Shown: positions 1 through 37,636, counted from the first letter of the stretch. The stretch is 37,636 nucleotides of DNA from Rhodospirillales bacterium (GCA_020356105.1 CP070634.1:3408360-3445995), one strand, 5' to 3'. Notes: generated by a model from the sequence alone, not told the origin. Translations and numbers: made by a program.

Positions 1-2
1 GT

Positions 3-716
3 TTGGTGGTGACGGCCGCGCGCGCGGAGGAGCCCCTGGTCGCGGACCTTTCGGAACATCTCGTCAAGATCACGATGGGTTTCGAGGGTGCCGAACTGCT
101 GCTCTTCGGGGCCGTCGACGGCGAGGGCGAGATCGTCGTCCTTGTCCACGGTCCGCCCGAAACCCTGACCGTCCGTCGCAAGGCCCGCACCGCCGGGATC
201 TGGATGAACCGCGATGAGATGACGTTTGAGAGCGTCCCGGCCTTCTATCAGGTGATGGCGACGTCGCAGCCGGGTAACTGGCTACCCGATGCGGTCCGCG
301 AGCGCCATCAGATCGGCGTCGGTCATCTGGAATTGCAGCCGGCCAGGGATCCTCGCCACGGAGCCGGGCCCCTGGCGACATCGGAGTTTCGCGAAGCGCT
401 GATCCGCCGCAAGCAGGAGTTGGGCCATTACGGTGCCGAGGTTGGCTCGGTCAAGATGCTGAGCGCGCGGCTGTTCCGCACCGACGTCCTGTTCCCGACC
501 AACGTTCCGACCGGAACCTATACCGTGGAGGTGCTGCGGGTGCGCGACGGCACGGTGATCAGCGCCCAGAGCACCCCGCTTTACGTCAGCAAGATCGGCG
601 TGCTGGCGGAGATCTTCGGCTTCGCCCACGACTATGCCGCCTTCTACGGCGTCTTCGCCATCCTGTTTGCCACACTCGCCGGCCTCAGCGCCAACGCGGC
701 GTTCCGTAAAGTGTAG
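3..716 (+). CDS. TIGR02186-like alphaproteobacterial membrane protein (5' truncated by window edge)
   Basis: Motifs LVADLS..V.IT.GF.GAELLLFGA, VRRKAR.AGIWMN, LFRT.V.FP.NVPTG.Y.V and a C-terminal TM helix; this family usually follows a TauE/SafE sulfite exporter. Confidence 0.85.
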   Translation: MVVTAARAEEPLVADLSEHLVKITMGFEGAELLLFGAVDGEGEIVVLVHGPPETLTVRRKARTAGIWMNRDEMTFESVPAFYQVMATSQPGNWLPDAVRERHQIGVGHLELQPARDPRHGAGPLATSEFREALIRRKQELGHYGAEVGSVKMLSARLFRTDVLFPTNVPTGTYTVEVLRVRDGTVISAQSTPLYVSKIGVLAEIFGFAHDYAAFYGVFAILFATLAGLSANAAFRKV

Positions 717-756
717 GCGGATCCACCCCGAGTCTGCGGAAGAAAGCTTAGGACGA

Positions 757-1257
757 ATGGAAAGCCTGCTGCAGAAGGCCTTCGAAGCCCTCAAGACCCT
801 GCCCAAGATCGACCGCGAGCGGATCGCCTGGGAGATTATCGAGCGGGTCGAGGACAAGACCGAATGGGACCGGATCGTCGCCTCACCCGAAGCGCAGCGC
901 TGGATGGAGCAACAGGCGAAGGAGGCATTGAGGGTCTACCGTAAGATGCGGGACAAGCTATCGCTCACCTTCGTCTCGGTCAGCCAGGACAAGCTCCTGC
1001 GCGAGGAGTCCTACTGGCGCGAATTTGACGACCTTCCGCAAGAGATCAGAAAGCTGGCCGAGCATAACTACCATTCTTGGAAGGAAAACCCTCGCAATCC
1101 GGGCCTGCGCTTCAAGCAGATTCACCAGAGCCTGCCGATCTTCTCCTTTCGGGTCGGTATGCGGCACAGGACGGTCGGCGTCGAGACCGACGACGGCAAG
1201 ATCGTCTGGTTCTGGGTGGGTTCGTTCGAGACGTTCCGGGATGCCATCAACACATGA
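757..1257 (+). CDS. Fused antitoxin-like N-domain plus RelE/ParE-like toxin domain (166 aa)
   Basis: ATG 757 after AGGA; N-half MESLLQKAFEALKTLP...EDKTEWD resembles small antitoxins; C-half FDDLPQEIRKLA..NY..WKENP.NPGLRFKQIH...FSFRVG...R.VG...IVWFWVGS is RelE/ParE-like. Confidence 0.7.
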   Translation: MESLLQKAFEALKTLPKIDRERIAWEIIERVEDKTEWDRIVASPEAQRWMEQQAKEALRVYRKMRDKLSLTFVSVSQDKLLREESYWREFDDLPQEIRKLAEHNYHSWKENPRNPGLRFKQIHQSLPIFSFRVGMRHRTVGVETDDGKIVWFWVGSFETFRDAINT

Positions 1258-1386
1258 GGCCTGACAGCGGCAAGGTGCAAGACGATCCCCGGTCACCCTT
1301 ACGCATCCGTAGTGTGATGGCATCCCGGCGGCGCCGTTAATGTCGCTGCGACAAATTCGCGTCTGTCACGCCACAGGAGCAGAACG

Positions 1387-2046
1387 ATGAATTACGATCC
1401 GCGCACAGGCGGGCACGGCTTGCCCTTCGACCCGTTCAAGAGCTGCACGGTCCCGCGGCCGATCGGATGGCTGTCGACGGTCAGCGCCGCCGGCGTCGCC
1501 AACCTTGCACCCTATAGCCAGTGGCAGAATCTCACTTTCGATCCGCCGATGGTGATGTTCGCCGCCAACCAGACCGCCGACGGGCGGCGCAAGGACACGG
1601 TCGTCAACGCGGAAACCACCGGATACTTCGTCTGGAACATGGCGACCTGGGCGCTCCGCGAGGCGGTCAACAAATCCGCGATGGCGCTGCCGCCGGAAGT
1701 CGACGAATTCGAGGTCGCCGGCGTTTCGAAGGCGGGCTGCGTGACCGCGCCGGGCCCGATGGTGAGGGAATCCCCGATCCATTTCGAGTGCCGCTACCTT
1801 TCCACCTCCCGCCTTCCCGGCAACAGCCCGGTCGGCACGGTCGATGTGGTGTTCGGCGAGGTCGTGCGCATCCATATCGACGAATCCGCCGTCGCGACAG
1901 ACGGCAAGCTCGATATCCTTAATCTGCGGCCGATCGCCAGAATGGGCTATTACGACTACACGGTTGTCGACAATATCTTCGAAATGCGCATACCCGGCGC
2001 CTCTGCCACGGAATTGGCGGGCCTCGAAGGCAAGGCGCCATCGTGA
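1387..2046 (+). CDS. Flavin reductase family (DIM6/NTAB-like) protein
   Basis: VPRPIGWLST, NLAPYS, KDTVVNAETTG.FVWN, ESPIHFEC, PIARMGY; AGGAG RBS. Confidence 0.9.
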   Translation: MNYDPRTGGHGLPFDPFKSCTVPRPIGWLSTVSAAGVANLAPYSQWQNLTFDPPMVMFAANQTADGRRKDTVVNAETTGYFVWNMATWALREAVNKSAMALPPEVDEFEVAGVSKAGCVTAPGPMVRESPIHFECRYLSTSRLPGNSPVGTVDVVFGEVVRIHIDESAVATDGKLDILNLRPIARMGYYDYTVVDNIFEMRIPGASATELAGLEGKAPS

Positions 2047-2197
2047 CGGCGGCATGGCGACGCAAAAGACAGTTTCCGTGACGCGCAACGAGTGGCGGCA
2101 CCCTCCGCGCGGCGAACGTGGCGTGGGCGAAGCGCAGCATCATCGGGCTCCGGTGCGGGCGGCCACGGCAAACTGGACAGCAGCGGCTTGAGCCTTT

Positions 2198-2215
2198 ACA
2201 TTCGGAAATTCTTAT
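2198..2215 (+). promoter_or_regulatory. AT-rich putative operator upstream of soeA (ACATTCGGAAATTCTTAT)
   Basis: AT island in GC-rich DNA; 12/18 identity to the reverse complement of 7053-7070 upstream of the rhodanese. Confidence 0.4.
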
Positions 2216-2303
2216 ATAAGGGTCGCCTTCAAGAGGGTCAGATTGGCAACCACCGCGGCGCTGCGACGCCCGGGTGGACTGGCGGCAAACGAGGGAACGC
2301 AGC

Positions 2304-5300
2304 ATGAATGCAGGGCGCACAGGGCTCTTGCAGCAAGAGGCGGTCGACACCGCGCCGGCGGTGGCCGACGAGGTCAAGCATACGACCTGTTACATGTGCG
2401 CCTGCCGATGCGGCATTCGCGTCCATCTGAAGGACGGCAAGATCCGCTATATCGAGGGCAACCCCGACCATCCGGTGAACCAGGGCGTGCTTTGCGCCAA
2501 GGGGTCGGCCGGGATCATGCAGCATTATTCACCGGCCCGCCTGAGGAAGCCGCTGCTGCGCACGGGCGCGCGCGGCAAGGGCGAGTTCAAAGAGATCGAG
2601 TGGAACGAGGCGCTGGCGACGGCCGCCGATTGGCTCGGCAACATCCGAAAGACCGATCCCAAGCGGCTCGCCTTTTTCACCGGACGCGACCAGAGCCAGG
2701 CGCTGACCGGCTGGTGGGCAAGCCAGTTCGGCACCCCGAACTACGCCGCCCATGGCGGTTTCTGCTCGGTCAACATGGCGGCAGCCGGCCTTTACAGCAT
2801 CGGCGGGGCATTCTGGGAGTTCGGCGAGGTCGACTGGGAGCATACCCGCTATTTCATGATGTTTGGTGTTGCCGAAGACCACGATTCCAATCCCATCAAA
2901 GCCGGCATCGGCCGCCTGAAGACGCTCGGCAAGGCGAAGTTCGTCTCGGTCAACCCGGTGCGCACGGGCTACTCCGCCGTGGCAGACGAATGGGTGGGGA
3001 TCAGGCCAGGGACCGACGGGCTTTTCGTCTTCGCGCTGATCCACGAGCTGCTGCGCGCGGACAGGATCGACTGGGAGTTCCTGGTCCGCTACACCAATGC
3101 CGGCTGGCTGGTGGTGCAGGATCCCGGCAGCGCCGACGATGGCCTGTTCGCGCGTGATGAGGACGGAAATCCCCTGTGCTTCGACGGCAGGACCGGCAAG
3201 CTGGCGGACGCGCTGTCCGCCGCGGTGACTCCCGTCCTGGTCGGCCGGCGCAAGCTGGCTGACGGACGGGCCGCGGTGCCGGCGTTCGAGTTGCTGGCGC
3301 GGCGCTACATGGATGAGCGTTACGCGCCGGACAAGGTGGCCGAGACGATCGGCGTCCCGGCAGCTACGATCCGCCGGATCGCCGCCGAGTTGGCCGATGC
3401 GGCCTTCGCGCAGAGCATCGAGCTCGATATCGAGTGGACCGACTGGGCCGGGCGCACCCATGACAAGATGATCGGCCGGCCGGTCTCGATGCACGCGATG
3501 CGCGGCATCTCGGCCCATTCCAACGGATTCCATACCTGCCGCGCGATCCACCTGTTGCAGATGCTGCTCGGCTCGATCGACACGCCAGGCGGGTTCCGCT
3601 ACAAGCCGCCCTTCCCCAAACCGGTGCCGCCCCCGGCGCCGCCGAGCGCGGGCACCGGCAAGCCGGAAACGCCGCTCGGCGGGCCGCCGCTCGGCTTCCC
3701 GCTCGGTCCGGAGGACCTCCTGATCGACGATGACGGCCGGCCGATGCGCATCGACAAGGCCTTCAGCTGGGAACATCCGCTCGCCGTGCACGGGCTGATG
3801 CACATGGTGATCCACAACGCCTGGAAGGGCGATCCCTACCCGATCGACACCCTGTTCCTCTATATGGCCAATATGGGTTGGAACTCGGCGATGAACGTGC
3901 CGGGAACGCTGCATGCCCTGACCGATACGGACCCGGCGACCGGCGAGTACAAGATCCCCCGGATCATCTACTCCGACGCCTATGCATCGGAAATGGTCGC
4001 CTATGCGGACCTCGTGCTGCCCGATACCACCTATCTCGAGCGCTGGGACTGCATCTCGCTGCTCGATCGGCCGATCTGCACCGCCGAGGGGCCGGCCGAT
4101 GCGATCCGCCAGCCGGTGGTCGAGCCCGACCGCGACGTCCGCCCGTTCCAAGAGGTGCTGCTCGATCTTGGCGCGCGGCTCGGTCTGCCCGGGATGGTCA
4201 ACGGCGACGGCAGCCCGAAATATCCCGGCGGCTATCCCGATTACATCGTCAATCACGAGCGCGGCCCCGGCATCGGCCCGCTCGCCGGCTGGCGCGGCCA
4301 TGACGGCCATGCGCAGGGACGCGGCGCGCCGAACCCGGAACAGCTGGAACAGTACATCGAGAACGGCTGTTTCTGGCACGATCCGCTGCCGGCGGATCGC
4401 CATTACTACAAACATGCCAATCTCGGCTATCTGAACTACGCCCAGGACATGGGCTGGATCCAGAACAACCGGCAGATCGTCCTCCAGTTGTACAGCGAAG
4501 TCCTGCAGAAATTCAGGCTGGCAGCGCGTGGCCACGGCGAGGTTCAGCCGCCGGACGGCGAGCGCGCCCGCATCGAGACCTATTTCGACCCGCTGCCGCT
4601 GTGGCACCGGCCGTTCGAGGAGGCGCTGGTCGACCCGACGGACTACCCGATGCATGCGCTGACGCAGCGGCCGATGCAGATGTACCATTCGTGGGGATCG
4701 CAGAACGCCTGGCTGCGCCAGATCACGGCGCGGAACCGGCTCTACATCTCGCGGAAGACGGCCGCGCGGCTGGACATCGCCGACGACGACTGGGTCTGGA
4801 TCATCAGCCACCACGGACGCGTCAGGGGCCAGGCGCAGCTGATGGACGGGGTCAATCCCGATACCGTGTGGACATGGAATGCGATCGGCAAGCGTCAGGG
4901 GGCCTGGGGGCTCGATCCCGACGCCCCTGAAACGCGCTGCGGATTCCTCCTCAATCACGTCATATCGGAGCTGCTGCCGCCCCGCGAGGACGGATACCGG
5001 TACTCCAACTCGGATCCCGTCACCGGTCAAGCGGCGTGGTTCGATTTGCGCGTGCGCATCGAGAAGTGCCTGCCGGCGGAGGCCGGTGAAACCGCACCGA
5101 TGTTCGAGCGTCTGAACGTGCCCCCGGGCATTGGCCGGACACCCCAGGTGCTGCGCTATGGCAAGGGCCTGAAGCCCGCTCATAGCGGCCAGACCGGCGG
5201 ATTTCACCGTGAATTCATCGGCAATCGGGCCGAGGTTGCTGAGACGGTTTCCGGCGTGGTGCCGGGCCGCGGGAACCGCAGCGAAGATGATTCCGAGGGG

Positions 5301-5312
5301 GGCGAGTCGTGA
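2304..5312 (+). CDS. soeA: Molybdopterin sulfite dehydrogenase catalytic subunit SoeA
   Basis: TTCYMCACRCGI Fe-S motif, NYAAHGGFCSVNM, HAMRGISAHSNGF, MYHSWGSQNAWLRQI, NSDPVTGQAAWFD; no Tat signal; ATG 2304 after GAGGG. Confidence 0.9.
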   Translation: MNAGRTGLLQQEAVDTAPAVADEVKHTTCYMCACRCGIRVHLKDGKIRYIEGNPDHPVNQGVLCAKGSAGIMQHYSPARLRKPLLRTGARGKGEFKEIEWNEALATAADWLGNIRKTDPKRLAFFTGRDQSQALTGWWASQFGTPNYAAHGGFCSVNMAAAGLYSIGGAFWEFGEVDWEHTRYFMMFGVAEDHDSNPIKAGIGRLKTLGKAKFVSVNPVRTGYSAVADEWVGIRPGTDGLFVFALIHELLRADRIDWEFLVRYTNAGWLVVQDPGSADDGLFARDEDGNPLCFDGRTGKLADALSAAVTPVLVGRRKLADGRAAVPAFELLARRYMDERYAPDKVAETIGVPAATIRRIAAELADAAFAQSIELDIEWTDWAGRTHDKMIGRPVSMHAMRGISAHSNGFHTCRAIHLLQMLLGSIDTPGGFRYKPPFPKPVPPPAPPSAGTGKPETPLGGPPLGFPLGPEDLLIDDDGRPMRIDKAFSWEHPLAVHGLMHMVIHNAWKGDPYPIDTLFLYMANMGWNSAMNVPGTLHALTDTDPATGEYKIPRIIYSDAYASEMVAYADLVLPDTTYLERWDCISLLDRPICTAEGPADAIRQPVVEPDRDVRPFQEVLLDLGARLGLPGMVNGDGSPKYPGGYPDYIVNHERGPGIGPLAGWRGHDGHAQGRGAPNPEQLEQYIENGCFWHDPLPADRHYYKHANLGYLNYAQDMGWIQNNRQIVLQLYSEVLQKFRLAARGHGEVQPPDGERARIETYFDPLPLWHRPFEEALVDPTDYPMHALTQRPMQMYHSWGSQNAWLRQITARNRLYISRKTAARLDIADDDWVWIISHHGRVRGQAQLMDGVNPDTVWTWNAIGKRQGAWGLDPDAPETRCGFLLNHVISELLPPREDGYRYSNSDPVTGQAAWFDLRVRIEKCLPAEAGETAPMFERLNVPPGIGRTPQVLRYGKGLKPAHSGQTGGFHREFIGNRAEVAETVSGVVPGRGNRSEDDSEGGES

Positions 5313-6064
5313 CCGCGCTGCCGGAGAAGACGGAGCGCCGGCTCGGCCTGATCATCGACCTCGACATCTGCGTCGGCTGCCACGCCTGTGCGGTGAACTG
5401 CAAGGAGTGGAACACCGGCGGCCATTCGGCGCCGCTGACCGACACCGACCCCTACGGCGCCGAGCCCGCTGGCATATGGTTCAACCGGATCCACAGCTTC
5501 GAGGTCGACGGCGACGGCGAGGGGCGCGCCCGCACCGTGCACTTCCCGAAATCCTGCCTGCATTGCGAGGATGCGCCCTGCGTGACGGTCTGTCCGACCG
5601 GCGCCTCCTACAAACGCACAGAGGACGGCATCGTGCTGGTCAATGCCAACTGGTGCATCGGCTGCAAGCTGTGTTCCTGGGCCTGCCCTTATGGCGCCCG
5701 GGAGTACGATGCTGACGAGGGCGTGATGAAGAAATGCACGCTTTGCGTCGACAAGATCTACAACGACACCCTCCCGCCGGAGAGCCGGGTTCCCGCCTGC
5801 GTCGCCACCTGCCCCGCCGGGGCACGGCATTTCGGCGACCTCGGCGATCCGGCATCAGGCGTTTCGAAGCTGGTGGCGGCGCGCGGCGGCTACGATCTGA
5901 TGCCCGAACAGGGCTGCAATCCGACCAACAAATATCTGCCGCCGCGCCAGCGCGAGGCCAAGGACCTGCGTGACGATACGGGCCAGGAGGCGGCGCTGCC
6001 GCCGGCGGCGGACGATATCGACGGCGTCTTCCTGCGCTGGGTCGACAGGTTGCTGTCGCGCTGA
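5309..6064 (+). CDS. soeB: 4Fe-4S subunit SoeB
   Basis: Four Cys clusters (CVGCHAC, CLHCEDAPC, CIGCKLC, CTLC...CP); GTGA overlap with soeA. Confidence 0.92.
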   Translation: MTALPEKTERRLGLIIDLDICVGCHACAVNCKEWNTGGHSAPLTDTDPYGAEPAGIWFNRIHSFEVDGDGEGRARTVHFPKSCLHCEDAPCVTVCPTGASYKRTEDGIVLVNANWCIGCKLCSWACPYGAREYDADEGVMKKCTLCVDKIYNDTLPPESRVPACVATCPAGARHFGDLGDPASGVSKLVAARGGYDLMPEQGCNPTNKYLPPRQREAKDLRDDTGQEAALPPAADDIDGVFLRWVDRLLSR

Positions 6065-6074
6065 GGCAGGGCCC

Positions 6075-7022
6075 ATGCATCCCGCCTTTTCCGTCATCTT
6101 CTTCACCACGGCGTCGGGCGCCGGCTACGGCCTGTTGGCATTGCTGTGCCTGCTCGGCCCGCTGGGCGTCTTACCGCCGGACCGTGTGCTGGGCCTCGCG
6201 TCGTTCGGCACCGGCTTCGCGCTGGTCACCGCGGGCCTTCTTTCCTCGACCTTCCATCTCGGCCATCCCGAGCGGGCCTGGCGGGCATTGACCCAATGGC
6301 GCTCGTCCTGGCTCAGCCGCGAAGGCGTGATGGCGGTGATCACCTACATTCCGACCGGCCTCTTTGCGGTCGGCTGGATCTATTTCGGTCGTACCGACGG
6401 CCCGTATGCGGCGACGGGAGTTCTCGGCGGCTTATGCTGCGTTGCCACGGTCTACTGCACGGCGATGATCTATGCGTCGTTGCGCAGCATACCGCGTTGG
6501 GCCAATCCGTGGGTCGTACCGGCCTATCTCCTTCTCGCGCTGGCAACGGGCGCGCTCATGCTGACGCTGCTAGCGCAGCTGTTCCAGATAGACGCCCGTC
6601 CCGTCGTCGTTGCAGCGGCCGTGTGCATCTTGATCGCAGCCATCATTAAGCTGGCCTACTGGAAATCAATTCGTGCCGATGGCGGCAGCACCGTTTCCAG
6701 CGCCACCGGCCTCGGCGGCCGAGGCCCGGTGCGACTGCTGGACGCGCCGCATACGGAATCGAATTACCTCTTGCGGGAGATGGGATACCGGATCGCGCGC
6801 AAGCATGCGAGCAGGCTGCGAGTCATCTGCGTGCTGGCCCTGTTCGCGATCCCGCTCGCGCTGACCCTGGCAATGATCGCCATTGACGCCGGCCCGTTGT
6901 CCCCGGTCGCAGCTGGTGCAACGGTGGCGTCGGCGACGGTCGGTGTTCTGGTCGAGCGCTGGCTGTTTTTTGCCGAAGCCCGGCATGTGGTGACGCTCTA
7001 TTACGGCAACGAGGCCGTCTGA
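6075..7022 (+). CDS. soeC: DmsC/NrfD-like membrane anchor SoeC
   Basis: MHPAFSVIFFTTASGAGYG, STFHLGHPERAWRA.TQWRSSWLSREG, ERWLFFAEARHVV.LYYG. Confidence 0.92.
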   Translation: MHPAFSVIFFTTASGAGYGLLALLCLLGPLGVLPPDRVLGLASFGTGFALVTAGLLSSTFHLGHPERAWRALTQWRSSWLSREGVMAVITYIPTGLFAVGWIYFGRTDGPYAATGVLGGLCCVATVYCTAMIYASLRSIPRWANPWVVPAYLLLALATGALMLTLLAQLFQIDARPVVVAAAVCILIAAIIKLAYWKSIRADGGSTVSSATGLGGRGPVRLLDAPHTESNYLLREMGYRIARKHASRLRVICVLALFAIPLALTLAMIAIDAGPLSPVAAGATVASATVGVLVERWLFFAEARHVVTLYYGNEAV

Positions 7023-7052
7023 CAACTTGACGCTCGCCGGCCGTTTCATTAA

Positions 7053-7070
7053 ATAAGAATACTCTAATAT
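7053..7070 (+). promoter_or_regulatory. AT-rich putative operator/promoter upstream of rhodanese
   Basis: ATAAGAATACTCTAATAT; TTGACG at 7027 and TATAAT at 7068; resembles 2198-2215 in reverse orientation. Confidence 0.4.
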
Positions 7071-7084
7071 AATGAGGGAAAACG

Positions 7085-7465
7085 ATGCCGGCCAGAATTG
7101 GAAATATCGATGCGCATACGCTGCACGACTGGATCGAAAACGATGAAGTCCTGTTAATTGACGTGCGCGAATCTCACGAGCATGCGCGCGCCCACATTCC
7201 GGCGGCGCTACTCAAACCGTTGTCGCGCCTCGGCGTCGAGCCTCTGCCGCAGGCCGATGGCCGCAAGGTCGTGATTTGCTGTGCGTCGGGTGCCCGCTCG
7301 CTGATGGCGGCGGACCGACTGCTCGCCGATCATTACGGCAGCGTCTGCAACCTCGATGGCGGTCTTGCAGCATGGCAGCTCGCCGGTTACGAGATCGCCT
7401 GGGACGAAAACGCCGCGGCCGGCCTCTTCCCCGGCCTGTTTTCGCTGCTTCGCAGCACAGGCTGA
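7085..7465 (+). CDS. Single-domain rhodanese (sulfurtransferase)
   Basis: LIDVRE..E....HIP, active loop CASGARS, NLDGGLAAW. Confidence 0.9.
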   Translation: MPARIGNIDAHTLHDWIENDEVLLIDVRESHEHARAHIPAALLKPLSRLGVEPLPQADGRKVVICCASGARSLMAADRLLADHYGSVCNLDGGLAAWQLAGYEIAWDENAAAGLFPGLFSLLRSTG

Positions 7466-7473
7466 CGCGCCGG

Positions 7474-7803
7474 TTATTTCGCCGGCAAGGTCTGGACGAA
7501 GGCGACGGCACGCTCGAGCCAACGCGCCAGATCGGCGGCGGCGGCAATGCCGTCCGGTCCGACATAGACCATCGATTTCATCGGTTTGCCGCTGAAATCC
7601 ATCGGACGGACATGCGGCTCGCCCAGGGCCTTGGCTGCACCATCGTTGCCGAGCCTGAGCACCAGCGAGTCGCCGGCGACGCCGCAGCACATATTGCCGC
7701 GCACCAGGAAGGCAAGGCCACCGAACATCCGGCGCTCCTCGATGGCCGATCGGCTGGCCAGCGCCGCACGGATCCGCGCGGCAAGCGATTCGTCGTATGC
7801 CAA
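7474..7803 (-). CDS. TfoX N-terminal domain protein
   Basis: TTG start after GGAGG; AYDE.LAARIR, ERRMFGGLAFLVRGNMCCGV, PMDFSGKPM, FVQTLPAK. Confidence 0.85.
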   Translation of the reverse strand: MAYDESLAARIRAALASRSAIEERRMFGGLAFLVRGNMCCGVAGDSLVLRLGNDGAAKALGEPHVRPMDFSGKPMKSMVYVGPDGIAAAADLARWLERAVAFVQTLPAK

Positions 7804-7853
7804 GTCGTTCCTCCCTGCCGGCCCCGGTGAGGCAGGACCGCCCTGCAACCGGC

Positions 7854-8432
7854 TCAGGACACCGGGCCGGTCCAATCCCGCGTGAACTTCGCCGCGTCAG
7901 GACGCTTCTTCGGGCGCGTTCTGCCCTCGGGCGTGCCGATATAGAGGAATCCGACGATCTGGTCCTCCGCCTTGAGGCCAAGCGCCGCCTTGACCGCCGG
8001 ATCGTAGGCATGGTCGCCGGTCAGTATGACCCCGCCATAACCCCTCGCCTGCGCGGCCAGCAGGATCGCCTGTGCGGCAAGTCCGGTCGCGACCAGCTGC
8101 TCGGACGGCGGGACTTTCGGATGATCCTCTGTGATCGACGCCGCGACGACGATCAACAACGGGACGCGGCGCAGGCGGTCCCGGTCCTTCTCGATGGTCG
8201 CCTCGCTGGCATCGGGCTGCCGCTTCAAGAGCGCGTTGGTCAAGACGTCCGCCAGCGCCTCGCGGGCATCGCCCCGCACAACGACGAACCGCCAAGGCCG
8301 AAGCGCCCCATGGTCCGGAGCCGTCACCGCGGCCGCAAGGAACTCCTGGATCTCCTCCTCGCCGGGGCCCGGTTCGCCAAGCACCCGCCAAGGGGTCGAT
8401 CCGCGTGTCTTGAGAAATTCGACGATGTCCAT
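7854..8432 (-). CDS. Nitroreductase (YdjA-like)
   Basis: APDHGALRPWRF, EQL, GFLYIGT. Confidence 0.9.
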   Translation of the reverse strand: MDIVEFLKTRGSTPWRVLGEPGPGEEEIQEFLAAAVTAPDHGALRPWRFVVVRGDAREALADVLTNALLKRQPDASEATIEKDRDRLRRVPLLIVVAASITEDHPKVPPSEQLVATGLAAQAILLAAQARGYGGVILTGDHAYDPAVKAALGLKAEDQIVGFLYIGTPEGRTRPKKRPDAAKFTRDWTGPVS

Positions 8433-8434
8433 GG

Positions 8435-9142
8435 TTACTTCCCGTCCGGAAACATCTGATGAACAGACCCAGGGAGATGCGGCGCAACGCCCCGCCCGTC
8501 AAACATATTGACCGCCAGGAAGCCGAAGACAAACCCGCCGAGATGGGCCTCCCACGCGATACGGGCGTGGATGCCGAATATCTCGCCGCCGAAGATCCCG
8601 AAGAAGAGATTCATCGCCAGCCAAGCAAGCGCAACGGTACTTCCCAGTTGCCGGTCCCAAGGCCGCATCGGCCCGCCCCGCGCCGGCCGCTTCTGTCTAC
8701 TGAGCCGTACGTAACCGCCGATCACGCCAGAGATCGCACCGGACGCGCCGACCATTAGACCAGGGGAAAAGGGATGCAGGATGAACCAACCGAGTGCTCC
8801 TGCCATGCCTGACAGCAAGAAGAAACCAACGAACCACGCTGCGCTTGCCCGCCGCGCAAGGGACGAACCAAAGACCAGCAACAAGCTGGTATTGAGCGCC
8901 AAATGCACGACATCACCATGCAGCAGGATATGCGTCACCGGCCCAGCGAACGTGGCGAAGGTCTCGAGGCTGCTTTCATGTACCTTGGTATAGACGCTCG
9001 CGTCGAACGCGAAGGCCCGGACGATCAAGCCGTCAATGCTGCGCGGCAGCAGCACGCGCACTGCATGTATCAGGATAAACGAAGCGGCCAGCCATTTCAG
9101 AATGCCCGGCGCGTTCAGGATGGGGGCTGCGGGCCGATCCAT
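8435..9142 (-). CDS. Rhomboid family intramembrane serine protease
   Basis: H..LHG...HLALN, GASGAISG (catalytic Ser), AWEAHLGG (catalytic His); start chosen at ATG 9142. Confidence 0.9.
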   Translation of the reverse strand: MDRPAAPILNAPGILKWLAASFILIHAVRVLLPRSIDGLIVRAFAFDASVYTKVHESSLETFATFAGPVTHILLHGDVVHLALNTSLLLVFGSSLARRASAAWFVGFFLLSGMAGALGWFILHPFSPGLMVGASGAISGVIGGYVRLSRQKRPARGGPMRPWDRQLGSTVALAWLAMNLFFGIFGGEIFGIHARIAWEAHLGGFVFGFLAVNMFDGRGVAPHLPGSVHQMFPDGK

Positions 9143-9299
9143 TTTGTTATCCCGGTCTCCGGCCAAGTCGATGCCGCCAGCTAGCGCTGTCGGGCGCCGA
9201 CTCTATTCGGGCACCCCGTCCGCGGCAAGTCCGGGGGGCGGCTTGCGTTCCGATCGGTCCGGTCTTCAATGTGGTGCCATCGGCATCGACGACTCTCGC

Positions 9300-9614
9300 A
9301 CGGCCGCCGGTGGCGATTTCGGCGACGCCGCCGGTCGAGCCAATAACGCCTGCAGTCTCGACCGGCAGGAAGAATACTTTCTGGTTCGCCGACTCTGTGA
9401 ACTTGCTCAGCGCTGCGACATAGTGGCCGGCGACTAGATAATCGGTCGCCTGGCCCTCACCTTTGGCAGTCGCCCGCAAGACGATGACCGTTGCATTGTC
9501 CCCGGCCTCGCGCTCAAGCGCTTCGGAATCCCGAAACGCGGTCACCTTAGGGCATTGGGCCCGCGGGATTACAGCCTGCCGCTTGTCCTCGGTCTCCGGT
9601 ATCTGCGCCCGGCC
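9300..9614 (-). pseudogene. C-terminal remnant of an SPFH/band-7 (QmcA-like) gene
   Basis: QIPETEDKRQAVIPRAQCPKVTAFRDSEALEREA...GEGQATDYLVAGHYVAALSKFTESANQKVFFLPVETAGVIGSTGGVAEI matches the QmcA C-terminal pattern; no SPFH domain or good start; boundaries approximate. Confidence 0.7.
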
Positions 9615-10673
9615 TCATTCGTTCTTCGTCACACGACGAAAGACCGCAGGGGCGATCGCGACGACCAGGATGATCCGCGTTACGTGATGGGTCACCACGA
9701 AGGCGACATCGACGCCAAGCGCCAGCGCGGCGAGGCTCATCTCGGGCAGGCCGCCCGGCGCAAAGGAGAGAACGAGCGCAGGCAGGCTGGCGCTGAAGAG
9801 ATATCCGCCCGCCAATGCAAACATCGCCGCGATCGCGAGCATGACAACAGTCAGACCGGCGCCGATGGCGAGCGCGCGCAGAATCTCGCGCGGCGCAACA
9901 CCGGCAAACCGGCACCCGACCGACGCCCCGATGATCAGCTGCGCCAAATTGACCAGCTCGCGCGGGGGCTGCGACTCGGTCAGGCCCGTGATGTGCAGGG
10001 CCGCGCTCACGATCAGCGGCCCGAGCATCATCGGCGACGGCATTCGCAGCTTCCAGGCGAGAACCCAGCCCAACGCGCCCGCACCCGTCAGAATCAGCAA
10101 TTCACGGACCTCGACGCTTTCGATGCCGACACCGAGGGTCGATCGGTCAACACCCTGCAACTGGCCGGTAACCTGAAACCATATCGGAATCGCGAAGACG
10201 ACGAGCAGCACCCGGCTTCCGTGAATCAGGCCGACCTTGCGCTCGTCGGCTCCGGCCGCGCCGGCGATCGCCACCATCGAGGCCATGCCGCCCGGCATGG
10301 CGCAGAAGAAAGCGGTCACAGGATCGAACCCCGCGATGCGGCGGAAGTACGGATAGGCGATGGCCGCCGTCAGCAGAACGCAGACCGACAGCAGGGTCAG
10401 GCTGCCGAACCACTGCCCAATCCGTGCCAGCATATCGGGCGCGAAGGTGCTGCCCAGCATGACGCCGAGCACCGCGAACATGACCGGTCGGATGCGCGTG
10501 GGAGCCGTGACCGGCACGCGCAAAATCGCGGCGATCGTCGTCGTGCACATCGCGCCGAGCATCCATGGCAACGGCAGGCGCAGCCAGGAAAACAACAAGG
10601 CCCCTGCCGCTCCGATGATGAGGGCCAGGACAACCCGCGCAGCCGGACGGCCGAACATGTCGCCGGCCGTCAT
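9615..10673 (-). CDS. AbrB-family (AidB regulator / putative ammonia monooxygenase-like) membrane protein
   Basis: PLPWMLG, duplicated PGG motifs (AMPGGMASM, FAPGGLPEM), VAFVVTHHVTR. Confidence 0.88.
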   Translation of the reverse strand: MTAGDMFGRPAARVVLALIIGAAGALLFSWLRLPLPWMLGAMCTTTIAAILRVPVTAPTRIRPVMFAVLGVMLGSTFAPDMLARIGQWFGSLTLLSVCVLLTAAIAYPYFRRIAGFDPVTAFFCAMPGGMASMVAIAGAAGADERKVGLIHGSRVLLVVFAIPIWFQVTGQLQGVDRSTLGVGIESVEVRELLILTGAGALGWVLAWKLRMPSPMMLGPLIVSAALHITGLTESQPPRELVNLAQLIIGASVGCRFAGVAPREILRALAIGAGLTVVMLAIAAMFALAGGYLFSASLPALVLSFAPGGLPEMSLAALALGVDVAFVVTHHVTRIILVVAIAPAVFRRVTKNE

Positions 10674-10831
10674 TGCGTCGTTCCGCCAAGCCAGAAACCG
10701 CGTCCCGGACGGCCACCGCACGGACCGGGCCCGTTGCGAAGGCTGTTGCATGGCCGGTGGCCAATCGCGATGGCGGGCCGCGCTCGATACGTCGCTGCGG
10801 TGTATGAGGTTGGAATCCGGGGACGCACGGC

Positions 10832-11803
10832 TCAGACCACCTGGTCACGTGGCCGTTGTCCGGCGAACCATGCATCGAGGTTGTCGAGCGCTCGAAAGCC
10901 CATGGCATTGCGGGTTTCGACCGTCGCGCTGCCGATATGCGGTAGCAGGAACACGTTGGACAATGAAAGATAGCGCTTGTCGAAATCTGGCTCGCCCTCA
11001 TACACGTCGAGACCGGCAGCCGCCAGCTTGCCCGAGCGTAGCGCGGCGATCAGGGCATCGTCGTCGATGACCGATCCGCGGGCCGTGTTGACCACGATTG
11101 CGCCGTCAGGCAGCAACGCGATGCGGCGCGCATCCACGAAATGCCTCGTTTCGGCCGAGCCCGGGCAGTTGGTCGACAGAAAGTCGCAATGCGGCAGCAT
11201 CTCGTCAGGGTCGGCGTGAAAGATCGCGCCTTTTTCCGTCTCGGCCGGCAGCCGACTACGATTGCTGTAGTGAATTTCCATCTCGAAACCGCGGGCTCGC
11301 TGGGCAACCGCCTGGCCAATCCGCCCCATGCCGAAGATGCCCAACCGCTTGCCGGTAACCTCAACACCCAGCATGTCCATCGCCGCCCAGCGACCCCACC
11401 GTCCTTCCCGCAGGATTCGCTCCGCGTTCTGAGCCTGACGCGCGGCGCCGATGAGACAGAGCATCGTGATATCGGCGGTCGCATCGGTGAGCACTTCGGG
11501 CGTGTTTGTCACCACAAGTCCCCGGGCCTTGGCGGCCGCGATGTCGATATGGTCGTAGCCGACGGAGAATGTCGCCAGGATCTTGACCCGCTCCGGCAGC
11601 CGCGCGATCACGTCGGCGGTGAATTTCTCGGTGCCGCAGGTCAGGATCGCATCGGCACCACAGTTCCGGCTCTCGTTGATCAGATCATTCGGGCCATAAG
11701 CCACATCATCATCGTTCAGCACGCCGCGGTAATCGCGCATCAGCCGCGTTTCGACATCGGCCGGGAGTTTGCGGGTCACGAACAGGATCGGTCTTTCGGT
11801 CAT
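10832..11803 (-). CDS. 2-hydroxyacid dehydrogenase (glyoxylate/hydroxypyruvate reductase, GyaR-like)
   Basis: SVGYDHID, TNTPEVL, GMGRIG, NTARG, GLDVYEGEP, LPHIGSAT. Confidence 0.92.
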   Translation of the reverse strand: MTERPILFVTRKLPADVETRLMRDYRGVLNDDDVAYGPNDLINESRNCGADAILTCGTEKFTADVIARLPERVKILATFSVGYDHIDIAAAKARGLVVTNTPEVLTDATADITMLCLIGAARQAQNAERILREGRWGRWAAMDMLGVEVTGKRLGIFGMGRIGQAVAQRARGFEMEIHYSNRSRLPAETEKGAIFHADPDEMLPHCDFLSTNCPGSAETRHFVDARRIALLPDGAIVVNTARGSVIDDDALIAALRSGKLAAAGLDVYEGEPDFDKRYLSLSNVFLLPHIGSATVETRNAMGFRALDNLDAWFAGQRPRDQVV

Positions 11804-11926
11804 GGGGTGGCTCCCGGGCAGTTTGTCGCGCCGTGTCGGCGGTTTCTTATTGCGTTGCGTCGTGACATAATCAAGGGCTGCGGGTTGCCTTCGTGCCCGA
11901 TCCTTCCAATTTCCCGGGAGCACTCT

Positions 11927-12739
11927 ATGATCCGGATGATAGCCGCAACTGCCGCGGTCTTTCTTGCCTTCTCTGCGACCGCGCAGACAACGGCCGCCGA
12001 ACTCATCTCTCACCGCGCCATCTACCGACTATCGCTGGCATCGCTCAGCCCGGACAGCGAGATATCGGCGGCAGAAGGCGGAATCGGCTACGAGATATCC
12101 GATGGGTGCGACGGCTGGATCGTCGAGCAGCAATTCGCGATGCGGATTATGTGGTCGGACGGCAATGAAATCGAGACATCCGACAGCTTTGCCTCATGGG
12201 AGTCGAAGGACGGCCTCAAATACCGTTTCAACATCCGGAAATTCAGGAACGGCACCGAGTACATGGTGATCAACGGCAGCGCCGAGCTGTCCTCCAGGAA
12301 TGGGCCCGGAACGGCGACCTTCGACGCGCCCGAAAGCGAAACGATTGCCCTCCCCAGGGGAACGATCTTTCCCACCGAACACACCGACCGGCTTCTCCAG
12401 AAGGCCCGCAAAGGTGAGAAGTTTGACCGGCAGTTGGTGTTCGACGGCTCCGAAGTCGAGGGAGCGGCACCGGTCTCAGCGTTCATTCTTGCCCAACGAC
12501 CGCCGGCGGAAGACGGCTTACTCGAACCGCCGCTTGGCCCGCATCCCGTATGGCCGATGAAGCTCGCCTTCTATGCCGCCGAAGGCAAAGCGGGCGCAGG
12601 CGAGGAGCTGCCCGATTTCGAGCTGTCGATGGACCTTCAGGAAAACGGCGTCGCGACCAAGCTGGTGCTCCACTTCGATGACTTTGCGCTAAACGGGACG
12701 CTCGAGCGCATTGAGCACTTGCCGGACGTCGGCTGCTGA
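11927..12739 (+). CDS. eipB: Cell envelope integrity protein EipB (DUF1849)
   Basis: Signal peptide, SHRAIYRLSL, CDGW, SWESKDG..YRF, FPTEH, FDG, ENGV, C-terminal Cys. Confidence 0.85.
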   Translation: MIRMIAATAAVFLAFSATAQTTAAELISHRAIYRLSLASLSPDSEISAAEGGIGYEISDGCDGWIVEQQFAMRIMWSDGNEIETSDSFASWESKDGLKYRFNIRKFRNGTEYMVINGSAELSSRNGPGTATFDAPESETIALPRGTIFPTEHTDRLLQKARKGEKFDRQLVFDGSEVEGAAPVSAFILAQRPPAEDGLLEPPLGPHPVWPMKLAFYAAEGKAGAGEELPDFELSMDLQENGVATKLVLHFDDFALNGTLERIEHLPDVGC

Positions 12740-12778
12740 ACGACCGGCCTGGGCCAGGCGAAGGGGGCGACGAGCGGA

Positions 12779-14044
12779 TCAGAGACTCCGGCCTTTCATG
12801 ATCGCGGTCTTCCCGGCCTTGCGCCGCACCCGGTCGATTGCACGCTCCAAGCGGGCGTCCGGGCGATCTTCCGGTGCCAGCAGATCGGGCTGGGGCGCCC
12901 GTTCGGCGGCGCAAAGCTCTTCGGCGCCGACACCGACGAGACGAAACGCTTCGCCACCGGCCTCGCGTGCCAGCAATGGCTGTACGGCCTGGAAGAGCTC
13001 TTCGGCCAGGTTAGTCGGACGCGCGAGGGTGCGACTGCGCGTCATCAACCTGAAATCTGCGGTCTTCAGCTTGAGCGTGACTCGCTGCCCAAGGACGTCT
13101 CTGGCCTTCAGGCGTCGCGCAACATCCTCGCACAACGGCCACATGGCCCTCGACAGCACGGCAGAATCGGCACTGTCGGCGACCAACGTGGTTTCACTGG
13201 AGACGCTCTTGGCCCGTTGAACGGGACTGACCTTGCGGTCATCCCGGCCGCGCGCAAATCGATGGAGCTGGTGTCCGACCGCGCCATAGCGGCGAATCAG
13301 GGTCGCCTCATCAATCGTCTGCAGGTCGCCGATGGTCGAGATACCGTCGCGCCGCAGCCTTGCCTCCAGCGCACGGCCGACACCGTAGATCGTGCCGATC
13401 GGGCGCGGCGCGAGAAACTGTCTGGCCTCCGCGCACCCGATCACGGCGAAGCCGCGCGGCTTGTCGAGATCCGATGCGGTTTTGGCGAGGAACTTGTTGT
13501 AGCTGAGGCCGATGCTCACGCCGATGCCAATTGTCCGTTCGATGTCCAGCGCGAGTCGGGCCAAGGTGCCCGCCGGACTGCGGCGATGCAGCAACTCGGT
13601 CCCGCCGAGATCGAGAAACGCCTCATCGATCGACAACGGTTCGACCAACGGCGTTGCGGCGCGCATCAGTGCCCGGACCTGGCTGCCCACGGCCGCGTAT
13701 TTTGCCATGTCGGGTCGGATCACGACCGCGTCGGGGCAGACCTCGAGAGCCTTGAACATCGGCATTGCCGAACGTATGCCGTAGACCCTCGCAACATAGC
13801 AGGCCGCCGCCACCACACCGCGCCGTCCACCGCCGATGATGACCGGACGGTCGACGAGGTCAGGGCAATCCCGCTTTTCGATCGCGGCGTAAAACGCATC
13901 GCAATCGATATGGGCGATCGCCAGCCGATGCAGTTCGGGATGGCTCAAAACGCGGGGCGAGCCACACTCCGGGCAACGCTCTTCGGGCATCTCCGCCGGT
14001 GCAGCCAGGCAATCCCTGCACATATGGCCGAGCGCGTGACTCAT
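12779..14044 (-). CDS. dinB: DNA polymerase IV with N-terminal Zn-ribbon
   Basis: CRDC...CPECG, HIDCDAFYA, CYVAR.YG, SIDEAFLD, NKFLAKTASD.DKPRG; ATGA overlap with ROK gene. Confidence 0.93.
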   Translation of the reverse strand: MSHALGHMCRDCLAAPAEMPEERCPECGSPRVLSHPELHRLAIAHIDCDAFYAAIEKRDCPDLVDRPVIIGGGRRGVVAAACYVARVYGIRSAMPMFKALEVCPDAVVIRPDMAKYAAVGSQVRALMRAATPLVEPLSIDEAFLDLGGTELLHRRSPAGTLARLALDIERTIGIGVSIGLSYNKFLAKTASDLDKPRGFAVIGCAEARQFLAPRPIGTIYGVGRALEARLRRDGISTIGDLQTIDEATLIRRYGAVGHQLHRFARGRDDRKVSPVQRAKSVSSETTLVADSADSAVLSRAMWPLCEDVARRLKARDVLGQRVTLKLKTADFRLMTRSRTLARPTNLAEELFQAVQPLLAREAGGEAFRLVGVGAEELCAAERAPQPDLLAPEDRPDARLERAIDRVRRKAGKTAIMKGRSL

Positions 14045-14946
14045 GCCTCGCCTTCCGTGGGCCAGAGCCAGGCGGCCCCTCTGACGCCGCTCGAGTCCCC
14101 GTGCTGCGGCGGCAAGAGGCGCGTCGCCACCCGGTCCGAGAAGATCCAGCGATCCCACATCGATGGGATCGTCTCATACAAGCGATCGATATTGGACATG
14201 CCCCCGCCGAGCACGACGACGTCCGGGTCGAACAGGTTGATGACATGCGCCAGAGCCCGCGCCAATCGCTCCTCATAGCGGGCGAAGCTCGCCATACACT
14301 CGGCGTCCCCATCTGCGGCGCGCGCAACGAGCGTGGCCGGGTCAAGGCGTTGCGACGTGCCGGCCTCGTGGTCGCGGCGGAGACCAGGGCCCGACAGATA
14401 GGTTTCAATACAGCCATTCCGACCACACCAGCAAGGCGGCCCCGGATATTCGTCGGGCGCCGGCCAGGGCAACGGGTTATGCCCCCATTCTCCGGCGATC
14501 GCGTTAATGCCGGTGTGAAGCGCGCCGTTGATCACGAGGCCGCCCCCGACACCGGTACCCAGGATCACACCGAACACCGCGGAGGCTCCCGCACCGGAAC
14601 CGTCCGCTGCTTCCGAGAGCGCGAAACAATTCGCATCATTTGCGATGCGGACGTTCTGGCCGAGCACGTTCGACAGGTCTTGCGCGAACGGCATCCCGTT
14701 CAACCACGTCGAGTTGGCGTTCTTGACCAGGTCAGTGGCCGGCGAAACAGTGCCGGGAATGCCAACGCCGATGCTGCAGCTCGCCCCTGCCTCGGCCATC
14801 GCCTGCCGCACCAAAGATGCGATGGCGTCAAGCACTGCGGGATAATTGCGAGGTGTTTCGGTCCGACGCCGGAACACCACATCGCCGTCAGGCGACAGCA
14901 ATGCAATCTCGATCTTGCTACCCCCGAGATCGATGCCTATGCGCAC
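14041..14946 (-). CDS. ROK family sugar kinase (Mak/fructokinase-like)
   Basis: GIDLGGSK, ANDANCFALSE, ILGTGVGGG, GEWGH, CWCGRNGCIE, HGDSSGVRGAAWL. Confidence 0.92.
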   Translation of the reverse strand: MRIGIDLGGSKIEIALLSPDGDVVFRRRTETPRNYPAVLDAIASLVRQAMAEAGASCSIGVGIPGTVSPATDLVKNANSTWLNGMPFAQDLSNVLGQNVRIANDANCFALSEAADGSGAGASAVFGVILGTGVGGGLVINGALHTGINAIAGEWGHNPLPWPAPDEYPGPPCWCGRNGCIETYLSGPGLRRDHEAGTSQRLDPATLVARAADGDAECMASFARYEERLARALAHVINLFDPDVVVLGGGMSNIDRLYETIPSMWDRWIFSDRVATRLLPPQHGDSSGVRGAAWLWPTEGEA

Positions 14947-15130
14947 CCGATTCTGCCTCCCGAATCATATCGCCGCGGCAATGTGCCCGTATGATTATTG
15001 CTTATCCGCCGAATTATGATACGAATCAAAACAATCCCGTCCAAATTAACCTTCTGTATACCAATCAATGCGACGATTTCGCCTCGGACAATCCAGATTG
15101 CGGTCCGCTCCGACCCGGGGGGCATAAGAG

Positions 15131-15502
15131 ATGGCCAAGACGATCCTAATCGTCGAGGACAACGAGCTGAATATGAAGCTCTTCCGCGATCTGCTGGAAG
15201 CTCAGGGATACGACATACTGGAGACGCGCGACGGAATGCAGGCGCTTGAGCTGGCCCGCGAGGAGCGGCCCGATCTCATCGTCATGGATATTCAATTGCC
15301 GCAGGTTTCGGGGCTCGAAGTCACGAAATGGATCAAGGCGGACGACAATCTGAAACACATCCCGGTGGTCGCGGTTACCGCCTTTGCCATGAAGGGGGAT
15401 GAGGAAAAGATCCGCGAGGGCGGCTGCGAGGCCTATGTCGCCAAGCCGATATCGGTCAAGGATTTCCTTTCCACCATTGAGCGCTTTCTCGGCAACTCCT
15501 GA
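15131..15502 (+). CDS. divK: Single-domain response regulator DivK
   Basis: [54 protein letters not shown]. Confidence 0.92.
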
Positions 15503-15777
15503 GCCAAGCCGGAAACCCGAAAACAGCATCAATCCCGCGATTGCAGCGGCGCCGATGGTTGCCAGTCCGACGACGCTCCAACGGGGATGCGCACTCCCGG
15601 TTCGGCGGCGATGCCTCGAGGCGATGCGACGACCCGCCGACCCTCTCGCCCTGCCCCGGTCGAATGGCCGCGCGAACCTTAAACGAAGCTGAAATCCCGC
15701 GTCAGCGAGTGTTCAGGCAACGCAAGATAATCTCTCGCGACAATCTGGACCGCCCCACTGTTAAGGAGATTTTCGGC

Positions 15778-16167
15778 ATGAAGGAAATCAAGAACGACAG
15801 CCCCGCAGAAACCATGAGTGACGGCGAGATCGAGTCGGTGGACGCCGGCCGCCGCCGAGCGCTGGCCCGGCTCGGCCTGACGGCAGCGATCGCCTATGCG
15901 GCCCCTGCCCTGCTCCCCCTGACGCCGGTCAAGGCCGACAGCGGCTCCGGCGGCGGCGGTGACTCCGACTCGGGCGGTGGCTCAAACAGCGGCAGCAGCG
16001 GCTCCAGCGGTACCGACGCATCCGATGGCACCGATGCGTCCGACGGCACCGATGCATCCGACGGCACCGACCCGTCCGGCCCGTCCGACGGATCGGATGA
16101 CGCCGATGACGGCACCAACCCGACGGAACCCACCGAGGCAACGGAGCCATCCGACGAAGTTGACTAA
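15778..16167 (+). CDS. Putative precursor peptide 1: twin-Arg-like leader with YxxPxL, acidic Ser/Thr repeat core (129 aa)
   Basis: AAGGAG RBS; VDAGRRRALARLGLTAAIAYAAPALLPLTPVKA then a G/S/D/T-rich repetitive tail. Confidence 0.8.
   Translation: MKEIKNDSPAETMSDGEIESVDAGRRRALARLGLTAAIAYAAPALLPLTPVKADSGSGGGGDSDSGGGSNSGSSGSSGTDASDGTDASDGTDASDGTDPSGPSDGSDDADDGTNPTEPTEATEPSDEVD
16009..16080 (+). repeat. 18-bp coding tandem repeat (GTDASD x3, then GTDPSG)
   Basis: ggtaccgacgcatccgat / ggcaccgatgcgtccgac / ggcaccgatgcatccgac / ggcaccgacccgtccggc; differences among the first three copies are all at third codon positions. Confidence 0.9.
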
Positions 16168-16188
16168 AGCAGCTTTTCGCTGGAATCT

Positions 16189-16216
16189 TGGGGACGGCGC
16201 GTCGGTGCCGTCCCCA
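16189..16216 (+). terminator. 12-bp stem-loop after precursor 1 (mRNA stabiliser or leaky terminator)
   Basis: TGGGGACGGCGC-GTCG-GTGCCGTCCCCA with one G-U pair; no long U tract. Confidence 0.7.
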
Positions 16217-16278
16217 TTCCTCATATCTGTCGCAGCTTTCCGGCAAGACCCCGACGCGGGGACATGACGATCTGACGC

Positions 16279-17487
16279 ATGAGACTGCAGTTCGAACAGA
16301 TAAACCAGCAGGTCCAGATCGACGACGATGACGCCCTGTTGTCGCCGTTGCCCAGCGTCTTTCGTTACTGGCCCTACCAAGAGGCAACCGCGTCCACGTC
16401 GGACGAACCGGTCGTCACGGTGCGGCGGGAGGGAACGGGCTATCGCCTGTTCGCGCGCTGGCGCGACAAGCCGCCACGCTATTCGAACCCCGTGAACCTG
16501 GCATGTGGCCTTGCATTGAACCTCAATCGGGCGATGCTGGAACAGGAAAGATCGTACCTTTGCCTGCACGGCGCCGGGCTGCAGATCGGTGGCCGGCTGG
16601 TGGTTCTGCCCAATTACTACCGCGCGGGCAAGAGCGCTCTAACCGTGTGTCTGGCGGCCGGCGGCGCACGGGTCTTCAGTGACGACATCCTGCCCTTGCT
16701 GCCGGACGGTTCGGGCATGGCGCTGGGCGTATCGCCGCGTTTGCGCCTGCCGCTGCCGGCGGGGCTTGGTGAACGGACTTTGCGGTTCATCAAGCGCCGA
16801 CGGGGGGCCGTCAATGCGCAGTATCTCTATGTCCAGCTGGAGCCGCATGAGCAGGCCCGATTCGGTGAGACTTCGGATTTCGGCGGTTTCGTGCTGCTCG
16901 ATCGGCGCGAGTCCGGACCGGCGCGCCTGTCGCCGGCAAGCAGCGGCCAGGTTCTCAAACAGGTCGTTCTGCGCAATTTTGCCCGGCAAGTGCCCGCCGA
17001 AACCGCGCTGGACCGCCTTCATGACCTCGTGGCCAATTCAGCCTGTTATACCTTGACCTATTCGAACGGCGACGAGGCGGCGGACCTGCTGATGCAGCGC
17101 TTCACGACGGGCGGCACGGACGTCGCGAAACCGGCGGATCAAAGAGAGGCGACGGCGCTCAATTCGGCTCCCGCCGCCAAGGTCGTGCCCGCCGGCGAAT
17201 ATCCGCGACGCAGGCCCGGGGTCAGAGAGCGACTGGTCGATGGCGACCTGTTCCTGGTCGATGGCGCCGGCCAGGCCATCTACCACCTGAACCCCGTGGG
17301 CGCCGGGCTGTGGCGGCTCATGGATGGCAGTTGCGGCTCGGACGAGGTGGTTTCGCTGTTGCAGGAGGCGTTCCCGGATGTCGAGCAAGGGGTGATTGCG
17401 CGTGACGTTGCGACCATCACCGCCGACCTGTTGAGTCGCGGGCTGCTGTACAAGGGCACAGACCCTGCGGCAAATTGCGGAAATTGA
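16279..17487 (+). CDS. HprK-related P-loop kinase fused to C-terminal PqqD/RRE domain (copy 1)
   Basis: LCLHGAG, Walker A NYYRAGKS, FSDD, PRLRLP; C-terminal VDGDLFL...AIYHLNPVGAGLWRLMDG...L..AFPD...DV....DL..RGLL. Confidence 0.82.
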   Translation: MRLQFEQINQQVQIDDDDALLSPLPSVFRYWPYQEATASTSDEPVVTVRREGTGYRLFARWRDKPPRYSNPVNLACGLALNLNRAMLEQERSYLCLHGAGLQIGGRLVVLPNYYRAGKSALTVCLAAGGARVFSDDILPLLPDGSGMALGVSPRLRLPLPAGLGERTLRFIKRRRGAVNAQYLYVQLEPHEQARFGETSDFGGFVLLDRRESGPARLSPASSGQVLKQVVLRNFARQVPAETALDRLHDLVANSACYTLTYSNGDEAADLLMQRFTTGGTDVAKPADQREATALNSAPAAKVVPAGEYPRRRPGVRERLVDGDLFLVDGAGQAIYHLNPVGAGLWRLMDGSCGSDEVVSLLQEAFPDVEQGVIARDVATITADLLSRGLLYKGTDPAANCGN

Positions 17488-17785
17488 GACTGATTTTCCT
17501 TCCGCGAGAGAGAATTTCCTATATTTCTCAACAAATTGGAAACGATTGCGCTAAGGTACGCTAGCGCACTCTGCTATCGTATTCATGTAATGGTCCGTTT
17601 TCGGGACTGCCGAAACAGGGGCTCTCAGGGCGGCAGTCGCGAGCGCAAGAACGGACAGGCTGACGCCGTCAAGGCGCGTGTTAGCCGATTTCTGCAAGAC
17701 AGGTGAGGCATCGGAGCCAGGCTCCGTTCAGGCGGCACGTCCCGCACGGGGAATCGTCGATACCCTGTTGTGACGAGAACCGCAA

Positions 17786-18010
17786 ATGTGGAGCCCTGGA
17801 TTGAACTCGAAGCGAAAGCCGCAACCGCGAAACCGTCGATTCAATGCGACCGGTGCGTTCACCGAGATCCACGTCGATCCCCGGCAAAGGCGTGCCCTCG
17901 CCCGACTTGGACTTGCGACAGCCAACACTTACACGGCGCCGACGCTGCTCGCCCTCAGGTCTGCGCAGCGATCCCCGGACGCCCCCGGCCGTGTCGTCGC
18001 CGCGGCCTGA
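17786..18010 (+). CDS. Putative precursor peptide 2, paralog of precursor 1 with short core (possibly decayed)
   Basis: VDPRQRRALARLGLATANTYTAPTLLAL aligns ungapped with the precursor 1 leader; alternative TTG start at 17801 with GGAG upstream. Confidence 0.65.
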   Translation: MWSPGLNSKRKPQPRNRRFNATGAFTEIHVDPRQRRALARLGLATANTYTAPTLLALRSAQRSPDAPGRVVAAA

Positions 18011-18127
18011 CGATCGAATCATGCTCACCTGCAGGGCTGGCGGCTTGGTCCGCCGGGCGGACCGAACCGCGGCGAGAAGGCCAATTCGCCGAATGCATGC
18101 CGGCTGAGTGAGCAAGGGGGGAGGTCA

Positions 18128-19360
18128 ATGTATCTGAAATTCGAGTCCATCCCGCGACCCGTCCTCCTGGCGCAGGGTCTCAAATTGCTCCCGCACCTTG
18201 TCAGATTGTTCGCGAACTGGCGTTTCCGGGAAGTCCCTGCGGGCAGATATGGGGATCCCGAGATCAACATCTTGCAGGACGGCGACGACGGTATCATACA
18301 GGCACCGTGGATCGAGGCAGAGCAGCGGTATCGGAACGCCGCCGATCTCGCCGACGGTCTTTCGAAGCACCTGATACGATGTTGGATCGAGGAGAATGCA
18401 CCAGCGCTTGGAATCGCCGCCGCGGCCGCGCGATTCGGCGACGGTCTCGCGGTCATTATCGGCGGGCCGAAATCCGGCAAGAGCCTGCTGACCGCAAGCT
18501 TGTCGGTGTTGGGGCACACCGTGTTCGCGGACTCGGTTGTACCGATCGCTGTTTCGACGCGAGAATGCATCGGCTTGGGAATGGCACCGCGCTTGAAATT
18601 GCCGCTGCCCGCTTCTTACACTGGGCCGTTGCGCCGCCGCCTCGAGCGCCGGCTCGACAGTTGCGGCCCCCAATCGGCCTATCTGCTGCCCCGTGCCGGC
18701 GATATCGCCGCCTTTGGCGAACGCGCGCCGATCAGCGCCTTCGTTATTCTCGACCGCGCCGACGGCAGCATCACCAGCCTGCGCCCCGGGACCTCGAGTT
18801 CGTTACTCAAACGCCTGCTCCTCGGCAGCTTCGACGCCCTTCCGTCTGCCCGGGCTACGCTGAACCTCTTGCACGATATTGTAACCAATCTGCCCTGTTA
18901 CCGGCTGACCTGGTCGGACCCGTCGGAAGCGGCCCGCACCCTGCGCGCGCGTTTGGCGTTCAAGCGCCCGGTACCGGCCGACGATCGGAGCCGCGAATCC
19001 GCGAGTGATTCTCTTCCCCGGCGCCGCGCCGCCGGTCCGCGCATCCCTGCGGGCCGCCGATATCGATACGCCGACGGGCTCGAGATATGCCGTCTCGACG
19101 GCACCATGTTCATCGCCGATACGAATGGCACGGCCATCTATCACCTCAACAGCTTGGGCGCAGGGCTGTGGGGTCTGCTTGATGGAACGCATGGGCTGGA
19201 GGACGTGATGTCGGTCCTGCAAAACGCGTATCCGACCGTCGATCGAACCGTGATCGAAAACGACGTCACCAGTCTGATCGCCGAGCTCGTTGGGCGCGGC
19301 CTGGTGATCGAACAGCACGCGGGCGATTGCGGGACGGAACGGCCTGAAATCATCCCTTGA
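18128..19360 (+). CDS. HprK-related P-loop kinase-like protein fused to PqqD/RRE domain (copy 2, degenerate motifs)
   Basis: GGAGG RBS; Walker A GGPKSGKS, FADS, GMAPRLKLPLP, AIYHLNSLGAGLWGLLDG; paralog of 16279-17487. Confidence 0.8.
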   Translation: MYLKFESIPRPVLLAQGLKLLPHLVRLFANWRFREVPAGRYGDPEINILQDGDDGIIQAPWIEAEQRYRNAADLADGLSKHLIRCWIEENAPALGIAAAAARFGDGLAVIIGGPKSGKSLLTASLSVLGHTVFADSVVPIAVSTRECIGLGMAPRLKLPLPASYTGPLRRRLERRLDSCGPQSAYLLPRAGDIAAFGERAPISAFVILDRADGSITSLRPGTSSSLLKRLLLGSFDALPSARATLNLLHDIVTNLPCYRLTWSDPSEAARTLRARLAFKRPVPADDRSRESASDSLPRRRAAGPRIPAGRRYRYADGLEICRLDGTMFIADTNGTAIYHLNSLGAGLWGLLDGTHGLEDVMSVLQNAYPTVDRTVIENDVTSLIAELVGRGLVIEQHAGDCGTERPEIIP

Positions 19361-20780
19361 TGCATATTAGCGGCCTGAGCTCGGCGATCTTGCGGGCTAG
19401 GCCGGCCTCGTGTGTCGCTTCGATCACAGCCGTTACGTCCTTGTACGCGGCCGGTGCCTCCTCCGCCACGCCGCGCATCGACGGGCTTCGGATCAAGGTT
19501 CCCCGGTGCGCCAGGTCCCTGACCACATCGTCGCCGCGCCAATTCTTGCGTGCCTGATGCCGGCTCATGCGCCGACCCGCCCCATGACAGGCAGAGCTGA
19601 ACGCACGCCGCTCACTGGTTGCGGTCCCCGCGAGGATCCACGAAGCCGTCCCCATGCTGCCGCCGACGAAGACCGGTTGTCCAATGGGGCGCAACGCCCC
19701 GGGCAGGCTCGCATGTCCGGGGCCGAAAGCGCGCGTCGCGCCCTTGCGATGCACGAACAGCTGGCGCGCTTTGCCGTTGATCGTGTGCTCCTCGACCTTG
19801 CAGGTGTTGTGCGAGACATCGAACAGCAGGGTCGCTTCCGTTCTCGGAAGGACGGCACATAACGCCTGCCGGACCAGATGTCCGATGATCTGACGATTCG
19901 CGAACGCGCAGTTGATGGCCGCGCGCATCGCGCCGAGATAACGCCGCCCGAGATCGCTGTCAATCGGGCTGCAGGCGAGCTCACGATCGGGCAGCTTCAA
20001 TCCGAGACGCGCGTCCTCGATCGCCATATCGCGCAGAAATTCGGTACCGATCTGGTGTCCAAGACCTCGCGAACCACAGTGGATGCCGACCACCAGCTCG
20101 CCGACCGCCAGACCGAATGCCCGCGCCGCATCCCCATCGTGTATGCGCACGATTTCCTGGATTTCGAGGTAATGGTTGCCCGAACCCAGCGTCCCCATCT
20201 CACGTCTTTGCCGCTGACGGGCCCGATCGCTGACGCAGTCTGGCATTGCGCCGGGCATACATCCGGACTCCTCTATCCGGTCGAGATCGGCGGGCGCGCC
20301 GAATCCCCGATCGACGGCCCAACGGGCGCCGCCGGCCAGCATGGCGGTCATCTCCGCATCCGAGAGGCTGATTTCGCCGGTGCTCCCCAGACCGGCCGGT
20401 ATGGCGGCAAACAGGGTATCGGCCAGCTCTTCCTTGACGGGCTCCACATCCTCGCGTTTCAGACCCGTCACCATCGTTCGCACACCGCAAGAAATGTCGA
20501 ACCCGACACCGCCGGCCGAGACGACCCCGCCGGCTTCGGGATCGAACGCAGCAACGCCGCCGATCGGAAACCCGTATCCCCAGTGCGCGTCGGGCATTGC
20601 ATAGGACGCCGTCACGATCCCGGGCAGCGTCGCCACGTTGGTGACCTGCTCGTAAACCTTGTCATCCATGTCGCGGATCAGCTGTTCGTCGCCATACAGA
20701 ACCGCCGGCACGCGCATTTCGCCATGGGGTGCGATCCGCCATTCGAATGGAGAGACTTTCTCGAGACGCGAGAGCTCCAT
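19350..20780 (-). CDS. rtcB: RtcB RNA ligase (archaeal-type, long form)
   Basis: MPDAHWGYGFPIGG, GFDISCG, GSGNHY.E, HCGSRG, DVSHN, VHRKGATR, SMG, HGAGR, EEAP.AYK. Confidence 0.95.
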   Translation of the reverse strand: MELSRLEKVSPFEWRIAPHGEMRVPAVLYGDEQLIRDMDDKVYEQVTNVATLPGIVTASYAMPDAHWGYGFPIGGVAAFDPEAGGVVSAGGVGFDISCGVRTMVTGLKREDVEPVKEELADTLFAAIPAGLGSTGEISLSDAEMTAMLAGGARWAVDRGFGAPADLDRIEESGCMPGAMPDCVSDRARQRQRREMGTLGSGNHYLEIQEIVRIHDGDAARAFGLAVGELVVGIHCGSRGLGHQIGTEFLRDMAIEDARLGLKLPDRELACSPIDSDLGRRYLGAMRAAINCAFANRQIIGHLVRQALCAVLPRTEATLLFDVSHNTCKVEEHTINGKARQLFVHRKGATRAFGPGHASLPGALRPIGQPVFVGGSMGTASWILAGTATSERRAFSSACHGAGRRMSRHQARKNWRGDDVVRDLAHRGTLIRSPSMRGVAEEAPAAYKDVTAVIEATHEAGLARKIAELRPLICIKG

Positions 20781-20792
20781 CGGTGCGCCTCC

Positions 20793-21218
20793 TCAGACAT
20801 CGACAACGCAACGAGCGACCCAGGAACCGCCCCGGCGGTGCACGGAAAGGCCCGTATAGGTGGCGCCCTTCACTTCGACGGCGGGATGATGGCGCTCGCG
20901 CGAGATCTTCTCGCCCCACGCGGTTCCAACCAGTCGGCACCCGTCGATTCTGACCTCGAACCGCCCAAACAGCATGCCACGGGTCGCCATCTCGAAGACC
21001 AGCGCGTTAAGCCATTCGACCAGCAGCAGCTCGATATCCGGCGCCTCGCAGTGCACCGTGACCTTTTCATTGGTGCGCACCAGTTCCGGGTCCGTAATGG
21101 CACCAGTCATTGCCGTCGCAACGCGTTCGAATACATCGCCAAGGCTGGGTCCGGATGCGGCGAGGCCGATGTCCGCCTCGTGAGCGAAATGCGACCAACC
21201 GTTTGCCTGTGCGGACAT
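20793..21218 (-). CDS. Archease
   Basis: F.HEADIG, LLVEWLNAL, GEKI...RH, EVKGATY, C-terminal VVDV; directly upstream of rtcB. Confidence 0.92.
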   Translation of the reverse strand: MSAQANGWSHFAHEADIGLAASGPSLGDVFERVATAMTGAITDPELVRTNEKVTVHCEAPDIELLLVEWLNALVFEMATRGMLFGRFEVRIDGCRLVGTAWGEKISRERHHPAVEVKGATYTGLSVHRRGGSWVARCVVDV

Positions 21219-21311
21219 TGCCTGACTCCGCGGTCACCGCGCATTCAAAAAGAATTCGAGGCGCCTTGCCGCAGACTGCCCACCAGTCCCCCGGATCCGC
21301 AATGACTCAGA

Positions 21312-22454
21312 TCAACCGGCGTCTTTGACCACGCTGTCATCTGCGCCGTCCGGGACGTCCGCATCATTTGGGGTTGCCCCGACGGTCGCGCGGATCAGCG
21401 ATTCGTAAATGCCGATTGATGAAGAGAGATTCCAATGGTTTTCGACAAATTCGCGGGCCGTCGGGGCAGGTGAAATCGAAAGTGCCTTCTTAAGGACCTC
21501 CACCAACGCCGGCACAGACTCGTTGGAGAGCAGATGCCCTGATTCGGGACATAACATCTCTGGCTCGATCGGGGATGTTGCCACGACCGGCTTTCCACAG
21601 GCCTGCGCCGCGAGGATCGGTCGCCGGCTGAAGTCGCCGGCGGCCCCCTGATAGAACACATCGATGGCCTGGTGAATCGATTCCGGGAGCGCCCAGCCAC
21701 CCAGAATGTGGACGCGCTCGTCCAGATTCAGTTCGCGAAGCATGCCGCGTGCAAGCGAGCCCGGCGACGCGGCGCCGAACAATGCCACATGGACGTCCGG
21801 TTCCATCGCCGTCAATGCGCTGAACAACATTTCGAGGCTGGACTCCGGTCCAGCGCAACCGATGATCCGCGGCTCCACGGGCAGACCGGTCTTCAGCCTG
21901 GCCTTTGCCGGCGAGTCCGGCCGATAACGATTGCAGTCAATCGCGGAGGGGACCACCGCGATATCGCGGTCAGCGCTCAAGCGGGACGCAATCTCGCGCG
22001 ATGTCGCGACCAGGGTGACGTTGTGCTCCGCCGCCAACTCCAGGATCTGTTTGCGCACCCGTTCATCTGATACGTTTGCGTCATTGCCGACCGTGTGCAC
22101 AAGGTAAGGGATACCGGATTGTCGTGCCGTCGACGCCACGGTCGTCAGGTCATCGAAGCGATGGGTATGGACGATGTCGAGTGTAACCCGCGCAAACAGG
22201 GACGCAAGATCGGCCCTCACGGTATCGCGGTCAACGGAAATCCAGTGGATGTCGTTATGGCCGACGACCGGAGGACAACTGTCGCCCATTCTCGCGAGAT
22301 GCATTTCGAATACGTTGCGAAGGCCGTTGCGAATGTCCGACGCGGCCGTCAAATCCGCGCGTGCATCGAGATCGGATACGACCTCGAGCACCGCCGGCCG
22401 CGCAAGCCGCCGTGCATATGTTTGTTGTAAGCCTTTAGTATGTCTCAAGCTCAT
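21312..22454 (-). CDS. GT4-like glycosyltransferase with degenerate catalytic motifs
   Basis: DIVHTH, VHT, AID..RY.P...KAR...GLP, AQACGKPVVAT; lacks GRL..K and E-x7-E. Confidence 0.7.
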   Translation of the reverse strand: MSLRHTKGLQQTYARRLARPAVLEVVSDLDARADLTAASDIRNGLRNVFEMHLARMGDSCPPVVGHNDIHWISVDRDTVRADLASLFARVTLDIVHTHRFDDLTTVASTARQSGIPYLVHTVGNDANVSDERVRKQILELAAEHNVTLVATSREIASRLSADRDIAVVPSAIDCNRYRPDSPAKARLKTGLPVEPRIIGCAGPESSLEMLFSALTAMEPDVHVALFGAASPGSLARGMLRELNLDERVHILGGWALPESIHQAIDVFYQGAAGDFSRRPILAAQACGKPVVATSPIEPEMLCPESGHLLSNESVPALVEVLKKALSISPAPTAREFVENHWNLSSSIGIYESLIRATVGATPNDADVPDGADDSVVKDAG

Positions 22455-22500
22455 AACCACTGAATCGGCATTGCATCCGCAAGGAATCCATAAACAAACA

Positions 22501-22517
22501 AGCATGATTCGTGCCAA
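22501..22517 (-). promoter_or_regulatory. Putative sigma54 (-24/-12) promoter of the GT4-like gene
   Basis: Minus strand TTGGCACGAATCATGCT versus consensus TGGCACG-N4-TTGCW, correct GG/GC spacing, about 47 bp before ATG 22454. Confidence 0.6.
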
Positions 22518-22568
22518 ACGAGATCCGCGAATTACCCGAGGAACTTTGCGGATTTACGCCTTTTTGCG

Positions 22569-22588
22569 GAAAATCACTTGCGATTTTC
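22569..22588. promoter_or_regulatory. Palindrome GAAAATC-N6-GATTTTC in divergent intergenic region
   Basis: Perfect 7-bp arms; position compatible with an upstream activator site of the sigma54-like promoter. Confidence 0.4.
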
Positions 22589-22750
22589 ATGTCAGGGTTG
22601 CCGCAAATTGCGATTCCGACTCGCAATTCCGACTCGCGGCCGGCGCCCACATGTCGCCAGCATGAAATGAGCGGTACACCCCCACCAGTTGATCGCGGCG
22701 CGTGCAACGATGCGAAACCGCGATTTCGCGCGGGTCCGGCCGGTACAGCT

Positions 22751-23917
22751 ATGCTTCGGAGCCTGGTAACGGGCCTTTGCGCGCCGCGGCGCCTGCTGGA
22801 AGCGGCAAATCTTCTACGCGACATCCAGGCGGGTGCGGGCGCCCGTCGCGTGCCGGTACAGCGCACGCCTGTCTCGTATCGGCCGCGCGAGCGCCGACGC
22901 GACGGTGATCTTTACCGCGCAGCGAATCCACGGTGCGGAATGGTCCTTGTCCCGGGGGCGGCCGAGCTCGGCGCGAACGATCCGCGCCTCGTCGCCTTCG
23001 CTGAGGCTCTCGCCCGAGCAGGGTTTGAAGTCTTGGTGCCAGATCTGCCTGATCTGCGAGAGCTCCGGGTCTCTGCCGACGACGGCGTCATCATCGGCGA
23101 CGCTCTCCTGGCACTCGCCGGCCACTGCGCGAGTCGGGGCAACAAGACGGTCGGCATGACCGCGATCTGCTACTCCGCAGGTCCGGCGATGATCGCCCTG
23201 CTTGACGAGGAAGTCAGAGGCACGGCCCGATTCATGTTGTCCATCGGTGGCTATCTGGACATCGAATCCGTCATCAGGTTCATCACCACGGGGGTTCACG
23301 CCAATCCGCACGACCGAGCATCGCTGTATCGGCGCCCTGACGAATACGGAAAATGGGTTTTCGCGCTCAGCAGCACCGGCGCGCTGAGCCGTCGCGGCGA
23401 CCGCGAATCGCTGGAGGAGATGGCGCGCCGCAGACGAGCCGAGCCGGAGGCCGACCTGTCCGATCTCGCCGCAGGTCTCGACGATGAGGGTCGGCGCGTA
23501 TTTCAGTTGCTCGAAAATCGCGATCCCGACCGCGTCGCCGAGCTGATCGCAGCGCTACCCCGGGGGATCGTCACCGAGATTACGGCCCTGGATCTCTCCC
23601 GCCGGGACCTCTCGGCACTGGACATGCGTTTCATCCTGATTCACGGCAACGACGATCCCGTCATTCCGGAAACACAGAGCGTCATGCTTGCCGCCGCGCT
23701 GCAGCGAGCGGATCTCTTCATCCTCGATTCGATCCAGCATGTCGATCCCGGACCATCGGGGCTCGGCGACAAATTGAAGCTCTTGGCGGCAGTTCACGAA
23801 CTGTTGCGGCAGCGGGATATCATCCGGCCGCCCGAAGGCCCGACCGGCGAAAGTCCGCTCAGATCCGCGAGCGACGAGCCAGTGGCCGGCCCGACCCGCC
23901 CTCCGGGGATGATGTAG
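22751..23917 (+). CDS. Alpha/beta-hydrolase fold protein
   Basis: GDLY, VLVPG, LARAGF.VLVPD, elbow AICYSAG, LIHGNDDPVIP, HVD; start uncertain. Confidence 0.72.
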   Translation: MLRSLVTGLCAPRRLLEAANLLRDIQAGAGARRVPVQRTPVSYRPRERRRDGDLYRAANPRCGMVLVPGAAELGANDPRLVAFAEALARAGFEVLVPDLPDLRELRVSADDGVIIGDALLALAGHCASRGNKTVGMTAICYSAGPAMIALLDEEVRGTARFMLSIGGYLDIESVIRFITTGVHANPHDRASLYRRPDEYGKWVFALSSTGALSRRGDRESLEEMARRRRAEPEADLSDLAAGLDDEGRRVFQLLENRDPDRVAELIAALPRGIVTEITALDLSRRDLSALDMRFILIHGNDDPVIPETQSVMLAAALQRADLFILDSIQHVDPGPSGLGDKLKLLAAVHELLRQRDIIRPPEGPTGESPLRSASDEPVAGPTRPPGMM

Positions 23918-23955
23918 TCCTTGTGATCGTATTCGGCGCCGTGTATTCGGACCGC

Positions 23956-25227
23956 ATGACCGCAGCTTCCGATCCCGGTGAATTGCTCCAGCGGATGTTT
24001 GCCGCAGCGGTCGCGGCGGCGGCGCCCGACGCGTGCATGCCCCCCCATATGCCGGCCCGCCCTAAAGGACGGACGGTTGTGATCGGCGCCGGCAAGGCTT
24101 CGGCCGCCATGGCCAGGGCGGTTGAAATGAATTGGCCGGGGGAATTGTCGGGTCTCGTGGTCACCCGCTACGGTCATGCCGTCCCATGCAAACGCATCGA
24201 GGTCGTCGAGGCGGCCCACCCGGTGCCCGACGAAAACGGGGTTGCGGCCGCGACGCGTATTCTCGAACTGGTCCGGGGATTGACCACCGACGATTTGGTC
24301 ATCTGCCTGATTTCGGGCGGCGGCTCGGCCCTCCTGACCCTGCCGGCGGCCGGCTTGAGCCTGGCAGACAAGCAGCAGGTCAACCGGGCGCTTCTGCGTT
24401 CCGGTGCGACGATCTCGGAGATGAACTGCGTTCGCAAGCATCTGTCCGCGATCAAGGGAGGGCGGCTGGCCGCGGCAGCATGGCCGGCGAAGATCGTAAC
24501 GCTCGTGATATCGGATGTTCCCGGCGACGATCCCGCGACCATCGCCTCGGGCCCGACGGTCGCCGACAGGACGACTTACGCCGACGCGCGCACCGTGCTC
24601 CGCAAATACGCGATCAACGAGCCGGCGGCGGTCCTGACACATCTGCAAAAGGCCGGCGACGAAAGCCCGAAGTCGGACGACCCGCGGCTCGTCACTGCGC
24701 GAACCGTACTGATCGCGACCCCCCAGGCATCGCTGGAAGCCGCTGCCAAGGTTGCCAGTCGGGCCGGCGTAACGCCGCTCATTCTGAGCGACCGGATCGA
24801 GGGCGAGGCGTCCGAGGTCGCGAAGGTGCATGCCGGGATCGCCCTGCAAATTGCCGCGCGCGACCAACCCGCGGCAAGGCCGGCGGTGATCCTCTCCGGC
24901 GGCGAGACGACCGTCACTGTGAAGGGCAAGGGGCGCGGCGGGCGCAACGCAGAGTTTCTGCTGTCGCTCGCCGTTGTCCTCGAGGGCGCGCGGGGGATCC
25001 ACGCGATCGCTTGCGATACCGACGGCATCGACGGCTCGGAGGACAATGCCGGCGCACTAATCGGCCCCGAGACTTGGTATCTTGCGGGCGAACGCGGAAT
25101 CGACCTGAAGTCCCGGCTCGCCGACAACGATGCGTATGGTGCCTTCGCGGCGCTGGATTGTCTCGTCGTGACGGGACCGACCCTCACGAACGTCAACGAC
25201 TTTCGGGCGATTCTCGTGACGAGCTGA
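23956..25227 (+). CDS. Glycerate 2-kinase (MOFRL/TtuD family)
   Basis: GAGKA, EAAHPVPD, LISGGGSAL, RKHLSAIKGG, SDVPGDD, SGGETTV, GGRN, DTDGIDG, TGPTLTNVND. Confidence 0.93.
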   Translation: MTAASDPGELLQRMFAAAVAAAAPDACMPPHMPARPKGRTVVIGAGKASAAMARAVEMNWPGELSGLVVTRYGHAVPCKRIEVVEAAHPVPDENGVAAATRILELVRGLTTDDLVICLISGGGSALLTLPAAGLSLADKQQVNRALLRSGATISEMNCVRKHLSAIKGGRLAAAAWPAKIVTLVISDVPGDDPATIASGPTVADRTTYADARTVLRKYAINEPAAVLTHLQKAGDESPKSDDPRLVTARTVLIATPQASLEAAAKVASRAGVTPLILSDRIEGEASEVAKVHAGIALQIAARDQPAARPAVILSGGETTVTVKGKGRGGRNAEFLLSLAVVLEGARGIHAIACDTDGIDGSEDNAGALIGPETWYLAGERGIDLKSRLADNDAYGAFAALDCLVVTGPTLTNVNDFRAILVTS

Positions 25228-25260
25228 AATCAGCCGCGCGCGCAAGCCGCCGGCACGCTG

Positions 25261-26133
25261 TCAGTCGCTTGCACCGTCGCGGGTCAGGAGCGGACCATAG
25301 AGTTCCGGCCGCCGGTCCCGGAACAGGCCCCATGAAGCCCGCATCGCGCGAACTTCTTCGAGATCGAATGCCGCAGTTACGACCGCCTGTTCCTCGCGTC
25401 CCGCCTCGGCATGGATCTCCCCTTTGGGCCCGGCGATGAAGGACGAGCCGTAGAAGGTCATCGTCGCGGCATCGTTGTCCTCGATGCCGATCCGATTGCT
25501 GGCCGCCACGACCACCATGTTGGCCGCCGCATGACCCTGCATCACGCGCTGCCAGTGGTCGCGACTGTCGAGCTCCGGGTCATGCGGCTCCGAGCCGATC
25601 GCCGTGGGATACAGCAGGATATCCGCACCGCGCAGTGCCATGGAGCGGGCGCATTCGGGGAACCACTGGTCCCAACAGATGCCCACCCCGATCGTCCCGC
25701 AGCGGGTTGGCCAGGCCCGGAATCCGCTGTCACCCTCGCTGAAATAGAATTTCTCCTCGTATCCCGGCCCCTGCGGAATATGGCTCTTTCGGTAACATCC
25801 CAGTACGCTGCCGTCGGCATCGATGATCGCAGTCGAGTTATAGTAGGCGTTGTTGGCGCGCTCGAAGAAGCTGACTGGCAAAACCACCCCCAGTTCGGCC
25901 GCGAGCCCCGCGAAACGCGAGATGACCGGATTGCCCTCGAATGGTCGTGCGAGGGCGAAGTACTCCTGTTTCTGATCCGGACAGAAGTAGGGCGTTTCGA
26001 ACAGCTCTTGCAGCAGCACGATATCAGCGCCCCTGTGCGCCGCCTCGCGAACCAACCGTTCCGCCGTGTCGAGATTGGCCTCGGTATCCCAGCTGCAGGC
26101 CATTTGCGTCACCGCGACGGTGACCGTCGTCAT
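25261..26133 (-). CDS. aguB: N-carbamoylputrescine amidase
   Basis: QELF, YRKSHIP.GPGY.EK.YF, ICWDQWFPE, YPTAIGSEP, FRDRRPELY. Confidence 0.95.
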   Translation of the reverse strand: MTTVTVAVTQMACSWDTEANLDTAERLVREAAHRGADIVLLQELFETPYFCPDQKQEYFALARPFEGNPVISRFAGLAAELGVVLPVSFFERANNAYYNSTAIIDADGSVLGCYRKSHIPQGPGYEEKFYFSEGDSGFRAWPTRCGTIGVGICWDQWFPECARSMALRGADILLYPTAIGSEPHDPELDSRDHWQRVMQGHAAANMVVVAASNRIGIEDNDAATMTFYGSSFIAGPKGEIHAEAGREEQAVVTAAFDLEEVRAMRASWGLFRDRRPELYGPLLTRDGASD

Positions 26134-27155
26134 GGCGCGTGTCCCGCGTCTGGTTGTTGCTGGGTGATGCAGTGAATGCCCCCGCCACCGCGGACGATAT
26201 CGGTCGAGGAAATTTGGATGACCTTGCGGTCGGCAAAAGCCTGCGCGACCGTCTTGAACGCCGCGTTGTCGCGACGGTCTTCGAATCCCGGCATGACAAC
26301 TCCGCCATTGGCGATATAGAGGTTGACATAAGAGCTTGACAGGCGCGTTCCGGCGTCTTCCATGCGCGACGGCTGATCAACCGTAATGACCTCCAGCTTG
26401 CGGCCCTTGGCGTCGGCACTGCCCCGCAGGATTCCGATGTTCTCCCTGCAAATCTCGTAATTCGGATCGCTCTGGTCCGGGCACGACGCGGCCAGCACCA
26501 CGCCGGGACGAACAAAGCAGGCGACATTATCAATATGACCGTCGGTCTCGTCATCGTGACAACCGGCGGGCAGCCATATGATCTTGTCGACTCCGAGCCA
26601 GTCGCGCAGGCTTTGCACGGTTTCCTCGCGGTCCATTCCCGGATTGCGGTTCGGATTGAGTAGCACCGATTCGGTGGTCAGCAATGTCCCCTCTCCATCC
26701 GTATGGACGGCACCACCCTCCATGACGAACGGCGCATCGAACCGTCTTATCCCCTGCTGCGCCAACAGTGCTTCGGCCAGCCGGGCGTCGTTGTTGTAGT
26801 ACTCGTACTTCTGGCCCCAGGCATTGAAATGCCAGTCGCACGCCGCGATTCCGCCCCGCCCGTCGACCACATAGGTCGGCCCCACGTCCCGCATCCAGGA
26901 ATCGTCGATGTCCATCGGAAGGATTTCGACGCCACGGCCGCAGGCCATCGACGCGGCGGCGACATCGGACGGGTTGGCAATCATCGTAATAGGCTCGAAC
27001 TCGGCGATCACACGCGCGACCCCCGCATATGCTTGGCGCGCATCTTCGATTCGGTCGCCCCACAACTCCTCACGGCAGGGCCACGCCATCCAGCACCGCG
27101 CATGCAGTTGCCACTCTGCGGGCATGTAGAAACCTTCGGCGGCGGGCACGGTCAT
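26130..27155 (-). CDS. aguA: Agmatine deiminase
   Basis: MPAEW, WMRD.GP, FNAWG, EGG, NPNRNP, TDGHIDN, SYVN, GGGIHCITQQQP. Confidence 0.95.
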   Translation of the reverse strand: MTVPAAEGFYMPAEWQLHARCWMAWPCREELWGDRIEDARQAYAGVARVIAEFEPITMIANPSDVAAASMACGRGVEILPMDIDDSWMRDVGPTYVVDGRGGIAACDWHFNAWGQKYEYYNNDARLAEALLAQQGIRRFDAPFVMEGGAVHTDGEGTLLTTESVLLNPNRNPGMDREETVQSLRDWLGVDKIIWLPAGCHDDETDGHIDNVACFVRPGVVLAASCPDQSDPNYEICRENIGILRGSADAKGRKLEVITVDQPSRMEDAGTRLSSSYVNLYIANGGVVMPGFEDRRDNAAFKTVAQAFADRKVIQISSTDIVRGGGGIHCITQQQPDAGHAP

Positions 27156-27165
27156 CTCGGCCCCT

Positions 27166-28254
27166 TCATTCGGACAAGACCAACGTGTCTTCCGGTGACC
27201 ACGAGATCCACAGGTCGTCGCCGATCAGGATGCTCGAATCGCTGCGACGGGTCTCATTCTGGATCGTCGTGGTAAACCGCACGCCGGTGTCGGTATCAAG
27301 CAGGATATGGCTCTCGTTGCCATAATACGCGACATCGCTGACCTTGCCCTTGAGGCCGAGCCGGCCCGCGGCGGGTTGTTCTTTCGACAGGCGCGTCTTC
27401 TCGGGCCGTACGGCGATGCCGATCTCGCCCGATGCCGGCCCGTCGTGCGGCACCTCGAAGCGTTCCAACCCCTCGATGTCGATCGCGAGGCGCCCCCCGC
27501 TCAAACCCGCCACCTTTGCCTCGAGCAGGTTCATTTTACCAATGAAATCGGCCACAAACCGGCTGTTTGGATGCTCATAAAGCGTTGCCGGCGCGGCCAC
27601 CTGCCGGACGACACCATGGTCCATCACCGCTGCGCGGTCGGCCATCGACAGCGCCTCGTCCTGATCGTGCGTTACGATGACGAAGGTGATCCCCACCGAA
27701 TGCTGCAAATGGACAAGCTCGAGCCGCATCGCTTCGCGAAGCTTGGCGTCGAGCGCGCTCAGCGGCTCATCGAGCAGTAGCACTTTGGGTTTCTTGACCA
27801 GGGCCCGGGCGAGTGCAACACGTTGCCGCTGCCCGCCGGACAATTGATCCGGCTTGCGTCGCCCGAAATCCTCGAGATGCACCAGGGTCAGCGCTTCCTT
27901 TACCCGCTCAGCGATCTCCGACTTGCCGACTCCCGTCACCTTCAGACCGTAGGCGACATTGTCGAATACCGTCATATGCGGAAACACCGCATAGGATTGA
28001 AACACCATATTGACGGGTCGCCGGTTGGGGGGAACCCCGAGCATCGGCTGCCCGTCGATCTCGATTTCGCCTTCGCTGGTCGTTTCGAATCCGGCAAGCA
28101 TTCGCAGCAACGTCGTCTTGCCGCATCCCGAAGGCCCCAGCAACGCAAAGAATTCGCCCTGCCTGATATCGATCGAGACGTCGTCGACAGCCGTTACGCT
28201 GCCGAACCGCTTGGTCACGTTGCGTACGCGGATGATTGGGGCCTGCTCGGTCAT
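27166..28254 (-). CDS. Polyamine ABC transporter ATP-binding protein (PotA/PotG-like)
   Basis: GPSGCGKT, LSGGQRQR, LLLDEPLSALD, TOBE-like tail; ATGA overlap. Confidence 0.92.
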   Translation of the reverse strand: MTEQAPIIRVRNVTKRFGSVTAVDDVSIDIRQGEFFALLGPSGCGKTTLLRMLAGFETTSEGEIEIDGQPMLGVPPNRRPVNMVFQSYAVFPHMTVFDNVAYGLKVTGVGKSEIAERVKEALTLVHLEDFGRRKPDQLSGGQRQRVALARALVKKPKVLLLDEPLSALDAKLREAMRLELVHLQHSVGITFVIVTHDQDEALSMADRAAVMDHGVVRQVAAPATLYEHPNSRFVADFIGKMNLLEAKVAGLSGGRLAIDIEGLERFEVPHDGPASGEIGIAVRPEKTRLSKEQPAAGRLGLKGKVSDVAYYGNESHILLDTDTGVRFTTTIQNETRRSDSSILIGDDLWISWSPEDTLVLSE

Positions 28255-29099
28255 TCCTGTCGTCCCTTCGCCCAGCGCGATTGCATGATCATGGCGATGA
28301 GAGTCAACGAGAGCGTGATGACGATGAGCACCGTCGAGGCCGCGTTCACCTCCGGGGTCACGCTGAAGCGCAGCATAGAGTAAATCTTGATCGGGAATGT
28401 CGTCGACCCGACACCGGCGGTGAAGAAGGTAATGACGAAATCGTCCAGGGAAAGCACGAAGGCCATCAATGCGCCCGCCACCAGGCCCGGCACCATGTAC
28501 GGGAAGGTTATGTGCCAGAACGTCTGCCACTCGCTGGCCCCGAGGTCGTGGCTGGCCTCCTCCAACGAAACGTCGAATCCCGCCATGCGCGCCCGGATCA
28601 CGACCGCCACGAAGGGAATGGTGAACGCGATGTGGCTGACGGTGATGGTGATCAGGCTCAGATCCATATTGATGGCATTGAAAAAGACCAGCATCGCGAC
28701 GCCCATGCAGATTTCCGGTATGACGATGGGCAGGTGCGCCACGCCTTCATAGGTCCCCTTCCACGGGAAACGATAGCGATAGAGTGCCAGACCCAGCATC
28801 GCGCCGAGCGCCGTCGAGACAAGGGTCGAGGTGCCGGCGACAATCATCGAGTTGACAAAGGCATCGTGCAGCGACGCGTTGTTGAACGCCTTTTCGTAGT
28901 ATTTCCAGGTAAAGCCCCGCCATGTGATGTTCCGTCTGGAGTCGTTGAAACTGAATGCGATCAACGTGACGATCGGGAAATATAGAAAAACGAAGCTGGC
29001 AAGCAGGGTAAGCTGCATCCACGGGCGCTTGAGGTACTCCAACGGATTGGTTCCGCGCACGCGGCGGCGGCGCATCGACCGCGCTGGCAAAGTGCTCAC
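28251..29099 (-). CDS. Polyamine ABC permease (PotC/PotI-like)
   Basis: FLYFPI....FSFN, LEEAS.DLGA, SLDDFVITFF, PEVNA; GTGA overlap. Confidence 0.9.
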   Translation of the reverse strand: MSTLPARSMRRRRVRGTNPLEYLKRPWMQLTLLASFVFLYFPIVTLIAFSFNDSRRNITWRGFTWKYYEKAFNNASLHDAFVNSMIVAGTSTLVSTALGAMLGLALYRYRFPWKGTYEGVAHLPIVIPEICMGVAMLVFFNAINMDLSLITITVSHIAFTIPFVAVVIRARMAGFDVSLEEASHDLGASEWQTFWHITFPYMVPGLVAGALMAFVLSLDDFVITFFTAGVGSTTFPIKIYSMLRFSVTPEVNAASTVLIVITLSLTLIAMIMQSRWAKGRQE

Positions 29100-30010
29100 A
29101 CCTCCGCCCTCCGGCGCGTCCGGTATCTCGCCACCATCGCGTTGATCACGAAGAAGATGAACACCGGGTACATGATCATGAAGGAAAGGGCCGAGCCGAA
29201 CGGCCAATCGCGCGCCGCGCCGTATTCGCGGGCGATCAGGTTGCCGATCATCAGGCTGTCGGTTCCCCCCAGGAGATCAGGCACGAGGAAATTGCCCATC
29301 GAGAGTATGAAGACCAGCAGCGCCCCCGAGACGATTCCGGGCATGACCAGCGGCACGAGCACCGAAAAGAACGTCCGCCACTGCCCGGCCCCAAGATCGA
29401 GACTCGCCTCGAGATACGAGCGGTCGAGTTTTTCCAGCGTCGCATAGAGCGGCAAGATGAGAAATGGCAGATGCACGTACACCAGGCCGATCACGACGGC
29501 ATACTGGTTGTACAGGAGCTCCAGCGGGACAAACTCTCCCAGAGCAGCCGGAAATCCGGCAAGGGCGAAGAGCCAGTTCGCCTTCTCATGGACCCATTCG
29601 AGGCCGAAATTGAGGAAGCCGCGCGTGCGCAGAACGGCGATCCAAGCATAGGTCCGAATCAGAAGGTTCGTGAAGAACGGTAGAACGACGATCAGCAGAA
29701 GCGGATTCTTCCAACGACTCGGCGCGAAGGCGATCCCCATCGCAACCGGGAATCCGACGACCAGGCAAACGGCGGTACTGATGGCGCCGATCCAGATCGA
29801 TTTGAGCATGATGCCAAGGTGGATCGGCTCGATCGCGCGCAGATAGTTCTCGAAGCTCAGCGCTAGGTAGGTCTGCCCCTGCGGCCCGCGCTCGCCGAAG
29901 CTGTAAACCCAGACGAGAATCAGTGGAATCACAAAGAACAGCAACAGCCAGAAGCTGGCCGGGCCGAGGAAGATCGCGAACGCACCCTTGTTCTTGCGCC
30001 AGTCTTCCAT
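29096..30010 (-). CDS. Polyamine ABC permease (PotB/PotH-like)
   Basis: LPFFTNLLIRTYAW, LPFLILPLY, EASLDLGA, DWPFGSA. Confidence 0.9.
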   Translation of the reverse strand: MEDWRKNKGAFAIFLGPASFWLLLFFVIPLILVWVYSFGERGPQGQTYLALSFENYLRAIEPIHLGIMLKSIWIGAISTAVCLVVGFPVAMGIAFAPSRWKNPLLLIVVLPFFTNLLIRTYAWIAVLRTRGFLNFGLEWVHEKANWLFALAGFPAALGEFVPLELLYNQYAVVIGLVYVHLPFLILPLYATLEKLDRSYLEASLDLGAGQWRTFFSVLVPLVMPGIVSGALLVFILSMGNFLVPDLLGGTDSLMIGNLIAREYGAARDWPFGSALSFMIMYPVFIFFVINAMVARYRTRRRAEV

Positions 30011-30079
30011 GTGCCTCCCTTACTCCGCGCGCCGCTCGAAAGCCAAACGCTCTCGTGAACCGACAGGCCGAGCCCAACC

Positions 30080-30108
30080 GGCGGGAAGCGCTCGCGACGC
30101 TTCCCGCC
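30080..30108 (-). terminator. 11-bp stem-loop downstream of the binding-protein gene
   Basis: GGCGGGAAGCG-N7-CGCTTCCCGCC; typical position for an SBP mRNA stabiliser. Confidence 0.65.
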
Positions 30109-30132
30109 TGCCACAACTTGCCGGCAACAGCG

Positions 30133-31236
30133 TCAGGAGGCCTGGATCGCCGTCCAGGCCTCGTCATACAGGCGCGTATGCTCGCCGACGCTGAGCAGGG
30201 CCTCGCAGTTCTTCAGCACCTCTTGCGGTGCGAATACCGCCGGATTTTCGGTATATTCCGCCGGCATCCTGTCCTTTGCGTCCTTGTTCGGTGTCGCGAA
30301 GTAGATGGTATTGGCGATCTCCATATGCACATCCACGTCGTGCACGAAGTTGATGAAGTTATGCGCATTCTCGGGGTGAGGCGCACCGGTTGGGATGCAG
30401 AGATTATCGACCCAGACGTTCGAGCCCTCTTGAGGCACGACATAGGTCAGGTCGTCATCCTCTTCCATCACCGCCGCGATGTCGCCGCTCCACTCCATCG
30501 TGATGTCGACTTCGCCAGACAGCAGAAGATCCTGACCATTGTCCTCGGCGAAGGTCTTGATATGCGGCTTGGTGGCGATCAGCAGATCCCGCGCCTTGGC
30601 GATCTCGCTGGCGTTCGTCGTGTTCATGCCGTAGCCGAGATATTTCAGGGCACAGCCAAGGACGGCCCGCATGTCACCAAGATAGGCGATCCGGCCGGAG
30701 TATCTCTTCGCGCGCTCGGGCTCGAAGACGTCGGCCCAGCTGACCAGCGGCCCGTCGACCTTGGATTTCCGGTAGCCCAGCCCGATCGTCCCCCACATGT
30801 AGGGAACGGAGTGCTTCATGCCGGGGTCGTAGGCCGGATTGGTGAAGGCGCCGTCGAGATGCCTGATGTTGGGAATCTTTGAGTGATCGAGCGGCGTCAG
30901 CATATTCAGCGCCAGCATGTCTTCGACCATGTAGTCGCTGGGCACGATCACGTCATAGCCCGGGTTGCCTTCTTTAAGCTTGGCAAACAGTTCCTCGTTA
31001 TCGGCATACAGGTCGTATTGTACCACGATCCCGGTCCGGGCATTGAAGGTCCCCAGCGTCGTCTCGCCGATATAGGTGTCCCAGTTGTAAACGTTCAACC
31101 GCTTCTCCTCGGCGCTCCAACTCCGCCCGGCGGATCCGGCGAAGCTGATTCCGACAGCGGCAGCCGACCCTTGCATGAAGGCGCGGCGCGAGATCCGCGG
31201 AAGAAACCGTCCACGCATCGTTTTCATCTCATTCAT
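30133..31236 (-). CDS. Polyamine ABC substrate-binding protein (PotD/PotF-like) with Tat signal
   Basis: SRRAFM leader, YNWDTYI, GYDVIVPSDY, PYMWGT.G, PQEGS..W.D. Confidence 0.92.
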   Translation of the reverse strand: MNEMKTMRGRFLPRISRRAFMQGSAAAVGISFAGSAGRSWSAEEKRLNVYNWDTYIGETTLGTFNARTGIVVQYDLYADNEELFAKLKEGNPGYDVIVPSDYMVEDMLALNMLTPLDHSKIPNIRHLDGAFTNPAYDPGMKHSVPYMWGTIGLGYRKSKVDGPLVSWADVFEPERAKRYSGRIAYLGDMRAVLGCALKYLGYGMNTTNASEIAKARDLLIATKPHIKTFAEDNGQDLLLSGEVDITMEWSGDIAAVMEEDDDLTYVVPQEGSNVWVDNLCIPTGAPHPENAHNFINFVHDVDVHMEIANTIYFATPNKDAKDRMPAEYTENPAVFAPQEVLKNCEALLSVGEHTRLYDEAWTAIQAS

Positions 31237-31308
31237 CTCCCTACTGATTTATCGAGGACGCTGGAAATGCGTCCTCAACACGCTTTCAAACCTGCAGCAT
31301 TGCGGCAA

Positions 31309-31336
31309 TTGACACAGATATGCATCGGCGTGTCAA
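31309..31336. promoter_or_regulatory. Inverted repeat TTGACAC-N14-GTGTCAA upstream of the polyamine operon
   Basis: Perfect 7-bp arms; contains TTGACA on both strands. Confidence 0.4.
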
Positions 31337-31381
31337 CGCGTGTGAGACACCCGATCCGCCAAAGCGCGCGAACCGGCCCCG

Positions 31382-32593
31382 TCATTCCTCCGACCGCGGG
31401 ACGACACGGACGCCGTCGGAGATCAGGTCGCTCGGATGCAGGACCACCCGGTCGCCTTGCGAAAGTCCGCCGATAATCTCCGCAAACCGATGACTGGCGT
31501 GGCCCACCTCGATATGCCGAAGATGCGCGCGCCCGCCATCGGCGACGAAAACCGCCCAACGACCAGCATCCCGGAACATGGCGCCGAGCGGCAAGACCAG
31601 GACATCTTCCCCGCGCCAGATCACGATGCGCACCTCCACGCGATACCCATGGCCGAGATTGCGCCAACGCTCGGACGGATCCGTGAAATCGATGATCACA
31701 TTGACCCGCTGTTCCTCAATTCCCAGCGCCGAAACCTTCGTGAATCCCGTCGGTTCGACATGACGAACCCGGCCGGACAGCGCATCTCCGCCGCCCCACT
31801 CTTCGATCGCCACGGCAGCCCCTTCCGCGATTCGTACGGCATCGCTCGACAGCAAATCGACGACGATCTCGAGATCGCGCGGATCACCAACTTCGACCAA
31901 AGCCGCACCCGCGGCAACCACGGTCTCGCTTTCATGGACGACGTGCAGGACACGGCCGTCCACCGGCGAGTACACGTCAACACAGCACAAACCGCGGTCG
32001 GACGCAGAACCGGGCCCGCCCGGCTCGATGAGCCCCGCGCGTGCGGTCTCCAGCTCGAATCGGCGAATCTCGACGGTTGCCTCGGCGGTGGCGACGGCCG
32101 CCTTGGCCGTACGCACGGCAAGTCGCGCGCGGTCGAGCTCGCGTTGAGGAACCGTACCGCGCGCCGCGAGCGGCTCGGCCCGGTCCAGTTCCGACTGGGC
32201 AAATTCAAGCTCGGCCATCGCCCGGGCCAACTCCGCCTCGGCCAGTGCGAAAGCGGCCGCCGCGGCCTTGGCGTTCGCTTCGGCCTGCGCCCGGGCGCGC
32301 CGGTCGAGAAACCCCGGATCACTTGGCTGAATCGTGGCGAGAATCGTTTCATCTGCCACCACGACATCGCCCACATGCCGTTGAATGCGTAGCACCCGGC
32401 CCGGAACCGGCGCCGATACCACATAGATTTCGCGGACCCGCGTTCGGCCGTCGCCATCGATCGTGACTGTCAGGTTCCCGCGCTTGATGACGGCCACGTC
32501 CACCGGTACGGCCTGTGGCCAGAAGGCAAAGATCAATCCGCCGGCCACAATAGCGATCGCGGCACCATACCAGGCCATTCGTTTCAAAGTCAT
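31382..32593 (-). CDS. HlyD/MacA-like periplasmic adaptor
   Basis: N-terminal TM, SAPVPGR, Ala-rich coiled coil, SPVDGRVL, TKVSALGIEEQRV. Confidence 0.9.
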   Translation of the reverse strand: MTLKRMAWYGAAIAIVAGGLIFAFWPQAVPVDVAVIKRGNLTVTIDGDGRTRVREIYVVSAPVPGRVLRIQRHVGDVVVADETILATIQPSDPGFLDRRARAQAEANAKAAAAAFALAEAELARAMAELEFAQSELDRAEPLAARGTVPQRELDRARLAVRTAKAAVATAEATVEIRRFELETARAGLIEPGGPGSASDRGLCCVDVYSPVDGRVLHVVHESETVVAAGAALVEVGDPRDLEIVVDLLSSDAVRIAEGAAVAIEEWGGGDALSGRVRHVEPTGFTKVSALGIEEQRVNVIIDFTDPSERWRNLGHGYRVEVRIVIWRGEDVLVLPLGAMFRDAGRWAVFVADGGRAHLRHIEVGHASHRFAEIIGGLSQGDRVVLHPSDLISDGVRVVPRSEE

Positions 32594-32605
32594 TGGCTGG
32601 TTCCC

Positions 32606-34969
32606 CTATTCCCGGGTCTTCAAGACCGCGACGAGGTCCAAGCTGTCAATGCGCCGACGCACGATCAGCCCGCTGATGGTAGCGGATGCCAACACCACGA
32701 GGGCCGCAAAACCGTAGGTCTCTCGCGAAACCGCCAGCGGGATGCGGAAGAGTTCGGTCTCGAAACTCAGCGCCATCGACCAAGCCAGACCGTAGCCAAT
32801 CAGAAATCCCGGCGCCAATGATGCAAGTGCGAGCAATGCGAATTCTCCCAGCAGGATGGCGGAGACCTCGCCCCTGGTGAAGCCGAGCACGCGCAGGCTC
32901 GCCAACTCCCGCCCGCGTTCGGAAAGCGAGATCCGGGCGCTGTTGTAGACCACGCCGAACGCAATCAGACCGGCGAACATGACGTTGAACGTGGTCATCA
33001 GCAGCATGTTCTCGGCCAAGGTTTCGCGAAAACTCTCCACCGCCGCCGTCTCGATCGTAACGCCAGCGACAGCCGGTGTGTTCTTCAGCGCGTCGTAAAG
33101 CGCCGTCTCGAGACGTGAATCTGTCTGCAGATAGGCGAGCGATATTACCGGCGGCTCCGCCATGAACCGATTTAGCGCGGCGATATCCATATAAGCGGAT
33201 GTCCCGAGAAATTCCTCGACCACGGCGGACACCGGGAGCCGGGCGACCGGGCGGCGACCCTCCATCGCATGGACTTCCAGCCGGTCCCCGCGGCCGACGT
33301 CGAGCACCTCGGCGAGCTTTGCTGACAGGACCAGCCCGGACGGCGGCATCGAGACAGGATTGAGATCGTGGTCGATCAGCCGGCCCAGGTCGCTTTCCGC
33401 CGTGAGCCCGATCAGCGCGGTGCGGCGGGAGCGATGCCCGTTGCGCATGCGCACGGCAACCGCGCGCACCGGCTCGACCCGCATGACGCCGGGCATTCGG
33501 GCCAACTCGCGAACGATCCCGATGGGCTTCGTCTCGGCCAGCGCGACGGTCAGGTCTTGGCGATGAATGCGGTTGAACTGCACGTCGATGATAACCTCGA
33601 TCGAATCCATCATGAACATCGAGCTGATCAGGATCGCGGCCGACATGGCGATGCCGACGGTCGTCAACCCGGCGCGCAGGGGGCGTCGCATGATATGACG
33701 CAGGATCATCCGGGCGGCCTGCGTCAGGTAAGTATCAAGCCCAAGCCGCTCGACCAGCGTCTTCCGGTAGACGGGCGGCGGCGCTGGTTGCATCGCCACG
33801 GCCGGCGGCAGCATGGCGGCTCGGCGCACGGCGCTCAGCGTGCCGGCCAGACCGGCGCCGATGCTGATCAGCGCAGCGACCGCGAAGGTCCGCGGTTCGA
33901 TCCGGAAATATAGGATCGGGAACCGGAAGAACTCGGCGTAAAGCTCGGTCAGGCCGCGGCCCAGCCAGCCGCCGCCGGCGAAGCCCAGCAGAACCCCGAC
34001 GGTCACGATCGCGAGCATGAGCTTGGTGTAGTGCCAGGCCACGGCCCGCCCGGAGTAGCCGAATGCCTTGAGGAGGCCGATCTGCTCGCGCTCGGTCGCG
34101 ACCAGGCGCGATACGACGATATTCAGGAGAAACGCCGCAACCCCCAGGAAGATCAGGGGAGCCACCGTGCCCATCGATTCCAGCTGCTTGAGTTCGTTGG
34201 AAATGTACCAGTGGGACGTCTGGTCGTCTCGCCCGTAGGCCCCCACCCCACCATACGGCTCGAGCAGCCGGTCCAGGTCGTCGATCACCTGCTGCTCCTG
34301 CGCGCCGCGCATCAGCGTCAGAGAGACCGCGTTGAACGAGTCCTCCAGATCATACGCGGCGGCCAGCGCTTCGCGGCCGATCCAGATGATCCCGAAGAGC
34401 CGGTCGTCCGGCATGATGGCACCGGGCCCCAGCGCATAGATGTGCTCGGGCGAGAGCGCCACGCCGACGACGTCCAGCCGGCGCTTGCGACCGTTGATCA
34501 CCGCATGCAGGTAGCCGCCGGGGAGCAACCCGTGCGCCTGCGAGAACGCCTCGTTGAGGACAACCTCCGCGGTGCGGCCGGGTTCGACGCTCCGCCCTAT
34601 TCGCATATGCAGCTTGTTTAAATCTGGTGCGTGCCGCTCCGGGATCGAGATCAGGAGCCCGCGCGCCGGTTCCGCCATCCCGGCGATATCGAGCATCACG
34701 TTCGATACGATTCGCGTCTCCACGCGGGCGACGCCCGGAATGGCGGCGATCCGGCGCGCCAGCCGGTCGGGCGCGCGCTTGACCGTGGCGAAGACCTGCG
34801 CGAACCGGTAGCGCTCGTAATAGGCGGCCCTGGATTCGTCGAGCGAGCGCAAGGTTCCCAGCGACATCACGTACATCGCAACGCCGCAGCCGATCACCAG
34901 CGCGATGGCCAGCGCCTGCAGCCAGATTCGGCGGAGATCGCGGCGGAGCTTCCGGTCGAGCGCGCGCAT
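32606..34969 (-). CDS. FtsX/MacB-like ABC permease, tandem-duplicated
   Basis: [47 protein letters not shown]. Confidence 0.9.
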
Positions 34970-34973
34970 CGCG

Positions 34974-35729
<756 letters not shown>

Positions 35730-36045
35730 CACCTGCCCATCCTCGCGCCTTGTTACCGCATCTCAGGCGTCCTCGCCTTGCGCTAGCGCAATCCGCCGCC
35801 AGCCGGCCCGCACACGGCATTCGCGGCGGCCGATCGGCGACATTCGAGCACATACTATGCGCCATGGGACACAATGCCGCAGCGCAAGCGGATACAAATT
35901 ATACACCATTTTTGGTATAAAATTTGGAGGTGGTCGCCAAGCCACCGCCACATCCGGGTGGGGACCGGGCCGCCGCGCCGGGGCGCTCCGTCCTGGCCGC
36001 AAACGCGGAGATCTCCACCCCCTCCCAGCGGAGGTCCGACCTGCG

Positions 36046-36726
36046 ATGAAGATCCTTATCGTCGACGAACACGCGCTGTTTCGCCAGGGTGTCGCGATCC
36101 TGCTGCGCGATCTCTATCCCGGCGCCGCAATCCTCGAGGCCGCCGGCGCACCCGAGGCCCTCGTCGCCGCGCGCCTCAACAAGGACATCCGGCTGGTCCT
36201 GGGCGATCTAAGGGCGGACGCCACGCCCGACTTCCAGGCCCTCAAGCGCCTGGTCAAGGCGCTGCCCGGCGCGGCCGTCGCGATCCTCTCGGAATCGGAC
36301 GCCGCGGGCGATATCGCGCGCGCCTACCGGGCCGGGGCCCGCGGCTACATCCTGAAATCGTCGAGCTCGGCGACCCTTCGGCACGCCCTGCCGCTGATGC
36401 TGGCCGGCGAGATCTACATCCCGTCGAGCGCGGTCACGATGCTCACCGATGCCGCCGTCGCAAGGCCCGCCCGGCCCGCCGGGGCGGGCGCGCGACCGTC
36501 GCTGACGCCGCGCCAGCACGAGATCCTACTGCTGATGGCGCGGGGGCTGCAGAACCGGGACATCGCCGCCGAGTTGGGCATGCTCGAGGGCACCGTCAAG
36601 GTGCACGTCAAGAGCATATTGAGCCGGCTGGGCGTCAACAATCGGACCCAGGCCGTGGTGGCCGGGCTGCGACGCGGCCTAGTGCCCGCCAGCCTCGTCC
36701 TGCCGGAGCCGGAGGTCAGCGACTAG
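36046..36726 (+). CDS. NarL/LuxR-family response regulator
   Basis: MKILIVDEH, receiver Asp in LGDL, GYILK, HTH LTPRQ.EIL.LMA.G..N.DIA..L...EGTVK.HV; GGAGG upstream. Confidence 0.9.
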   Translation: MKILIVDEHALFRQGVAILLRDLYPGAAILEAAGAPEALVAARLNKDIRLVLGDLRADATPDFQALKRLVKALPGAAVAILSESDAAGDIARAYRAGARGYILKSSSSATLRHALPLMLAGEIYIPSSAVTMLTDAAVARPARPAGAGARPSLTPRQHEILLLMARGLQNRDIAAELGMLEGTVKVHVKSILSRLGVNNRTQAVVAGLRRGLVPASLVLPEPEVSD

Positions 36727-36742
36727 CCGCCGCGCGGCCCTG

Positions 36743-37636
36743 TCACCGCCCTTTCGGGATCGCGGCCGGTTCGCCGGCCGGCGCGCGCACGAGCCGGAGC
36801 AGCGCCAGCGGCCCGGCCAGCGTCAGCACGGCGATCGCCGCGAAGCCGGCGCCCCAGGACGAGACGGTCTCGCCGCCGCCGGACAGGTCGAGCACGACGC
36901 CGAGCAGCAGCGGGCCGACGGCGCCGCCGCCGAAGCCGAGGCAGGAATGTAGCGCCATCGTCGCGCCGCGCGCGCCCTCATCGGCGGCGCCGATCGTGCC
37001 GGCAGTCAGCGCCGAGGAATCCATCGCGATCAGGGTGCCGTAGACGAGGCAGAACAGCGTCGCCGCCGGGAACGAAATCGCCGGCGAGATGCCGGTCAGC
37101 ATCGCCGCCAGCGCCGTTGCCAGCATCACCGCCAGCACGACCCGCCGCCGGCCGTAGCGAATCGCCAGCTCGTTGCCGATGATGCTGGACGGCAGCGCGA
37201 CCAGGCTGACGACGGCGCTGATCAGCGGGATGTCCCAGCCCGCGGCGGTCACCGGGTGGAGGGCGGCCGTGAAGGTGAGGAAGGCGACGACCCAGGACAG
37301 GAAGACGAACAGCTCGCCGGTGTGCAGCGTGTAGGCGAAGATGTATCCCATCGCCCGCCGGTTGGCGAAGACGGGCCGGAAATCCGGCACCCGGAACCAG
37401 TCGCGCAGGCGCGACGAATCCTGGGCCGGCCGCAGCACCGTCGAAGCGATGGCAAGCCCGACCAGCGGCCCGACGCACATCGCACCGAACGCCCAGCGCC
37501 AGCCATACGCCGCGGCGATCGCGCCGGACAGCCAGAACGAGGCGCCCACGCCGAGCGCGTAGCTCGCCGTGTAGAAGGAGACGGCGCGCGATGGATGGGT
37601 CCCCCGGTAGCGGTCGAGCAGCGCCTTCAAGCCCGG
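36743..37636 (-). CDS. MFS transporter (5' truncated by window edge)
   Basis: Multiple TM helices, GWRWAF, YGRRR loop, GATMALHS..GF. Confidence 0.85.
   Translation of the reverse strand, partial: PGLKALLDRYRGTHPSRAVSFYTASYALGVGASFWLSGAIAAAYGWRWAFGAMCVGPLVGLAIASTVLRPAQDSSRLRDWFRVPDFRPVFANRRAMGYIFAYTLHTGELFVFLSWVVAFLTFTAALHPVTAAGWDIPLISAVVSLVALPSSIIGNELAIRYGRRRVVLAVMLATALAAMLTGISPAISFPAATLFCLVYGTLIAMDSSALTAGTIGAADEGARGATMALHSCLGFGGGAVGPLLLGVVLDLSGGGETVSSWGAGFAAIAVLTLAGPLALLRLVRAPAGEPAAIPKGR

Follow-up and report, generated by a model that had tools for sequence, protein, structure and literature searches.

A signal-peptide-like leader that may double as an RRE docking site in a kinase-associated family of small proteobacterial proteins

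RiPP pathways normally bring their own leader protease and their own exporter. The described system closest to the locus studied here is that of the linear polyphosphorylated peptides (LPP), which occur in Paenibacillus alginolyticus and further Bacillota and are encoded by lppA-K-B-S-D-N, i.e. by genes for a precursor (LppA), an HprK-like kinase (LppK), a discrete RRE protein (LppB), a SipW-type peptidase (LppS), an MsbA-like LppD and an NTP-transferase (LppN) (Popov et al., Nat Commun 2026, PMC13381572). LppK polyphosphorylates Ser3 of the core and LppB presents the leader to LppS; the class is stated to be restricted to Bacillota, with the reservation that the supplementary taxonomy tables might list others (PMC13381572). 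The leader motif YxxPxL, found at positions -17 to -12, is the conserved motif of lasso leaders (PMC10368454), and a motif of this type is known in LPP leaders also (PMC13381572). In the crystal structure of LppB with the leader, the Tyr lies in a hydrophobic pocket and is hydrogen-bonded by D70, the kink at the leader Pro is held by N33, and binding is weakened by the leader substitutions Y-16A and P-13A (PMC13381572). An HprK-like kinase also acts on a linear precursor in the BsfA/BsfK/BsfB1 system of Bradymonas sediminis, where the reaction is accelerated by a YxxPxL-binding RRE and where mutagenesis showed that the H, GKS and DD residues of BsfK matter (PMC10368454). Bufferins, oxazolins and other MNIO-modified RiPPs carry Sec signal peptides; in the bufferin work it is speculated that the signal peptide is kept masked by a partner protein as long as modification lasts, and the signal peptide of BufA1 is dispensable for modification on overexpression (PMC11626156, PMC12452194).

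The locus lies in a window of 37,636 nucleotides from a Rhodospirillales bacterium, by which we mean the whole stretch of DNA that was analysed. It contains two small genes, A1 and A2, each of which sits 5' of a gene encoding a fusion of an HPr-kinase-like domain and a PqqD/RRE domain (K1 and K2; Table 1), K1 being located downstream of A1 after a gap of 111 bases. Residues 25-54 of A1 read RRRALARLGLTAAIAYAAPALLPLTPVKAD, where R25 begins at 15850 and D54 follows directly on V51-K52-A53; residues 25-53 thus hold RRR, an uncharged stretch of 17 residues with YAAPAL inside it, and V-K-A. An earlier note on this DNA had read the segment as a dual-purpose leader, namely as a twin-arginine-like signal with an embedded docking motif for the RRE. 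The strings and positions it gave for YAAPAL, for YTAPTL of the paralog, for the Arg run and for V-K-A followed by D are right, and the start that it assigned to the leader, 15838, corresponds to V21, four codons 5' of the first Arg, which is harmless. Searches of A1 and A2 against Pfam and NCBIfam gave no meaningful match.

Table 1. Coordinates of the features of the A1/K1 and A2/K2 pairs, counted from the first nucleotide of the window
Feature	Position	Strand	Remarks
Precursor gene A1 (129 aa)	15778..16167	+	leader residues 1-53, core residues 54-129; 11 close homologs, library-wide leader family
R25-R26-R27 of A1	15850..15858	+	family-wide RR corresponds to R25-R26 in the leader alignment
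Uncharged hydrophobic stretch L32-L48 of A1, 17 residues	15871..15921	+	h-region-like, holds the docking motif
YAAPAL (Y40-L45) of A1	15895..15912	+	YxxPx(L/V/I) motif; residue positions checked
V51-K52-A53 of A1	15928..15936	+	fits the (-3,-1) rule of signal peptidase I
A1 core, 76 aa	15937..16164	+	acidic, Ser/Gly/Asp/Thr-rich low-complexity tail
18-bp tandem repeat, 3.6 copies	16008..16071	+	within the A1 core
K1 (402 aa)	16279..17487	+	HPr-kinase-like domain ~1-278, disordered linker 279-305, PqqD/RRE ~306-395
RRE domain of K1	17194..17463	+	N338 at 17290-17292, D376 at 17404-17406
Paralogous precursor A2 (74 aa)	17786..18010	+	YTAPTL at 17930-17947
K2 (410 aa), paralogous kinase-RRE fusion	18128..19360	+	36% identity to K1

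The reading that we favour, and to which we would give somewhat better than an even chance, is that A1 may be the precursor of an LPP-related linear peptide that is modified by a kinase, and that its leader would dock onto the RRE and double as an export signal. In the cytoplasm, the K1 RRE would take up the YxxPx(L/V/I) motif of the A1 leader as a beta-strand in its groove, and K1 would phosphorylate Ser/Thr of the Ser-rich core on the model of LppK and BsfK; after modification, A1 would be exported by a general pathway (Tat or Sec) and housekeeping signal peptidase I would cut off the leader. The data themselves establish the layout of leader and locus, the conservation, the kinship of the RRE, the complete catalytic set of K1, the lack of dedicated partner genes and the joint presence of leader and kinase/RRE in genomes; from these we infer the binding, phosphorylation, export and cleavage of A1, as well as the order of these steps. 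Export by a general pathway followed by signal peptidase I would explain why the locus contains no dedicated protease or pump.

The leader of A1 belongs to a conserved family. A word-indexed search with residues 1-56 of A1 returned 40 candidates, from which 11 unnamed metagenomic homologs were obtained with near-identical leaders and different tails. K1 homologs at E<=1e-10 occur in 27 of 401 sampled genomes of the host's class, and 20 of these kinase loci, taken with up to ~8.6 kb per side, were combined with the window to give 21 loci for a search with a leader profile. The search recovered 17 small ORFs in 13 of the 21 loci. In 12 of these 13 the leader ORF directly adjoins the kinase gene (in 11 it lies upstream in the same orientation, in one it is divergent), and in the 13th (L050) it lies between two kinase-like ORFs. 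The leaders of 16 ORFs from 12 genomes, 14 of them directly adjoining a kinase gene, were aligned and numbered by the first row; the ORF of locus L047 was kept out because it is without the RR region (a probable frameshift or odd start). Invariant in all 16 are R16 (the second Arg of the pair), L19, L22, G23, Y30 and P33, while the first Arg is present in 15 of 16 and the sixth position of the motif is L in 13, V in two and I in one. The earlier note had made its docking claim dependent on the conservation of Y, P and L among homologs, and with Y and P in 16/16 and a sixth residue that is L, V or I, it is not refuted on this count.

A search with the leader profile against 1.84 billion representatives extended the family to 763 proteins at E<=0.001 (81 at E<=1e-10), these 763 being representatives of a clustering at 50% identity. 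Nearly all of the 150 matches listed are 58-230 aa long with the leader match at the N-terminus, and ten family members that were looked up are named only 'hypothetical protein'. RR, Y and P were each found in 147 of the best 148 of the 763, with L, I, V or M at the sixth position in 145, counts that are partly circular since the search profile selects these same columns. At the level of sequence, the leader is conserved beyond chance and defines a large, unnamed family.

The partner encoded next to A1 combines two recognizable halves. The N-terminal part of K1 matches TIGR04352 (HprK-related kinase A) with 54.2 bits and that of K2 with 25.6 bits, in both cases only partially; the curated cut-off of this HPr-rel-A system model (200 bits) is missed by both, and the scores of eight relatives range from 22 to 48 bits. 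With a profile of the entire K1-type family, HPr kinases are matched weakly (2.9e-04 to 1.3e-03). The catalytic residues are intact in K1 (H97, G117-K118-S119 and D135-D136), i.e. K1 shares the catalytic H, GKS and DD with BsfK of the phosphorylated lasso systems. The C-terminal part is a PqqD domain (PF05402; 4.4e-12 in K1, 3.8e-11 in K2). A profile of the RRE part has TbiB1 as its best match (5.1e-12), followed by LppB (9x8z_B; 4.7e-10), TfuB1 (4.6e-06) and PqqD itself (0.0079). The AF2 model of K1 consists of two domains and a disordered linker (pLDDT 87.1, pTM 0.84), and a Foldseek search with this model returned the TbiB1-leader complexes first, on the RRE part (TM on target 0.85-0.87), and after TbiB1 the PEP carboxykinases (PEPCK) and HprK/P. 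Judged by these matches, the RRE of K1 is closest to the lasso-B1/LppB type.

The residues that hold the motif in LppB are retained as well. In the HMMER alignment of the RRE profile to 9x8z_B, N33 and D70 of LppB (numbered with the tag counted off, an inferred offset) fall on N338 and D376 of K1 and on N341 and D379 of K2; over 14 RREs of the family, the first of these positions is N in nine and D in five, and the second D in 13 and Q in one. The PqqD domains that the earlier note had pointed to are thus RREs of the lasso-B1/LppB type with Asn/Asp available for the Pro and Tyr of the leader. That note had also called for a structural model of the leader with the PqqD domains. For the RRE of K1 the complex prediction scored 0.44, the best of three controls scoring 0.00, which passes a mark reached by 58 of 80 solved complexes and by two of 110 mismatched pairs; among the passes, scores of 0.60 or less were seen for only seven of the 80 solved complexes and for both passing mismatches. 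The prediction amounts to weak support. The runs agree on at least 91% of the contacts and the partner has a pLDDT of at least 63, but no interface was reported, and since solved B1-leader complexes exist, the pass may reflect memory or likeness. One result counts against docking: the BsfA variant with Ala for Y, P and L is still phosphorylated (PMC10368454), so kinase action does not invariably depend on the motif. Taken together, the docking half of the dual-leader reading is well supported by comparative evidence.

In the case of export, the evidence comes from the architecture of the leader, for which statistics were collected over 145 of the matches listed; three others (P0018, P0051 and P0137) had no fit to the anchoring pattern and were excluded. 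Among these 145, A-x-A is present in 136, its last Ala being Y+13 (83 cases) or Y+14 (53 cases), whereas 500 shuffles gave 15.0 +/- 3.5 and never more than 26. The residue at -2 of A-x-A varies, K, R, N, H and Q being frequent there, and Pro occurs at +1 in only 1/145. The 17 residues that follow R/K-L-G are without charge in 117/145 of the matches listed, with a mean Kyte-Doolittle value of 1.58. The leader has in common with Tat signals that its h-region is of moderate hydrophobicity, that a basic residue lies in the c-region and that it ends in A-x-A. The genome encodes a single Peptidase_S26 (signal peptidase I), at C1:2536292-2536897, i.e. 0.89 Mb from the window. We describe the leader as resembling a signal peptide that carries a twin arginine and whose route may be Tat or Sec; the export half of the reading is in our view supported as a general signal peptide cut by signal peptidase I, not as a Tat signal.

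The strict version of the earlier note's reading, with a genuine Tat signal as leader and TatABC-dependent export, is the likeliest of the alternatives, and we still consider it rather unlikely. It gains from the near-universal RR noted above, with S/T before it in 85 of the best 148 of the 763, and from K/R between the hydrophobic stretch and the cleavage site in 102/145 of the matches listed. It also gains from a modest hydrophobicity like that of the genome's own Tat signals, the best 12-residue window of A1 reaching 1.70 against 1.74 +/- 0.37 in the 19 Tat signals of this genome. Strongly basic cores and early basic residues disfavour Sec, and the Tat pathway suits cargo that is modified before export; among the matches listed, 73/145 cores have a net charge of at least +3 and 31/145 have K/R at core positions +1 to +3. 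Furthermore, where family members match NCBIfam weakly, it is most often with Tat-signal models (TIGR02811 in 55/146 and TIGR01409 in 33/146 of the matches listed at E<=10, with best E-values of 8.4e-04 and 0.002), and TatC is encoded in the genome, a presence that says nothing on use. Against it stands, in the first place, the consensus itself: the Phe of S/T-R-R-x-F-L-K is replaced by Ala in 121 of the best 148 of the 763, so that the imperfection (RRAL) conceded in the earlier note is real and family-wide. TIGR01409 and PF10518 miss the leaders of both A1 and A2 at E<=10 while hitting 33 and 20 other sites in the genome, respectively, and a direct scan of A1 matched no Tat model. A profile built from the 19 above-cut-off Tat signals of the genome gives A1 -2.7 bits, A2 -1.3 bits and the family a median of 3.4 bits; among 9920 background ORFs, A1 is equalled or surpassed by 6558 and the family median by 295. 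As this profile is small (19 sequences) and Phe-weighted, the low score of A1 speaks against a canonical signal and not against use of Tat. The claim of a Tat signal proper is thus not supported in the form given in the earlier note, whereas the dual-purpose segment as such is supported, both for docking and for a signal-peptide architecture with a fixed A-x-A. The kinase half of the neighbouring enzymes and the published LPP system did not figure in that note.

A second alternative takes the leader as a docking leader only, i.e. the Ala-rich hydrophobicity and A-x-A would be recognition features, and the product would stay in the cytoplasm or leave it by an unlinked route. That the Tat profiles miss A1 and A2 fits this explanation, as does the fact that LPP and lasso leaders, which are not signal peptides, carry the same motif with a similar distance between it and the cleavage site (Y-16 and Y-17). 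RND/MFP pump genes occur at 3-4 kb from the module at four related loci, which also counts in its favour. The combination of RR, 17 uncharged residues, fixed A-x-A, variable -2 and rare +1 Pro, however, is the classical grammar of signal peptidase I. The cores point in the same direction. They are hypervariable across the family, being acidic, Arg-rich, Pro-rich or equipped with paired Cys, and over the 145 matches listed the number of core Cys is zero in 89, one in two, two in 50, three in two and four in two; such pairing (50 cores with two Cys vs two with one) is as expected for disulfides, which would place these cores outside the cytoplasm. Ser or Thr occurs at core positions +1 to +5 in 124/144 of the matches listed, and no position holds an invariant Ser/Thr in these 144 cores.

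The gene content of the locus bears on this alternative too, as a docking-only leader would have to be removed by something. Among the genes flanking the module in the window there is no dedicated leader protease or exporter; in particular, the flanks hold no SipW-type peptidase like LppS and no MsbA-like pump like LppD. The genome lacks PF13471, the lasso B2 cysteine protease, and at 92% completeness it also lacks PF14907, the LppN-type NTP transferase. Given all this, we regard the docking-only explanation as improbable. The earlier proposal that general export replaces a dedicated protease and transporter is supported as far as nothing dedicated is present at the locus and one signal peptidase I is encoded elsewhere, and it falls short in naming Tat. 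The flanks are otherwise unrelated to the module: a GT1 gene (21315-22517) is followed by metabolic and polyamine-transport genes, and an ABC ATPase at 27169-28530, which has a TOBE domain, is accompanied by genes for a permease and a binding protein, the arrangement of an importer. The exopolysaccharide surroundings of LPP were considered and are absent from this locus. Across the window and four loci of the fused type, no neighbour is shared beyond the precursor and the kinase-RRE gene.

The leader could also be an uncleaved signal-anchor, in which an N-in/C-out helix would hold the low-complexity tail on the outer side of the inner membrane. The positive charge ahead of the hydrophobic stretch is compatible with this and A2 is without A-x-A, but 17 residues of moderate hydrophobicity with an internal Pro would make a short and weak anchor and the conserved A-x-A argues for cleavage, so we consider a signal-anchor very improbable. 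The second pair deviates in other respects as well. A2 retains RR, Y, P and L and has a short tail; besides the absence of A-x-A from its leader, its best 12-residue hydrophobic window reaches only 0.69 vs a family minimum of 1.03. K2 likewise keeps the RRE residues but has Ala in place of the His and Ser in place of the second Asp of the HprK-like catalytic set. By all these features, the A2/K2 pair looks degenerate or re-purposed.

Leader and kinase also co-occur at the level of whole genomes. In the 401 genomes, leaders were found in 32 and kinases in 27, with both in 25, the kinase only in two and the leader only in seven; related genomes are not independent in these counts. Five of the leader-only genomes were retested by profile (two were left out, G111 for its weak leader match and G250 for being 75% complete), which revealed an adjacent kinase and RRE in three, a kinase only in G286 and nothing beyond a weak P-loop match in G142; in G142 and G286, which are complete and leader-bearing, the profile search gave no RRE match. 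At 16 of 29 leader loci there is no kinase or RRE within 1.5 kb, and in nine genomes with both, leader and kinase are 25-120 kb apart or on separate contigs. That A1 is an ordinary secreted low-complexity protein and the kinase-RRE gene an unrelated neighbour, for which one could cite that about half of the relatives' leader genes are not adjacent to a kinase or RRE, is scarcely credible in the face of leaders in 25 of 27 kinase genomes vs kinases in two of 369 leader-less ones, of an invariant Y, P, L and G that would be unusual for signal peptides over such divergence, and of an RRE that retains the residues holding YxxP.

Returning to the favoured reading of an LPP-related, kinase-modified peptide, the comparison with LPP shows many common traits. 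The A1 family has, like LPP, a conserved N-terminal leader with [Y/W]xxPx[L/V/I/F/A] and a variable C-terminus, a lasso-B1-type RRE with Asn/Asp for Pro and Tyr (N338 and D376 in K1) and an HprK-like kinase with His, GKS and Asp-Asp, present in K1 and not in K2. In LPP, as in the A1 family, the motif lies 14-16 residues ahead of the cleavage site, and the LPP class is without a cyclase. A PF14907 NTP-transferase gene adjoins the module in 9/20 related loci, all of which have separate kinase and RRE genes, though not in this genome. LPP employs a homolog of signal peptidase I and the leader of the A1 family ends in a signal-peptidase-I motif, a striking parallel. In contrast to LPP, where LppB is discrete, the RRE is fused to the kinase here, the locus has no SipW-type peptidase, MsbA-like pump or PF14907, and the host is an alphaproteobacterium instead of a member of the Bacillota. 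The signal-peptide architecture (RR, uncharged stretch and A-x-A) is a further difference, as it is not described for LppA. Lasso systems differ in having a B2 protease (PF13471), which is absent from this genome, and cores of 15-25 residues, whereas the tails are long and of low complexity here. With bufferins the locus would share a precursor that is exported and cleaved by general machinery, with no dedicated protease or pump; bufferin enzymes, however, are an MNIO and a DUF2063 protein, without a PqqD-type RRE or kinase, and here the docking motif lies inside the hydrophobic stretch itself. A literature search on kinase/RRE RiPPs with twin-arginine or signal-peptide leaders found no paper on this combination.

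The favoured reading requires a single segment to adopt two different conformations, at one time a hydrophobic beta-strand buried in the RRE and at another a membrane-targeting helix; this counts against it, although such a change would be plausible. It also raises a problem of timing, in that modification must precede export. Tat proofreading chaperones such as TorD, DmsD and NapD each recognize the Tat signal peptide of the redox enzyme that they serve. In a similar fashion, the RRE might act as a proofreading chaperone that masks the signal peptide, i.e. that buries YxxPxL until the kinase is done, release then giving access to Tat/Sec and signal peptidase I. The analogy is one of logic only (a cytoplasmic protein on the signal peptide of one substrate, ordering recognition and export): the proteins do not share a fold, and what is exported is a cofactor-containing enzyme in the one case and a peptide in the other. 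We offer masking as a tentative extension, about which we have more doubt than confidence. If it is true, the 763 representatives obtained by clustering at 50% identity would represent a large family of secretion-coupled phosphopeptides in Proteobacteria and would illustrate how a RiPP pathway may come to do without a protease and pump of its own.

Should the favoured reading itself hold, an RRE docking strand and a general signal peptide joined in one leader would be a compact alternative to the usual equipment of RiPP pathways, made up of just two genes. The LPP class, described as confined to Bacillota, would then reach into Proteobacteria, and there would be a function for hundreds of small ORFs that lack a name and whose low-complexity tails are hypervariable. 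The comparative data suggest a widespread, undescribed proteobacterial version of this recently discovered class of phosphorylated peptides.

Some minor observations concern expression and variation of the locus. A scan of 15000-19600 for promoters and terminators gave two promoter-like and one terminator-like hits, none above shuffle expectation and none usefully placed. No metatranscriptome contig from two runs covers the K1 gene, which is uninformative as to K1. A1 is covered by one contig in each of the two runs (15822-16019 and 15760-16018), a weak hint at transcription, given that level and strand are not readable from contigs and that such libraries can contain DNA; the common end of both contigs, inside the tandem repeat, is probably an assembly break. 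In one DNA run, the core of A1 carries a 3-base deletion at 15976.

Recognisable core types occur among the leader-family proteins (small ORFs with an Arg pair, a YxxPx(L/V/I) docking motif and an A-x-A signal-peptidase-like site) P0016-P0163, namely acidic Ser/Gly/Asp cores, Arg-rich cores with SFS ends, cores made of PS(K/R)P or KPT repeats, cores of GRG repeats, and two-Cys cores that follow a Pro-x-Pro-Cys start. P0018 (1356 aa) is probably an Ala-rich repeat protein and not a member of the family: positions 25-43 of the leader profile match it 17 times over, each time in a different stretch. In some genomes the leader-family genes are found in tandem sets of two or three (see table).

Features in the window and in related genomes
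Feature	Position	Remark
18-bp tandem repeat	16008-16071	3.6 copies, inside the core of precursor gene A1
Tandem leader-family genes	L072 (G309:C15:808405-809237)	kinase/RRE genes 37-120 kb off (range for G309 and G264)
Tandem leader-family genes	G264:C1:2421725-2422218	kinase/RRE genes 37-120 kb off (range for G309 and G264)
Tandem leader-family genes	G100:C39:260001-260403	kinase/RRE genes on different contig
RND pump and membrane-fusion protein genes	L036 1107-5592
RND pump and membrane-fusion protein genes	L037 12454-16847
RND pump and membrane-fusion protein genes	L046 12021-16388
RND pump and membrane-fusion protein genes	L047 11022-15446

The core of A1 contains a tandem repeat, and a 3-base deletion at 15976 in one environmental DNA run implies that close strains differ in the length of this core. 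Within 15600-17600, metatranscriptome contigs lie solely on the precursor gene, over its 5' portion (15760-16019); they stem from two runs in two studies, both end in the tandem repeat, and they provide a weak hint at best.

The second precursor/enzyme pair (A2/K2, 17786-19360) looks degenerate: in A2 the A-x-A site is missing, the hydrophobic stretch is weak and the tail short, and in K2 the kinase His is replaced by Ala and the second Asp by Ser, with the RRE Asn and Asp retained. Immediately downstream of K2, and convergent with it, lies a gene pair for the RNA ligase RtcB and archease (19353-21218, minus strand).

In four related loci an AcrB-type RND pump and a membrane-fusion protein are encoded 3-4 kb from the kinase/RRE/NTP-transferase module, and these could offer an outer-membrane route. 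Elsewhere in the window, a solute-binding protein (30136-31236, minus strand), probably part of a polyamine ABC importer, has a Tat signal of canonical form, which TIGR01409 matches with 19.4 bits at genome positions 3439491-3439553. Beside its gene stand two others (25264-27155), one of the PAD_porph family (agmatine-deiminase type) and one for a CN hydrolase.
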